Virus record (IMG/VR): IMGVR_UViG_3300031867_000001
Span: 32,001 to 96,000 of that record
Strand: one strand, 5' to 3'
Source: a virus
Taxonomy: Duplodnaviria; Caudoviricetes
DNA: 64,000 nucleotides
The notes below the pieces were generated by a model. The model did no database searches. It was given only the letters and a program-made list of their open reading frames with translations, and was not told the DNA's origin. This document shows, piece after piece, positions 1-64,000 of this stretch. A program made the translations under genes and the position numbers. Position 1 is the first letter of the stretch. The number at the start of each line of letters is the position of its first letter.

Positions 1-591
1 CGCAGCAGATATGGAGAACAGTTTGGATTCATCAATGTATTCAAACTCATTCTTGCATACAGAAAGCATGTTAACCCCAAGGTTAATGTGTTCACTGTAC
101 AGACTGCTGGATACGGTGATGCGGTCGTTCCGATGATGACTTACAGATGTGCCATTCTTACTGGTTGGACTGGTAAGGAAGTTCAGTTCGCCGCTGAATA
201 CATTAAGCAGTGGGATGAGATCGAAGCTAAGCGTGAGTCTCAGAAGAAGAAGATTGATGATGCATCCATTCTCAATCAAATTACTAAGGAAGATGTAATT
301 GAAGCAACTGAAGCTTATGAGCATAATCAGAAAGTTATGACTGATATTGCAAAGACGATCTTTTCTGATAAGCAATATCCTGATGCAGATGATAAAGAGC
401 TTCTTAAACAATTCGACGAGCAGATTAATGGTAAACCGAAGCTTGTTGATGAATCCAAGCAAGAAGCATTCGATAAGTTGACAAAGGACATGTCACCAAT
501 CGGTATTATCGCTTTGAAGTCACTGTTGAATGCGTATGCAAAGATGGATGATGACGAGCGTAAGAAGTTCTTTGAAGATATCAGCGAGTAA
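1..591 (+). CDS. 3' end of probable TROVE/Ro60 (Rsr)-like RNA-binding protein (vWA C-terminus), truncated by window start
   Basis: Frame 1 is open from base 1: RSRYGEQFGFINVFKLILAYRKHVNPKVNVFTVQTAGYG...AILTGWTGKE, which resembles the YR..VNP...GYG...GW tail of bacterial TROVE proteins (recognised from memory). Confidence 0.6.
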   Translation, partial: RSRYGEQFGFINVFKLILAYRKHVNPKVNVFTVQTAGYGDAVVPMMTYRCAILTGWTGKEVQFAAEYIKQWDEIEAKRESQKKKIDDASILNQITKEDVIEATEAYEHNQKVMTDIAKTIFSDKQYPDADDKELLKQFDEQINGKPKLVDESKQEAFDKLTKDMSPIGIIALKSLLNAYAKMDDDERKKFFEDISE

Positions 592-605
592 ATAACATGT
601 ATAAG

Positions 606-641
606 TTACCCGGGCGGAAAGCCCGGGTAATGTTATTTTTT
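606..641 (+). terminator. Rho-independent terminator
   Basis: TTACCCGGGC-GGAAA-GCCCGGGTAA hairpin followed by T-rich tract. Confidence 0.8.
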
Positions 642-646
642 ATATT

Positions 647-661
647 TATATAATTTAAATG
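647..661 (+). promoter_or_regulatory. Candidate phage promoter motif (variant TATATAATTTAAATG)
   Basis: 2 mismatches to the TATATAATTAATATG motif recurring at 9617, 14733, 31722 and 44958. Confidence 0.45.
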
Positions 662-663
662 AG

Positions 664-826
664 ATCCAATCAGAATACTGATGAAATTGACGGATTGGAA
701 ATATCCGTATAAAGGAGGTGATAATCCATGGGTGAAATTATCACCGGAGAGGAAATCTTTCTCGGTTAATTTTTGATTAAAACTCATCCATATATAAACC
801 AACGTATCACAGTGTTCTGATTGGAT
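664..826 (+). other. End-paired micropeptide cassette 1
   Basis: ATCCAATCAGAATACTG (664-680) pairs with CAGTGTTCTGATTGGAT (810-826); internal ACGGATTGGAAATATCCGT hairpin, then AAAGGAGG RBS and a 13-aa ORF. Confidence 0.65.
728..769 (+). CDS. Micropeptide MGEIITGEEIFLG
   Basis: Strong RBS AAAGGAGGTG; similar to the three other cassette peptides. Confidence 0.55.
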   Translation: MGEIITGEEIFLG

Positions 827-857
827 TAATCATTAGTCATATAAGGAGGAAAAAGAT

Positions 858-1076
858 ATGAAGTATCGAGTTCGAAAGAAAAGAATGAATCGAAAGTCTC
901 GTCATGTGTTAAAATTTATTCGCATGAGACTCAACGATCCATGGACCATGGCGAATGAGCTGAAGTATTATATTCGATTTGCAAACTTTCCCACAAAGAC
1001 GAACGATACGTTGTGGACTGCATATTTGCGATTAAAGCGGATTCACCCCCGCCAAATCGATATTACCAAAATATGA
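858..1076 (+). CDS. Small basic hypothetical protein (MxxRxxKK family)
   Basis: RBS AAGGAGG; shares TNDTxWTxxLRLKRxHxRQ with 1430-1672. Confidence 0.7.
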   Translation: MKYRVRKKRMNRKSRHVLKFIRMRLNDPWTMANELKYYIRFANFPTKTNDTLWTAYLRLKRIHPRQIDITKI

Positions 1077-1102
1077 GTAAACATTTTAAGGAGGAAAAAG
1101 AA

Positions 1103-1414
1103 ATGAAAAAGGTTGAAAGACTCGAAGTATTGAAGGAACTTGTTGGTATGTTAACCGGTGAAGAGTTTCATGAAGATGGTTCTTTGAAACTCATCAACAA
1201 TCCCGTCATCAAGCGTATCCAGTCAAATGCACGAATCGTGTATATGACGGATACTGGTAGAGTATCCAGTTTCTACAAACTCGGCATGGTCGATCATTTT
1301 CCGATCATTGGATTTGAAGTGATTGAACATGACGAGTTCCATCGTGTTCTATATGCTGTACTTCATGTGAATGTCAACGGCAAAGATTGTCAGATCCCGA
1401 TTGTTGATATGTGA
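1103..1414 (+). CDS. Hypothetical protein
   Basis: RBS AAGGAGG before ATG at 1103. Confidence 0.7.
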   Translation: MKKVERLEVLKELVGMLTGEEFHEDGSLKLINNPVIKRIQSNARIVYMTDTGRVSSFYKLGMVDHFPIIGFEVIEHDEFHRVLYAVLHVNVNGKDCQIPIVDM

Positions 1415-1429
1415 GAGGAGAAATGACAT

Positions 1430-1672
1430 ATGAATTGGAGAATGAAGAAGAAGCGTAGAATAAGATTTTCTATGTTAATGCTTCATAAATTCCATCCACG
1501 TCGACGCTTGGTGGTTCCGATTACAACGAATGATACGCGTTGGACGTCGTGTTTGCGATTAAAGCGAGTTCATCATCGTCAACTTGAACGTCAATTTGAT
1601 CGTAATGTGACAATTGAAAAAAGATATGGAAATAAAGGAATATTACTGGTGATAAGAGGGGATGAAAAATGA
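1430..1672 (+). CDS. Small basic hypothetical protein (MxxRxxKK family)
   Basis: RBS AGGAG; paralogue of 858-1076. Confidence 0.7.
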   Translation: MNWRMKKKRRIRFSMLMLHKFHPRRRLVVPITTNDTRWTSCLRLKRVHHRQLERQFDRNVTIEKRYGNKGILLVIRGDEK

Positions 1673-1962
1673 ATCATCGTATCAAGAAAAAGAGATCATG
1701 TTTGCATGGTAACATGTATCGATTTAAGAATTATCATGCAAGAAGAGTGGTCGTTCGTTATGAACGACCCTTCGTCAAACAAGTTGTACTCGCACAATCA
1801 GCATGGCTGTTCCAGTTTCCAACAAAGTGGATTCTACACAAATATCCATTTGGAGAAGGGTATATCCATGTGTATGCTGACTGTCTGAAAAAGCGTATGC
1901 CGATTGCGGAAGCAATCGGTAGATACCATGAAAAAATGAGAAAGGGTGATAACAATGTATGA
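1669..1962 (+). CDS. Small basic hypothetical protein (MNHRIKKKR start)
   Basis: ATGA overlap with upstream stop. Confidence 0.65.
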   Translation: MNHRIKKKRSCLHGNMYRFKNYHARRVVVRYERPFVKQVVLAQSAWLFQFPTKWILHKYPFGEGYIHVYADCLKKRMPIAEAIGRYHEKMRKGDNNV

Positions 1963-2374
1963 TGTATTGACAAAACATAGATACTACATTGTCAAGTATC
2001 GGAAGGGTCTGATTATGTACACTGATCCTGTTAAGATTGAACTCTCATTGATTGATCTTTCAAAGCTTGACGATGAAGTATATAAAACGGAAGTTGAAAA
2101 AGTATACAATCTGAGTGATTTCGAGAAAGAACTTCTCAAGAAGCTCAAACCTCTTGAGACTCAGACCGGTGGTGGAGCTGTGTGGTCCAAAGGTATTATG
2201 TTGATCAATCCCGATGAGCAGAACATCATTGACGAGCTCAAGAAGTATTCGTTCCACGAGATGATCGCAATCGATACAAATTGTTGGCATGCTAAATTTC
2301 TTAAGATTGTTGATGATTCGAATAATGAAATTAAATCATTAACATTAAAAGAGATCTCTGTTCTGTTCGGATAA
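1955..2374 (+). CDS. Hypothetical protein
   Basis: ORF coupled to upstream gene. Confidence 0.65.
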   Translation: MYDVLTKHRYYIVKYRKGLIMYTDPVKIELSLIDLSKLDDEVYKTEVEKVYNLSDFEKELLKKLKPLETQTGGGAVWSKGIMLINPDEQNIIDELKKYSFHEMIAIDTNCWHAKFLKIVDDSNNEIKSLTLKEISVLFG

Positions 2375-2388
2375 AAGGAGTAGATATT

Positions 2389-2856
2389 ATGAAAAAGGAA
2401 ATTGTTTCAAAAAATAAAAATAAAGTGTTTCATGAATCTAAAACTGGATTAAGAACATTTTGTTTATTCGAATTGCTAACTTCACATTGTGAAGATCATG
2501 ATACGACACTTACAAAATTACTGGAATATTACTCAGATGATGTATATCTGGATGATGAGATTCTTAAAGTTACAATTCCAAAAGTTGTTAGACCATGGGA
2601 TGATGTAATTAAACGGCAATTGAATGATCTGTTTAAACACAGAGATGAAGCCGTGTATAAAGCACTTATAATAGAGCTTGAATCAAAAGATAATATTAAT
2701 AGATGCAGACGGCTCGATCTTCAATTTGTTGGCGTCTATGATCTTGGTGATAAGATAGAAGTGTTATTCAAACCTCAATCAATCATTTTCAATGATGCTG
2801 TTTTGTTGTGCTGTTATCGGTACATACGATTGTACAATAAATATTATGGTGAGTAG
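2389..2856 (+). CDS. Hypothetical protein
   Basis: RBS AAAGGAG, 155 aa. Confidence 0.7.
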   Translation: MKKEIVSKNKNKVFHESKTGLRTFCLFELLTSHCEDHDTTLTKLLEYYSDDVYLDDEILKVTIPKVVRPWDDVIKRQLNDLFKHRDEAVYKALIIELESKDNINRCRRLDLQFVGVYDLGDKIEVLFKPQSIIFNDAVLLCCYRYIRLYNKYYGE

Positions 2857-2908
2857 GAAGGAGTAGATATCATGCATAAAGAATATATCGATAAGGAGGA
2901 ATAAAGAA

Positions 2909-3217
2909 ATGAATAAGCGAATCAAAAAGAAGAAACAGAAGTTAGCAGCAATGCACGCTTCTAAATGGAAGGATATAAAGCTCGTTAAAAAGCGGGCTCA
3001 CGCGACCCGTATTGAAGTTCAGCATGGTTCATGGGGGATGTTCCCCGATAAAGATAACTATGCAAGGTATCTTCGGAAAAAGCGTTGTTGTGATAAAAAC
3101 GAAGCCAAAATCGAACAACACTTCTTATTTGGAGAGATCTTGTTGATTGCAGCAGCAAACGAACGCAAAAAGGTGAAGAAGAAGTTGTTTGCGAAAGAAG
3201 GTAATTATAATGGCTAA
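2909..3217 (+). CDS. Small basic hypothetical protein (MNKRIKKKK start)
   Basis: RBS AAGGAGG. Confidence 0.7.
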   Translation: MNKRIKKKKQKLAAMHASKWKDIKLVKKRAHATRIEVQHGSWGMFPDKDNYARYLRKKRCCDKNEAKIEQHFLFGEILLIAAANERKKVKKKLFAKEGNYNG

Positions 3218-3797
3218 AGAAAAGCATCAACAGCTATCAAGATTTTTATGCTACATCCTGAGACACAAACCTGGTGATCTCCATCTGGTGATGGATCACG
3301 AGGGCTTTGTCAATGTTCAGCAACTCATCAAGAATGTCAACGAGTATACATCGTATGAAATCAATGAAGACATTCTTCGGGAGATTGTTGATACAGATAG
3401 CAAAGGTCGGTATGAATATACAGGTGATGAAATCAGATGTGTTCAGGGGCATTCAATTCCATGGGTCGATCCGAAACCCACAATCAAAGAACCACCGACG
3501 TATCTGTTTCATGGAACGACGATGGAAGCTTTTGAACTCATCAAGAACGATGGTGAAATCAAGAAGATGAAACGCCATGCAGTTCATATGCAAGCTGATG
3601 TTTTAAAAGCAGCACAATCGGCAGAAAGATGGTCTTCATCTGAACCGGTTGTTCTCGTCATTAATGCACATGCAATGCATAATGACGGATATGAATTTGG
3701 TGTAACAAGAAATAATGTTTGGTTGACAGATCATGTACCAACAAAATACATTTGCTGGTACATCGTCAATGAAAAATCGGAGGAGGTGCGGTTGTGA
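3210..3797 (+). CDS. kptA: RNA 2'-phosphotransferase (Tpt1/KptA family)
   Basis: LSRFLCYILRH.P, RCVQGHS, YLFHGT, RHAVH, VWLTDHVP motifs. Confidence 0.93.
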   Translation: MAKEKHQQLSRFLCYILRHKPGDLHLVMDHEGFVNVQQLIKNVNEYTSYEINEDILREIVDTDSKGRYEYTGDEIRCVQGHSIPWVDPKPTIKEPPTYLFHGTTMEAFELIKNDGEIKKMKRHAVHMQADVLKAAQSAERWSSSEPVVLVINAHAMHNDGYEFGVTRNNVWLTDHVPTKYICWYIVNEKSEEVRL

Positions 3798-4294
3798 TTG
3801 ATGATCTGGAGCTTAGAAGAGGTCCCGAATGGAATCATCGAGAGCAGGTTACTGAGGATACCTCAAGACTTGATGTGATAAGAAAAGCCGTTCATTATTG
3901 GTATGAGCAACTGTTCGCACATGTCAACGGATGGGATATGAAAATCTATCAGAGTGATGCCGGTGAAGACGTTTTCACCGGCGTGTATGCTTATAGGCTC
4001 AATGTTCATCTCAGAGGCATTATGACAGATGAGACATACACGGTCATCGATGATGATACCGACGAAGAGATCTGTTTCGGCATCGATAGCATTGACCATC
4101 TGAGATATGCTCGATTAGCCGCCATTCCCAAACTTGGTGAAAAGACAAGACACGTTCCAGATTTTGAATCAGAGATGATTGATGATCTTTATACGGAATT
4201 CGCTGATGGCATCACAGAGCCGGATTACGACGTGTATGAAAAATATTGGAAACTTCTTCCTGACGGAACGTATGAATTTATTGGAGGAGATTAA
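3794..4294 (+). CDS. Acidic hypothetical protein
   Basis: GTG start overlapping kptA stop, RBS GGAGG. Confidence 0.7.
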   Translation: MIDDLELRRGPEWNHREQVTEDTSRLDVIRKAVHYWYEQLFAHVNGWDMKIYQSDAGEDVFTGVYAYRLNVHLRGIMTDETYTVIDDDTDEEICFGIDSIDHLRYARLAAIPKLGEKTRHVPDFESEMIDDLYTEFADGITEPDYDVYEKYWKLLPDGTYEFIGGD

Positions 4295-4296
4295 AA

Positions 4297-5268
4297 ATGC
4301 TGAGAGTTGAGTTTTCAAAGAACAACCTGACACAGTTTCAATCTAACTTGAGCCAGATTCTCAATTTGATGAATCCTGCATCGGTTAAGATTGGAACTCA
4401 TCTTGATACCTATGCGGCAAAAGTGACCCTCGAACACAAGGGTCGCTATGATGAAACTTCCATGAAAATACTTAGCAAAGGTGCTCGTCTCGGAGAGGCA
4501 TTTTGTCCAACATGTGATGTGTTCGCATATGATCTTGATGAGAATGGTGATCCCGACAACTGTTATATGTTCAAGAAGCCAACTGCATATGACTGCAGTG
4601 CATATCCCGATCGAATCACTGTTGAGATTGAATTTGGTGAACTTTATTCTGGACCAAATATCGATGAAAAATGTAAAGAGGCTGAAAAACTGAGATACTG
4701 GTCAACGGTAATGCGTAAACTCATGAAAGAGGACCTTGATAAGAAATTTAATGATAAGGGGGATGATAATGTGTCAGCTGAATTAAATCGTATATCAAAA
4801 CATGAATATTATTTGAAGATCGCCGAAGCTGTATCTCTGAGAGGAACCTGCTTGAGACGTAAATTCGGTGCGATTATCGTTAAAGATGATCGTATCGTAT
4901 CAACCGGATATGTTGGTGCTCCCCGTGGAAGAATCAACTGTTGTGATCGTGGGAAGTGTTATCGTATGGAGCATAATGTTCCCAGTGGTCAACGCTATGA
5001 ACTTTGTAGAAGTACACATGCCGAGATGAATGCAGTCATTCAAGCGTCACCGGAAGAAATGAAATTTGCAACACTGTATCTTGTAGGAATCGAAAATGAC
5101 GGTTCTTACACAAATGCAGACTGCTGTTCGATGTGTAAGCGGGTAATCATTAATTCTGGTATTAACACTGTGATTGCACGTCAAGCTGATGGAAGCTTCA
5201 AAAAGATTCATGTAAATGAATGGATCAATGATGATGATTCATTAGATATCGACCATAAGGGATATTAA
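4297..5268 (+). CDS. dCMP deaminase (C-terminal ~165 aa) with unknown N-terminal region
   Basis: RGTCLRRKFGAIIV, HAEMNA and CCSMCKR zinc-deaminase motifs; possible internal GTG start at 4771. Confidence 0.85.
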   Translation: MLRVEFSKNNLTQFQSNLSQILNLMNPASVKIGTHLDTYAAKVTLEHKGRYDETSMKILSKGARLGEAFCPTCDVFAYDLDENGDPDNCYMFKKPTAYDCSAYPDRITVEIEFGELYSGPNIDEKCKEAEKLRYWSTVMRKLMKEDLDKKFNDKGDDNVSAELNRISKHEYYLKIAEAVSLRGTCLRRKFGAIIVKDDRIVSTGYVGAPRGRINCCDRGKCYRMEHNVPSGQRYELCRSTHAEMNAVIQASPEEMKFATLYLVGIENDGSYTNADCCSMCKRVIINSGINTVIARQADGSFKKIHVNEWINDDDSLDIDHKGY

Positions 5269-5270
5269 TT

Positions 5271-5504
5271 ATGTTTGACCCTAAATTCATTAGATATACG
5301 CCAAGGTTTCTTGGTGTGTTGAATTCAATTGACCAATTGCCAAAAGAAGCATCTAATGGAGACATGTACATTGTAGAGGAACAAACCAAAGTCAATGTAG
5401 ATGGGGAGATGATCGATGCTACGTTAAGTACCGCATACGTCCGTTCATCGGACGTATGGATGGTATCTCAAACAGAAACAATTTATGAGGAGGAAAAGAA
5501 ATGA
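5271..5504 (+). CDS. Hypothetical protein
   Basis: ORF within operon. Confidence 0.6.
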   Translation: MFDPKFIRYTPRFLGVLNSIDQLPKEASNGDMYIVEEQTKVNVDGEMIDATLSTAYVRSSDVWMVSQTETIYEEEKK

Positions 5505-6133
5505 AAACGATTGATTTGTTTGTAACGAAAGATGAGAAACTTGTGATGAAAATTCCGAAAGAATTTTCAAAATACACCGGGTTGGCAAAACTGAGAACGC
5601 CTTATATGACGCTCACTTCTTATAATGAGAATGGGGAATATAGCGGGTTTGATATTGCGCTTGTGGATATCAATCTTGAAGAAGGTTATGCTAAGTTCAT
5701 GGCTGGTACCAGCATTGCCAATCCACAAACTTTTACAATCAAATCTGCAGATGATCCAATCGTTATATTTGATGAGCATGACCCCGGTGTTGAGTATCAT
5801 ATCTTTGAAAAGACAGTTCAGTATGAGATCAATCAAGAGATCAAGGAAGGTTCATTATACAAGTTCCAGAATGCGTTTACAAATGAATGGTTCTTGGCAG
5901 TTGTTCAGAGTGTAGGATCATATCTTATTACTTTGAATAAACTTGACATAATAAGAAACAAAGATTACAATCCATCACTATATAGCTTGTGTCAAAATGA
6001 AGACATTTTCGGTATATGTGTATCTGATATGGTTTGTATTGAAAAATTTAAGAATTATGTCGTTACAGAACTCTTCGATCTAACTACGGCATTCGATGAT
6101 AATGACGAAGATGATATTGAGGAGGAAAAATAA
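5501..6133 (+). CDS. Hypothetical protein
   Basis: RBS GAGGAGG, 210 aa. Confidence 0.7.
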   Translation: MKTIDLFVTKDEKLVMKIPKEFSKYTGLAKLRTPYMTLTSYNENGEYSGFDIALVDINLEEGYAKFMAGTSIANPQTFTIKSADDPIVIFDEHDPGVEYHIFEKTVQYEINQEIKEGSLYKFQNAFTNEWFLAVVQSVGSYLITLNKLDIIRNKDYNPSLYSLCQNEDIFGICVSDMVCIEKFKNYVVTELFDLTTAFDDNDEDDIEEEK

Positions 6134-6134
6134 A

Positions 6135-6377
6135 ATGAAAAAGAAAGGTTTCACATTGATTGAACTGGTTGTTGTATTGGTAATCATCGGTGTGTTAGCA
6201 CTGATCGTTGTAGCAGCGGTAATGGGATATAGTGAGTACCGTTATTCAGTAACGGATCAGAACGGCACAATATACTATACTGACAGTGTTGAGTATGATG
6301 GTAACAGAGTCATATTCGTTGACCAACATGGTCATTCTCACACACTGACATCTTACTCAATTGAAGAGATCGGATAA
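6135..6377 (+). CDS. Prepilin-type N-terminal cleavage/methylation motif protein (small type IV pilin-like)
   Basis: MKKKG|FTLIELVVVLVIIGVLALIVV class III signal peptide with E+5. Confidence 0.85.
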   Translation: MKKKGFTLIELVVVLVIIGVLALIVVAAVMGYSEYRYSVTDQNGTIYYTDSVEYDGNRVIFVDQHGHSHTLTSYSIEEIG

Positions 6378-6391
6378 GGAGGACCATCATT

Positions 6392-7252
6392 ATGAAATTT
6401 GATGTAAAGAAAGCCGAGGATTTGTTATATGAAGGGAAATGGCATATACAAGATCATGACACCAAATTCCAATTCTATGGTATTCTCAAATCCATTCATC
6501 CGGATGAATTGACATTCCATATCATGGATCGAACATTTGGCATTAGTCGCGGAACATACACATTTCCAGCCGGTTCACATTTTAATTTACACAAGCTGAG
6601 ATTGGATAAAGATAAAAAAGAATGGATATTTTCATCGGGACCTAACCATATCATTGATTGGAAGGATATCACAGAAATGGATGATGTTGATGATACTATT
6701 AAGGAGGAACAGAACATGTCAGAAGATATCAAGGAAGAAAAGAATGTAACCGAATGGTTGCCGTGTGTTGTATCAGAAGATAAATGGACGATAAACGAAC
6801 ACATCAAGAGAGGTGATCATATTTGTCGAATTTTCAATGATAAGATTGATATCAAAGCAAATATGATAATCAAAACTGCCGGATATTATGTGATCTCCGT
6901 GCATTTGATTGATCAAGGTATTGACATCTTAAACATTGAGATTGATGAAAAATTGAGAGTATGTGCGACTCATTCTCCAGATGATTCTGGAATACCAGTC
7001 AGCATCAATAGCAATAAATTTAATCCGGAATTACGTGTCGGGAAGTTGTATCATTTTACCAATTCCAATAAGAATATTCAATACATGATACATGTAAAAT
7101 CTATAACTGATAATGCTATGGAGGTCCATGTCATCAGTTCGGTTAAAGAATCCAACGGTACAAGTTCACTCACAGTAATCGGTAGATCATTTGACATTGC
7201 AGAACTTCTCGAATATAAATTCAAGGAAGTTAATAATGGAGGTGATCAATAA
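6392..7252 (+). CDS. Hypothetical protein
   Basis: RBS AAGGAGG, 286 aa. Confidence 0.7.
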   Translation: MKFDVKKAEDLLYEGKWHIQDHDTKFQFYGILKSIHPDELTFHIMDRTFGISRGTYTFPAGSHFNLHKLRLDKDKKEWIFSSGPNHIIDWKDITEMDDVDDTIKEEQNMSEDIKEEKNVTEWLPCVVSEDKWTINEHIKRGDHICRIFNDKIDIKANMIIKTAGYYVISVHLIDQGIDILNIEIDEKLRVCATHSPDDSGIPVSINSNKFNPELRVGKLYHFTNSNKNIQYMIHVKSITDNAMEVHVISSVKESNGTSSLTVIGRSFDIAELLEYKFKEVNNGGDQ

Positions 7253-7929
7253 TGAAAAGAGATTACACAATTGAAAATCTGGATCAGCAGCCAACATCTG
7301 ATATTTGTATCGGTGAGATATTCTTCAATAAAGATGACGGCAAATTATATACATGGCTTGAAACGTGGGACGAATTTGGGGTGAACCCAGCTGGTGGAAC
7401 ATACAACGCAGTATCACGTCGACTTCATGCACACAATATGACGCATATTCGTAAACGTGAAGCATTACAGTTTTTGGGTGAAGCTAATAGTAACGACCGG
7501 CTTAGTATGACATGGTCAGTTGAAAGATTCACAGAAATAAAGTGTTTCTTAAGACACATGATCAATGAATTCAACAGACGTCAAAATTGTGGCATTGAAT
7601 TGAACGATATCACATGGAGTGACAATGCTACAACAATTAAGATCGGATCGGTCAATATCGAAATGGCTGTCACTTTCATGGACAACAATAATGAATCCCA
7701 TTACAGCACACTTAATTTTGAACTGTTGATTTCTGGATACATGCAAATTGAATGTGTTGAAAATGACGTGTTGTTATTCCGAATTGCAGCAGACCCAATG
7801 TGTCGAATGTTTGATATCAAAGACAATCGTATTGATACTGTATATGAAACAAATAATGTTGAATCGGGTTTCAGTGGACATAAGTTCTACAATATGCTGT
7901 ATGATATGATTCAAGATTGGTTCGAATAA
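7252..7929 (+). CDS. Hypothetical protein
   Basis: RBS GGAGGTG, TAATG overlap. Confidence 0.7.
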   Translation: MKRDYTIENLDQQPTSDICIGEIFFNKDDGKLYTWLETWDEFGVNPAGGTYNAVSRRLHAHNMTHIRKREALQFLGEANSNDRLSMTWSVERFTEIKCFLRHMINEFNRRQNCGIELNDITWSDNATTIKIGSVNIEMAVTFMDNNNESHYSTLNFELLISGYMQIECVENDVLLFRIAADPMCRMFDIKDNRIDTVYETNNVESGFSGHKFYNMLYDMIQDWFE

Positions 7930-7954
7930 TTTATATTATTCTGACAAGGACTAA

Positions 7955-8090
7955 TGTGTATATGTGGAATGATGCGGCGAAACAGTTACATCGATTAATT
8001 TGTATTTAATTGCCATAAGCGGTTCATTTCTAAATGATCAAATGCTGTGGATAAAAACTGTTTCGAATAATTCTCATTCCACATTACACA
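7955..8090 (+). ncRNA. Conserved-stem tRNA-mimic RNA copy A (Thr TGT anticodon stem-loop)
   Basis: TGTGGAAT-GATGCGG-CGAAACAGTT-ACATC ... AACTGTTTCG-AATAATTCTC-ATTCCACA; insert CGATTAA-TTTGTAT-TTAATTG. Confidence 0.6.
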
Positions 8091-8099
8091 TATAAATAC

Positions 8100-8182
8100 A
8101 TTTCCGATGCAGTGATATCAGTTACTTCGTCAATCTGTTAAATTGAAATGAGTACTAAACTGATATAGATATTCTCGGAAAT
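8100..8182 (+). ncRNA. Conserved-stem tRNA-mimic RNA copy B (Asn GTT anticodon stem-loop only)
   Basis: ATTTCC-GATGCAG..ATATCAGTT-ACTTC [TCAAT-CTGTTAA-ATTGA AATGAGTA] AACTGATAT..ATTCTC-GGAAAT. Confidence 0.7.
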
Positions 8183-8197
8183 ATAACATATAAATAC

Positions 8198-8337
8198 ATT
8201 TAGCTGAAGCAGTCATTAACAGTTACTTCATACATATTTATGATTTTTAAGTTCGAATCTTAAGTTTGTAGCGTTTGTTTGCAATCTAAGTGGCTAAAGG
8301 AATGCCACATAACTGTTATGAATATCCTCAGCTAAAT
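8198..8337 (+). ncRNA. Conserved-stem RNA copy C with degenerate permuted tRNA-like domain (hairpin, T-arm, acceptor-like stem, D-like arm)
   Basis: ATTTAGCT-GAAGCAG..AACAGTT-ACTTC ... TTAAG-TTCGAAT-CTTAA T-arm ... GTGGC/GCCAC ... AACTGTT..ATCCTC-AGCTAAAT. Confidence 0.6.
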
Positions 8338-8341
8338 TTAT

Positions 8342-8475
8342 GGGGACGATAGCTCAGTTGGTAGAGCACGTAAATGTCACTGTTACAAAAATCCTCACCG
8401 GATAGGTGATGCAGAAGTTAACAGTTACTTCGCATATGGAGCGCGTTGTCGTTAGTTCAAATCTAACTCGTCCCC
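8342..8475 (+). tRNA. tRNA-His-like (anticodon ATG, G-1:C73) interrupted by a ~60-nt conserved element in the anticodon stem
   Basis: 8-bp acceptor GGGGACGA/TCGTCCCC, D-arm GCTC/GAGC, T-arm GTTAG-TTCAAAT-CTAAC; removing ~8371-8430 gives CGCGC-ATATGGA-GCGCG. Confidence 0.7.
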
Positions 8476-8483
8476 CTCATTTA

Positions 8484-8635
8484 ATATTGATATACCGATG
8501 CAGTGATGCCTGGATACTTCGTGGTGAATAGGTTAACACATAAGAATGAAAATCTTACATATCGGGTTCAAGTCCCGACGGGACATCTAATAGATGTTTA
8601 TGTCTCCAAGCTCGATATTCTCGGTATATTAATAT
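8484..8635 (+). ncRNA. Conserved-stem RNA copy D enclosing a circularly permuted tRNA-Phe(GAA)
   Basis: GATGCAG..ATACTTC, D-arm GTG/CAC, TAAGA-ATGAAAA-TCTTA, TCGGG-TTCAAGT-CCCGA, acceptor closed by a loop (GACATCT-AAT-AGATGTT), then ATTCTC and closing stem. Confidence 0.7.
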
Positions 8636-8638
8636 AAT

Positions 8639-8715
8639 GCGACTGTAGTTCAATTGGTCAGAACATCTGCCTTCCAAGCAGGGGGTTGCGAATTCGAGTT
8701 TCGTCAGTCGCTCCA
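8639..8715 (+). tRNA. tRNA-Gly(TCC)
   Basis: Cloverleaf, anticodon loop CTTCCAA, encoded CCA. Confidence 0.9.
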
Positions 8716-8716
8716 C

Positions 8717-8815
8717 ATGCATGATGCAGTTATATCAGTTACTTCGATAACCTGTCACGTTATAATGAGTATTCTGCAAAGAATAATGTGTACTGGTATA
8801 AACATTCTCATGCAT
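8717..8815 (+). ncRNA. Conserved-stem tRNA-mimic RNA copy E (Asp GTC anticodon stem-loop)
   Basis: ATGCAT-GATGCAG-TTATATCAGT-TACTTC [ATAAC-CTGTCAC-GTTAT AATGAGTA..] ACTGGTATAA-ACATTCTC-ATGCAT. Confidence 0.7.
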
Positions 8816-8822
8816 ATTATTC

Positions 8823-8896
8823 GGGTCATTAGTCCAGTTGGTTAGAACGCAGCACTGTTAATGCTGATGTCATAGGTTCAAGTCCTATATGGCCCG
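8823..8896 (+). tRNA. tRNA-Asn(GTT)
   Basis: Cloverleaf, CAGCA-CTGTTAA-TGCTG; no encoded CCA. Confidence 0.9.
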
Positions 8897-8901
8897 CTTA
8901 T

Positions 8902-8978
8902 GGCTGGTTAGTAGAGTTGGTTAATACACCGGGTTTTCATCCCAGAGATCAGGAGTTCGATCCTCCTACCAGTCACCA
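8902..8978 (+). tRNA. tRNA-Glu(TTC)
   Basis: Cloverleaf, loop TTTTCAT, encoded CCA. Confidence 0.85.
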
Positions 8979-9083
8979 CGGGGTTATTATTTGAATAACC
9001 TCGCATTATGAAATGTTTGCAGGGCTTTTATGCCCTGCATTCATTTTCATTTTATTTTTATCATTTTAATGAGGTGATTAATC

Positions 9084-9278
9084 ATGACTGTTAACAAAAT
9101 CAAATTTCCAGATGGTACAGTAATCGATGTTGATAATGAAAAAACATTGAATGAGATTATGTCAATGCGTAAAGACATTAGAGACTTGAAAGATGCTGTT
9201 GGAACATTGAATTACAGAATCAATGATGTTATGCATATGATCGAAGAATTAAAACGTGATGTTTCATATTTACATTAA
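9084..9278 (+). CDS. Small coiled-coil hypothetical protein
   Basis: RBS GAGGTG; heptad-like C-terminus. Confidence 0.6.
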   Translation: MTVNKIKFPDGTVIDVDNEKTLNEIMSMRKDIRDLKDAVGTLNYRINDVMHMIEELKRDVSYLH

Positions 9279-9372
9279 ACGATACAACTAACAAATATAG
9301 TGGATGGAATATAGTCGGTCTGATTCTCAAATTTCATACAATGATTCTTCCTTTTGCAACCATCCACTTTAG

Positions 9373-9448
9373 GTCCGTTTAGCTCAGTTGGTAGAGCATG
9401 AAACCTTTAATTTCAGGGCCAAGGGTTCAACTCCCTTAACGGACACCA
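9373..9448 (+). tRNA. tRNA-Lys(TTT), with C at position 33
   Basis: Acceptor GTCCGTT/AACGGAC, TGAAA-CCTTTAA-TTTCA, encoded CCA. Confidence 0.8.
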
Positions 9449-9616
9449 TTGGTGCATTGGTACGTGCACCTCAAACACTGTGTAACGGGTCAATGTCAGT
9501 TCACGGACATTGACCCCCTCCTTCTTTACATGGTGAACGTTATTCACTTCTCATAGTTCGGTCGGGGGATTGCTCCCCCGACTCCTCCTTTTTCTATTTT
9601 TTATATTTTATTTATT

Positions 9617-9631
9617 TATATAATTAATATG
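9617..9631 (+). promoter_or_regulatory. Candidate phage promoter TATATAATTAATATG upstream of the Cas7-like gene
   Basis: Exact 15-mer recurring four times in intergenic positions. Confidence 0.6.
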
Positions 9632-9696
9632 TAATGAACACAGGTCAGGTATTCATTACAATATCATTTATAATAAATCTTTGGAGGTAATGTTTT

Positions 9697-10380
9697 ATGA
9701 AAAAGCTTAATGTCAAGGTCGTATTCGTAACAGGTCTGCTCGGTACAAAGCCGAACAATCAGGAAATCTTCTCGGAGTTTATCGCATCTAATGCACCGGA
9801 TGCAAAGACCCGTCAGCAGGAGATTGAAGACTCGTCCGTATCCGAGGTTGTTGACAAGTCGACAACTGTATTCGCCCGCACCAAGGATGGTAGACCCGTA
9901 TTTATGGACTATCACTGGAAGGGTTACTTCAAGGAGAAGTGCTCGTTCCTGAAGAAGAATGATACCGTTGATGATGGTTCCAAGCCGAAGTCCGCATCCA
10001 TCAAGGCTTTCAAGAAAGAGATTGATGGAAACATCTTCGTGTATCCCCGCAAGATCGTAATCCATACTGATGATGAGCTCACGATCAACCAGAGACCTCT
10101 CCGCACACAGACTATGCAGGGTGAACGTGTTGCGCTCAATTCGTCTGAGGAGATTCATGCACGTTCGTGGTGTGAGTTCACCGTAGAGTGCGAAATCGAG
10201 AAGCATGTTGAGTCCGTTCGTGAGTGGCTGAATTATGGTGTTAAGCACGGCACTGGTCAGTGGAGAAACTCTGGTGCAGGTAGATTCCTGTGGATGGAAC
10301 TCGATGATGAAGGAAACCAGATCGGTGGAAACTACACGGAAGAGAAACTCGAAGAGCTGATTGCTGAAGACGAGCTGTAA
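9697..10380 (+). CDS. Stand-alone Cas7/RAMP-superfamily-like protein
   Basis: N-terminal beta-strand then LLGT.P, a KGYFKE helix, RPLR thumb region and C-terminal glycine-rich loop YG...GTGQWRNSGAGRF; RBS GGAGG; no other cas gene in the window. Confidence 0.75.
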   Translation: MKKLNVKVVFVTGLLGTKPNNQEIFSEFIASNAPDAKTRQQEIEDSSVSEVVDKSTTVFARTKDGRPVFMDYHWKGYFKEKCSFLKKNDTVDDGSKPKSASIKAFKKEIDGNIFVYPRKIVIHTDDELTINQRPLRTQTMQGERVALNSSEEIHARSWCEFTVECEIEKHVESVREWLNYGVKHGTGQWRNSGAGRFLWMELDDEGNQIGGNYTEEKLEELIAEDEL

Positions 10381-10390
10381 TATGTGTGAT

Positions 10391-10420
10391 AATATGGTGG
10401 GAGTTACTCCCACCATATTT
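10391..10420 (+). terminator. Hairpin (terminator or processing stem) between Cas7-like gene and array 1
   Basis: AATATGGTGGGAG-TTA-CTCCCACCATATT. Confidence 0.65.
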
Positions 10421-10432
10421 ATATATCGCATT

Positions 10433-10996
10433 GGTATAGCTTAGTTAGATAGCGTGATATTCAGTAACGGTCCAGCCCCGCGAAGTAGGGCAGTGTAACG
10501 GTTAGGCGTGGTCCAATGTAGTGAAGTAATGTAAAGGTATAGTGTGGACCAGCGTAGAAATGTGTTGGTACGGTGTAGTCCAACAAAGTAAGGTTGTGTG
10601 CCGGTATGGTGGAACAAAGTAGGATCATGTAATGTGCTGGTACGACGACGTGGAGTAGATTCAAGTTTCGCACTGTAATGGCATGGTGAAGCAAGGTGAA
10701 GCACCGTAATGTTATGGCACGGTATGTTGAGGTCAAGTAAAGTAATGGTATGGTGGAGCCGTGTAATCTTCTGTAAAGGTATAGTCAGGTGATGTAACGT
10801 CTGGTAACGGTAATGTCAAGTGAAGTAATGCAGAAGTAATGTAATGGTTTTGTATGGTGTTGTGGACCAGAGTGAGACGATGCTTTGTATCGGTACTGTC
10901 TTGTACTTTGCGGCTTGGTATGGCATAGGTACAGTATTCCGTTGTTCGATAATATACAGCATGGGTACTGCGCAGTTCAATACGGTTCCGTGTGGC
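10433..10996 (+). repeat. Pentamer-periodic array 1 (16 units, GGY-[NNNGY]n-NNN); candidate guide-RNA array
   Basis: Unit starts 10433, 10469, 10500, 10536, 10567, 10603, 10639, 10680, 10716, 10747, 10778, 10809, 10846, 10892, 10928, 10964; 75 of 94 periods end in GT/GC by hand count. Confidence 0.85.
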
Positions 10997-11031
10997 GAAT
11001 CTTATAATAATAAAGAAGGAGAGTGTTAAAT

Positions 11032-11751
11032 ATGCATAAGGTTGATGGAGCAGAACTTCTCGGAATTCTCATTCGTAAGCTTACGGAGAATTGGGAGAAG
11101 TTGTGTGATGAATATTTGGACGAGGGTGAAGATCGTCCATCTTTCGGAGTTCTCCCAACGACCAATTACATCAAATGGTCAAAGGAAAACATCATCAGCA
11201 GTGTTAAGCTGATCAGCGTTGAAGACGAAATATCTGTTGAGGGTGTTAATGGCGCACTTAATGTGGTATGTAATCAGATTGATGGTATGATATTAAACGG
11301 ATATCCGATCCTTGATGATCTGGTTGTCGGATATGATGATGACGATGTTGCAGTATACCATAAGTCATATACCATTCTTGCGGAGAATCTTGCAACGATG
11401 ATGGTAGACGTGCGTGTTCCGGAATTGCTACTGGACTATCTGTATCTCTATCAGAAAATCTGCATTGGCAGATACCTGTATGAGATCAGAAACGTCATCA
11501 CTGATGATGTTGTGACTGGTGCTGATATACTTGGCAAACTGAATAGCTTTGCTATTAGTACACTGGGAGAAAATGCGAAAGTTAATAAGCTTGATCCATT
11601 AAGTAAGTTCGAAGTTGTGACATATGAACGAGAAGCAATCAAGTATGTTGGTATTGATCTGGATCATATCCGGTATGTATTCAAGACATACAATCAAACC
11701 ATTGAAAGATCGCGGACTTTCTATGTCCCCGATGACATTTACAATTCGTAA
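11032..11751 (+). CDS. Hypothetical protein between the two arrays
   Basis: RBS GAAGGAG; acidic 239 aa; stop codon overlaps first junction of array 2. Confidence 0.75.
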   Translation: MHKVDGAELLGILIRKLTENWEKLCDEYLDEGEDRPSFGVLPTTNYIKWSKENIISSVKLISVEDEISVEGVNGALNVVCNQIDGMILNGYPILDDLVVGYDDDDVAVYHKSYTILAENLATMMVDVRVPELLLDYLYLYQKICIGRYLYEIRNVITDDVVTGADILGKLNSFAISTLGENAKVNKLDPLSKFEVVTYEREAIKYVGIDLDHIRYVFKTYNQTIERSRTFYVPDDIYNS

Positions 11752-11752
11752 T

Positions 11753-13076
11753 GGTATTGTACAGCGCCGTACAGTGCAATACAGTCCGGTGATGGTAGGG
11801 TGGAGTAAAGTCTCACGGCGTAAAGTCCAGTCATGGCAAAGCAAAGTGTTACAATGTACAGGCGAAACGAGGTATCATATTGCAACGTAATGTGAAGGTT
11901 AGGCGAATCTGGGTACAGTATCGCGTTGTAATGGTAAAGTAAAGTGCACTTTCGTAGCGTCCTGTAATGGTTAAGTTTAGCATTGTGATGTTTAACTGAA
12001 GTTCAGCATAGTGATGTGTCGGCGAAGTAAAGCGTCGTAATATCACGTAAGGTGACGTCATGGTATGGCAAAGCTGCGTAGTATATTGTCTCGTGATGTA
12101 ATGGTAAAGCAAAGTACTGCGGAGTAAAATCTGGTGACGTAAAGGTCATGTTACGTATTGTGTCATCATGTACGGTGCTGGTATGGCAAAGTTACTCAGT
12201 GTATTGTAAAGGCAAAGCAGCGCAATCTCCTGTATTGTTAAGGCAAAGTCAGGTCATGTAATATCCCGTAATGTAAGGGTGAAGCATCGTGCCGAATCGC
12301 ATTGTCTCGTACCGTGTAGGTTATGTTAGGTGAATTAGGGCACAGCATTGTGTTGTATCGGTAAAGCTTAGCTATGTAAGTAAAGTAAGGTATCGGCAAC
12401 GTAAGGTCATACAGCGCACAATAAATTTGTGTAATGGCAGAGTACAGCTTAGCGTGATCACGCATTGTAATGTTTCGGCAAGGAATTGTTATGTTATGTT
12501 CAGGCAGAGTATAGTTGATTGTCGTTATATTTAGCTATGTTCAGGTATTGTGATGCTAAGTGGGCTATAGCACGGTGTTGGTGACGCTAAGTTTGGTATG
12601 GTGGTGTAATGGTTATGTGAAGTTCTGTACAGTCACGGTAAAGTGGAGCATCGTAGGGTGATGTGACGGTTATGTTTAGTTACACACTGCAATGTCACGT
12701 ATTATGTCATCATGTAATGGTAAGGTAGAGTGGAACAATCTTGTGCTGAGTGTAGGTAATGTGGCGCTAAGCAAAGTACTGGTAAAGTTTGGCATGATGA
12801 TATGACGGTGTAGTATAGTTCATCTCAGTAGCGTAACGGTTATGTTTAATGACGTAGAGTAACGTCTCGGCAAGGTATACCTATGTTTTCTGAAGTAATG
12901 TTTTGGTATTGTTATGCACGCTCATGCTAAGCTAAGCAGGGTTTGGTGCAGCGTCGGTATTGTATAGGCTTCTCACGTACAGTTGTGTCGAGTAAAGCAG
13001 CGGTGTTGCATAGTATGATCGAGCGCCGTAGTGGTGTTGTATGCCAGGGTTGACATGCGTTATGTCCGGTATTGTT
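11753..13076 (+). repeat. Pentamer-periodic array 2 (~37 units, mostly 26/31/36/41/51 nt); candidate guide-RNA array
   Basis: Same grammar, e.g. starts 11753, 11794, 11835, 11861, 11897, 11933, 11969 ... 12838, 12869, 12905, 12956; degenerates after ~12960. Confidence 0.85.
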
Positions 13077-13099
13077 ATACCACAACAAAAAGAATTAAA

Positions 13100-13130
13100 C
13101 CCCGCCCATATGGGCGGGGCATTCTTTTTT
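13100..13130. terminator. Bidirectional terminator closing array 2 and the endolysin gene
   Basis: CCCCGCCCA-TA-TGGGCGGGG with A-rich and T-rich flanks. Confidence 0.75.
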
Positions 13131-14088
13131 ATACTTTCAGCTTCCAACCAACCTTGATGAAGTTTGGAGTAATCTGGGGATACTTGGACTTGTTGTTGTT
13201 AACAATCTTCTTGACAGTAGTCTTGTACTTACTTGCAATTGCACCGAGTGTATCACCACGTTTAACCGTGTATGTTCTCTCAGCATTCGCTTGTGCTGTC
13301 TTAGCAGCGTTTGCTTTCAGAAGCTTATTGACTGCTTCTTGTACAGCCGCATAGTTATAACCAGCTGCTGCCAAACGAGTCTTTCTGTCAGCACCATTAC
13401 CCCACTTACCATCCAGAACTTCTTGAGCAATTTCATCAATACTCTTGGTAGGAGTTGTCGGTTTGGTGGGTGTTACAACTACATCATCATCATTAGACTT
13501 TCCGATATTGTCATTATAACAATATGACATATCTACATCACCGACAATACCATTGATTCGACCCTTCCAAGAATATTGCCACATATCAAATGGACCGGCA
13601 TAAGAGGTCTGTTTGCAATTTATCTGTGCTACCCAGACGGTGTACTTATTCTTCATCTCAGTAGTGAGATAATCAGTCAATCCAGACTTCATGGAATACA
13701 GTCCAGGTGTGTAACCACCATCCTTGATGGTTTGACAGAAAGCATCAGCCATTGCACTTACATTGTTTCTACCAGTATTCAATTGAGATCTTTCTTCAAA
13801 GTCAAAGTATACTGGGAATTGAAGCTTTCTACCGCCCAGAACCTGAAGACATACTTGTGCTTCAAGTTTTGCATCAGCAACTGTCTTGGCATAAGAATAC
13901 CAATACACGCCAACTGGGATGTTGTTATCTACACAACCTTGGTAGTTGCGATCAAACTTCTTATCCTTCTGAGATGCAAGTTTACCAAAACCTGCACGGA
14001 GAATGGCGAAGTTTACTCGATTGGATGCCTTTACTTTAGCCCAATCAATCGTACCATTATGCACGGATACATCAATACCATGTCTCAT
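13129..14088 (-). CDS. Endolysin: GH25 muramidase + Cpl-7 (CW_7) repeat + LysM
   Basis: GIDVSVHNG, YFDFEE, MWQYS, IDEIAQEVLDGKWGNGADR, YTVKRGDTLGAIA. Confidence 0.93.
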   Translation of the reverse strand: MRHGIDVSVHNGTIDWAKVKASNRVNFAILRAGFGKLASQKDKKFDRNYQGCVDNNIPVGVYWYSYAKTVADAKLEAQVCLQVLGGRKLQFPVYFDFEERSQLNTGRNNVSAMADAFCQTIKDGGYTPGLYSMKSGLTDYLTTEMKNKYTVWVAQINCKQTSYAGPFDMWQYSWKGRINGIVGDVDMSYCYNDNIGKSNDDDVVVTPTKPTTPTKSIDEIAQEVLDGKWGNGADRKTRLAAAGYNYAAVQEAVNKLLKANAAKTAQANAERTYTVKRGDTLGAIASKYKTTVKKIVNNNKSKYPQITPNFIKVGWKLKV

Positions 14089-14091
14089 AGA

Positions 14092-14256
14092 TTATTCACC
14101 TCTACCTTTCATATCATTGAAGTATTTGTTTTCGTAACCCCAATCAATGGCTTTCTTTACATCATTTACTTCAACTTCTTCAATCTCTGCAATCTTCTCA
14201 ACCGCATAGCCGTAATGATATGCTTTACAGATCTCTTTCATAACTTCTTCCGTCAT
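14092..14256 (-). CDS. Small hypothetical protein (54 aa) upstream of endolysin
   Basis: MTEEVMKEICKAYHYG..., RBS AAAGGAG, overlaps upstream stop. Confidence 0.55.
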   Translation of the reverse strand: MTEEVMKEICKAYHYGYAVEKIAEIEEVEVNDVKKAIDWGYENKYFNDMKGRGE

Positions 14257-14693
14257 AATGACAACTCCTTTTCTAAATGAAATTTTTTAACCAATTCACG
14301 TGTGGATTCACGAGAATTTGGATTACGTCTCCAATGGGTTGGTGTACCTTTACCAACCATATCCAACAATTCTGGTGGTGCTAAATTATATGGTGTGTGG
14401 AATGAAATTTGATATGGTTTACCATCGATATGAAAATTAAAATATACGAGAATAGAATCATAACCGTTCTGATCATCTTCTTGTTTAACATACCATCTGA
14501 ACATTGACTTTTTATTTGTTTTCAACAATCTCAATGCATTCATCAGATACGGTAATTTTGCGGTATATCCATATCGTACTGCACCACGAATAACATTCTT
14601 TCGAGCACCAATCTCACCCCTTATGCCCTTGCCAGAATCAGAACCGGCTTGTGCCGCAATGATATATCTGGCAATTCGTTCATCTATCGTCAT
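14253..14693 (-). CDS. Hypothetical basic protein
   Basis: MTIDERIARY..., contains QISFH. Confidence 0.65.
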   Translation of the reverse strand: MTIDERIARYIIAAQAGSDSGKGIRGEIGARKNVIRGAVRYGYTAKLPYLMNALRLLKTNKKSMFRWYVKQEDDQNGYDSILVYFNFHIDGKPYQISFHTPYNLAPPELLDMVGKGTPTHWRRNPNSRESTRELVKKFHLEKELSL

Positions 14694-14713
14694 TTGGATA
14701 TCACTCTTTCTAA

Positions 14714-14749
14714 TATATTGAAATTTGAAATATATATAATTAATATGAA
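14714..14749 (+). promoter_or_regulatory. Candidate promoter; 36-bp block identical to 31703-31738
   Basis: TATATTGAAATTTGAAATATATATAATTAATATGAA. Confidence 0.6.
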
Positions 14750-14789
14750 TAATAAACAATCACATGTTTGATTGCTTATTGCTTCGTTA

Positions 14790-15080
14790 AAGAGATCAGG
14801 ATTATCTCTGAAGACCCGCGAGTTGCAACACGGGATTCAAACTCCAGATTGACACACGGTGTTGGATGATCGTGTGTACCGATCCAGACTGATCCCCTGG
14901 GTAGGGCGTAGTCACGGCTACGCGTGATTGATGGACTGAACATCCAGTCCAAAACGGCGCTTCGGTGCTGAAGGTGGGATTGATCAACTGCCGAAAATCA
15001 TAATATAAAAGAAGGAGGTGTCCGAGATGAAAGGACATATCAAGCTTTAGCACGTCCCGAGCATGACGTTAAACTGCTCA
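14790..15080 (+). ncRNA. Candidate structured ncRNA with pseudoknots
   Basis: GC-elevated, serial hairpins, terminal H-type pseudoknot ACGTC/GACGT + GAGCA/TGCTC; downstream of promoter motif. Confidence 0.45.
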
Positions 15081-15173
15081 AACTTAATAAAACAAACGTG
15101 AATTATTTTTTTTTGCATTGTATTAATTTCAAAACGATTACGTAACTTTATTTCTTTAAGGAGATGATTTTCA

Positions 15174-16382
15174 ATGTCTGAAATTTCTAAAATAAATATT
15201 CCAGATCAATCAAGTCAAACTGGTACAGCAACCTATGATATTAAAGATTCAAATGCTCGAACAAGAATCGTTGACTCTGGTACGAAAAATAAATTAATGA
15301 TATCCGAAAGTATCTTAATCAACTATCCAAGCGGTAGAACGGTGAATGGAGTTACGTTCACTATCAATTCGGATGACCAAACAATTAGTGTTACTGGACA
15401 AATTACTGATAACACACAAGATGCAACTTTTACATTTGGAACGTGTGATACTGTATTGGGTGATTTGTTGTATGAAGGGTTTGAAACTGCTAATTCATTG
15501 GCGTACATTGAAACCACCACTGGCAATACAAAGTTGAATGTAAATCCAGTTGAACCGATTTCATCAAGTGATATTGGAACTGGTAAGCAGTTCAGAATCG
15601 TAATCGATAAAGGATATGTTGGTGAAATTGATCTTACATTCAAGCCGATGGTTTGTTCATCTGAAGATTTTGAAGTAAGTGACGAATATGTTCCATATGC
15701 AAAATCCAATTATGAATTAACAAAGAACTGTGGTGAGAGAGTTTTCGGCAAAACATTCTCAGATAACACAATCGGTGGAAGATATGCTGAGATATTTAAT
15801 GATTATTCTACCAATAAAGCGTCTGGTACTTGGTCTCATGCCGAAGGATCTGGTACAACAGCGTCTGGTTCGATGTCACATGCTGAAGGAGTTCGTACAA
15901 GAGCATCTGGTTACTATTCTCATGCTGAAGGATCGTGGACAACAGCGTCTGGTGACTGGTCTCATGCCGAAGGATATTATACAAGAGCATCTGGTGACGA
16001 GTCCCATACCGAAGGATCGCGGACAACAGCGTCTGGTCAATGTTCTCATGCTGAAGGATATTATACAACTGCGTCTGGTCCATGTTCACATGCTGAAGGA
16101 AATAGTACAACAGCATCTGGTGACGAGTCCCATGCTGAAGGAAATGGTACAACAGCTGCATCACGATATCAGCATGTCCAAGGAAAATATAATGTTGCAG
16201 ATTCATCAAGCACATATGCCTTCATAATTGGTAATGGTACCTCATCCAGTGCCCGCCACAACGCTTTTGCTATTGATTGGAATGGCTTGATTTACGTAAA
16301 CGGCGCAACAACCGGTGTAGATGTAGCTGCCTTAGCAGCTACAATCGGAGATATTAATACAGTATTGGAGAGTGTTTTATAA
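15174..16382 (+). CDS. Tail fibre/adhesin-like protein with YadA-head-like 14-aa repeats
   Basis: Eight SHAEGxxTxASG-type repeats (42-bp period); IIGNGT...RHNAF motif. Confidence 0.75.
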   Translation: MSEISKINIPDQSSQTGTATYDIKDSNARTRIVDSGTKNKLMISESILINYPSGRTVNGVTFTINSDDQTISVTGQITDNTQDATFTFGTCDTVLGDLLYEGFETANSLAYIETTTGNTKLNVNPVEPISSSDIGTGKQFRIVIDKGYVGEIDLTFKPMVCSSEDFEVSDEYVPYAKSNYELTKNCGERVFGKTFSDNTIGGRYAEIFNDYSTNKASGTWSHAEGSGTTASGSMSHAEGVRTRASGYYSHAEGSWTTASGDWSHAEGYYTRASGDESHTEGSRTTASGQCSHAEGYYTTASGPCSHAEGNSTTASGDESHAEGNGTTAASRYQHVQGKYNVADSSSTYAFIIGNGTSSSARHNAFAIDWNGLIYVNGATTGVDVAALAATIGDINTVLESVL

Positions 16383-16544
16383 TGGTAGAAATTATGCTGG
16401 ACCATTCAATTTGATTCTAAACTCGGCCGATAGTTATTATAGATCCTATGGTGCACGTATAACTTACGTTCCACAAACAAAGCGTTCATAATAAATATTG
16501 TATACATGGGGGCATTTGCCCCCAATGTATATATTTTTTATTAT

Positions 16545-17324
16545 TTATTCTGAAGATGATGGTAAGTATATCTTTGCTCGAATATTACTAATTTGAAAAT
16601 TACTCACTTTGGCATAGACACTATAGGTTCTATAACTACGAGATCCACACACAGAAACTATATTGCTATTGATCCCAACATCAAACGCATAATGCTGTTG
16701 GATTGCCGTAGTATTGTTATATGGTCCACTCTCGCTAAAAATACTCCTACCAAAAACGCTGCAGGAAAAAGATGCGGATGTCCCATACGAGCCATACAGC
16801 TGTATACCATCGGCTGGACAGTATACATCAAATTCTAACGACAATACAGGTTTATTTGTCGAACCAGTTATAGTTGAAAAATAGGATGCCATTTGTGAAT
16901 TTAGTATATGCTTACCGGTAATACCGAGAAAATCTTGGACGTATGCTGATACATCCAAAGAACTTTTGTAACTATAACTCGGACTACTGTAAGATGCACT
17001 GGAATATTTCGTTGCTGAAAAACTGAAAGTGATGGAATTCGGCGTTAATGTACCGGAGCCAACGTTATATGTATTTGAGTATGTTTTACCACCTGAATAA
17101 TATGAAAATGTTTCATTGATATCAAAACTCGTATCAGTATCACACAAAACAACTGGCCATTCTGTTACCACACTACCACTCGGAATTGTTAATATATCAT
17201 TTGCAAATTCTTCCAATCCATGTGATTCTTCAACCCCCCCACCCATTTGTATAATGGCATTCTTGATATCTGTCTTTGCGGTAATTAATCTTTGAAGATT
17301 ATCCGCGATTGTATTATTAGGCAT
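16545..17324 (-). CDS. Hypothetical Ser/Tyr-rich protein, tail-fibre-like N-terminus
   Basis: TIADNLQRLITAKTDIKNAI N-terminus. Confidence 0.6.
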   Translation of the reverse strand: MPNNTIADNLQRLITAKTDIKNAIIQMGGGVEESHGLEEFANDILTIPSGSVVTEWPVVLCDTDTSFDINETFSYYSGGKTYSNTYNVGSGTLTPNSITFSFSATKYSSASYSSPSYSYKSSLDVSAYVQDFLGITGKHILNSQMASYFSTITGSTNKPVLSLEFDVYCPADGIQLYGSYGTSASFSCSVFGRSIFSESGPYNNTTAIQQHYAFDVGINSNIVSVCGSRSYRTYSVYAKVSNFQISNIRAKIYLPSSSE

Positions 17325-17425
17325 ACACATCATCCTTTCGTGTATAGAAATTTTTACATGACCGTTTATATAATATTTTTGACCAAATATACTATTAAAT
17401 ACAAAAATGCACATTTAGTATACAT

Positions 17426-17516
17426 CCGGACGTGGCAGAGTGGTTTAATGCAGATGTCTTGAAAACATCCGTACGTGATGAGCGTACCAGAGGTTCGAAA
17501 CCTCTCGTCCGGGCCA
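17426..17516 (+). tRNA. tRNA-Ser(TGA)
   Basis: Cloverleaf with long variable arm, loop CTTGAAA, G73, CCA. Confidence 0.92.
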
Positions 17517-17613
17517 TAGGCTCCAAACACATTTCTTTTTCCCAAAGGGTTTATCAAGTGGGAGGTTCTTCATCTCATTCTCCTTCCACTTGATATACCG
17601 ACCTTCTTTACAT

Positions 17614-17700
17614 GCATCCGTGGCAGAATTGGCATATGCAATGGACTTAAAATCCATCGCCCTATTGGGATTGAGGGTTCAACTCCCTTCGGATGCACCA
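17614..17700 (+). tRNA. tRNA-Leu(TAA)
   Basis: Cloverleaf with variable arm, loop CTTAAAA, CCA. Confidence 0.92.
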
Positions 17701-17822
17701 TAGGAGAGTTCTTCAAAGAGTTCAGCATACTCCTCAGAGGAAACCTCTCTGCAATAATCACTTTCCCTAATGCTTCGTATGGTACTGAACGACTCCACAT
17801 TGTTCCAGCAAATGTGGCAGTG

Positions 17823-18517
17823 ACCATACCTAATGGATTCGTAACGCGTAATCATAAAGGATTACATTTCGAATGATCCAAGTATGAATCGGCGCTGGTA
17901 CTGGAATGCCAGACACCAATGTTACTTCGCGACAATTTCTGGACTGAATAAGATCGCAGAGTTGAAAACGCTTGCAGGTAATACAGTCGAAGGGAAGCAT
18001 CTTCCAGATATACATGTATGGAATAGGCGGTTGATCACGCAACATGTTGTCTGGGTGACCTTAGGTGGGGTGACAAGATGCAAACAAAGTCCTGGGCAGT
18101 GGTGATTCGCTGTTGCATTGTGTGACGACATAACCAGATAGAGTCATCGCCCAGGCAAACTATTTATGGTTCGCAAAAGTTCACTCCTTTTGAAAACCTC
18201 CTTATATCATATTAACATAAGAACACAGGCTTGTGTTAATAACTGACCTGATCCACAGGAGATTGATCACCGCGATGCATCATTGATCATCTCTGAGGAT
18301 AATTCACACATAAGCAAACCGCGGAGCTTATGAGCCAATCAACCCGGAACATTGAGGGTCCGAACGTGGAAGGTCATGTGCAATCATCTTGTCAATTGAG
18401 GTACCGATTGTACGGATGTAGTGTCGTAGAGGGGTTGGGCACGCGCACACCTCCAATGGAACCGTTCTGTTATATGAATATACGTTTGGTATATCTCGAA
18501 CAGGACGGGACCTACTG
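17823..18517 (+). ncRNA. Candidate large structured ncRNA(s) within the tRNA cluster
   Basis: ~700 nt without a credible RBS-led ORF, higher GC, many helices; ACCATA at 17823 can pair with TATGGT ending at 18170. Confidence 0.4.
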
Positions 18518-18533
18518 AGGTAAATTGAGATAT

Positions 18534-18610
18534 GGTCCAGTAGCACAAGTGGTAAATGCTCGTATCTCATAAATACAAGACAGAGGGTTCAAACCCCTCC
18601 TGGACCACCA
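18534..18610 (+). tRNA. tRNA with CAT anticodon (elongator Met or Ile2)
   Basis: Acceptor GGTCCAG/CTGGACC, loop CTCATAA, CCA. Confidence 0.85.
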
Positions 18611-18644
18611 AGGTTATTTGGCATTTGTGCATTTAAATATAGAT

Positions 18645-18721
18645 TGTGGTGTAGCCAAGAGGCTTAAGGCAACGGACTTTGACTCCGTCATTCGAGGTTT
18701 CGAATACCTCCACCACAACCA
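18645..18721 (+). tRNA. tRNA-Gln(TTG)
   Basis: Acceptor TGTGGTG/CACCACA, loop CTTTGAC, CCA. Confidence 0.88.
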
Positions 18722-18854
18722 TCGATCACTGGACATAGTGGTCATCTCTAACTTCCTATGGTATGAATATTTGGTGGGGGCTTATGCCCCCGCCGGTTCA
18801 TACTGTCGGTTTACGATTTTATAATTTTCTCTTAATCAAAAGGAGGGTTATAAA

Positions 18855-19139
18855 ATGATTGTACATACACGCGGTGCTGAATTTACACAAGAAGAAATTC
18901 AAGCATATGTAAAACATTTGAACGAAGAATATCCGAATTGTGAAGTTGTTGAATTAAGTTTACAGGTAGATGAAAACGATCCAACATTTGTAAACATGTC
19001 ATATGAGTTGAAAAATAAACCAACAACAAATGTCGGATTTGATCGTATTCGTCGAATCACGGGCTATTTAGTTACTATGACAAGAGCCAATGATGCAAAG
19101 ACCGAAGAAATACATGACAGAGTAAAGCACAACACGTGA
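18855..19139 (+). CDS. Small protein ending in an NrdD-type C-terminal glycyl-radical motif
   Basis: FDRIRRITGYLV...NDAKTEEIHDRVKH; only 94 aa. Confidence 0.75.
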   Translation: MIVHTRGAEFTQEEIQAYVKHLNEEYPNCEVVELSLQVDENDPTFVNMSYELKNKPTTNVGFDRIRRITGYLVTMTRANDAKTEEIHDRVKHNT

Positions 19140-19185
19140 TAATTTAAATTACAGGCACACAGGTTGGTAAAATTGATATTAGGAG

Positions 19186-19974
19186 TTGATCCTCATGTAT
19201 GAAATGATGCCAAATGAATGCCTGGAATTTAGAAAAATCAAATCGCTTGATAATAAATATGAGATAAATGAGAATGGAACAATTCTCAGAAATTGTGATA
19301 CAAAATTCAATATTAAAATAAATATTGATAGACACCATTCAAAGGCTGGATATTATGCTGGTTTTATATGTTTTCATGGTAAAATTAAACGTTTAATGAT
19401 GCATAAACTTGTTGCCGAATGTTGGCTTGGTGAAAAACCCGAAGGGATGGAAATCGATCATAAAGATCGTAATAGTTTAAATAATCATTATACAAATCTT
19501 AGATATGTGACTCATAGTGAGCAGATGAAAAACCGAGTATTGTCTGATAAAGTGATTGAACAAGCAAAGTTGAACTGTAAACATTGGGTTGATCAAATAT
19601 CTAAAGAAATCGATATAATAACTCCCGATGGTGAATGGTTAAGCTTTGTATCACATACCGCTTGTTCAAAATATCTCGAGAAAGTATTGAATATTGATTC
19701 AGAAAAAATTAGATCGAATATTTTGAAAAAACGTAAGACTGATTATTTTGGATATAGATTCGTGTATAATGATGAAACAACTGATGTATTATTTATAATA
19801 ACGAATATTAATACGCGAGAGTTGTTTGTAACTGATCAAATTTATATCGCATCTCATTATATTTCTACATTATCACATATTAAATTTGATGACATTTTTA
19901 ATGATATAAAATGTCATAAAGAAACAATAGCATCCACATTCAATATCGTATATTGTGGACATTTAGGGTGGTGA
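19186..19974 (+). CDS. HNH homing endonuclease
   Basis: HKLVAECWL...EIDHKDRNSLNNHYTNLRYVTHSEQ. Confidence 0.88.
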   Translation: MILMYEMMPNECLEFRKIKSLDNKYEINENGTILRNCDTKFNIKINIDRHHSKAGYYAGFICFHGKIKRLMMHKLVAECWLGEKPEGMEIDHKDRNSLNNHYTNLRYVTHSEQMKNRVLSDKVIEQAKLNCKHWVDQISKEIDIITPDGEWLSFVSHTACSKYLEKVLNIDSEKIRSNILKKRKTDYFGYRFVYNDETTDVLFIITNINTRELFVTDQIYIASHYISTLSHIKFDDIFNDIKCHKETIASTFNIVYCGHLGW

Positions 19975-19980
19975 ATGATT

Positions 19981-20076
19981 ATGACTGACACTTATTTGGT
20001 CGGAACGATGAATAGATGGAATAATGCAAAAACAGCAGAAGAACATGATCGTGTAAAACACAACATTGTCGAATGA
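19981..20076 (+). pseudogene. Displaced duplicate of the 3' end of the NrdD-tail gene
   Basis: YLVGTMNRWNNAKTAEEHDRVKHN vs upstream YLV-TMTRANDAKTEEIHDRVKHN. Confidence 0.7.
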
Positions 20077-20103
20077 TTATATGATAGAAAGAAGGGTTAA
20101 AAG

Positions 20104-23100
20104 ATGCCAACAACTGATGGAAGAATTTCAAAAATCAAATTGCCCAATGGTAAAGTGTATGATGTTGGTAGTGGCGGTAGTGGCACTGTCGATTCAACAT
20201 GGGTTACTGGATCTACCAATCCGGTTGAATCACAATTGATTCAAAATACAAAACCTGGTTTGATTAACACATCAACACATGGTGAGGCATTTGGTAATAA
20301 TACCACTGGAAATGCTACAGGATCATATTCCCACATTGAAGGAAATGGAACACAAGCAACTGGTGAAAATTCACATGCAGAGGGTATGAGTACAGTTGCA
20401 GGTGGTGCAGAAGGACATGTTGAAGGTTACTTGTCCCATGCAGATGGAGAAGACTCTCATGCAGAAGGTTGGCATGCATATGCCAATGCCAAAGCTTCTC
20501 ATGCACAAAACTATTATACGATTGCTGGATCGGATTATCAAACCGCACTGGGTAAGTATAATGTAGAAGATACCAATGGTACATATGCAGTCATTATTGG
20601 TAATGGTACTGGTGATAATGCTCGGTCAAATGCACTTGCGATTGGTTGGGATGGTAGAATTTATACCGGTAATTCAAACGTTGGTTATACCATCAATGAA
20701 TTAAAAACAATGATTGATTCAAAACCGGATAGGAATGAAAATTGGGGATTCCTGTATAATGACAATTCAACATGGTCGAATGGTCCATGGTATAAGATTG
20801 CAGATACATCCATTACAGCAACACATACGGATACGAATATTGTATTGCGTTTTCAACGTGCTTGGAACCATACTGGAATCTCGTATGGAACGTTGGTTGT
20901 TCATGCACGTACCAATCAAAACGATACGGGTATTTCATCAATCCAAGCAACATGGAGAGATGCCGGTGCAAATCTTCCATATGATCAATGTGTTGTTACA
21001 TACACATCAAATACATCCGGTGGATCGACAATTCAAATTTGGGCAAAGTTGCAAGTTCGTTACGATGCATATTGTTATGAGAAGGAAGTTGATGATTCAC
21101 GTCAATCCATGACTGACAACTGGACATTGTATTCGTATAAGAATACGGATGGTGAAACATCACTTCCAACAACTCAAACGGTTTTACAACCGTCATTTGG
21201 TCAACAAGCACTCAATCAGTTGACATTCTATTATGACAATTTTTCAACAGCAACTTCGTCAAGTCGATATCAAAAAATTACATTTGCAACAGTGAATGTT
21301 GAAGATTCTTCTATGACATCGGATAAAATCATTTACATTCCGAAAGAAAATGGTACATTGGCATTGGTATCCGATGTTGAGGATGCAACTACTGTCAATT
21401 CTGTCAGTGGAACAAATGGATCAGTTCGATTTGATTATGTTGAAAATTCTAAACATAAAATCGGAATTGATGATGGTCTACAATATAATCAAACAACTGG
21501 AACCGCATCCGTTGAAGGTGTATCCCAATTGGTTCTCGGTAATTCAACGCAGAGTGGTACAGCTGGTAATAAAACCGGTTCATTGAAGATTTATAACGCT
21601 GGCGGTAGATGTGGAACCATCGACCACGATTCTAACGTCAAAAATACAATTGTTCATCTTCCGGCGGAGAGTGGTACATTGGCATTACAATCCGAAGTAT
21701 CCACTGTTGATACTGCCGCAAAAGGTTATGCTAATTCAGCAAAAGCGGATGCGAAAGCATATACCGATTCGGAAATCGGTACATTGGAAGGTGAATATGG
21801 TACAACATGGAATGATAGATCCGATTGGGCGTCCGCACCGTGGTATCCAATCGCAACCCTCGATGTTACCACGACATATACCAATGTAACTCTTGCATTA
21901 CACATTCAACGCGGTAATGGTGCTTCACAAAAGTCCGTCGGAACATTTGTTGTTACGGCGCGTGTTAATGAATCATTTACTAATATTACATCATTCAATA
22001 GTGTGTGGGCAAACGTTGAAGATGGATTACTTTCTGATGATACATACTATAAAGTCAGAGCAACATGTACCAAGTACGATAATAAAGCAAGTTTTGCAGT
22101 GTGGTTAAAACTTTCTACAAGATATGATTCATTCTCATACAGAAAGATTCGTGGTGCTTATCGAAATTCAACGAGTGACAATGGATTTGATCCAGATTGT
22201 TGGGTAATAAATTCTTGGAAAAATGTAAATGGTTATTCATTATATCATACCGGTGATGATGTCATCCAATGTGTTCCGTCATTTGGTGACACTGCTAAAT
22301 CATCTTTGTCGTTCATGTATAACGATACATCAAGTTATGAACAAGGAACTGCTTCAAATCCAGTATATATCAATCACGGTTCGGTTAAATTGTCAACAGA
22401 TGATGTTAGTGGAACGCATACAGATTATACAATCAAACTTCCGAAAAAGAATGGTACAATTGCATTATTAAGTGATATACCAACAATTCCACCAATTCCA
22501 ACGGATTATGTTCCATTGGGTGGTACCGCAAGCAATTCTCCTGTAACTGGTAAGATTGAATTTACGGGTAATGCATCCTATCTGTTGTTTGATACGAACA
22601 ACACGGGTATTCGATTTGTTGATTCTTCCGATGATCAATTTTCTGGTGTGGCTTGGAATGGTGCTAACTTCTGGGTTGGTGCACGTGCTGGATCACAACC
22701 AACACATGCCGGTAAAACGTATATCTCCACAGGTTGGGATACAACGAATAATGAGGGTTATAATACAATTGCGATTTCCATTCCACGTTCAAAAGACGGT
22801 TCAACGAGTGCGGTTTCACGTTATGTAATCCATACTGGTGATAATACATTTAATGCAGAAGATACACTTGATGAGAATAAAGAAATTAAGTTGAACAACA
22901 GCAGTTATTCACGAGACATTCGATTCCGTGCAACTAACAGTCATGCTGATTTGTGGTTTGGTGCATTTGGATCATCAAATGATGGTGGTGGTATTTATAA
23001 CATCGCTGGTGGTGGCTTTGTACTGAAATCTTCAACGGCATCTGGTTCATTGGTGAATACGTTCTATGGTAATGCAAGCTCTGCAACTGCAATTGCGATG

Positions 23101-24069
23101 AATCAGATGCAATCAACATCTAAAGCGACTCGATATTTGACTCTAACACCAAACTTATCTGGAGATGCTACTAATCAATATGCAAGTAACGGTTTGTGGA
23201 CTGAATCAACATACGGTTCCACATCTGCTGTTGGTTACACATATCTTCACCTCGGTAACACCACGGCTAATGGCACTGCTGGAAACAATCGCGGTTTCTT
23301 GTATTTACATGGTCCTGGTGCTAACTATGCAACGTTACAATATGATGGAACATCCAATATAGGATTGTCTCTACCAGAATCCGGAGGAACACTTGCATTG
23401 AAGAGTGAAATTAAAATCACAAACTCTACTGTTTCGACGAGTGGTAGTGGTAATGCAATTACTTCACTTTCAATCTCAAGTGGACAGATTGTTGCAACCA
23501 AGGGTTCAACGTTTATGGCCGCCTCGGGTAATACATCTATGTCAAATACTTTTGAACCACAATCGAACTATGGTGCAAACCTCGGTAGTTCCAGTTATAG
23601 ATTCAACAATCTATATGTCAGATATATCAACGGTGATGCACCAACATCATCTGTTACATCTGGATCAACTGCATTGGTTACGAGTGGTGGTGTTTACAGT
23701 TTCTTGGAACCAACAGTTGTTACCCCCACAAAAGCAGCCGGTTGTACTGGTAGCTTGAAACATTTGATTTATTATTATCCCGCATTGAATTTGGTAGTTG
23801 GTAGAATACATGCGAGCATTCAGGCGTTAAGTGCTAATAAAAATACAGCAATTTTCAACTTACCATCGACATACAAACCAAATTCAAACAGCACTCCAGT
23901 ATACATTTCACATAATAAAGGATCCACGGGTCTTAGAGGATGGATCTCTTCAAATGCATCATCAGGATATGTTGCAATGTCTGTTAATACACAAACTGCA
24001 CTTGCTACTGGTGATATTGACGTTGCATTCTCATATGTTCCAAATACTGCATTGTCTGTTATATCTTAA
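20104..24069 (+). CDS. Long tail fibre / receptor-binding protein
   Basis: SHAEG repeats, repeated LP..xGTLAL linkers, internal duplicated W..PWY.IA domain, S/T/G-rich. Confidence 0.75.
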   Translation: MPTTDGRISKIKLPNGKVYDVGSGGSGTVDSTWVTGSTNPVESQLIQNTKPGLINTSTHGEAFGNNTTGNATGSYSHIEGNGTQATGENSHAEGMSTVAGGAEGHVEGYLSHADGEDSHAEGWHAYANAKASHAQNYYTIAGSDYQTALGKYNVEDTNGTYAVIIGNGTGDNARSNALAIGWDGRIYTGNSNVGYTINELKTMIDSKPDRNENWGFLYNDNSTWSNGPWYKIADTSITATHTDTNIVLRFQRAWNHTGISYGTLVVHARTNQNDTGISSIQATWRDAGANLPYDQCVVTYTSNTSGGSTIQIWAKLQVRYDAYCYEKEVDDSRQSMTDNWTLYSYKNTDGETSLPTTQTVLQPSFGQQALNQLTFYYDNFSTATSSSRYQKITFATVNVEDSSMTSDKIIYIPKENGTLALVSDVEDATTVNSVSGTNGSVRFDYVENSKHKIGIDDGLQYNQTTGTASVEGVSQLVLGNSTQSGTAGNKTGSLKIYNAGGRCGTIDHDSNVKNTIVHLPAESGTLALQSEVSTVDTAAKGYANSAKADAKAYTDSEIGTLEGEYGTTWNDRSDWASAPWYPIATLDVTTTYTNVTLALHIQRGNGASQKSVGTFVVTARVNESFTNITSFNSVWANVEDGLLSDDTYYKVRATCTKYDNKASFAVWLKLSTRYDSFSYRKIRGAYRNSTSDNGFDPDCWVINSWKNVNGYSLYHTGDDVIQCVPSFGDTAKSSLSFMYNDTSSYEQGTASNPVYINHGSVKLSTDDVSGTHTDYTIKLPKKNGTIALLSDIPTIPPIPTDYVPLGGTASNSPVTGKIEFTGNASYLLFDTNNTGIRFVDSSDDQFSGVAWNGANFWVGARAGSQPTHAGKTYISTGWDTTNNEGYNTIAISIPRSKDGSTSAVSRYVIHTGDNTFNAEDTLDENKEIKLNNSSYSRDIRFRATNSHADLWFGAFGSSNDGGGIYNIAGGGFVLKSSTASGSLVNTFYGNASSATAIAMNQMQSTSKATRYLTLTPNLSGDATNQYASNGLWTESTYGSTSAVGYTYLHLGNTTANGTAGNNRGFLYLHGPGANYATLQYDGTSNIGLSLPESGGTLALKSEIKITNSTVSTSGSGNAITSLSISSGQIVATKGSTFMAASGNTSMSNTFEPQSNYGANLGSSSYRFNNLYVRYINGDAPTSSVTSGSTALVTSGGVYSFLEPTVVTPTKAAGCTGSLKHLIYYYPALNLVVGRIHASIQALSANKNTAIFNLPSTYKPNSNSTPVYISHNKGSTGLRGWISSNASSGYVAMSVNTQTALATGDIDVAFSYVPNTALSVIS

Positions 24070-24165
24070 TAATGATAAGCCCCCATTGTGGGGGCTTATT
24101 GTTTAATACTCATGAGTTTCACGTAAAATTAACTACCGAGTTCACAAGTGAGGTGATACATTACA

Positions 24166-24711
24166 ATGGCAAATATTTCCAAAGCCAAAGAAATATACAA
24201 ATCAACTCCGGGTAAGATTAATCCCAATAAACCATTTGTTCCGATACGTGGTTTATATGTGGCTGGATTATACCGTCCACCATACTGGATTGATTCGGTT
24301 TTGAATGTTGTTAAATTGGCAACAACATCTGCTGCAGATGTTGCATATTATACCGAAGCAGATACCGAAACACATGCTTCGACAATGAATATGATTCAAT
24401 TTGATGTTGATTTATCATATATGGATGTCACACGATATTCAACCGCCAGTGGTGATATTCATACAAAGAATGCATGCATGAATATGATTCAATTTGAAAT
24501 CGATATGTCGGATTTACAAGTCGTTCGATATTATACTGATGAATCTTCGACATATCCCGAAAAGACATGTATGAAGATGATTCAATTTGAAATCGATATG
24601 AACGCAACAGATATCGTTCATATATCACAAAGATTAAATACACAACCACCGGGCTTACCCCAGTTGAATGTGAAACAAATTGGAATCACAACATCTGCAG
24701 TTATTTCATAA
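24166..24711 (+). CDS. Hypothetical virion-associated protein, paralogue A1
   Basis: Near-identical N- and C-termini to 28017-28556; three internal MxMIQF repeats. Confidence 0.75.
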   Translation: MANISKAKEIYKSTPGKINPNKPFVPIRGLYVAGLYRPPYWIDSVLNVVKLATTSAADVAYYTEADTETHASTMNMIQFDVDLSYMDVTRYSTASGDIHTKNACMNMIQFEIDMSDLQVVRYYTDESSTYPEKTCMKMIQFEIDMNATDIVHISQRLNTQPPGLPQLNVKQIGITTSAVIS

Positions 24712-24724
24712 TAAAGAAAGATAG

Positions 24725-27700
24725 GTGAAGCAATCAATGAAAGCACCAACAATTGATCAGATTGATGAAAAGATTCGTCAATTCATGAGACGAAATACTC
24801 AAAAGTTAGGAAGTCATAATACATATTATATCTATTCAGAGAATATGGATGGAGATGTCACAGGAGAAGCATACGCCGTTAATGAATTAACAAACGCTGG
24901 GTTGAAATGGTGCGTCTATACAAACTATGTCAACTCGTCAGAAGAACGTTATGGTTCTCCCGGAACAATCAACAGCTTCAGAACGACAAGTGGTGGTTCA
25001 ATAACGGATGCAGGTACATTGAGACTTGGTACGGACTGGCCATCTGGATCAGGTACCGGTACACCAAGAGATCCCGCATTCGCTGGAATGTATTCTTCTA
25101 CATTCATCAGTGTTCCCCTTGAATTAAGAAGCTGGGACTATTTTAATGGTCGCAATAATACCAATTACAACGGATATTCAGAATCAGTGGATTTGTATTG
25201 CACATCCACACACGTGTATGGTGTTGTCCGTAAGTTCTATGCAGTAACAGAGTATAACTATTCTGGGGTAACAGCTCCAATGAACATTCAAGAAATCGGA
25301 CTAATGTCGGTATCAAACCAAGGTTCAACACAATTAACATTACATGCCAGAGTTGTTGATTCCAATGGACGACCATCATACATTGTAAAGAATCCAAATG
25401 AAAAATTAACTATTTACGTGTACACATCATATGGTGTTCCAATTTCACTTATGAAGAATGGATATGATGCGGGTTGGAATGGATCAACATGGAAGTTACA
25501 AAATGCAACATTTGCATTTGTGAATCCACAAACGTTCAAAGCATTCTATAACAATTACTTACCGTGTTATTATTGTAATAATCATGGAATCGTCGGTGGT
25601 ATGGAACAGCATGGATCAACATATACAAGTTCGTATTTTTTACACATGTTAGAAGCAAACGATCGTAGCTCAATGTGGTATATGTATTATAACAATTCAT
25701 TCATGCCAGATGATTATCAAGTAAATCATGTTTCCGATTCACCGAGAATCTTATTGGAAGATAAACATCAATACATTGATGCTTATCGTGGTAACATTGG
25801 AATGACTGATGCCGTGTATAGCGATTCATCAGGTGATCGATATGGAGAATTGTGTATTACGAAATATTTTGAAACTGATACAACTGATACATTGGTTACG
25901 AACTTGGGATGTGCGCGGTATACATCTAATACGTCATACTACAATGCTGGATACTATTGGGGAGATTTGAATCTGTGTCGTTTATTTGGTGAAGAATACA
26001 GACCACAATATGCACGTGGAATATTACCAACTTCATATTGCAGCATTAAGAAAATCCAGATGTATAATATCAAAACACATGCATTTGATATTAATGAACA
26101 ATTTTCTTCACATGATGATTTTTATTATCGCGACTATTACAGTTCTAACAATAGACACTATGGACGTGCTTCGATGAAATTTCCAAATGGAACATTTGTG
26201 TCCCGTGCATTGGTATATACAAATCCAAACCCACAATATGCAATCACATCATTCAGCGGTACATATACCGCAATATATGCAACCGATTCATGGTGGGACG
26301 TTTCTACATGGGAGATTATTCCAGAATACACGAATGTACCAGCTGCATTATCCAAGAAGCGATACTATATTACCGATAGCACATACATGTACCCATATTG
26401 GGACAATGCCGAACCGAAGATCATTCCAATGACTCAAAAGAAACAATTAAACTTCACAACAACGATTTATGCATCAAGCGATACATATAAGTTGAGACCA
26501 ATACTCGTGAATGAATCGGAAAGATATATCGTGACATTCTATGAGGCAATATTCATGGATGAAAACATGGATAAAACGTCTTCTTATATCTTATCCGGGT
26601 ATGATGATGCAGCAATCCCACAAGGAACTTCATCCGAAGATAATGGACCAATGTCGATATATCGCAGAATGTTTTATGAAAATAAATTCTGCATGTTCAT
26701 TAATGAAAGACTCAATTATTCAAAAATTGGAAATGCGTCTAAATGCAGAATTTATGATTTCACAAATAGAACATCTCCAACTCATGTGGATTTAATCATC
26801 GACACAAATCCGAATAAGACGGACGAATACATCTTCATCGATTGGGATATGATGAACCAAAGTAGATGGATTGTCGTGTGTGATAATGTTGAAAATGCAA
26901 GTGGTAAGATCTGTACACAAGTCATTGATTTGTCACAGACATTAAATTCAATCACACCAATTGAAATTGAAGATGCTGCAAATCCATACTTAATCAGAAA
27001 TTCCAATTACATCATTTACAAAGATGCAACGGTAACAACCGCAAATCCAACATTCCACGTTTATAATTTGATATCAAATGCGATTGTGAAAACGATTCAA
27101 TTCCCAGCTGGATATGACGGAACATATGTTGGATGTTTTGCATATTCTACAGATGGTACATTGCCCAATACACACATTTATCTTACATTGAAAAATACAT
27201 CTTCCAATGTTTCTATAAAATACTACGTGAATGGTGATTCGATTATTCCAACACCAACAACACTTACACCAAATACAAACACCTTTACAATACCAACATC
27301 TGATAATGTGGTTAATGGAATTGGATATGTAAATGCGAATCAATCATTTGGTTGCAAAGATTGTGGAATGTATGTTGTTGGCTTGAACAATTCAACATAT
27401 TCTACAACGGATTCGACTCTTGGAACATCTTTAATTATATATGATCCGAATGATCCGTTGAACGAATATATTGTTGGCGGATATGCATGCACACACATAC
27501 CAAGCTTACGATACATCAATGATGGAAAACAATTGATATATACTAAATCGACTATATATAACAGCAATAATTCAAATATGGGTAAATGTTGTGTATTGGA
27601 TATTGGACATTTGATGGCAACTCATGAACACAATATTGTTTATCAAGAAACGACATCAAGTAAGTATTATCGAACAAGTGATTGTGTTCCGTATACAAGT

Positions 27701-27925
27701 ACTCGGTGTTGGCAAATTCCATACGGTAAAGGATTGATCGAGCTTCTTAAGACGGATACGAATGTGTATAATTTTTATTATACACCAATCGAATATGCGA
27801 TCCCACATCGTATCGAAGTTCAAACAAAACAAGTCCAAGCATATAACAATCCAATTGCGATATCTGGAATTCAAATGAAAACGGCATTCACAAATTTGGC
27901 AGATCGAATAACTCCAGTTGAATAA
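24725..27925 (+). CDS. Large Tyr/Asn-rich protein, paralogue B1 (possible receptor-binding/baseplate protein)
   Basis: Shares HNxYxI, EIG, YATDxWWDVSTWE and C-terminal NNP motifs with 28586-31660. Confidence 0.7.
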   Translation: MKQSMKAPTIDQIDEKIRQFMRRNTQKLGSHNTYYIYSENMDGDVTGEAYAVNELTNAGLKWCVYTNYVNSSEERYGSPGTINSFRTTSGGSITDAGTLRLGTDWPSGSGTGTPRDPAFAGMYSSTFISVPLELRSWDYFNGRNNTNYNGYSESVDLYCTSTHVYGVVRKFYAVTEYNYSGVTAPMNIQEIGLMSVSNQGSTQLTLHARVVDSNGRPSYIVKNPNEKLTIYVYTSYGVPISLMKNGYDAGWNGSTWKLQNATFAFVNPQTFKAFYNNYLPCYYCNNHGIVGGMEQHGSTYTSSYFLHMLEANDRSSMWYMYYNNSFMPDDYQVNHVSDSPRILLEDKHQYIDAYRGNIGMTDAVYSDSSGDRYGELCITKYFETDTTDTLVTNLGCARYTSNTSYYNAGYYWGDLNLCRLFGEEYRPQYARGILPTSYCSIKKIQMYNIKTHAFDINEQFSSHDDFYYRDYYSSNNRHYGRASMKFPNGTFVSRALVYTNPNPQYAITSFSGTYTAIYATDSWWDVSTWEIIPEYTNVPAALSKKRYYITDSTYMYPYWDNAEPKIIPMTQKKQLNFTTTIYASSDTYKLRPILVNESERYIVTFYEAIFMDENMDKTSSYILSGYDDAAIPQGTSSEDNGPMSIYRRMFYENKFCMFINERLNYSKIGNASKCRIYDFTNRTSPTHVDLIIDTNPNKTDEYIFIDWDMMNQSRWIVVCDNVENASGKICTQVIDLSQTLNSITPIEIEDAANPYLIRNSNYIIYKDATVTTANPTFHVYNLISNAIVKTIQFPAGYDGTYVGCFAYSTDGTLPNTHIYLTLKNTSSNVSIKYYVNGDSIIPTPTTLTPNTNTFTIPTSDNVVNGIGYVNANQSFGCKDCGMYVVGLNNSTYSTTDSTLGTSLIIYDPNDPLNEYIVGGYACTHIPSLRYINDGKQLIYTKSTIYNSNNSNMGKCCVLDIGHLMATHEHNIVYQETTSSKYYRTSDCVPYTSTRCWQIPYGKGLIELLKTDTNVYNFYYTPIEYAIPHRIEVQTKQVQAYNNPIAISGIQMKTAFTNLADRITPVE

Positions 27926-28016
27926 GTTATCATGGGGGCATGAGCCCCCATGTGAATATTTTATATCGGTTCACGTAAAATTAATGTTGATTTCACAAGT
28001 GAGGTGATACATTACA

Positions 28017-28556
28017 ATGGCAAATATTTCCAAAGCCAAAGAAATATACAAATCAACACCCGGTAAGATTAATCCAAACAGACCACTTATTTCTGTGCAC
28101 GGTTTGTATGTTGCCGGATTATACCGTCCTCCATATTGGATTGACTCTGTACTGAATATTGTCAAGTTGTCAACAACATCCGCAGCAGATGTTGTATATT
28201 ATACTGAAACGTCTGATACTTCATATCCCGAGAAGAATGGTGTTATACAATTGACAAACATCGATATTGGTGATGCTGACATCATACAATACGGAGAAGA
28301 TTTCGATTCATCATATGAAAAAGATGGTATTGTGCAATTGACCGATATTAGTATTGGTGAACTTGATATCATATCATACGGCAATGATGAGAGTGATGTA
28401 TATACTGAAAAGAATGGTGTTATACAATTAACAGCGGTTAGTCTTGACGAGTATGATTTATATTTAATATCACAAAGATTAAATACTCAACCACCGGGTT
28501 TACCACAATTAAACATTAAACAAATCGGAGTCACAACAACTGCGGTTGTTTCATAA
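28017..28556 (+). CDS. Hypothetical virion-associated protein, paralogue A2
   Basis: MANISKAKEIYKSTPGKINPN..., three EKxGxxQLT repeats. Confidence 0.75.
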   Translation: MANISKAKEIYKSTPGKINPNRPLISVHGLYVAGLYRPPYWIDSVLNIVKLSTTSAADVVYYTETSDTSYPEKNGVIQLTNIDIGDADIIQYGEDFDSSYEKDGIVQLTDISIGELDIISYGNDESDVYTEKNGVIQLTAVSLDEYDLYLISQRLNTQPPGLPQLNIKQIGVTTTAVVS

Positions 28557-28585
28557 ATAAAAAGAAAGTTAGGTGAAATAATATA

Positions 28586-31500
28586 ATGGACAATATTGCA
28601 AGGATGGATCATATAGATCCAAACATAAATCAATTTATCAATAACATTATCAACCAAACAAAAATGGTTGAATTAACATTACATAATATTTATGAGATAA
28701 AATTAATTGATAAAGACACAAATGATGTTGACACATATTATGGTGTGAATTTAATGACAAATTGGTTTTTCAAAAACCGATACATGGGCGATGCGGATAC
28801 TGCATCAAGAAACTGTTATATTATGATTGGAGATGGTATTGATGCATCACATCAGCCAAGTGTTGATAATCGTGCCATGTATCATATCATAACAAACACA
28901 TACAAATCGAATGATACGTCACAATCTGTCCAACCAGTTGAATATAATAGTACTGATAGAATGATTCTCCAAACAATAAAAGTTTGTAAAACAAAATATG
29001 ATTATAATATAAACGGATATGATTCAGATGTCACGATTAATGAAATTGGTTATGGCAATTCACCAACCATTCTGTATTCTCATTCAAAAGTATATGATAT
29101 AAATGGTACTGAAAAAACAATCATCAAACGACCGAATCAATCATTAGAAATAACATTGTATTGGAAAATTAGCATACCTGAATCCGTATTTACTTCTTTG
29201 GAGACGAATGGTATTTACGGTGCATTCTCACCATATATATTATTACGCGACATTTCAAATAGCATTGGCAACAAACCGCGCATATATCCATATTTACGTA
29301 ATTCTGCAAGAAATTTATGTGGGTCGACAAATTATTCGGATAGTGCTTCATATCGAAAAACATGGTATAGTGATTTTGGATCGACGAGTTATGGTGGCAC
29401 CATTGTTCAAAATGATGATGGATCACGAACATGGAATTCATCATCAGAATCATATGTTCTTGAAACAGATAAATTTGATTCATTCACATCAGTATTATAC
29501 AGAAATAGTTGTCCCGGTTACATTACAAACATCAAATGTGCCGCTTTTTACAGTGGTATATGTTTATTTAGATATTTTAAGTTACCAGCGCCAGAGACTA
29601 TTGAAACGATTGTAAAGACGACGATGTTTTATAATTGTAACTTTTATAATATTATGGGAGTAAATTATCAATATCGAACGAATAATCGTGATTATAATGA
29701 AGATCGATCTGCACAACGGTATTTGCGAGGATATTTGCCAGTTGTTGATATGGACATACAATCAGTTTATCGCTACAATTTTTCAACATCCGCATTTGAT
29801 GTTGAAGAGTCATTTAACAATCCAAAACAAAATGATTACGATTTGACTGGGTTTCATTGTGCATGTTATCAATGGATGAAATGGCCTGACAATAAATCAC
29901 GTGATTCATATGTTTGTACGAATCAAAATACAACAACCCGATTAATTACTTCATTTGATGGAACCGGGGCAACGTGTTATGCGACTGATAAATGGTGGGA
30001 TGTGTCAACATGGGAATTGGTTTCTAATACAGAAGCAGTTGAACAATCATTACAACGTAAAAAGTATTATATATTCAATAAAGCCATCAATCTTGCTAAT
30101 AGCACGTCAACTTTGTCATTGTCAACATCAAATGCATGGATTCCAAATCCACAAACCCAGTATACTAATGGTGTTCATAAAATAAATGAACAATTCGAAA
30201 GACATGTTGATGAAACAAATGCACTTCTGTATGCTAATAACAACAGCATCCGATATATCACACATGCAAATGAAGATTACAACTTCTATGTTCAAAATAA
30301 TATTGTTTTCCGAAGACCGGAAACACAATTCTCAATATGTCCAGCACAATATATTTTTAATAATGTCAATAGCATATTTAGCAATGTAATTCCAGACGTA
30401 CGTTGGGTATTCCTTGGTAATCAATTAATTACAACAACCGGTAAATTGATATATCTGGTGGAATCATATGTTACAAACACACAACCGGGCTATACGAGAG
30501 AAGCATATGGTATAAGATTTTGTATTACAAATTTAGCATTACAAGATGATGCGATCAATAATTCAACAAAAGCCGTTTCTATAAATGATAAATTTACACA
30601 TACACTTGCGAACATCAACAACTATGTGTGTGTAACACATGGTAAATATTTGCTTTGTGACGGATATAATGAACTTATAATCTACAATACAGACACAGAT
30701 GATTATTGGTTATATCCATATAAAATAAACAAAGTTCGCGAGATTCATGGTACAAGTAAAATTATACTGAATCCTTCTTCTGATAATAACCGATGGACAA
30801 TTTATGATTGTGATACAAAACAGATCACACATCAATTTGATGTTCCGTCAGATTATGCACCAACAAAATTTCTTGCATTTGAAGATTGGATTTATATTTA
30901 TGCGACATATGGCTCCACACACGCAATGTTATTGTATACAATATCAACACAAGAACTGAAGCAGATAGAATATCCATCAATACTTGATTCATATGGTTTT
31001 TATGGTTTTACGCAATACTATAATGATTCTACGTATTCCGCAAACGGTGTTTCGAGCACAAACACGGATTACTTCATATCCGACGCGAGCAAATACAACT
31101 CATGTGGTGTGCAATATAAAGATGGAATTTTGTGTATTGTATCTCCTGACTATTACAATTCATTTATCATTATTTCGAGATATAATCCAGAACACATTAT
31201 CAATCAAAGCACATTCTTATCTGAATCAGACTATTCTGGTGTCAGTAGTGCATTAATTCAATTATGTAAAATATATGAAAATTATTATGTCGGATTCACT
31301 GTTGCTTCATACAGCTCTGGTTATTATAGATCAACAAAGTTCTATGACATTGGTAGAATCATCCGTAATGATAATGCGGTTACTTCATCAAATGAATCGG
31401 AGTATCAAGTTGATTATTTATGTTTTAACCGTGATGGTATGAATCCATGGTATTTCAATGTGATGACTGCATATAAGAATAAGATTTATGCATATGGCAA

Positions 31501-31660
31501 TTACTTCAGTGGATGTAATGTTGAAGTTCTTCCACCAGAAGGAATCATAACGCATAAAATCAATTTCAAAACATATACAATCACTCGGTGGAATAATCCA
31601 AAAAAGATAACATTGCCAAAGCTCAGTCTCACTTTAACCAATATCATCAATCACAATTAA
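28586..31660 (+). CDS. Large Tyr/Asn-rich protein, paralogue B2
   Basis: Paralogous to 24725-27925. Confidence 0.7.
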   Translation: MDNIARMDHIDPNINQFINNIINQTKMVELTLHNIYEIKLIDKDTNDVDTYYGVNLMTNWFFKNRYMGDADTASRNCYIMIGDGIDASHQPSVDNRAMYHIITNTYKSNDTSQSVQPVEYNSTDRMILQTIKVCKTKYDYNINGYDSDVTINEIGYGNSPTILYSHSKVYDINGTEKTIIKRPNQSLEITLYWKISIPESVFTSLETNGIYGAFSPYILLRDISNSIGNKPRIYPYLRNSARNLCGSTNYSDSASYRKTWYSDFGSTSYGGTIVQNDDGSRTWNSSSESYVLETDKFDSFTSVLYRNSCPGYITNIKCAAFYSGICLFRYFKLPAPETIETIVKTTMFYNCNFYNIMGVNYQYRTNNRDYNEDRSAQRYLRGYLPVVDMDIQSVYRYNFSTSAFDVEESFNNPKQNDYDLTGFHCACYQWMKWPDNKSRDSYVCTNQNTTTRLITSFDGTGATCYATDKWWDVSTWELVSNTEAVEQSLQRKKYYIFNKAINLANSTSTLSLSTSNAWIPNPQTQYTNGVHKINEQFERHVDETNALLYANNNSIRYITHANEDYNFYVQNNIVFRRPETQFSICPAQYIFNNVNSIFSNVIPDVRWVFLGNQLITTTGKLIYLVESYVTNTQPGYTREAYGIRFCITNLALQDDAINNSTKAVSINDKFTHTLANINNYVCVTHGKYLLCDGYNELIIYNTDTDDYWLYPYKINKVREIHGTSKIILNPSSDNNRWTIYDCDTKQITHQFDVPSDYAPTKFLAFEDWIYIYATYGSTHAMLLYTISTQELKQIEYPSILDSYGFYGFTQYYNDSTYSANGVSSTNTDYFISDASKYNSCGVQYKDGILCIVSPDYYNSFIIISRYNPEHIINQSTFLSESDYSGVSSALIQLCKIYENYYVGFTVASYSSGYYRSTKFYDIGRIIRNDNAVTSSNESEYQVDYLCFNRDGMNPWYFNVMTAYKNKIYAYGNYFSGCNVEVLPPEGIITHKINFKTYTITRWNNPKKITLPKLSLTLTNIINHN

Positions 31661-31668
31661 ACTCTGTA

Positions 31669-31694
31669 ATCATGGGGGCATATGCCCCCATGAT
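31669..31694. terminator. GGGGGC-N-GCCCCC family hairpin
   Basis: ATCATGGGGGCATATGCCCCCATGAT; the same core recurs near 45395 and related hairpins near 16507, 24080, 27931, 34609, 56826, 63414. Confidence 0.75.
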
Positions 31695-31702
31695 TTATTC
31701 AT

Positions 31703-31738
31703 TATATTGAAATTTGAAATATATATAATTAATATGAA
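31703..31738 (+). promoter_or_regulatory. Candidate promoter (identical to 14714-14749)
   Basis: Contains TATATAATTAATATG at 31722-31736. Confidence 0.6.
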
Positions 31739-31816
31739 GAATTAAGGAGTTATACCTCTCCGATCAATGAAAAGGTGATGTCTGCCCCGGACGATAAATG
31801 GGGAGAAAGGTACACT

Positions 31817-32848
31817 ATGAACACAAGAATGATTATTGAGAATAACCTGAAGAAAGTTTTGACGCCTCTCCAGCAGATCGCTTTCGACAACATTGATCTG
31901 CCAAATTCAAAACTGGCTAAGAAGCTTAACCGAACACCACAAAATACGAACTCCATCTCTAAAGCTTTAAAGGCGAAGCTTGAGAAACTCGAGTATACGG
32001 AAGAGTTCATCGATGATGCATGTATGCATCCGGATAAGTATCTGATCTCTTCAGAGGAATTAAGTGAAGAGATTGTGAAAAAGCTTGTCAGTGAGTACGG
32101 CAGAATCACAGTAACCACTGAAGAAATCAACAACGATCGCACCAGACTTTGCGAGGATCCTGTATGGAATAGCTTCCTCGAAACCTCGTCCACGAAAATG
32201 TGGAAAACCTACCCATTCAATTTAATCGCATTGATATTCGGTTTCACAAAGGAAGAGATGACAAACAGCGGATACATTAACGTTGACAGCACAGTTCAGA
32301 AGGAACTCGCTATCATGTGGGTTAATGGAGTCATCAAAACATGTCAAATTGCTGAAAAGCGATTCGATATCGTAGAAATGCGTTATCAGCAGCACTTGTC
32401 GTTGGTTGATATTGGTAATAAATACCATATTACCACGAATAGAGTCAGACAACTTCTGGCTAAATTCCTCCGGCAGATGAGACATCCCACAAGATCCAGA
32501 AAGCTTCGCGTTATAACCGAGGCATTGTTTAATACCAATGGTGAGGTTAACTTTTCAGATATAATCACGAAGTATGAACGTAAAATGACGGAGAAGGAAA
32601 TTGCACGCGATCTTGCTGCAAAGAACGGCAATGTGTCGCTTGATGACATCACGATCGAAGAACTGAATTTCTCGGTTCGGACATTTAATTGTTTGAAGCG
32701 TGCTGGTATCAATAATGTGGAAGAACTTGTTGATGCCATAACGAAGAAAACTGAAACAGGGTTTTTGTGCGATATTAGGAATCTCGGCAAGAAGTCCTAT
32801 GGCGATATTTGTGACAAACTCACATCGATGGGGTTCTTAAAGGAATAA
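31817..32848 (+). CDS. Sigma-70 region 4 + RNA polymerase alpha-CTD fusion protein
   Basis: SLVDIG..YHITTNRVRQLLAKFLRQMRHPTRSRKLR (sigmaA region 4-like) and IEELNFSVRTFNCLKRAGINNVEEL...IRNLGKKS (alpha-CTD). Confidence 0.85.
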   Translation: MNTRMIIENNLKKVLTPLQQIAFDNIDLPNSKLAKKLNRTPQNTNSISKALKAKLEKLEYTEEFIDDACMHPDKYLISSEELSEEIVKKLVSEYGRITVTTEEINNDRTRLCEDPVWNSFLETSSTKMWKTYPFNLIALIFGFTKEEMTNSGYINVDSTVQKELAIMWVNGVIKTCQIAEKRFDIVEMRYQQHLSLVDIGNKYHITTNRVRQLLAKFLRQMRHPTRSRKLRVITEALFNTNGEVNFSDIITKYERKMTEKEIARDLAAKNGNVSLDDITIEELNFSVRTFNCLKRAGINNVEELVDAITKKTETGFLCDIRNLGKKSYGDICDKLTSMGFLKE

Positions 32849-32905
32849 ATTACAAGTGCTTGGGTGGTGCCATGTGGCACCACTCGAGTAATAGGAGGTA
32901 TTTAA

Positions 32906-34603
32906 ATGAGAAAGAACACTTACAAATTTGATCGTGAGACTTATATGTCTTCGAAGAGTTACAAGATCTCTGATAAAATCTTGAAGATCCCTCAGTGGAT
33001 TCTCATGACAGTTGCAATTGCACTGTCAATTGTGTATGGACTGATGATCACTAAATGCTCGGAAGTAATCAAGTCCGTCACTGAGGGTAATACCGATCTC
33101 ATCAATGTGTTGGCAGTCTATGTCGTTGTTAACATCGGTATGGCGGTTCTTTCATTCTTCTCCAATAACGCGTTAAAAGCATGGAGATTGAATGAAATCA
33201 ACAAGCAATTCCTTCGTAAGTATGATAAGATTTTCGATTCAAGAACGCAGGACATCACCGCTGTTGGTCCTGCGAAGATTGAGTCGACAGTCAATCAGAT
33301 TGCCGGATACAAGAGTGACATCAAGTCGCAGGTATCCGGTATCATTGAGGTGATTGTTCCATTCGGAGTGACCATGTGGAAGGTCATGGAACAGAACCTC
33401 ATTGCAGGATTCGCAATGCTGTTATTGATGGGAGGAACACTGTTTCTGTCGATTAATGGCGACAACATTTTTCACTTCAATGAGAAATCATCTCAGATGA
33501 AGGGAGAGATGAAGTCAATATCCGTTAACAACTTCGTCGTTGTTCGTATGCTCAAGTACATGGGTGCAAAAGAGTATGCGAACTACAGACAGAAGCGTTG
33601 TCAGGATGATGCTACGCCAGCTTTCTTGAACGTGTCAAGAAGATTCTATGACACATGCATGGACGTCCTGTACAACTCGCCCATACTCATTGCATTGGGT
33701 GTTGCGGCATTCTCTAATAATCTCGGACTCGCTATCTTTGTCGCTATGAACGAGTGGACAATCCGGTCGATGATCGGATATGTTTCATCGATCACGGAAA
33801 CAAAATCCGAGATTGATGGACTTGAGAAAGTTCTTGAGACCCTCAAGGGAGATGACACTGACATTTCCGAGAAACCTGCAATGCCTAATAAAATGATCCT
33901 CAAGGATGTGGAATTTTACTATGCTTCCGACAAGGATCATCGGATGCCCTTTAGAATTCCATATTTTGAGATTGAGCAGGGCAAACGGTATAGATTCTCA
34001 GGGGCCTCTGGTCTCGGCAAGAGCTCGTACTTTAAGTTCTTCGCCGGTGAAATGGAAGCGAACAAGTCGTTTGATGTTCGCACATTTTACATTCACCAGA
34101 GAAGTGAACTGGTATATGGTACAGTGAGAGAGAATCTGACGCTTGGAAACAAGTGGGTTCCTGATCCTGTACTGGAAGAACTGATCGAAGAGGTCAGACT
34201 TGGTCAGTGGTTTAAGTCTTTGCCGAATGGTTTGGATACTGTTATCGGTAAGGATATTGAACCGTCTGGTGGTGAACAGTCTCGTATCTCGCTGTTAAGA
34301 CTGTTTGTACATCTGAGAAATTATGGACCTACGGGTTCTCACCCAATCACTGATGAAGTGATTATCCTGGATGAAGTAACATCTGCTCTGGACAAGCGTG
34401 ATGTATTCATCAAGGATGGTGAATTATCGACCGAAGAAGCAGTCATCAAGGTTATTGACAAGGAGACTAAGGGTTCGACGATGTTCGTGATTTCGCACGA
34501 AGATGTGTCTTCGAATGCGTTTGGATTCAAGGACATCGTTGATGAGCAGATGGTAATTGACATTGATGAAGACGGAGGCAGAACGTTTCGTAAGATGATG
34601 TAA
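32906..34603 (+). CDS. ABC transporter, fused transmembrane and nucleotide-binding domains (exporter type)
   Basis: N-terminal TM helices; GASGLGKS Walker A, SGGEQ signature, IILDE Walker B, ISH. Confidence 0.88.
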   Translation: MRKNTYKFDRETYMSSKSYKISDKILKIPQWILMTVAIALSIVYGLMITKCSEVIKSVTEGNTDLINVLAVYVVVNIGMAVLSFFSNNALKAWRLNEINKQFLRKYDKIFDSRTQDITAVGPAKIESTVNQIAGYKSDIKSQVSGIIEVIVPFGVTMWKVMEQNLIAGFAMLLLMGGTLFLSINGDNIFHFNEKSSQMKGEMKSISVNNFVVVRMLKYMGAKEYANYRQKRCQDDATPAFLNVSRRFYDTCMDVLYNSPILIALGVAAFSNNLGLAIFVAMNEWTIRSMIGYVSSITETKSEIDGLEKVLETLKGDDTDISEKPAMPNKMILKDVEFYYASDKDHRMPFRIPYFEIEQGKRYRFSGASGLGKSSYFKFFAGEMEANKSFDVRTFYIHQRSELVYGTVRENLTLGNKWVPDPVLEELIEEVRLGQWFKSLPNGLDTVIGKDIEPSGGEQSRISLLRLFVHLRNYGPTGSHPITDEVIILDEVTSALDKRDVFIKDGELSTEEAVIKVIDKETKGSTMFVISHEDVSSNAFGFKDIVDEQMVIDIDEDGGRTFRKMM

Positions 34604-34637
34604 ATGAATGTGGGGGCATTCAGCCCCCACATCTTAT

Positions 34638-34887
34638 TTTGTGTAATTCCATAATCACTGAAAAATCAATGAGGTGAAAATCCCCATAGAAAGGAGTGGT
34701 ATTTTGCCATGAATGAACTTGGTGAAATCTACGTTCCGGATACTTCCGGACAAGAAATTATTTGCGGTTAAACCGTAAATGAATGACATCGCCCGTGTAA
34801 TAACAGTACACGAAGCATACCAAACCTTAGGCAAGTTTGTGACCGAACATAAGCAAACGCATTTCAGTGATTATGAAATTACATAAA
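34638..34887 (+). other. End-paired micropeptide cassette 2
   Basis: TTTGTGTAATTCCATAATCACTGAAA pairs with TTTCAGTGATTATGAAATTACATAAA; hairpin, AAAGGAG RBS and ORF inside. Confidence 0.7.
34709..34771 (+). CDS. Micropeptide MNELGEIYVPDTSGQEIICG
   Basis: RBS AAAGGAG; homologous to the peptides at 35546 and 44855. Confidence 0.65.
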   Translation: MNELGEIYVPDTSGQEIICG

Positions 34888-34971
34888 TAGTCAACAAATT
34901 TATGTATATTATAGACTGGGGCTTGTGTATATGAGCCCCATAAACCTATTTCCAATAAGGAGGAATTTATT

Positions 34972-35430
34972 ATGACACGTAAAGAAATGATTAAGATGAT
35001 CATGAGACATGGTTTCCCATACATCATCGCTGCAGCTTTTACAGAGATGCATATTCGTTATGGATATGCGCTTCCATATGTAGGAAGACCCGAATCAGAA
35101 GAACTTGACGAGGATATGTCCGTACTCGGTCACGTACCGATCGAGCATATTTCGTTCAATGGCAATCATCCAGATTTCGGGGATTGCACTTTCATTTTAC
35201 AGAAGTACAAAAGACGTGAGTATCGCAACAATAAAAGAACATACTACCGCATGTTCATACTCAAGGATGGAGAAGTGTGGGACGAACGTGGTCCTTTTGC
35301 AGAGCGCGAACTCTATTCGGACATTATTCTCGGAACTGATTTAATGGACAGATTCATGCAGTCGGATAATAGTTATAATACCGGACTGAAGATCTCTAAT
35401 CCTGTTGCTGAGATTAAGCATGTTTGTTAA
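34972..35430 (+). CDS. Hypothetical protein
   Basis: RBS AAGGAGG. Confidence 0.7.
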   Translation: MTRKEMIKMIMRHGFPYIIAAAFTEMHIRYGYALPYVGRPESEELDEDMSVLGHVPIEHISFNGNHPDFGDCTFILQKYKRREYRNNKRTYYRMFILKDGEVWDERGPFAERELYSDIILGTDLMDRFMQSDNSYNTGLKISNPVAEIKHVC

Positions 35431-35478
35431 ACACATTATAACGTCCCCCGCATAAGCGGGGGACTCGTATATGTGGTT

Positions 35479-35689
35479 TTATGTATATTGACAAGTGCCA
35501 TGAAATTGACGGAGTGGAATTCTCCGTGTGAAAGGAGATGATAACATGGAGGAAGTTTATATCCCCGATACAGAAGGTTGTATCATCATTTGCGAATAAT
35601 CGTGAATGATTAAAAAAATAAACGGAAGCGGTTGCGGCTTCCGTGTCCGAAACACACAAACGTATCATGGCACTTGTCAATGTATATAA
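35479..35689 (+). other. End-paired micropeptide cassette 3
   Basis: ATTGACAAGTGCCATGA pairs with TCATGGCACTTGTCAAT; ACGGAGTGGAATTCTCCGT hairpin before RBS. Confidence 0.75.
35546..35599 (+). CDS. Micropeptide MEEVYIPDTEGCIIICE
   Basis: RBS AAAGGAG; synonymous differences versus the 44805-44855 copy. Confidence 0.7.
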   Translation: MEEVYIPDTEGCIIICE

Positions 35690-35748
35690 ACGGAAGTGTG
35701 TTATATATCATTGTGTTCATAACACACAATCCGTTTATTTTTTCTCTA

Positions 35749-37080
35749 TTAACCAAGTTCCGCCAGAGCTTGGTTGATATCAAATGGTTTGATTGTACCC
35801 GCGACATCTAATGCTGGTGAGATGTACTTCTCAAGCTCTTCTTTCGCAACTGTTAAGAATGCTTTTGCAGTTTCAGGATTCTTTGCAAAGTCTTCGTATA
35901 TTTTCTTCCACGTAAACTTCTCGGAGATCTCTTCACCCTTTTCGTTAAGCACCTTGAAACCTGCCTTGTTACCCTTGAGACGACCCTTACTGTTCAACAA
36001 CAGTACGAGTGTTCGAATATTGTCAACACCATTCTTAGTCTTGTCAATAACGATTCTGAAACCAAGTCCGGTTTTATTATTACCAGACTGATTGGTGGAA
36101 AGTTTCGTGGGCTCATACAAAATTGTATTCCCATTGAAACCGTCTTGAGCTTCATAATAACGCGAGTCTTCTTTGATTTCACCTGTAAATGACATAACAG
36201 AAGAAGCATTATATTCAACTGATTTACCACCGCTGATCTTAATATCGTGGGATCCATATTGGAATTGCTTCTTCGGTCCAGAGAATGCATTCATTGCAAC
36301 ATTTGCATTCTCATGTGCGATTGTGATAAAGATGATATTAGCTTCTTTCAACATTGGAAGAATGTCGCATAATACACCTTTAAGTGTTTTAGCATTCTGC
36401 ATACCATCTGTATTGGAACGCATTTCCTTTTGTTTATCCCATTCTTTTGCATCACGAATCTCATATTCCTTTGAGATTACATCACTCAAGGAATCAAGGA
36501 ATAGAATCGTTGGTGGCATCAGCTTGATCGGTTCATTGTTACAATCAACAACACCTGTATCCTTTAACAGAATATCTTTATAACGCATCTTGTTCTCGTA
36601 GATTTCTGTTACGATTGTTTGTAATGTATCATAACCAATCGCACCACTCCTCAAAGCATAACGTGGAGAATCACCATTGAACCAATTGTCAGGTAATCCA
36701 GTCATATTCTTAAGACGCTGAATGACAAGTCTGTTTTCAGCATCAAGATGAATGACATTACCACCATTTGCAGATGCGATATTTGCAGCCATAATCATTG
36801 CAATTGTTGTTTTGAAAGACTGTGTTGGTCCAGTCACAACATTGAATGTACCGGCTTGAATACCAAGACACAACCGTTTGCCAATCAACTTACCATCTTT
36901 GTCTTTGATATTGACTTCATATCCAAGTGAATAGTCGATTACAGAAATACCTGTAGGATATGAATAATCAACAAGTGTATTTTTTGAAAATACAGAAGAC
37001 TGACCATTGTTCGACAGAATCGTCATTAAGTCAGCATCTTTCATTTCTTCATTCAAAACTGATTGTTTCTTATTAGCCAT
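35749..37080 (-). CDS. RecA/UvsX-like recombinase
   Basis: GPTQSFKT Walker A, IHLDAE, LFLDSL, SGGKSVEY. Confidence 0.8.
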   Translation of the reverse strand: MANKKQSVLNEEMKDADLMTILSNNGQSSVFSKNTLVDYSYPTGISVIDYSLGYEVNIKDKDGKLIGKRLCLGIQAGTFNVVTGPTQSFKTTIAMIMAANIASANGGNVIHLDAENRLVIQRLKNMTGLPDNWFNGDSPRYALRSGAIGYDTLQTIVTEIYENKMRYKDILLKDTGVVDCNNEPIKLMPPTILFLDSLSDVISKEYEIRDAKEWDKQKEMRSNTDGMQNAKTLKGVLCDILPMLKEANIIFITIAHENANVAMNAFSGPKKQFQYGSHDIKISGGKSVEYNASSVMSFTGEIKEDSRYYEAQDGFNGNTILYEPTKLSTNQSGNNKTGLGFRIVIDKTKNGVDNIRTLVLLLNSKGRLKGNKAGFKVLNEKGEEISEKFTWKKIYEDFAKNPETAKAFLTVAKEELEKYISPALDVAGTIKPFDINQALAELG

Positions 37081-37140
37081 TGTAATATACCTCTCCTTTA
37101 TGAAAATATTATTGGGTGTCCCATTTGAATCATATACATA

Positions 37141-37956
37141 TCAACTTTCATAAAGTTCTTTCAGCATTACTTCACGATTACGTTTAATTGCGTTACCAAG
37201 TCCGCAACTCATCTTACCCTCAGGACACTTGCCATTGATACAAGATGGTCCAGCATGTTTGAACAATGTTGGTGATACTTCCATACACTGTTTCCACATC
37301 TCCCATGCAACAGCACGAATCTCCCACTGTGCACGGTTGCACATACGATGTTTGAAGAAGTTATATAATGAACGAATATTCATTGTAACAAAGATCTTGG
37401 TTTCACATGCATTGGGCAATACATAACGTGCATCTTCATTTGCACTCTTCTTTGCTTTATTACGTAACTCCTTCTTGGTATTTTCAGAAATCATTGGTGT
37501 ACCATCTGGATTTGTTGTATATGTATCAATGTAATGATGATAATGCTTCATGGTTAAAGCATTCACCAACTTATCATATTCTTTTTGAACATTCGCCATG
37601 AATTCATCATACTCACTCTTCAATTCAGCATCTCCATAAATTGCGGGTGGAATGATGTAATTGAATTGTTCCATATTGACATATCTCTGGGACTGCTGTG
37701 AATATGATGCGATTCTGTGACGGACTAACTGGTGACTACAGCTACGTGAGATTCCTTCAATGGCGAATGTGAATGAAACATGTTCAACTGGGGACTCATG
37801 TCCAATCTCCATTAACATTTCCAAAAAAGAATGAATCTTTTCATCTGTTAAAGATTCTTGTAAGTCATCAATAGATGATGCGGAATAACATAACTTTGCC
37901 GCAGTTGCAATCACCTTTTCCGGTTCAGGTGTATGTGTAATTAGTTTAACCTTCAT
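37141..37956 (-). CDS. thyX: FAD-dependent thymidylate synthase
   Basis: [38 protein letters not shown]. Confidence 0.95.
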
Positions 37957-38473
37957 TTGTGTGATCCTCCTTGTCGGTATCATCAGTTCTCATAATATCT
38001 TCCAATTCAGTTGTTAATGGTGTATGACCATCACTGATGGTGTATGGAGATGTTGAATCTGTATTAACCGTTATGAATGCATGTGGATATCCATTAATCT
38101 CATCCAGTATGTGTTTTGTTTCTTTCACAACACCAGTTGCTTGTTTACACTTTTCAGTCTCTGAATACAATGCAGTTGTGAATGATATGGGATTACACTT
38201 ATCAGCAGATATTACACAATCATCAAATGTGATTGTCAATGGACCAGTGATTGTAAGTTTGCCGTCTAAATAGTCTTGTACACGAACCGAGTGTTTAAAT
38301 CCATCATATCTTCGGAAAATAGCATTACCAGTTACTCGATCTATTTCAATAAACAATTCATATGACGGTTCATCGATATCTTCATATTGAAGCTTATACG
38401 GATAACCCGTCTTGAATAAAGACTCATCAAACACGTATGTTTGTTTTACAAAAAATTTATCCACGAGAAACAC
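37946..38473 (-). CDS. Hypothetical protein
   Basis: GTG start with AAAGGA RBS-like sequence, 175 aa. Confidence 0.6.
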
Positions 38474-38558
38474 TCCTTTTATATGAAAAATGTATCAGAT
38501 TGTTTTGATGGTTTGATGATATATGCGGTCGGGGGATAATCCCCCGACCACGCTATTA

Positions 38559-38837
38559 TCATTTCTCTTTCTTTTGTACAATGTTCTTCAGCGTGACATA
38601 TTCGTCATACCGAAGATCATAGAAACTCATGGTTGTGTCATTGGTAAATTGCAAATCAATTGCATAATAGATTCTCGAGGTATTCACATCAAGAATCACA
38701 ATTGGTCTTTTTGCATTTTCAACATTTGTAGCAATGACAGATAGTACGATGGCGAACCCAATCAGAAGTGCAATACAAATGCCGTATATCTCTGATGGTG
38801 TTAATATACACCATTTTTGTTTTAATTTCATTACCAA
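38559..38837 (-). CDS. Small membrane protein
   Basis: Single TM segment IYGICIALLIGFAIVLSVIA. Confidence 0.6.
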   Translation of the reverse strand: MVMKLKQKWCILTPSEIYGICIALLIGFAIVLSVIATNVENAKRPIVILDVNTSRIYYAIDLQFTNDTTMSFYDLRYDEYVTLKNIVQKKEK

Positions 38838-38846
38838 TATCCCCTC

Positions 38847-39278
38847 TTAATTATCTAAATGATACTGTACTATGTTTACTCCATACAGTTCAACAATATC
38901 TTGTATGATCAATGCAGCTGGTACTGCGAACATTCGATCTGTTGCAACATCATAAAACAGGAAGATCTCATTGTCGACGATTTTGGCTAATACATAAGTA
39001 CCGTCCATCTTATCAACGCCCCAATACCGTTTTCTATTTTGATATTGTATTGGGATTAAACTTTTGATATGAAACTTATCACCGACGTCAGAAATCTCCA
39101 ATTTAACATTGATCATACCGGATTTGAACATATCATCTGCATAATACGTTCTGCCCCACATTTCAAACGATTTGTTTACCATTCCTTTTCCTCTTCTCAA
39201 TAACTTACTTGTCAGACGAAACATCATTTGACAACTCTTCGATTTGTTGACGAATGTGTTCACGCATCTTTTCGTCAT
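38847..39278 (-). CDS. Hypothetical protein (true start may be 39182)
   Basis: ORF within operon. Confidence 0.55.
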   Translation of the reverse strand: MTKRCVNTFVNKSKSCQMMFRLTSKLLRRGKGMVNKSFEMWGRTYYADDMFKSGMINVKLEISDVGDKFHIKSLIPIQYQNRKRYWGVDKMDGTYVLAKIVDNEIFLFYDVATDRMFAVPAALIIQDIVELYGVNIVQYHLDN

Positions 39279-39376
39279 AGACTACCTTGCCGGTTTCAAC
39301 GGCACGTTCAAACTCTTTGATGTAACCGTCTTTGTCATTTGGATGGGGATCATACATAATTAACACCTTCTTTTCA

Positions 39377-39658
39377 TTATACTTTGAATTTGATATTGTG
39401 TGTATTCACAAATTGAACATCCGTTTTGTGTTCAAAACGATAACATTCCGAACCAACCAAATCCGGTGTCAATTTGATTTTACAATACAATCCGTCTTCA
39501 TCGGATGGAACTGCAAATACCAAAGACTTATTGTATTTTTGATATAATACAGCATTGTCGATATTCTCATTGGTGGATGTGATTCGATACGTCCATCCAA
39601 TGTTGAAATAACTTCTGTCGAATATCAATCCGGAAAACTTTGTGTCACGATGCATCAT
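39377..39658 (-). CDS. Hypothetical protein
   Basis: RBS GAGGT. Confidence 0.55.
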   Translation of the reverse strand: MMHRDTKFSGLIFDRSYFNIGWTYRITSTNENIDNAVLYQKYNKSLVFAVPSDEDGLYCKIKLTPDLVGSECYRFEHKTDVQFVNTHNIKFKV

Positions 39659-39832
39659 TATTACATACCTCCTATAATATCAGCAATTACGATGATTACT
39701 CCAAGAACAATCAGTATCTTCGGAATCAAACCAACAATGGCATTTGCTCGTTCTTTTAATAATCGATCTTCTTCTCTGTCATACTTCTCATTGAATGATT
39801 CGTCATTTTTGTCCATTTATAATTCCTCCTCA

Positions 39833-40909
39833 TTATTTTTCATCATGTTTGATTTTTGCTTCATATGAATGTATTTCTTCTGATAAATCAACTTTGTATT
39901 TTTGATTGATGAAATCGATCAAACCAACAATTGGTTCTGTCACAGTTGCTTGTTGATCTGTTGTTTCATCAACCGTTGGCAATGTTACATCGGTTATATT
40001 CTCCAATGGAGTAACTTTGAACTTTACATTCTCATTTTGTTTTGCAATATCCATAATTGCATGATACGTCATTAAATCCGGTATGTCTGTTGGATTAATA
40101 ACGAATCGATGTGGTGTTGTAATGTCATTGGATAAAGCATCACGTAATTCTTCTGGATCGTGAATCTCAATTGTCTTAAACTCTTTCGCAACTGGATTCT
40201 TTACTTTGATCAAGTTGAAATTATCATCACACATCACGATGTACTTTGTTTCATCTTCACCATATCGGAATCGTAACATTGATCCAGCGTAATACACACC
40301 ATTCCCAAAATCGGTGTATTCATGATAATGTCCAAATACACACAATTTGGAAATGCTGCTTAATGTTTCAACCGAATGCATGATTTCTGTTCCATGTGAT
40401 GTTACAACATTCTTTGTTTGAGACGACATTGGTCCATGTCCACATATCAAATCATATGTCTCATTGAATGCTTCTGTATAATCAACATCACCATATTCTT
40501 GTGGTAAATATAGTAGACGTTTACCAGATGGAAGTGTTATCTGAATCCAGTTCTTGAAATACAGAATACGTTCATCATATACATCGGATTTGTTTGTGAA
40601 ATTTGCAAAGATGTTGAATTGATTTCGATCATGTGAATATGTTCCTTCAATGATATGTACAGGAACATGTGTTCCATTCACACCACATCCATTGTAGTAT
40701 AACTTTAATATGAATGAAGATGCAAATGTCATTTCATACACATTCAATGCATGATCAAATAAATCACCACATACAACAATCAATTCACATGTTTCATTAT
40801 GAATGATTGCTTGCTTCTTAAATGTATCAAGTGATACAATCAAAGAGTTATAGAAATCTTCATTTGGTAGTTTCACTCCAAGATGTACATCCGCTAAGAA
40901 TAATATCAT
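39833..40909 (-). CDS. SbcD/Mre11-like metallophosphoesterase nuclease
   Basis: ADVHLG, GDLFDH, EGTYSHD, FGHYH, YYAGS. Confidence 0.85.
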   Translation of the reverse strand: MILFLADVHLGVKLPNEDFYNSLIVSLDTFKKQAIIHNETCELIVVCGDLFDHALNVYEMTFASSFILKLYYNGCGVNGTHVPVHIIEGTYSHDRNQFNIFANFTNKSDVYDERILYFKNWIQITLPSGKRLLYLPQEYGDVDYTEAFNETYDLICGHGPMSSQTKNVVTSHGTEIMHSVETLSSISKLCVFGHYHEYTDFGNGVYYAGSMLRFRYGEDETKYIVMCDDNFNLIKVKNPVAKEFKTIEIHDPEELRDALSNDITTPHRFVINPTDIPDLMTYHAIMDIAKQNENVKFKVTPLENITDVTLPTVDETTDQQATVTEPIVGLIDFINQKYKVDLSEEIHSYEAKIKHDEK

Positions 40910-40986
40910 ATAAAATACCTCCCTTCATATAACATTGTCACTATAATAATTGTATTATAACGGGGCTATACGCCCCGTTATATACG

Positions 40987-41709
40987 TTATTCGTCATCGT
41001 GATACGGATCGTCAATATACATTGATGGTTCTTGATATTGTTGATGGAATATGTCATCGATTGATTGTTCACCAAAATGTTGTTGATCAATCTTGATGAT
41101 TTTTGCATAACGTGGCTGTGCCAACATACATGTTTTCAAATTAACCGGTGTTTTACGACCACCCAACCATCCAATATCAATTTGATTTGTATATGGAATA
41201 ATGTACGTGTGATATCCATGTAAGTGTGCATGAATATTCAAGTCATATTTATTCTCAACAGGAACGTGTGTAAATATAATATGATTCCAAACAAATGAAT
41301 CCACGATATATCGGAATCCACATTCTTTGTAGAATGAATCTGGGAATAAATCATTATTACCACGAACCATGATCATTTTCTTACCAAAGTTCTGAATCAC
41401 TGCTTTCAATTCATCTTTATTTTGGAATTCTCCATCGACTAAATCCCCCATAAAGATGAATAAGTCTTCTGGTCCAATTCCATTCTTAAAGCTGTTGATA
41501 ACTGTAGTGAAATCAGAACGCTTATGACATTCAGGTTTATTCTTTTCATTTCTTAACCATAAATGCCAGTCGCATCCAAGCAGGACTTTGTGTCCTGCTT
41601 GAAGCGTATTATTAATCAACCGACTGATGTCGGTCGAGTGCTCTTTATCTGGATCTTTTAACTTCTCCATCAAGTTGTCTTCTTTACGACGTTGCTGATT
41701 GATGTTCAT
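40987..41709 (-). CDS. Calcineurin-like metallophosphoesterase
   Basis: CDWH, MGDLVD, RGNND, THVP, HAHLH. Confidence 0.8.
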   Translation of the reverse strand: MNINQQRRKEDNLMEKLKDPDKEHSTDISRLINNTLQAGHKVLLGCDWHLWLRNEKNKPECHKRSDFTTVINSFKNGIGPEDLFIFMGDLVDGEFQNKDELKAVIQNFGKKMIMVRGNNDLFPDSFYKECGFRYIVDSFVWNHIIFTHVPVENKYDLNIHAHLHGYHTYIIPYTNQIDIGWLGGRKTPVNLKTCMLAQPRYAKIIKIDQQHFGEQSIDDIFHQQYQEPSMYIDDPYHDDE

Positions 41710-42127
41710 GTAGATTCATCCTCTCTTTGATTTGTCGGTTTAATCCATTGTCAATGAATTCCCCATTTTCAACCAGAGAGAAATACTTAAACAGCTTAGA
41801 GTTGATGCGGACTTTGCAAACAACAAATCCATCATCATTCTTCATTAACTGAATATCGATCATGCTGATGATATCATGATAAGCCGCGATCACAGCCTTG
41901 TACAACACATTGAACAATGCATTGTGGAATTCGTCGATGCGGTCTTCATCGATTGGAAGTACATCGGGTGTGAAACCGCACTGATAGAAGTCACTGACAT
42001 GACACTGGATGATATGCTTTTGGTCGTCCTTCAATAACACATTCAGTGCCAAGCCATTATACTTCTTCTCAACATCATACGTTGCTCGTGCAACATTGTC
42101 AATATAAACTATTGCTAATTTATTCAT
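41684..42127 (-). CDS. Hypothetical protein
   Basis: 147 aa ORF within operon. Confidence 0.65.
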   Translation of the reverse strand: MNKLAIVYIDNVARATYDVEKKYNGLALNVLLKDDQKHIIQCHVSDFYQCGFTPDVLPIDEDRIDEFHNALFNVLYKAVIAAYHDIISMIDIQLMKNDDGFVVCKVRINSKLFKYFSLVENGEFIDNGLNRQIKERMNLHEHQSATS

Positions 42128-42169
42128 AATACTTCTCCATTCTTTTTATGATGTATAAACAGTGCCCCA

Positions 42170-44053
42170 TTACAGGGCACCGTTCATAACATCATCGATT
42201 GTGTATATCGGTTTTCCTAAGTTCTGTGCTTTTGCAACTTTGGAAGACTGATATGTGATCTGAGGAATTACCAGTGCTTTCACACCTTTATTCCATGCTT
42301 CTGTTACGTCATAACCCTTCTGCTGTAATAAATTGATTAAGTCTTTATCCCGTGTTCCAGAAATACAGATTGTCCCTTTATCATTCTGCATTGCAACTGG
42401 GATTTCGAATTTGACATAATTGATGATTGTGGATATATCGTCCCAATATCGTGTAATACCAATCCGGATTGCTTGTTCTGTCAGTGGTCCAATACCAACT
42501 GTATCCCACAGAATCTTATTCAAGAAATCATCCGGTGTATCCCGCATACACATTTCGGTTATATCCTTAATCATTTCTGGATTGTTCTTACCATAAACCG
42601 AATCAAGAATAATCTCCCATTTCTTATTGGATACATTTTCACATGGGAATGATCCAAGCCATCTGGATACGGGAACATTGAATGATGATTGTTTCAATGA
42701 ACGAATCATGTTCTGTAATGATCTGAATCCAAATCCATCCACTTCGGCAGCTTCCATCAAATCCATTACATATAGATCAGAGATTTGTCTGATATATCCA
42801 GACTCATACAGTCGCTTTATGAATCCTTCCGAAACACCAAACACTTTCATGTTCTTACAATACCGGATGATGTTACCACATTTCACACCATCACAATTTG
42901 GATTGACACACTTAACTTGCTTCAACGAAGACATGTTAAGCTTCTCTCCACAGATTGGGCATTTGTCTGGGATTGGAATTGGTAATGTTCCATCGCCATT
43001 GGAACCAATGAAGTATGGCACGATGTTGTACATAATACGAACCGTATCTCCAAACTTCAAGTTCATATTGGCAACTCTTTCGAATGTCGACAATCCGACA
43101 TTTTGAACGATGACATTTCCGAATACAACTGGTTCAACAATTGCAACTGGAGTGATATGACCGGAATTACCGAATTGCCAACTGATATCTTTCAGCTTCG
43201 TTTCTTGTACGAGATTCAGTATCTTGATAGCAACTTCATTGGATGGATCTGTTACGACATCTTCATCTTCCTCATCAATGTGTATGGTGGAAGATACAAC
43301 AACTCCATCACATTCAAATTCATATTTCCCAACATTAACGTGAGCTTGATTGGATAATAATCTATCAACGAATGCTTGAATACATTCATAGTCATTCTTC
43401 TGATAAACAACAGATACATCCATCAACATATCCGGAATATGTTGAAACTTCCAAGTGTACACACGTAATGGAACTAATGTAATCAAATTACCAACCTCGG
43501 CATTACGTGATGTAATTGTTGCAGCAACAACATCTCTCGGTCGTTTGTACTTGTGTGAGAATTGTGATTTGAATATGTTGATATCCAAGATTGCTTCAAA
43601 CTTCACGGCAGTTACATCATCATACCACTTTACTATCCAATCATGGATCGTATTGATATGAGACTTGAATACATCTGTTACATCAACAGATTCTCCATTG
43701 TCATAATCACCCCTTGTGAAGAATCTACCGGATGCAACATCATATGCAACAGACGTTCCATCGAACTTTGGTTGAACGCATACCAAATCACTGACTTGAT
43801 GTTTGTTAACCCATTCTTCATATACTGGCTGATTCTCGCGCATTGGTGTTCGTACGCCATAGACTTTTGGAAGTGTTCCGACAACGTCATTCACAGCATC
43901 GGATTGTTTTTGACGTGTAAATGGTCTGGCGGATTCGCCATGTTCTTTGATATACTCTTCCAACAACTTGTCATATTCAGAGTCTTCGATCAAGGGGGTG
44001 CCATGTGAATATGCCTCGATATATTTGTCAAGCTCTTCTTTTGTGATACTCAT
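42170..44053 (-). CDS. ligA: NAD-dependent DNA ligase
   Basis: DSEYD, PKFDG, DGVV, G.SG.ITP, CPICG zinc finger, BRCT-like tail. Confidence 0.92.
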   Translation of the reverse strand: MSITKEELDKYIEAYSHGTPLIEDSEYDKLLEEYIKEHGESARPFTRQKQSDAVNDVVGTLPKVYGVRTPMRENQPVYEEWVNKHQVSDLVCVQPKFDGTSVAYDVASGRFFTRGDYDNGESVDVTDVFKSHINTIHDWIVKWYDDVTAVKFEAILDINIFKSQFSHKYKRPRDVVAATITSRNAEVGNLITLVPLRVYTWKFQHIPDMLMDVSVVYQKNDYECIQAFVDRLLSNQAHVNVGKYEFECDGVVVSSTIHIDEEDEDVVTDPSNEVAIKILNLVQETKLKDISWQFGNSGHITPVAIVEPVVFGNVIVQNVGLSTFERVANMNLKFGDTVRIMYNIVPYFIGSNGDGTLPIPIPDKCPICGEKLNMSSLKQVKCVNPNCDGVKCGNIIRYCKNMKVFGVSEGFIKRLYESGYIRQISDLYVMDLMEAAEVDGFGFRSLQNMIRSLKQSSFNVPVSRWLGSFPCENVSNKKWEIILDSVYGKNNPEMIKDITEMCMRDTPDDFLNKILWDTVGIGPLTEQAIRIGITRYWDDISTIINYVKFEIPVAMQNDKGTICISGTRDKDLINLLQQKGYDVTEAWNKGVKALVIPQITYQSSKVAKAQNLGKPIYTIDDVMNGAL

Positions 44054-44388
44054 GACTCATCACCTGTTTCCTCTTTCGCGACAAACGTATCGGTTTCACG
44101 GATCTGACGATAAAAGCATGCATAATGCTCTTCACGTTCTTTGGCATATTGATGAATCTTGAACGCTCCAGAGTTCATCGTGTTCTTGTTGTGATTGTGG
44201 TCCCAGAATACGCCCATTCTTGAAGATGTATACGAACGATGATCAACCCCTGTTTTCAGTGAGATGATCTTGAACAATGCATCTTTCAGAATTGTCGGAT
44301 CTGAGGCTTTGATGATTTTAATGTCCATATCCACGAGTTGGTTTCCTTTGAAGTGTGACAATGATACTGCATACTTCATAAGAATCAC
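44050..44388 (-). CDS. Hypothetical protein
   Basis: Overlaps ligase start. Confidence 0.6.
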   Translation of the reverse strand: MILMKYAVSLSHFKGNQLVDMDIKIIKASDPTILKDALFKIISLKTGVDHRSYTSSRMGVFWDHNHNKNTMNSGAFKIHQYAKEREEHYACFYRQIRETDTFVAKEETGDES

Positions 44389-44715
44389 ATCCTTTCTTGT
44401 AGTATAATGAATCGTAAATGATTACTCGTTGAATAATTCTTCTAACATCAAATTCGCATCTTCAACAACCGCCATTGACTCTGCGAATAAATAGAACTCT
44501 TCTAACGATTCACAACCCCATTCATCCATAAGTTGGGGAACACTTGTAATCATCATGTTTTCCATATTAACACCTCATTTCTGTTTAATGCCATGACGTT
44601 AACAAGTCAGCCAGAATCTCGGCTAAACTACTTCCACTGTCCTCGTTATCGTCATTGTCATTGTCGAATAATACAAACTCTTCCATTTCTTTTCCTCCTG
44701 ATGAACTTTATAAAT

Positions 44716-44917
44716 AACCATTTTGAACATTGTGATGAGTTGGTTTGTTGTGGACGTGTGGAAGTTGCTACCTTCCACATTTATTATTTTTTAATTATCC
44801 ACGATTATTCGCAGATGATGCTACCAGTTGTGTCTGGAATATAAACTTCTTGCATTATGTAACACCTCCTTTGTACGGAGAATTCCACTCCGTATATTTC
44901 ACAATGTTCAATTGGTT
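44716..44917 (-). other. End-paired micropeptide cassette 4
   Basis: TTGAACATTGTGA pairs with TCACAATGTTCAA; same ACGGAGTGGAATTCTCCGT hairpin; downstream of promoter motif at 44958-44972. Confidence 0.75.
44805..44855 (-). CDS. Micropeptide MQEVYIPDTTGSIICE
   Basis: RBS AAAGGAGGTG. Confidence 0.7.
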   Translation of the reverse strand: MQEVYIPDTTGSIICE

Positions 44918-44957
44918 TTTGGGTAGTATAAGCGGGGGAATATTCCCCCACTTATAC

Positions 44958-44972
44958 CATATTAATTATATA
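44958..44972 (-). promoter_or_regulatory. Candidate promoter TATATAATTAATATG
   Basis: Exact reverse-strand copy of the motif. Confidence 0.55.
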
Positions 44973-44973
44973 T

Positions 44974-45372
44974 TTATTTGCTGATAAAATTATTATCCTC
45001 GGTTAAACCATTTTTGATCAATTCATTGAGTGTGTCTCGCTGCTTTTGTGTCATTATGTATTCAGGTGGACACATATAACCACGTGTGTATACACATATG
45101 CATTTGGATCGAATGATTAACCATTCAACCCAACCATATACAGAGAACTGTTGTTCCGCTTCATCTTGGACATCCTTCATACACATGTCTGGATTTTGTT
45201 TCAATATCATTTCAACCAATTTCCGTTCATGTGATGGGATTGCATAATGAACAACACCATCTTCATCAATAACAGCTTCCATGTAATTGACAAACGTTTT
45301 CTTATGTCTGTCGATTGAAAATGGTAATGCAAATGTTTCTTCAGGTGTGTAAATAAGCTCAACCTTTTCCAT
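44974..45372 (-). CDS. Hypothetical protein
   Basis: RBS AAAGGAG before MEKVEL; YAIPSH motif. Confidence 0.65.
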   Translation of the reverse strand: MEKVELIYTPEETFALPFSIDRHKKTFVNYMEAVIDEDGVVHYAIPSHERKLVEMILKQNPDMCMKDVQDEAEQQFSVYGWVEWLIIRSKCICVYTRGYMCPPEYIMTQKQRDTLNELIKNGLTEDNNFISK

Positions 45373-45430
45373 TTCAAAAAACTCCTTTATTATGATCATG
45401 GGGGCATATGCCCCCATGACTTTGTATTGT

Positions 45431-46819
45431 TTATTCGGACATTCTACCAGCGCAAATTGCAAACCATTCACGGAGTGACAACTGGAATTCACCAGTAACA
45501 TAGTTGGTCATGCAAGAATACATGAATGGTTTGAAGCATTCATAACCAAACTGATCCAAGAATACATAATCCAACTGATCTCCATCAAAGTCCGCATTCA
45601 TTCCACCAAGCGGTTCAATTGTCAAGGAAACCGTATCATCTGCATCTTCGAACTTATAACGCTTTACTTTTACAAGTGCAATAGATGCAAGATTGTTTGT
45701 TGGTTCACGTAACATCAAGCACCATACACCAGCGTCAACAATCTCATCCAAGATCTTAACGATTCTTTGATCACGTTCATTCTCATCAATGAATCGACAA
45801 CTCTCTTCAAGTGTCCAACCATATCTGACAGACAATGTATGTGCAACTTTGTACTTATAAGCACCAAGCAACATATTATACGGAACTGCAATCTCATTGA
45901 TATTGAGTAATGGATCAAGTGTAATAACACCTCTTGCAGAGAAGTGATACGGACCGCCAACAATCTCGGAACGAATGAAACCGGTCTTCTTACCCATTTC
46001 ATTATCGATCAAATGATTACATGCTTCGAGCCAGTTGTTCTGGATACAATTCAGTGCGGAAATGACTTCTACATCAAGTTGCATGTATCGCAGCTGAAAT
46101 TGCAATGCAACAATCTTGGTTAACCAACGATTGATGGTTGGATAGAATTGAGATTCAGATGTTGTATTAACGGGTCTGAATGCAGTTGAATAAATCGGAA
46201 TATGTGATGTGAATACATCATTCTGGTGTTCCAACAGAATCTTCAAGTCTTCTTGCTTGGGTTTTGGACAACAATCCACCATGATGCTTTCGAAATCGGA
46301 CGCAAATGCATCAAATCCAATTCCCATATACTTGTGCTTGTTCTTGGGGATTTTCTTGATAATGGCATTGATGTCATTTGTCGCAACACGTCCACGTTTC
46401 TTTTGGTTCTGACGAGAATCAAATTCGGTATCTGCATCAGAGTATTTTACATCATGATCCGCCTTATAGTTACCGAGAATGAAATTCAGCATATTATTGC
46501 CGATACATCTTTTGATCAAGAAGTAATAAGATGGAGTGATGACTTTATGTTTGTTCAAATTAACCCAACCTGTATAATTGAAGTTCAAGGAATGCAGCAT
46601 AATTTCCGAACCACAGATTGGACACTTCTGACCAATAATGTCTTGACCAATAAACGCACCACAATCACAACGAAATTCACAATCGGTGAATTTGGACGAA
46701 TTCACCAGTGCTTGTGGATCCACTGGTGAATATGTGTCCTCATTCTCTATCTTAAAACCATTCCGAAGAATCATATCGGAATAGTACTCATGTTCCATGT
46801 TAATTCTCTCAATGATCAT
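45431..46819 (-). CDS. Phage multisubunit RNA polymerase beta'-like subunit (N-terminal part)
   Basis: CEFRCDCG...CPICG zinc motif, FSARGVIT, catalytic NADFDGD. Confidence 0.9.
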   Translation of the reverse strand: MIIERINMEHEYYSDMILRNGFKIENEDTYSPVDPQALVNSSKFTDCEFRCDCGAFIGQDIIGQKCPICGSEIMLHSLNFNYTGWVNLNKHKVITPSYYFLIKRCIGNNMLNFILGNYKADHDVKYSDADTEFDSRQNQKKRGRVATNDINAIIKKIPKNKHKYMGIGFDAFASDFESIMVDCCPKPKQEDLKILLEHQNDVFTSHIPIYSTAFRPVNTTSESQFYPTINRWLTKIVALQFQLRYMQLDVEVISALNCIQNNWLEACNHLIDNEMGKKTGFIRSEIVGGPYHFSARGVITLDPLLNINEIAVPYNMLLGAYKYKVAHTLSVRYGWTLEESCRFIDENERDQRIVKILDEIVDAGVWCLMLREPTNNLASIALVKVKRYKFEDADDTVSLTIEPLGGMNADFDGDQLDYVFLDQFGYECFKPFMYSCMTNYVTGEFQLSLREWFAICAGRMSE

Positions 46820-46848
46820 ATGATCATTCCCCTCCTTCTTTTATACCA

Positions 46849-48492
46849 TCAATCCTTCATGCGTTCAAACAACATTGTGATCATGTCCAGTAAATCAATC
46901 GTCATTTGATTTGCATCATATACCAATGGAACATTTAACAACGATGGATCATTATGATTCACAATCGTGTATGATGTCATAACACTTTGAATGATACGTT
47001 CGATGTATACATTCGCATTCTTCTCACTCAACAGATACTGTTTCAGATTATTCAATCGAACATACTTCTTGATGTTGTTCATATCTTTCAAGGTCAATGA
47101 ACGTGTAGATGTAGACACAGTCTTTGCTGTAAGAATATTGATCAATGGACTGTTTACGGTATCTGCTTCTGTTAATCCATAAATGTCCATCACCAAATGT
47201 CTGACATACAGCAACAAGAAGTACTTCTGTTTCATGCTCAGGATATCCGTGCTGATGGACGAATGGAATTTGTTATACAGCACAGTCGATATCAAACTCT
47301 TGCTCAAATCATTCATCTGAATCAGATTCTGTAAATAGAAATCAACCGAAGATACATCAGTGGTTACAATGATCTTACCAATGATATTGTTCAAGTCAAG
47401 ATAAATCGCCGTATACTCTCCAGGATTAAAGGATCTGATGACACTGATTGGTGCAGAGGATGAAACGTTATCAGCCAATAATTGTGAAATGTCATCATCC
47501 ACATTTACCAAGTGATATCTCAACTGCACTTTTCGTGTGAGCTGTGTTGCACGGGAGACAACCGATTTGATCAAACCAACGCATGAGAATGTTGGGCGTT
47601 TATTCAAGGAATCCCATTCTGATGCAAATGTCAGTTTAATCAATCCTTCACACAACAAGGTCTTGTGCATAATACCCTGAGTGGTTCCAGGTGCAGTTAC
47701 TCCTTCTACTGCGCGCATTTCAAATATATTGGAATTGGACGAGATGCACTGCAAAACATTTTTGTTCACGTAGTTGTACAGTCTGACATACATGTTCGGA
47801 TTGATTTTGTCCATGATATACTTGAATGCTTTTGCAAACAACTCCACCAGATCTTTTGGAGAATTACCAGTGGAAATGATGAAGTGTTCGACATAAATAT
47901 GCATAATCTTAATCATGAAAGATACTGCATACATGTCTCTCAACATTTCAGGAGGGAATAAACCAACGACATTATCACCGACATTGTTGTCATCAACCAT
48001 TTCGAAGATCTTCTTCATGGTTCGTTCCGGAAACAATTCATCATAGATGTCTTTGAAGAATTCATCAAATGTGACGATTGTGTACATCTGTGAATCCGTT
48101 TTATATTTTGCAATCAACATACTTGTCAACAAATCATTGTCATCATCATACAATGCCGTGAAGAAGTTGATCTGTTCACAAATCAAGTTCTGAATCTCAA
48201 GACGTTTACTTCTCAACTGGAAGATCTGAATGTCTGGATCTGGAAGTTGGTTTGGAAATATCAAGTCCCAATTGACAATGATATGAGCACCATTATGACG
48301 TACAATGACATCTTCAGGAATTGGGTTCCATCTGATGAATCTGGTCTTTTTGTACTTACGACCATCCGCACCAGTGGGAAATCCATTATATGGATATTCT
48401 GTTCCATGATGAATGTTATACGTATATGTCTCCTCCGGATCATATGTGTATACCAAAGTCTTGTTCACAACATCGGGCTTTTTCTTCCCCAT
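46849..48492 (-). CDS. Probable non-virion RNAP specificity subunit (phiKZ gp68 / AR9 gp226-like)
   Basis: 547 aa helical protein adjacent to beta'; overall pattern recalled from jumbo-phage sigma-like subunits, not verified. Confidence 0.4.
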   Translation of the reverse strand: MGKKKPDVVNKTLVYTYDPEETYTYNIHHGTEYPYNGFPTGADGRKYKKTRFIRWNPIPEDVIVRHNGAHIIVNWDLIFPNQLPDPDIQIFQLRSKRLEIQNLICEQINFFTALYDDDNDLLTSMLIAKYKTDSQMYTIVTFDEFFKDIYDELFPERTMKKIFEMVDDNNVGDNVVGLFPPEMLRDMYAVSFMIKIMHIYVEHFIISTGNSPKDLVELFAKAFKYIMDKINPNMYVRLYNYVNKNVLQCISSNSNIFEMRAVEGVTAPGTTQGIMHKTLLCEGLIKLTFASEWDSLNKRPTFSCVGLIKSVVSRATQLTRKVQLRYHLVNVDDDISQLLADNVSSSAPISVIRSFNPGEYTAIYLDLNNIIGKIIVTTDVSSVDFYLQNLIQMNDLSKSLISTVLYNKFHSSISTDILSMKQKYFLLLYVRHLVMDIYGLTEADTVNSPLINILTAKTVSTSTRSLTLKDMNNIKKYVRLNNLKQYLLSEKNANVYIERIIQSVMTSYTIVNHNDPSLLNVPLVYDANQMTIDLLDMITMLFERMKD

Positions 48493-48524
48493 TTCTATTC
48501 ACTCCTTCTTTGTAAATATTTATG

Positions 48525-49157
48525 TCAAACATTTGTGATTCCACCGGATAAGATTCCTGTGTAAAATACAAACTTACCACTCTTACGCAATCGCTCATCG
48601 ATCTTACGTTCAATGATGGATTTCACGTAAATGAAGTCATCAACAATTGTCAATACAAATGGTGTTTTAATCTCCAAACATTTCTCAATGTTTGTTGGTG
48701 ATGAAGTAATATAAGTTATGTTAGGTTTATCGGATAAGATGGGGATCAAGTCCCCGTGTATATACTTCAATGATGGTGTTTCAAATGATTTTAACATTTT
48801 CTCAATGCCTGGTAAGTATGTGTCTGAATAAAGATATAATTCTGAAATGTTTTGTTTTCTCGCTTCTTGAATAATTTTATATGGGTAAATGAAATTTGGT
48901 ACAACCATTTGAACACTGTCTCTGGCGTCCATATAATTGAAATCAATCGAAAATTCCTTCTTAATCCATGAATTGATATCATATGTTTCGCGGTTGAGAT
49001 AGCTTAGGAGGATGTCCTCAAGGGACATCCTCTTCATCGCTTCTGTACATTTGTTTTTATTTATCATATAACTGATAATGTTGAAACCAATGGCGCTAAC
49101 CACATCTTCATATTGAATGATCAATCCATCTTTTCCAATGAATGATAAATCAATCAT
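48525..49157 (-). CDS. Hypothetical protein (possibly degenerate HAD-like fold)
   Basis: 210 aa in the replication/transcription block. Confidence 0.6.
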   Translation of the reverse strand: MIDLSFIGKDGLIIQYEDVVSAIGFNIISYMINKNKCTEAMKRMSLEDILLSYLNRETYDINSWIKKEFSIDFNYMDARDSVQMVVPNFIYPYKIIQEARKQNISELYLYSDTYLPGIEKMLKSFETPSLKYIHGDLIPILSDKPNITYITSSPTNIEKCLEIKTPFVLTIVDDFIYVKSIIERKIDERLRKSGKFVFYTGILSGGITNV

Positions 49158-49176
49158 ACGATGTCACCCCATGTGA

Positions 49177-49773
49177 TTACATGTTGTCATCACTGTTAAC
49201 AGGGAACTCTTCTGGATCAAGCTTTCTGCGCTTGCCCTTCTCGTAAGCGATCTCGCAGTAATCCTTAATCAGCTCCCAATCACCAAAGTGGTATTTGTCA
49301 CCAACCTTGGTTCCCTTGAATGTGATCGAACGTTCACCAATCTTGTTGTCGTTCAGAGTGAACTTAACGGAAGATCCCTGTCCAACAATCGTAAGAACGC
49401 TCTTGTTATTGAATTCAAAACGAATGCTTGCGGCACCGGGATCGTTGATTTCGTCAAGAACATTTCTGATGACTGCAACATCACCCGGATACAAGAACAG
49501 TCTCGGAAGCTCCTTCGGGGGTTTCTGTTCGTAAACGTCCTTACCATTTGCAGGATCCTTACCAACAGACTGCTTGATTCCGATGAGGGTGAACATAGCA
49601 GAACCGGCATTCCAGATCGAGATGTCCATAATTCCATCAGATCCGTACAGTTTACCGACCGGGAAGTTCTTCTTCTGCTGCTGTGGCTGCTGCTGGTTGT
49701 TACCACCACCATTGTTGTTGTTGTACTGGTTGTTGCTGTTGGAATTAAATCCATTTCCATTGTTAAAACCCAT
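49177..49773 (-). CDS. Hypothetical protein with N/Q/G-rich N-terminus (possible ssDNA-binding protein)
   Basis: Low-complexity N-terminus, beta-rich core, acidic tail. Confidence 0.55.
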   Translation of the reverse strand: MGFNNGNGFNSNSNNQYNNNNGGGNNQQQPQQQKKNFPVGKLYGSDGIMDISIWNAGSAMFTLIGIKQSVGKDPANGKDVYEQKPPKELPRLFLYPGDVAVIRNVLDEINDPGAASIRFEFNNKSVLTIVGQGSSVKFTLNDNKIGERSITFKGTKVGDKYHFGDWELIKDYCEIAYEKGKRRKLDPEEFPVNSDDNM

Positions 49774-49832
49774 AAGTATTCCTCCTTAAAAGAATATAAT
49801 ATAGTATATTAAAGTACACACTGGATTCAATA

Positions 49833-50366
49833 TTATTCATCTTCATCATATAGATGCATAATATCATTTACCGTAAATTGGATACTGGTTAAATCATTTT
49901 TCCGAAGTCCAAACTGTGTCGACAAGAAGTTGTCAGTGTCTTCTTCAAACTCATCAAACCAATCCTTTTTCGATAACTGTTCCAGTGTATATGTACTTAC
50001 GGCTTTGATCAATTCATACAGATTCAACGCATGATCCATTAACGTATCAACATCGTTGATGTTAGTTGGTTCAATACCAAGTTTCTGCTTAATAGAATTG
50101 ATAATATCAATCAATGAAGTTAATGTTTCTCCAATGATGAAATTTCGTAATTGCAAATATGACGGAAAATTATCCGTCACATCTGCTTTGTGTTTATCCA
50201 ACACATCTAACATGTCATTCAATTGATCGATCAAACAATTCAAGTTGATCTTCCATTCATCGGGATCAACAAAGATTGCATCACCGTCAATCTGATATAT
50301 CTGATCAGTCAAGTCATAACGACAACCAGAATACTGTTCAATCCAGTTGTAAAATTCATCCCACAT
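49833..50366 (-). CDS. Acidic hypothetical protein
   Basis: RBS AAAGGAG. Confidence 0.65.
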   Translation of the reverse strand: MWDEFYNWIEQYSGCRYDLTDQIYQIDGDAIFVDPDEWKINLNCLIDQLNDMLDVLDKHKADVTDNFPSYLQLRNFIIGETLTSLIDIINSIKQKLGIEPTNINDVDTLMDHALNLYELIKAVSTYTLEQLSKKDWFDEFEEDTDNFLSTQFGLRKNDLTSIQFTVNDIMHLYDEDE

Positions 50367-50391
50367 ACATTACATCTCCTTTTGTTGTATA

Positions 50392-52353
50392 TTAAATGTA
50401 TATCATCCGTGCTGCTGTGCATCCACCCTTTGTATCAACAATTACAACATCAAACAATCCAAGCAACTGTTTAAATGGTGTTAATAATTTATCGACAACA
50501 AAGTCTGGATCAATTGCACCAGATAACCAATCTGGGATTTCTTCATATGTTTCTGGCAGACTTATATATGGATCTTTCTTATGTGATGGATCTTCTGCTG
50601 ACAATAACTCATACAGACGTCTCATTGTCGGATTCATATTCCGTTCCATAAATGCATATGATAATGGAATGACAAATACTCGATCCATTGGCAAGATCTT
50701 TTCATCAGGAAACATATTATTCCAGATAATTGCACCACGCATTTGTGATGGTAATGTTTTTGTTGGATCATATGATTCTACTTTCTTTGTACTTTGTGTT
50801 TTATGATATGAAGTAACACGTGTGACAAGTGGCAATAACTTTTCTTTCAATGCTTCATATTCATCCAACAATGCAGCGACATTGATCTTTTCGGTTGTTA
50901 ATACATATTTATCATGCAATTCCAACATGATTGGTTCCAAGAATTCTGCTGAATCACGTTTCTTGAATGATAATCCAGTTACGGAAATATTATGGATATT
51001 TCTTAAATGTCCTTCTTGAACCATACACGATGCAGAATACATCTTCTTGGCAAACAGTGACATGGATAAGAATGCAAACTCATTCTTGAATACAAACTTA
51101 TCTCTGTAATATTTGTCTTTGATTCCCATGTTGTTTGTAATGTTTTCAACCATTTTCGGAATGACTGCTTCAACAATTAATCTCATACCAAATGCGGATG
51201 CGATTAAGCAAGAGTCACGGAAGTTATCCACGTGTGCTTGGAACTCATCCAGGAAATGTGCGAAATGTACCATGAGTGAATCTGTATCTGTTACACATAC
51301 AATCAATCGAGTCATGGATGCCGCACGTGCTTCACCATCATTGACAATGTATGGATACACACAATTATCCAATATCATCTTCATGATATATCTCATATCA
51401 GATTCAATCTCAGGTGGCATCTTAACACCATAACCTGCTTTGAATACAGATTCATCTGTTAAGTCTTTCGAGAAATCCATTTTGTTTAATTTCAAATAAT
51501 GCATAACGGATTCCACATGATGATGCAGATACATTGTCAAAACCAATCTCATATTATATGCCAACATCAATTGATTCTTTTGTGACTGTGGTAATGTGTC
51601 GATATACTTTGTTAATTGCTTCCGATCACTCATGGACGGATGATAAACCATTGCCAACAATCTATTGGTGACTTGTTCGGTTGTGAACGAACCACCAAAC
51701 AAATCACGGTTTGTTGTATCAGTTGTTAATACAATTCGAATGAAATCATACAGTTCGTTGATACCATTCAACAACGCCCATTTGTTTCTGTTGGCAGATA
51801 ATAATTCCAGACAACAAATTAAGGTTGTTGTCATATTTTTGGCAGTACCTGCTGTAGCTGGTGGAATGTATACTGAATAGAATGGTGATAAGGTGGTTCC
51901 GGATCCACCATAATCCGCATTCATAATGACTTTGACATTACCTTGACCAACATCCAAGTTTTTGTATTCAATGGATGATGGTTCAAACTGATACATCTGT
52001 TTCTTTAAAATCCCTCGATTGTTACCTTCGGTCTCCAAGAATAATACAGTCGGAGATAAGTATTCTTCATGTTGTTTGAAGAATGTTGCATTACCAGAAA
52101 TGATCGGTTCTGTTTCATCAATCCAATCAAATACTTTGGTCATGGTTGTGTCAAAACATTCGTGAGTCATATTATTATCCATTTTACACGGAATGTCAAT
52201 GAATCTGTCTTCGACATGTCTTCTGACAATTTCGTATACACGAGAACGATCTATGTTCGGATGCATTCTCATATACATCTCACATACTTCGTTCTCATAT
52301 GTTTCCACTATATTCATTTTACCACTCTCTTTCATTTTTATTGGGGTGATCAT
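50392..52353 (-). CDS. Family B DNA polymerase, polymerase-domain subunit (split, jumbo-phage type)
   Basis: KVIMNADYG (motif B), TDTDS (motif C), KKMY, GLSFKK; no exonuclease domain recognised; true start may be ~52317. Confidence 0.82.
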   Translation of the reverse strand: MITPIKMKESGKMNIVETYENEVCEMYMRMHPNIDRSRVYEIVRRHVEDRFIDIPCKMDNNMTHECFDTTMTKVFDWIDETEPIISGNATFFKQHEEYLSPTVLFLETEGNNRGILKKQMYQFEPSSIEYKNLDVGQGNVKVIMNADYGGSGTTLSPFYSVYIPPATAGTAKNMTTTLICCLELLSANRNKWALLNGINELYDFIRIVLTTDTTNRDLFGGSFTTEQVTNRLLAMVYHPSMSDRKQLTKYIDTLPQSQKNQLMLAYNMRLVLTMYLHHHVESVMHYLKLNKMDFSKDLTDESVFKAGYGVKMPPEIESDMRYIMKMILDNCVYPYIVNDGEARAASMTRLIVCVTDTDSLMVHFAHFLDEFQAHVDNFRDSCLIASAFGMRLIVEAVIPKMVENITNNMGIKDKYYRDKFVFKNEFAFLSMSLFAKKMYSASCMVQEGHLRNIHNISVTGLSFKKRDSAEFLEPIMLELHDKYVLTTEKINVAALLDEYEALKEKLLPLVTRVTSYHKTQSTKKVESYDPTKTLPSQMRGAIIWNNMFPDEKILPMDRVFVIPLSYAFMERNMNPTMRRLYELLSAEDPSHKKDPYISLPETYEEIPDWLSGAIDPDFVVDKLLTPFKQLLGLFDVVIVDTKGGCTAARMIYI

Positions 52354-52500
52354 ATGGATTATAATGATCTTCAGAATAAACCAACCATCAACGATGTTGA
52401 AGTCGTTGGTGATATGACGTTGGAAGATATTGGTATTGTCGAACTAACACCAGAAATGGTTGCTGACATATATCTTGAAACGTTTGGATTTATTCTGTAA
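52354..52500 (+). CDS. Small phage protein (YNDLxNKPxIN motif)
   Basis: MDYNDLQNKPTINDVEVVGDMTLEDIGI; RBS GGGGTG. Confidence 0.55.
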   Translation: MDYNDLQNKPTINDVEVVGDMTLEDIGIVELTPEMVADIYLETFGFIL

Positions 52501-52585
52501 TCAATATAAAATAAACGGCAGTATTCTGTCGTTCATTATAAGAATATACTTATTCTAAAAAATAATTTTTCAGGAGGTTTTACTT

Positions 52586-55500
52586 ATGCTTGAATACATT
52601 AAGCGTCAGATTGCTGAAAAACAAAAAGCCAATCAGAATGTAAGTCAAGTTGTTGATCCCACTGATCAGCTTGATAGTGCTATCTTGGAATATGCACATC
52701 TTGCGGATGAATTATCTGACTTGACCATGGAAGGACATAATGCATTACGTGAACGACCAATTCTTGATATTCCGATTGAAGATGATGTTGAATTGGATTC
52801 TATTGAGATGTCAATCACCAGTGGTAGAATCATGGATGTTCCTGCTGATATTACTGCTATGGAACATGCATATGAAGATCAGAAGACATTCAATGACTTC
52901 TTCCAGGAGGCATACAAAAATACCGGTCGGTTGACACGTGAGAGTGATGCTCATTATTCTGAAAGAGTTATGAATATTGCCGATAAGGAATATCATGCTT
53001 ATATGGAATACGTCATCCAAGAAGGATTGTTTGGTAATGACATGCTTTCGATTAACGATGATCGTGTTCCTGCTTCGATTATGGTCGACTTTGGTAAGTA
53101 CTCTGGTGGAAATTATATCACCAAGATTCCGGTTGGCTTTGAATGTGATCATAATAACAAGGTCAATATCAATCAGATTCATGCAGTTACCATTTCTCAG
53201 AACATGCGTGTATTTGCACATGTTGCTGAATTCTTGGCAAACCAGATCCATACGAACCAGCACATCAATATTCGTGGATCTGTATGGGACGTTGCTACTC
53301 CAGTCATGATGATTGTTCCAAAGTTTACCGGCAGATACACCACCATTGTGAAGTTTGAGATTGAGGGTGGAACGGACGAGTTCGTTTCTTGGAGCATTGA
53401 AGAAAGCAAGATTCGTAAGTCCAAGAATGAAGCACTTGATCTGAACAAGATTGAAGGTGTTGAATCTCCAGTTGAGAAGTATGATACTAAGAAGGTATCC
53501 TCTATGCATCTCACCTTCAAGGATAAGAACAAACCCATCAACGAATATGTTGCTCCAAAGAAGATTCCTTCTCGTTGGGATCTGTATAATGATAATACCG
53601 ATTATGACTATATCGAAGAGAGTACATCCAGTGATATCACATGGACACTCATTGGTTGTATGGCAGCCGGTGCTGCAGTTGGTGGTGTTGTAGGTGCTGG
53701 TATTGGTGCGGCTGTTAGTACTTTAGACGTTCTCCTTGCAAGTATGGCATATGGTGGAGCAATTGGTGGAATGCTCGGTACAACTGCAGGTTCATGGGCG
53801 GCTGTTTATAAGATTCGCGATAATGTACCAACGCTGTTTGCAAAGAACATTACCAAAGCAATTTCGAAGTGTGTAAAGATTGCAAACGAAAGTCCATCTT
53901 CTGAAGAAGTATACATTTCTGAATTGAAGAAGTTCAAGAAAGCAAATAAGAAACTCAGCAATGAGTTAAGAATATGGGATCCCGAGAATGCTAAGAGATG
54001 GGATACTCATACCATGTACAATGATTACACCAGCAATCGGGTTCCAGAGAACGTAAGAACAGCTTTGAAGAAGGCAACCGAAAAGGTTGGTGAAATGATA
54101 CTTTCTCTTGAAGCTGGTAAACAGAAATTTGAGAAGAAGTTCCTGAATGAATACCTTGAATCACTGAATGATTTGCTTGATGCAATTTGGTGCAAGAATG
54201 ATGAAGCGAAAATCAAGTCTGAAGGTTATTATGCGTTGACGCTTGATGAAGTCATTCAAGAGATGGCTGAAACCGATTTCATTCAAGAGGCAATTGACTT
54301 CGGCGGTGGTGATAATGCCGACACACCCCCAAGCGGTGACAACAGTGGAGTGAATGATGCAGGTGCTGCAACAAATGCTGGATCGAATGATACTGGGGAT
54401 TCTGGTAATATCGATCTTGGTGCAACGGATAATGCAAATAATGATGCTGCACCAACAGTTGATGCAGATGCACAAAAGGCAAATGTCAATGACGTAAGTG
54501 ATGCAATTGCTGCTAAGGTTTCTAATGAGACCAATAAGGACTCTGCAGATCTCGGTATGGATGCAGCTCCAACATTTGATTCCAATCCTGATGTGAAGCT
54601 GGATCTGGATTCCGCTGATGCTGGTTCTACTGATACAAGTAGTGAAGATGTGAATAATCTTGAACCCGATCTGTCCCAGGATTCTTCCAATGATATGGGA
54701 TCTACTGACAACTTCAACACTCAGGATGTTACTGGAAATGATTCGACCGAACCTTCTTCTGATGAAATGAAGGACGAGTTGAATGGTGATTTCGGTGACA
54801 ATACTGATGTAAATTCTTCTGATCTTGGTGGTGGATCTATGGACAATATCGATGATATGTCTATTGATGATTTACTTGCTAAGGGTGAAGATAAACTCAA
54901 GGGCATGTCCATTGCACAGTTGAAGGATTTCTTGAATGATGGTTTGGGTGAAGAAGAGTCTGCTACGGTTGAATATGCAACCGGTTTACAGAACTCTATC
55001 AAGAATCATGTGAGGAATTGCCTTGGTATTCTCAACACAACCAAGCTGAGTGTAAAAGATCTTGTTACGGCATTCAAGACCGAAGGTCATGAATTAAATA
55101 AGAAGCTGACTCTTGCAGGAAACTCTGATGAGATTAATGCTAATCAGAAGCTTATCTATGAGCAATGCAATAAAGCTTTGGCCAACTTACAAGCTAAATT
55201 GAAGGCAAATCCGTCTGAAAGTGATAAGGGTCCATTACAGAAAGCCATTGTTGATTTCTGCAGATCCAGTTCCAAGATTACTACAGAAGCTGCTGAAATC
55301 GAAGGCATTGATGAGAATGGTGTTGTAATTACTGAGTGGACACTGACGAAAGACTATATCAAGGGCATGACACCAAAACGTGAAACATTTGAGCGCCTTA
55401 TCAGAATGGCAGAAACTTACAAAAAGCAACTTGGTAATGGAAAGACAATTGAAGGAAAAGATTTTGCAGCTCTGAAAAGCAATACCGACAAATATCTGAA

Positions 55501-55987
55501 ATTTCTTGGAGCTGAATCCAAAATGTTATCACATGTTAGTCATGGATCAGATAATAGACGTTTAAACGCTGCCAAGCAAATTAAAAACGCTTATCATTCG
55601 GCATCAAATGGTTTTTCAAATGAGGAAGATGATGCATTGTTTAATGCAAAATTGAATAAGCAATTTGGAACTTCGACTCCTGAAGATGATGAAACTATCA
55701 ACAGACTTGGTGAAAAGAAACAAAAGCATTATGAAAGAATGTCGAAAATTGATAATGCCGATTACATGTTAAACGTTGAGGATTTCTCTTATTCAAGCAG
55801 AGCTGCATCAGAATTGAAGAATTTGAACAGTGTTGTTCGGCGTTTAATGTACTCTCTGCAAACCAGTATGTCTTATAATGGTAAGCCATATAAAGCACTC
55901 GACAGTGTATTCATTTCGTCAATTCGTAAATCAATTGACGAGTACATTTCCAAACACGAAGAATTCTTAAGACTGCTTAAGAAATAA
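52586..55987 (+). CDS. Large acidic probable virion/inner-head protein
   Basis: 1133 aa, D/G/N-rich disordered segment, repeated [FV][IF]QE[AGM] sites. Confidence 0.6.
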   Translation: MLEYIKRQIAEKQKANQNVSQVVDPTDQLDSAILEYAHLADELSDLTMEGHNALRERPILDIPIEDDVELDSIEMSITSGRIMDVPADITAMEHAYEDQKTFNDFFQEAYKNTGRLTRESDAHYSERVMNIADKEYHAYMEYVIQEGLFGNDMLSINDDRVPASIMVDFGKYSGGNYITKIPVGFECDHNNKVNINQIHAVTISQNMRVFAHVAEFLANQIHTNQHINIRGSVWDVATPVMMIVPKFTGRYTTIVKFEIEGGTDEFVSWSIEESKIRKSKNEALDLNKIEGVESPVEKYDTKKVSSMHLTFKDKNKPINEYVAPKKIPSRWDLYNDNTDYDYIEESTSSDITWTLIGCMAAGAAVGGVVGAGIGAAVSTLDVLLASMAYGGAIGGMLGTTAGSWAAVYKIRDNVPTLFAKNITKAISKCVKIANESPSSEEVYISELKKFKKANKKLSNELRIWDPENAKRWDTHTMYNDYTSNRVPENVRTALKKATEKVGEMILSLEAGKQKFEKKFLNEYLESLNDLLDAIWCKNDEAKIKSEGYYALTLDEVIQEMAETDFIQEAIDFGGGDNADTPPSGDNSGVNDAGAATNAGSNDTGDSGNIDLGATDNANNDAAPTVDADAQKANVNDVSDAIAAKVSNETNKDSADLGMDAAPTFDSNPDVKLDLDSADAGSTDTSSEDVNNLEPDLSQDSSNDMGSTDNFNTQDVTGNDSTEPSSDEMKDELNGDFGDNTDVNSSDLGGGSMDNIDDMSIDDLLAKGEDKLKGMSIAQLKDFLNDGLGEEESATVEYATGLQNSIKNHVRNCLGILNTTKLSVKDLVTAFKTEGHELNKKLTLAGNSDEINANQKLIYEQCNKALANLQAKLKANPSESDKGPLQKAIVDFCRSSSKITTEAAEIEGIDENGVVITEWTLTKDYIKGMTPKRETFERLIRMAETYKKQLGNGKTIEGKDFAALKSNTDKYLKFLGAESKMLSHVSHGSDNRRLNAAKQIKNAYHSASNGFSNEEDDALFNAKLNKQFGTSTPEDDETINRLGEKKQKHYERMSKIDNADYMLNVEDFSYSSRAASELKNLNSVVRRLMYSLQTSMSYNGKPYKALDSVFISSIRKSIDEYISKHEEFLRLLKK

Positions 55988-56007
55988 TTTAAGGAGGTTG
56001 AAATATA

Positions 56008-56811
56008 ATGGCTGAAGATATTAAAAATCTTTTGAATGATATTATCCATGATACGGATAACAACTCTTATCCGGACAAATATAATATCAATTCCGATAAT
56101 AAAGATAATGTCTTTGATAAGGCAGACTTCCGTGAGAAGCTCAGCATGAATGTTCTGAAAGACATTATCTCGGCAATGATGCATGATGAAACCAAGGATC
56201 TTGATGGAATGATTGATGATTCTATTAAGAGGCATATCGATACGAACTACAATGGTTCTTGCTACAATTACTTGACCAAGAGCTGTTGTGCACTTCATTC
56301 TCCGATGTTGGGCTCCATCATTCAGGAAATCAACAACAAGACAGAAGAGGTTGCAGAACAAGTTGAAGCAACTAAGAATTGTCCCAACTGTGTAACGGAA
56401 GCAGAACTGAAAACAAAGGAGCTGCTTGACAGTTGTGATGATGGTGAGACATATAAGGAATTCCGCAGACGTCTCCGTGATAAGGTATCCAGAGATATTG
56501 TCGAGGAAGTTTCCGGTTGCATCACGGATGGTAATGATACGCCAGAATTCGAGGATGTTGATAAGAAGATTGTTCAATCAGAACAGAAGAACGATACCGG
56601 TGACACACCTCCTGCACCAGAAGAGCCACAGACAGAATCTAAGATCATTCGGATGTGTGGTTCTATTGTACAGGAATCTGTAATGAACAATCATCCAATG
56701 TCAACTGAAGATGGTTTGAATAAAGCCATTATTGAATACTGCATTGTTCAAATGGATCGTTTGTTCAAACAGAACACAAACATTGATGGTTACAGCTTGT
56801 ATTTGAAATAA
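56008..56811 (+). CDS. Hypothetical protein (probable virion)
   Basis: RBS AAGGAGG. Confidence 0.65.
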   Translation: MAEDIKNLLNDIIHDTDNNSYPDKYNINSDNKDNVFDKADFREKLSMNVLKDIISAMMHDETKDLDGMIDDSIKRHIDTNYNGSCYNYLTKSCCALHSPMLGSIIQEINNKTEEVAEQVEATKNCPNCVTEAELKTKELLDSCDDGETYKEFRRRLRDKVSRDIVEEVSGCITDGNDTPEFEDVDKKIVQSEQKNDTGDTPPAPEEPQTESKIIRMCGSIVQESVMNNHPMSTEDGLNKAIIEYCIVQMDRLFKQNTNIDGYSLYLK

Positions 56812-57162
56812 TGACATGATATGTATCGGGGGCTTTAAGCCCCCGATATAATCATTTGAATTGTTTTGTAAATATTGGGTGGAGCATTGGCAATTTACTC
56901 CACCCAAAAAAGAAGGAGGAACGGTTGACACGCAGATTCACGTGTCATCATCATGCAGAAGCAATTGCAAACGATGATTAATCAATTGTAACATAACGAA
57001 GTTCCCGATACCGCGCCACCCCTATTGGGGTGACGTGTATAAATCGGGAATTTACAAAATAGGAGGTTGTCGCACCAAGACTACATGAACAACTCGCATC
57101 ATGCAATTATGGTACAAATATAAGCACTATGACACTTAAGCTTATATTACACCATTGTTTTA

Positions 57163-58419
57163 TCATCCAACAATCATCATTTGATCCATGATACTCTTTT
57201 CAAGTTCCACTTCACGTTTCGTCACACTCTCCATATCAGATGGAAGTGCACTATAAACGAATTGATCAGGCTGTTGTTCTTGATGCGGTTTGCCGATACT
57301 GCTGATGAATTCATTCAGATCTGCACGGAAAGATGGATATAGTTTATTACCATTATTTTCAGCAACCAGATCGATGACGTCATCAAATGTTTCTTTCTTA
57401 CCATACAACAGATTGAAGTATTCTTTACCAGCACCTTCATGAGACCAATCGAAATTCATCAACTTCTCCTTGGTTTCTGGAGAAATACATTCGTCGTTTT
57501 TGGTTGATGAGAAGAAGTAGTTTGATTCCGGAATTGCAAATCTGCTGAATGTACCTCTCATTGCTTTGATCACCGGACTGATTGGTGTATCATAACCGTT
57601 CATGTGATAATGCTGCATATTCGTGAACGCTGTATCAGACATCACATTATAATCATAATCAACACCTTCACGCTCTGTACGATGACGTCTCTCTTTTGCT
57701 TTCGAGATTTTCTCAGCAGATGTCTCTACCGTGATATTACCACTCAGAATACCCTTCAACGTTTCTGGATCCGTAATCATTGTTGTCCAAGATGTCCACA
57801 ACTGTGGAATCGGACAATATGTGAATTTGATGTCACCTTTGTTCCATGCTTCAACGGCTTGTTCTTGACTGAGCCATGGATAATCATGTTTGACCGAATA
57901 ATCGATTGCATCCAATATTACCTTCATTGCTTCTCGCCAATCGTTTACATTGTAATATTGCTTTTGTAACGATGACAATCTGTGATAGATTTCTTTACGT
58001 TCTGCAGAATCGAACAGCTCTTCATCACTCTTGTGATACTTTAACCGATGATTTGCACGAACGATACATGTACTCATTTCTTCATGGATCTTTTGCTTCT
58101 GTTCATCCGATAACTTGATCACCATAACATCCTTGGTGGTTGCTTTACGTTTGTTTTGTTCAATCTTGCGTTGGATTGCTTTTGCACGAGTGGACTCTGT
58201 GAACATCCCAGACATATCATCATCGTCATCATCTTCCAAGATCATTCTTTGTAATTCAGCAGTACGATGTTTCACGTCCGCCATCATTTGTTCATCAACA
58301 ACAGTTGGGACAATACCTTTGTTGAGTTTATCAACAAATTCATCAATTTCTTCGATGTCATATGTATACACATAATCATCATCGAGATTCATTTTGGTTT
58401 CATCCATAATAAAACACAC
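57163..58419 (-). CDS. Hypothetical protein
   Basis: 418 aa ORF. Confidence 0.7.
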   Translation of the reverse strand: MCFIMDETKMNLDDDYVYTYDIEEIDEFVDKLNKGIVPTVVDEQMMADVKHRTAELQRMILEDDDDDDMSGMFTESTRAKAIQRKIEQNKRKATTKDVMVIKLSDEQKQKIHEEMSTCIVRANHRLKYHKSDEELFDSAERKEIYHRLSSLQKQYYNVNDWREAMKVILDAIDYSVKHDYPWLSQEQAVEAWNKGDIKFTYCPIPQLWTSWTTMITDPETLKGILSGNITVETSAEKISKAKERRHRTEREGVDYDYNVMSDTAFTNMQHYHMNGYDTPISPVIKAMRGTFSRFAIPESNYFFSSTKNDECISPETKEKLMNFDWSHEGAGKEYFNLLYGKKETFDDVIDLVAENNGNKLYPSFRADLNEFISSIGKPHQEQQPDQFVYSALPSDMESVTKREVELEKSIMDQMMIVG

Positions 58420-58592
58420 TCCATTCTTTTATAATGTATATGAAATGTGGGATACCGTATCCCACATATCTCATATAAATATTACATATATCGAAATAAA
58501 GTATTCTCCGCACGAATCAATAACTCGTAAATGTATTGCTATAATGAGTTATGCATTTAACGAAATTTATTATGACGGGAAGTGAATATAGA

Positions 58593-59882
58593 ATGGGACA
58601 ATTGGTTTATGATGAACAATCACTGGTGGATTCTCAGATGTATAAATACGATATGTATTTACATTCCAGAATCAATAAATATACTGGTGATGGTAGAACA
58701 CTTGTTACATATTACAATATCAATGATGCTGATACAACCATGTCACTTGGTATGGACGCAATGTATCAAGTATTGGGTAATGATTCACCATTACGATTTG
58801 ATCGTATTGAAAATATGATCATATTGGGATTTTCTCAATTAAGTCCAGAAGATATACAAGCATCTACAACGAATGTTCGTAATTATAACTTACAAGGTGA
58901 AGCATATATTATACCTGGAACAATCATGCCAAAAGAGAATGATTTCTTTATTGTAAATCATATCAGAATGAATCATGTATTCCAAGTAACACAAGTATCG
59001 CAAGACGGATTAAACACAGATGGTTCTTATAAAATCCAATACCAATTATTTTCAACAAATCCGGATGAAATCGCTTTCTTGGATAAACAAACGGTTGGTA
59101 GATATGTCACCGATTTACAAACCATTGGTGGTGAAGATTTAACACCAATCATTGGCGTGGAAGATTATCAATTACGATCACGATTGATTCGAATGATCGA
59201 TGACATGATCGAGAATTATAAAGCTCGGTTTTATGATAAAACACATAATTGTTTCTTGTTACATTTAAATGGTCAAACATTGTTTGATTTATGTGGTAAT
59301 TACTTTATGCAAAGAAATTCCATCATGATCAAAGATAATGCAACGAACAATATTGTTTTAAATCGTGATAAATGTCATGAACGTGAATTGGAATCATATT
59401 ATCAAGCTTCACCATATAAATGGATTGAACGTGATGCACCATTGCGTTACCTGGAGCAATTCAAATATCACACTGTAAAAGCAAATGAAACATATCCTGA
59501 TTCTACATTTAAAATGTATGGGACGGATGTGGATGTCATGTTGTGGAATCCTGCATGGTGTCCAAAAGCAGAAGCACAAAAGTACTTCTCCGATCGTGTA
59601 TATGATATCTTATATAATGAACAAGATATCCGTACTTGTACGATGGACAAATGTAGATGTTGTGAAAGATGTGACACTTGTTATGCCAGACATTATTATT
59701 TGAAACGATATGATTTTATTTCATTAATTCATGATTTCATACATGGTAAATTAACGAAGTTGAATCAATTATCATTGTATACCGGTGATCAATTATTTGA
59801 TAATGCTGATGCTAAGGAGATATACTTATGGACTCCCATCATCATATACATTATTAAATATATTTTAAAATTAAAATCATAA
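58593..59882 (+). CDS. Probable jumbo-phage virion structural protein
   Basis: TYYNIN...SPLRFDRIEN...PGTIMPKENDFF; Cys-rich C-terminal patch. Confidence 0.6.
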   Translation: MGQLVYDEQSLVDSQMYKYDMYLHSRINKYTGDGRTLVTYYNINDADTTMSLGMDAMYQVLGNDSPLRFDRIENMIILGFSQLSPEDIQASTTNVRNYNLQGEAYIIPGTIMPKENDFFIVNHIRMNHVFQVTQVSQDGLNTDGSYKIQYQLFSTNPDEIAFLDKQTVGRYVTDLQTIGGEDLTPIIGVEDYQLRSRLIRMIDDMIENYKARFYDKTHNCFLLHLNGQTLFDLCGNYFMQRNSIMIKDNATNNIVLNRDKCHERELESYYQASPYKWIERDAPLRYLEQFKYHTVKANETYPDSTFKMYGTDVDVMLWNPAWCPKAEAQKYFSDRVYDILYNEQDIRTCTMDKCRCCERCDTCYARHYYLKRYDFISLIHDFIHGKLTKLNQLSLYTGDQLFDNADAKEIYLWTPIIIYIIKYILKLKS

Positions 59883-59899
59883 TATAAGGAGGATTAAAT

Positions 59900-61348
59900 A
59901 TGTTTTATTATGATAAGACAAATCCGATGAGATGTCCGTGTCAACCGGCACCTCCTCCACCACCACATCCAGTTCCATGTTTTCATGATTCATATGGACA
60001 TGATTGTTATCATGAACATAATGGATTTCCACATCCACATTTACCGGTGAATGGACCGTTTATTGGATCAATGTTTGTACTGGATAATTACTCCCCATAT
60101 TTGTTTGATTCTTATTTCATCAAGTATGGTTCCATTATTAATGTATCCGAAAACGTTCAAACCCACATCACTCAAAGACCCGATGCATCGTGTATTAACT
60201 TAGCTGCTAAGTTTAACTTCGTTGATGCAATCAACAAGAATGTTGTATTGGAAGAGTATTTGGAAAAGTGTATTGGTCAGAATGCAGAGAAATACCAGAA
60301 TGCACTTCCACTTATGAAGTCTAAGTTTACATTCCGCATGTATTATTCTATCTTCGATGATATGGGTGGAGTTGTTGATGAAAGAATCGTTGAAGTATCC
60401 ACATATGATACATTGTTACATTATACGGATATTCGCGATTTCTTCTTACAATCCACCAAGGGTATTTTCGTTGATAATATTCCTGGATATGATTATGCTG
60501 GTCTGTACAGACTCGTCGTCAATAAGATTGAACTGTGGGTTGGTACAATTGATACTCCTGCAAAGTGTGAAGATGGTTACAACCCATATTATCAGTGGAC
60601 GGATAACAATCAGCGCATTGTATTACAGCATGACACAATTGAAGCGTGTCCAGCTGATGATACATTATTGCTTGCAACATGTGATGTGAATTTGTCATTC
60701 CCATTCCAAGCAAATATCACCACCAGATTGCGTCTGTCATTTACTGCATTTACTTCTTCCATGATTATTGTAAATCAAACGTATGGTATTTGGAATGCAA
60801 TCTATGAACCCTCGGAATCTCGTATCAAGACGCTTGAGGATGAGATTGTAACTCTGAAGGAAACCGATCGTTTGTTACAGAATCAGATCGATGCAATGAA
60901 TACAAGAATGGATGAAATGAATAATACCATTCTTGATCATGAGAGACGTATCGCTGCAAATGAATTGGCGATTACGACATTGAATAATGTATTCGCTGAT
61001 AATCTCCGTGTAATCAATGAGCGTTTGACTTCTCTTGAAACAAGAGTTACTGCATTGGAGAATATTCCTCTGGCAACTCACAAGTATCGTGAAGGTGACA
61101 CTTACATTCGTTCCCAGCTTACTTGGGAAACAATCGGTCAATTGTATCAAGTTGCACGTGAATTTGTTGCAAGCGGTAATTTCAATGATGAAATTGCTGC
61201 AGGTAACATTGTACCGCTTGCAGTGGACGGTTCTGTTACATTAACTGCATTAGCATCTCGAATGGATGCAATTGATGATCGCATTACGTCTTATCATCCA
61301 ACAACTGTTGTTGATGATGATGACAATGGCGTGGATGATGATCTTTAA
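59900..61348 (+). CDS. Hypothetical structural protein with Pro/His-rich N-terminus and coiled coil
   Basis: RBS AAGGAGG; heptad repeats around residues 310-390. Confidence 0.65.
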   Translation: MFYYDKTNPMRCPCQPAPPPPPHPVPCFHDSYGHDCYHEHNGFPHPHLPVNGPFIGSMFVLDNYSPYLFDSYFIKYGSIINVSENVQTHITQRPDASCINLAAKFNFVDAINKNVVLEEYLEKCIGQNAEKYQNALPLMKSKFTFRMYYSIFDDMGGVVDERIVEVSTYDTLLHYTDIRDFFLQSTKGIFVDNIPGYDYAGLYRLVVNKIELWVGTIDTPAKCEDGYNPYYQWTDNNQRIVLQHDTIEACPADDTLLLATCDVNLSFPFQANITTRLRLSFTAFTSSMIIVNQTYGIWNAIYEPSESRIKTLEDEIVTLKETDRLLQNQIDAMNTRMDEMNNTILDHERRIAANELAITTLNNVFADNLRVINERLTSLETRVTALENIPLATHKYREGDTYIRSQLTWETIGQLYQVAREFVASGNFNDEIAAGNIVPLAVDGSVTLTALASRMDAIDDRITSYHPTTVVDDDDNGVDDDL

Positions 61349-61454
61349 TCATTGATCATTTCATCGGGTATTCTAAAAAGTGAAAATTAATCCATTATGT
61401 AGTATCGGTTATACGAATTATTAATTACTTTTTAGAAAGGAGATGGAAGGATGA

Positions 61455-62210
61455 GTGGCTAATGCAAAGGAAATTAATGTTGATATTTATTCAAGACACT
61501 GGTACAACAACGTCAGATGGATTCCTTATCCAGTATCAAAAGAATCCCCACAACTTGGGTATTCAATTGGACTGACGGATCTGCTGAGTTTGTTGCATCA
61601 TTCTGAAGTATGGTTGTATGATTCGAACACAAAACGTGTCATCAATCTGAATAATCTCAATGATTATTTTCCAGATTATGTTCCACCTTGGGGCAGAGGC
61701 GGTGGAGGTTCAGACCCCCAGAAAACTTATGTTGTTTCAGACACAACAGAAGGATGGTCATCCCAACCAACTCTTGTATCGGAAAAAGATGTATTATACA
61801 TCTATACCGATTACATTATTACCGATGTCGGTGATGAAATCCCTGGCATCAAAGTTGGTGATGGTGTAACACCTGTTACACAATTACCATTCACTGCATC
61901 CTCTGGTGGATCCAGTGGTGAAAAGGAAGTGTATTCCAAAACTACAGCGGAATGGGATGCACAACCAACATTAATACCCAAAAAAGATACGCTGTATGTT
62001 TACACCGACTATATGACTATAGAAGGTGTGACAATACCAGGTATGAAGATTGGTGACGGATCTACATACCTTATCAACCTTCCATTCATCAACACATCTG
62101 GTCTGACAGATATAGAACGTACAACACTAATCGACAAGGTTGGTGTGAAACCTTCTGAAGGTGATGATGATGAAACGTTGATATTCTTCGACGGTCTAAT
62201 TGGTGATTAA
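61455..62210 (+). CDS. Tail-fibre-like protein with duplicated W...P...K.GDG...LPF module
   Basis: Two copies of YxYTDY...IPGxKxGDG. Confidence 0.65.
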   Translation: MANAKEINVDIYSRHWYNNVRWIPYPVSKESPQLGYSIGLTDLLSLLHHSEVWLYDSNTKRVINLNNLNDYFPDYVPPWGRGGGGSDPQKTYVVSDTTEGWSSQPTLVSEKDVLYIYTDYIITDVGDEIPGIKVGDGVTPVTQLPFTASSGGSSGEKEVYSKTTAEWDAQPTLIPKKDTLYVYTDYMTIEGVTIPGMKIGDGSTYLINLPFINTSGLTDIERTTLIDKVGVKPSEGDDDETLIFFDGLIGD

Positions 62211-62236
62211 AAATTATTAAAAAGGAGAGATTTATT

Positions 62237-63388
62237 ATGGCAACTTCTTACGATTGGGAAGACAGAGGTCAGGGCGGTTCTCATGCTGATGACCTGTACG
62301 TCTCGAAACTTACGATTCCGGTAGCCGGTGGTGGTACTGCTGACTACTTTATTCGTGACGAGCAGTCCCGTGCAAAGATTCAGGATATCCTGAATTCTAT
62401 CAGCTCCGGTGTCGTATTCATCGGTAAGACCAATACTCCTCTGACTGATGGTTCTACTACTGCAACCATCATGCTTAAGGAGAATGGTGATTATACCAAG
62501 CAGGTTACCCTCACTGCTGAGGACGTTGGTTCTCTTGTTACGGTTGATAAGACCGCTTACACTCCTGCACTTCCTCAGGATGCTGAGTATGTATGGGATG
62601 GCGCACAGTGGATTGAGTTCGGTTCCTCTGGTGAGCTCGGTGCGTTTGCATTCGTAGACACTGGTGATGTTACTGTATCCGACCTGGTTGATACAACTGG
62701 TACTCACACTGCTGCAATCACAACCACTCCTACTGCTGCAACTTATGATGATACCAAGGCTCCGACCGTTACTCTGGCGGATGGTACTGTAAGTGGTTCT
62801 GTTGGTACTGCTCTGACTGGTACTGCAACTTACAACGAGGCTACTGGTGTATCTGTCACAGCTCCGAGTGGTTCTGAGACTGCTAACTACACCCCGGCTG
62901 GTGATGTTACTGTAACCGCAGCAGCATCTGGTACTACTGGTGAGATTGTAACCGGTGTTACTACCACTGGTTCTGCTACTGCATCAAACCTGACTGGTGC
63001 TGGTACTTCTGTTGTACCGAGCTACTCTTTCGCAGTTGGTGCATCTGATGAGACTCTGACGATCACTCCTGCAACTGCAATCACAGCAGTTCGGGATACT
63101 GATTTTACTCCAGTAACTGGTATCGCAACTGGTGTTGAGGTTACTACTGGTAATCTCGGATTTGATGGTACTGGTGTTGTACTCGATGTTGCAACAACTC
63201 CTGGTAACGTTGATACGAGTGCTCTTGCACTTGCAGATGGTACTGTCACTGGTACAGTTGATGATACTGATGTTACCTTCACTCCTCAGGCAGGCTGGAT
63301 CAAGTATGACAAGGCAGATGCATCTGCAGATGTTACTGTTGCTACTACTTCCAAGCCCTTCAGTGTTACTCCGCACACTGGTGCGTAA
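62237..63388 (+). CDS. Thr/Gly/Ala-rich fibre or decoration protein
   Basis: EYVWDGAQWIEFG, YTPAG; strongly biased codon usage. Confidence 0.65.
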   Translation: MATSYDWEDRGQGGSHADDLYVSKLTIPVAGGGTADYFIRDEQSRAKIQDILNSISSGVVFIGKTNTPLTDGSTTATIMLKENGDYTKQVTLTAEDVGSLVTVDKTAYTPALPQDAEYVWDGAQWIEFGSSGELGAFAFVDTGDVTVSDLVDTTGTHTAAITTTPTAATYDDTKAPTVTLADGTVSGSVGTALTGTATYNEATGVSVTAPSGSETANYTPAGDVTVTAAASGTTGEIVTGVTTTGSATASNLTGAGTSVVPSYSFAVGASDETLTITPATAITAVRDTDFTPVTGIATGVEVTTGNLGFDGTGVVLDVATTPGNVDTSALALADGTVTGTVDDTDVTFTPQAGWIKYDKADASADVTVATTSKPFSVTPHTGA

Positions 63389-63440
63389 TCACTACAATTA
63401 CAAAAAACATTGTTGGGGGCGCATATGCGCCCCCACGTGT

Positions 63441-64000
63441 TTATATTGTGATGTTTAATGCTTTCATAATTTCAGCGCTATTGTATCTGCCTTCACCATC
63501 TATCTGTAAGCGGAAGAAGTTGTCCGTATCATCAACCGTAATGTTGTGTTTATTAACAACAACAACAAACTTGGGTATTGTGGCATTTTCGAAATAATAA
63601 GTATAATCGATGTTATGTTGTTTGAGTTTGTCAACGAACGATGATAAGATTCTGTATCTGATGAATGGATGTTGATAATTGTCATTTGTTGTTACAAACA
63701 ATGAACCATAACCGCTGTGGATGATTTTGGGAATGCATTTGTATTTCAAGTCAAGATATTCAATAGTCCGACACCATACATTTCCAGCAACATGAGTGGT
63801 TATGAATAATGCTGCATTTAAGATTGGAAATGTATAGTTTTCAGTAATGGTATAAGATACGAAATCTTTGTACGGATATGTTGTGTTATTCTTAAAGATA
63901 CCTTTATCCGACATGATTGGATCAATAAATACATCCCCATTGTTCATATTCAATACAATGGTCTTGTATGTTAACACAGCCCAAGTCTTGTTCTTGAAGT
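63441..64000 (-). CDS. Hypothetical protein, 5' end beyond window
   Basis: Frame open to the window edge. Confidence 0.55.
   Translation of the reverse strand, partial: FKNKTWAVLTYKTIVLNMNNGDVFIDPIMSDKGIFKNNTTYPYKDFVSYTITENYTFPILNAALFITTHVAGNVWCRTIEYLDLKYKCIPKIIHSGYGSLFVTTNDNYQHPFIRYRILSSFVDKLKQHNIDYTYYFENATIPKFVVVVNKHNITVDDTDNFFRLQIDGEGRYNSAEIMKALNITI

Follow-up and report, generated by a model that had tools for sequence, protein, structure and literature searches.

The window, i.e., the entire stretch of 64,000 nucleotides that was analyzed, belongs to the complete 250,503-bp genome of a phage from the cattle rumen and holds four small cassettes, c1–c4. All cassettes follow a common plan of approximately 200 bases, comprising paired 5′ and 3′ arms, a hairpin, an SD sequence, an open reading frame (ORF) of 13–20 codons, and a CA-rich box. 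Cassette c1 (663..827, plus strand), of the short type and class B, has 18-bp arms (663–680/810–827), a hairpin (690–708), an SD (711–718), an ORF at 728–769 (MGEIITGEEIFLG), and a CA box (approximately 793–803). Cassette c2 (34638..34887, plus strand; class C) carries 26-nt arms with 92% complementarity (34638–34663/34862–34887), a pre-SD hairpin (34669–34687), an SD (34690–34696), and an ORF at 34709–34771 (MNELGEIYVPDTSGQEIICG). The class A cassette c3 (35478..35690, plus strand) has arms that are likewise 26 nt long and 92% complementary (35478–35503/35665–35690), a hairpin (35509–35527), an SD (35531–35537), an ORF at 35546–35599 (MEEVYIPDTEGCIIICE), and a second hairpin (35622–35644). 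A gene for a 565-amino-acid exporter lies directly upstream of c2/c3, and a terminator-like hairpin with a T-run (35691..35745, plus strand) lies directly 3′ of c3; beyond this terminator no plus-strand gene is found, and a convergent UvsX-like gene ends there. Cassette c4 (44716..44917, minus strand; class A) comprises arms of 13 + 5 bp (44899–44917/44716–44735), a hairpin (44875–44893), an SD (44865–44872), an ORF at 44855–44805 (MQEVYIPDTTGSIICE), and a second hairpin (44756–44780).

The coordinates and peptides of these four loci, claimed in an earlier note from the sequence alone, were all verified; its count of four was too low for the whole genome, which has seven copies. The other three lie on the minus strand at genome positions 96749–96947, 179870–180080, and 182634–182835, and an nhmmer search adds none. 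Four copies occur in a related 258-kb phage (G001) and approximately 16 more distinct copies in rumen metagenome contigs, amounting to approximately 20 extra copies among rumen relatives. The cassettes form a real and expressed family of tiny genes that had not been described before. Their ORFs start with ATG or GTG behind an SD, and the encoded peptides are conserved in three length classes of 13–20 residues, with three to four acidic residues, no basic residue, and a net charge of −3 to −4; no membrane-spanning stretch, leader, or signal sequence was found in them. The strand-turn-strand pattern, e.g., EIYI-PDTEG-SIIIC, probably corresponds to a β-hairpin. The 20-residue peptides have no match in Pfam or PDB, and their best PHROGs match (E = 0.12) is to one PHROG of unknown function. 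In Rfam searches, the gathering score was reached by tRNAs alone, with nothing near threshold across 34560–35760; tmRNA was rejected because neither ARAGORN nor Rfam reports one at the cassettes and because the ORFs are equipped with an SD and an ATG or GTG start.

Comparative analysis places the micro-ORFs under protein-level selection, as had been proposed from a few synonymous changes. Variable sites at the three codon positions number 1/2/9 in class B and 4/4/16 in class A, and synonymous:non-synonymous codon differences are 135:22 in class B, where the shifted frames give 2:104 and 11:97, and 384:174 in class A, where they give 52:487 and 72:443. All four proline codons are in use, serine is encoded by both AGC and TCT, and indels within the ORF remain in frame (3 or 9 nt). 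A diverged c2 orthologue on contig L032 differs by five synonymous-only codons and eight conservative replacements. Stops or frameshifts in homologues, which would have told against translation, occur in 2 of approximately 27 copies; both affected copies have also lost a hairpin and thus look like decaying copies. One premature-stop copy retains its arms and hairpin intact, which hints at some RNA-level value.

The long complementary ends that the earlier note had described as differing per copy were found in all of c1–c4. Across copies the arms measure 13–30 bp and include 14 distinct inner sequences, with pairing kept; sorted by arm length, the listed long-range inverted repeats of the window have c2 in second and c3 in third place. 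Folding energies of the four window cassettes lie far below those of shuffled controls (z = −5.5, −7.7, −10.6, and −6.5), and pairing reaches 94.8% between the two arms of one cassette but 52.6% (maximum 72%) after shuffling of partner arms between cassettes. In an RNAalifold alignment of 24 sequences, 21 of 26 pairs show double compensatory changes; in the G001 orthologue of c3, G>A and C>T changes in the arms compensate each other, and a synonymous change in the ORF, ATT>ATC, has its compensating partner within a hairpin that contains the stop codon and the last codons of the ORF. The unique arms contain 28 G·U and 6 A·C oppositions (p ~2e-4), and this excess of G·U indicates that pairing acts in the sense-strand RNA rather than in DNA. 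These data support selection on end-pairing at the RNA level. Three exact copies of the hairpin ACGGAKTGGAAWTMTCCGT are present in the window (0.1 expected), each 4–6 nt 5′ of AAAGGAG(G), in agreement with the previous description. This pre-SD hairpin, with GGA in its loop, is near-invariant between copies, while the arms vary freely, and has no genome occurrence outside the cassettes; every aligned copy likewise has the A/C-rich tract ahead of its 3′ arm, again conserved in sequence. The SD, AAAGGAGGTGAT (12 nt), lies less than 50 nt from the 5′ arm, is free in predicted folds, and would pair over up to 12 nt with the presumed 16S 3′ end of the host.

Cassette-sized RNA contigs were found in four rumen metatranscriptome studies, the runs having been chosen for holding part of this region. 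In all four, c2 is represented by a near-identical contig of 216–247 nt (starts at 34641, 34644, 34645, and 34621; ends at 34867 and 34858), and c4 by a contig at 44730–44936 in run X11. In that run, depth is 34 for c2, 16 for c4, and 2–6 for other phage contigs, with c3 thinly covered, although strand, exact ends, and reliable levels are not readable from such assembled contigs. The c2 and c4 contigs end 6 nt inside the 3′ arm; either an abundant RNA lacks most of this arm or random priming misses a 3′ end buried in the duplex.

The family, its RNA-level pairing, its protein-level selection, and its cassette-sized RNA in the rumen are established, and on them we build the reading, with a probability of roughly one half, that the cassettes are self-contained, end-protected mini-mRNAs for an acidic, probably β-hairpin peptide acting in trans. 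Each cassette would be a micro-gene driven by a phage promoter or, at the c2/c3 locus, by read-through. The ends of the sense RNA would join in a closing stem of 13–30 bp that buries both of them, and stem and inner hairpins would together yield a compact, degradation-resistant RNA insulated from flanking sequence. A further possible role of the stem is that of an RNase III processing stalk releasing the cassette from downstream mRNA. Within the loop, the conserved hairpin ahead of the SD is a likely protein operator, and the long SD would drive translation of the 13–20-codon ORF, with its end codons and stop in a hairpin. The acidic peptide would then act on a host or phage target, and copies at the heads of transcription units would provide high dosage. 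Stabilization, processing, translation level, peptide fold, and action in trans are all proposed. Tandem copies occur, and one locus whose arms stay the same varies in its ORF from phage to phage, being class A, class B, or class A with a stop; together with the c3-type terminators, these tandem copies and class swaps argue for cassette autonomy.

The gene context raises the alternative of a cis-acting 5′ leader module resembling STAB-SD, ermC, or hbs, in which the terminal duplex and a ribosome on the strong SD and mini-ORF protect or regulate a downstream, probably early, operon, and the peptide has at most a role as a nascent chain. A motif with 21 sites in the genome, which is a putative phage promoter (ATATTTATATAATTTAAATG), precedes five of the seven copies, including two in the window, in line with the earlier note: c1 (motif at 642..661, plus strand, directly 5′ of the cassette) and c4 (44958..44977, minus strand, followed by a 5′ hairpin at approximately 44926–44957 and then the 5′ arm). 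These five lie between the motif and the first gene of the unit, with the 5′ arm or 5′ hairpin 1–3 nt past the predicted +1, and the next RBS begins 15–40 nt beyond the 3′ arm. The exceptionally long SD complementarity and a c6-like RNA contig that continues through both arms up to the next RBS would also suit a leader. However, c3-type copies (c3, G001, L012, and L023), which have a terminator directly behind them, and copies in tandem lack a gene downstream; different cassettes are followed by unrelated genes; neither the c2 nor the c4 contig reaches into the next gene; and the peptide is conserved over three length classes and a diverged orthologue. We regard a leader function as unlikely. 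A leader-peptide attenuator in particular was rejected, because c3-type copies lack a downstream gene and the others lack a terminator between ORF and next gene; no alternative terminator/antiterminator folds were found.

It is rather improbable that the RNA itself is the main effector, i.e., a riboregulator or protein sponge whose hairpin, SD, and CA box serve to bind or titrate an RNA, or an RNA-binding protein, of host or phage, with the peptide secondary as in dual-function sRNAs. Sequence conservation of hairpin and CA box beside freely varying arms, the location of almost all nucleotides within conserved elements, the accumulation of the RNA, and the stop-codon copy with intact arms and hairpin are consistent with such a role, but the codon-position pattern points to selection on the peptide itself, and copies without the hairpin retain the ORF. 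Furthermore, no CsrA gene was found in the phage, Rfam gave no match, and the hairpin is absent from the rest of the genome.

The exporter next to c2/c3, with approximately five hydrophobic segments and an ABC ATPase domain, is a genuine TMD+NBD type, and an exported signaling or bacteriocin-like peptide would be in keeping both with this adjacency, which recurs in G000, G001, L023, one further contig, and L032, and with the stronger presence in RNA of the adjacent c2 than of any other copy. The link suggested by the earlier note is nevertheless weakened: 7 of 12 exporter-carrying relatives have no cassette beside the exporter, so that the association is not conserved, and five of the seven cassettes are located elsewhere in the genome. 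The peptides are strongly acidic and without leader or signal sequence, and export has little probability. An RRNPP/arbitrium-type signal was rejected, as a search of the phage genome found no RNPP_C or TPR_12 domain that could mark a receptor, although a receptor could also be encoded by the host.

Inverted repeats of 13–30 bp around 150–200 bp have the size of a MITE or inverton, close relatives differ in copy number (seven in the source phage, four in G001), and modules are gained, lost, and swapped between loci. A mobile or invertible DNA element is very improbable nonetheless: the G·U bias is unexpected in DNA repeats, the arms are unlike between copies, the flanks lack target-site duplications, all approximately 25 copies have a single orientation relative to the promoter, no strand-switch joints were reported, and the c5 locus of G001 is empty by replacement of the entire intergenic region rather than by clean excision. 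A type I toxin-antitoxin-like locus, suggested by hok-like 5′/3′ pairing, by a second hairpin and upstream A-tract resembling an antisense-strand intrinsic terminator, and by an ATG in the +1 frame of c7 that would give a hydrophobic 21-mer, has next to no probability, because the peptides of the conserved frame are acidic and not of the membrane type (the ground on which it had rightly been dismissed before), the +1 frame is not conserved and has a start codon only in c7, no sigma-70-like antisense promoter was found, and the SD is unsequestered in predicted folds.

The preferred reading of end-protected mini-mRNAs can be extended, speculatively, to closed-loop micro-genes, in which the covarying stem would form an RNase-resistant capsule and keep terminating ribosomes near the extra-strong SD, a β-hairpin peptide would be mass-produced at the start of infection and disable a host function, and the hairpin, as an operator, would let an RNA-binding protein from phage or host switch the gene on and off; that such a phage device has not been described before is suggested equally tentatively. 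Genes of 13–20 codons rank with the shortest known and escape gene callers, and comparative data alone reveal here one such family that is protein-selected, multi-copy, and expressed in nature. A unit of approximately 200 nt unites a covarying closing stem with codon-overlapping hairpins, and these two constraints make it a clean model for stable, insulated mini-mRNAs of Gram-positive-type phages. If the peptide hits a host function, it would be among the smallest phage effectors known, and the cassette could double as a compact expression module.

Several known systems share parts of this design. RNase III processing stalks in rRNA precursors and in T7 and SP82 early mRNAs are long, near-perfect duplexes bracketing a functional RNA inside a longer transcript, although the ends of the cassette contigs are unlike a staggered double cut and no RNase III gene is present in the phage genome. 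Staphylococcus aureus RNAIII/hld, Bacillus subtilis SR1/SR1P, and Escherichia coli Spot 42/SpfP are dual-function sRNAs that combine a structured RNA of approximately 100–500 nt with a very small peptide (15–39 amino acids); the cassettes differ in being multi-copy, phage-borne, and paired at their ends. The microcin C heptapeptide gene mccA is likewise a tiny translated ORF on a discrete small mRNA that accumulates through a hairpin and ribosome binding, but it is part of a biosynthetic operon alongside genes for modification and export, and an Asn is obligatory at the end of its peptide, neither of which applies to the cassettes. The closing 5′/3′ interaction of hok-type mRNAs, with a small ORF and compact hairpins, resembles the cassettes, and the long-range pairing of hok/Fst/TxpA is present in them; the hydrophobic membrane toxin and sequestered SD of hok were not found, and of its antisense RNA control, a terminator-like hairpin with a T-run is seen on the antisense strand but no sigma-70-like promoter was found. 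[quoted passage not shown] This mRNA encodes a 92-amino-acid protein from a single chromosomal gene, whereas the cassettes have 13–20 codons and a stem of up to 30 bp and are multi-copy in a phage. Both combine a 5′/3′ duplex (arms of 13–30 bp in the cassettes) with a strong SD near the 5′ end, and, by analogy with this small, highly expressed mRNA, the paired ends and a ribosome on the SD may limit RNase Y and RNase J1 in the cassettes as well.

The cassettes, units of about 200 nt with complementary 5′ and 3′ arms, a hairpin, a Shine-Dalgarno (SD) sequence, and an open reading frame (ORF) of 13–20 codons for an acidic peptide, are a real, new family that has so far been found in only a single clade of rumen jumbo phages. 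The four loci that the earlier note had claimed in the window, at 664–826 (+), 34638–34887 (+), 35479–35689 (+), and 44716–44917 (−), were all confirmed as stated. A whole-genome scan found seven copies, i.e., c1–c4 in the window and, outside it on the minus strand, c5 (genome 96749–96947), c6 (genome 179870–180080), and c7 (genome 182634–182835); nhmmer found no eighth copy in the genome. The hairpin motif reported for three loci stood up equally well, with 3 occurrences vs 0.1 expected in the window. A related phage, G001 (IMG/VR, 258 kb), with ABC-exporter and UvsX proteins ~90% and ~95% identical to those at this locus, carries four cassettes: an orthologue of c1, two in tandem where c3 lies, and a copy without the hairpin. 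One scan of metagenome contigs yielded ~16 further distinct cassettes at 15 loci, IMG/VR supplied one more, and a diverged c2-type copy was reached through a homologue of the ABC gene. The hairpin pattern matched only G001 in IMG/VR, besides two chance matches within coding sequence, and only two alphaproteobacterial records, presumed chance, among bacterial genomes; the c2-type ORF pattern had no match in IMG/VR, and Rfam gave nothing relevant to the cassettes at either the gathering score or permissive E-values.

The virus record is complete (250,503 bp, direct terminal repeats, 37.6% G+C), the window being its bases 32001–96000, and the sequencing runs containing this DNA come from cattle rumen metagenomes. 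Genes in the window include tRNAs, a multisubunit RNA-polymerase beta-like gene, ThyX, an NAD-dependent ligase, and a UvsX-like recombinase, and the long SD sequences suggest a putative host in Bacillota. Searched against phage databases, the cassette region and adjoining loci showed no DNA-level similarity to catalogued phages, and a tail-like protein used as query gave distant matches only. An unusual fusion of sigma-70 region 4 and the RNA polymerase alpha C-terminal domain occurs in one 357-aa protein (31775–32848 (+)), and a 133-nt Rfam tRNA match at 8343–8475 (+), within a tRNA gene cluster, far exceeds tRNA length and is uncalled by ARAGORN. P0010, a 938-aa homologue of the ABC exporter (32906–34603 (+)) with 91% identity across 66% of the query, contains a LAGLIDADG_3 domain, suggesting that an intein or homing endonuclease has entered the gene of this homologue. 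An HNH/NUMOD4 gene lies between UvsX and ThyX in two relatives (contig L031 and the P0022 contig) and is absent in this phage.

In alignments, the first element in order is a phage promoter motif (five of the seven copies), followed by the 5′ arm, or by a short 5′ hairpin and then the arm, TGAAAT(T)G, and a hairpin, ACGGAG-UGGAAUU-CUCCGU, which is near-invariant except for a compensated change of a G–C to a U–A pair. Subsequently come AAAGGAGGUGAU, the ORF of 13–20 codons, a hairpin that includes the last codons and holds the stop in its loop (in class B ORFs, the hairpin lies inside the last codons), an A-rich tract, a GGAAG...CUUCC hairpin in the long forms, the conserved CA box AUAAAC(C/A)(A/G)AC, and UCA before the 3′ arm. 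The 20-nt promoter-like motif, (A/T)ATATTTATATAATTAATATG, has 21 sites on both strands of the genome (in the window at 642, 9612, 14728, 31717, and 44977), mostly preceding small genes with structured leaders; five sites precede cassettes, and the cassette arm or 5′ hairpin starts 1–3 nt past the predicted transcription start. TTTATGTATATT was rejected as a general promoter on account of its two exact genome sites only, and a hammerhead was rejected by inspection, CUGAUGA being confined to c1-type arms and not conserved. AAUUCCA in c2-like 5′ arms (34645–34651; metagenome contigs L010:2263–2473 and L014:479–689) and the UGGAAUU loop found in the conserved hairpin of other cassettes are perfectly complementary, which may reflect a loop–arm contact in trans or coincidence. 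Read on the antisense strand, the second hairpin and its preceding A-tract resemble an intrinsic terminator in all long cassettes (35622–35644 and 44756–44780), and no antisense promoter was found at these cassettes.

On comparative grounds, the closing stem is a feature of the RNA. Cassettes were analyzed with nhmmer, RNAalifold, and an in-house shuffle test of the arms, and the end pairing claimed for the four loci held, folding far better than shuffled sequence (z −5.5 to −10.6). When the long-range inverted repeats listed for the window are ordered by arm length, those of c2 and c3 (26-nt arms, 92% complementary) take second and third place. The inner arms comprise 14 distinct sequences, and pairing reaches 94.8% within a cassette vs 52.6% (maximum 72%) for arms matched with a partner from another cassette. 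RNAalifold predicted a closing stem of 18 pairs from 24 sequences, with double compensatory changes in 21 of 26 structure pairs; in an orthologue comparison, the change from TTGACAAG to TTAACAAG in the 5′ arm is mirrored by that from CTTGTCAA to CTTGTTAA in the 3′ arm. The excess of G·U over A·C among non-Watson–Crick arm pairs (28 vs 6) would be expected from pairing of the sense RNA and not from DNA repeats. Furthermore, where an Ile codon of the ORF has changed synonymously, the 3′ strand of the stop hairpin carries the compensating change.

The micro-ORFs fall into class A (c3 and c4; M[GEQ]E[IV]YIP[DNS]TxG[SVAC]II(I)C[ED]), class B (c1; MGEIIT[GS]EEIFL[GD]), and class C (c2; MNELGEIYVPDTSGQEIICG), and the coding selection proposed for them is borne out by the codon-position pattern, the synonymous excess, in-frame indels, and a diverged c2 orthologue. 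In 12 distinct class A sequences, 16 of 16 third positions are variable, compared with four first and four second positions, and synonymous:non-synonymous codon differences are 384:174 (52:487 and 72:443 in the other frames); class B has 1/2/9 variable sites by codon position and a ratio of 135:22 (2:104 and 11:97 in the other frames). All four proline codons and both AGC and TCT for serine are in use, and ORF lengths differ by 3 or 9 nt. Next to an ABC gene of only 68% identity, the c2 orthologue encodes MNEIGEVFVPNTNGQDVFCG, in which five codons differ synonymously only and eight carry conservative replacements. Damaged copies number two of ~27, one with GAA to TAA at codon 3 and the second hairpin lost (identical in two samples), the other with a 1-nt deletion and the first hairpin lost; both look like decaying cassettes. 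The peptides contain neither K nor R and have masses of 1.4–2.2 kDa. Those of 20 aa had no usable match in Pfam, PHROGs, or PDB, and a β-hairpin is suggested by the way hydrophobic residues alternate about a turn, P-D-T-x-G or T-G. In c7, the acidic frame starts with GTG (L002:3700–3790 (−), genome about 182700–182790), and the +1 frame, opened by an ATG 2 nt before this GTG, would encode a hydrophobic 21-mer, MWKKFIFLILMVVLLFANNRK; other copies likewise keep this frame open, but in them it lacks a start codon and is not hydrophobic.

RNA contigs of four metatranscriptome studies were placed on 20 kb of the window; they give no strand, true ends, or reliable levels, and the runs were selected for containing part of 34000–36500. 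In all four studies c2 is a single contig (34644–34867, 34621–34867, 34645–34858, and 34641–34867), and in one rumen run (X11) depth is 34 for c2, 16 for c4 (44730–44936), and 2–6 for other phage contigs, contig levels not being reliable. The c2 contigs of three studies (34867) and that of c4 (44730) stop precisely 6 nt inside the 3′ arm (TTTCAG|TG and TCACAA|TG), which could mark a processing site or random priming failing in a stable terminal duplex; an antisense transcript with its start at this sharp end was rejected by inspection, as no suitably placed −10 element lies on the antisense strand. A c6-like contig spans both arms up to the next ribosome-binding site (RBS). Cover is sparse for p152, c3, and the ABC gene, where missing cover does not count as evidence.

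The most economical reading is that the cassette is a self-contained mini-mRNA, which the paired ends would protect and which would be translated into a functional acidic micropeptide. A cis-acting leader or stabiliser would fit the position of the cassettes, most of which have the RBS of a small, unrelated gene within 15–40 nt downstream, but not the conserved peptide or the terminator-ended copies: behind c3-type copies lies a terminator, and some cassettes stand in tandem pairs. The invariant hairpin and CA box would suit a second rival, in which the RNA itself is the effector. Export of the peptide by the neighbouring ABC transporter draws on a gene of genuine TMD+NBD type; however, 7 of 12 exporter-bearing relatives have no adjacent cassette, and no receptor was found in the phage genome, where searches for RNPP_C and TPR_12, and likewise for phage-encoded RNase III and CsrA, were negative. 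A mobile or invertible DNA element and a type I toxin are both poorly supported. Cassette modules recombine, since, depending on the phage, the same arms at one locus enclose an ORF of class A, of class B, or of class A in damaged form, and contig L012 joins c3 arms to a class B ORF; at the c5 locus, G001 has no cassette and an entirely different intergenic region.

[quoted passage not shown] The family is a new variation on known themes, namely end-paired stable mRNAs and very small genes.
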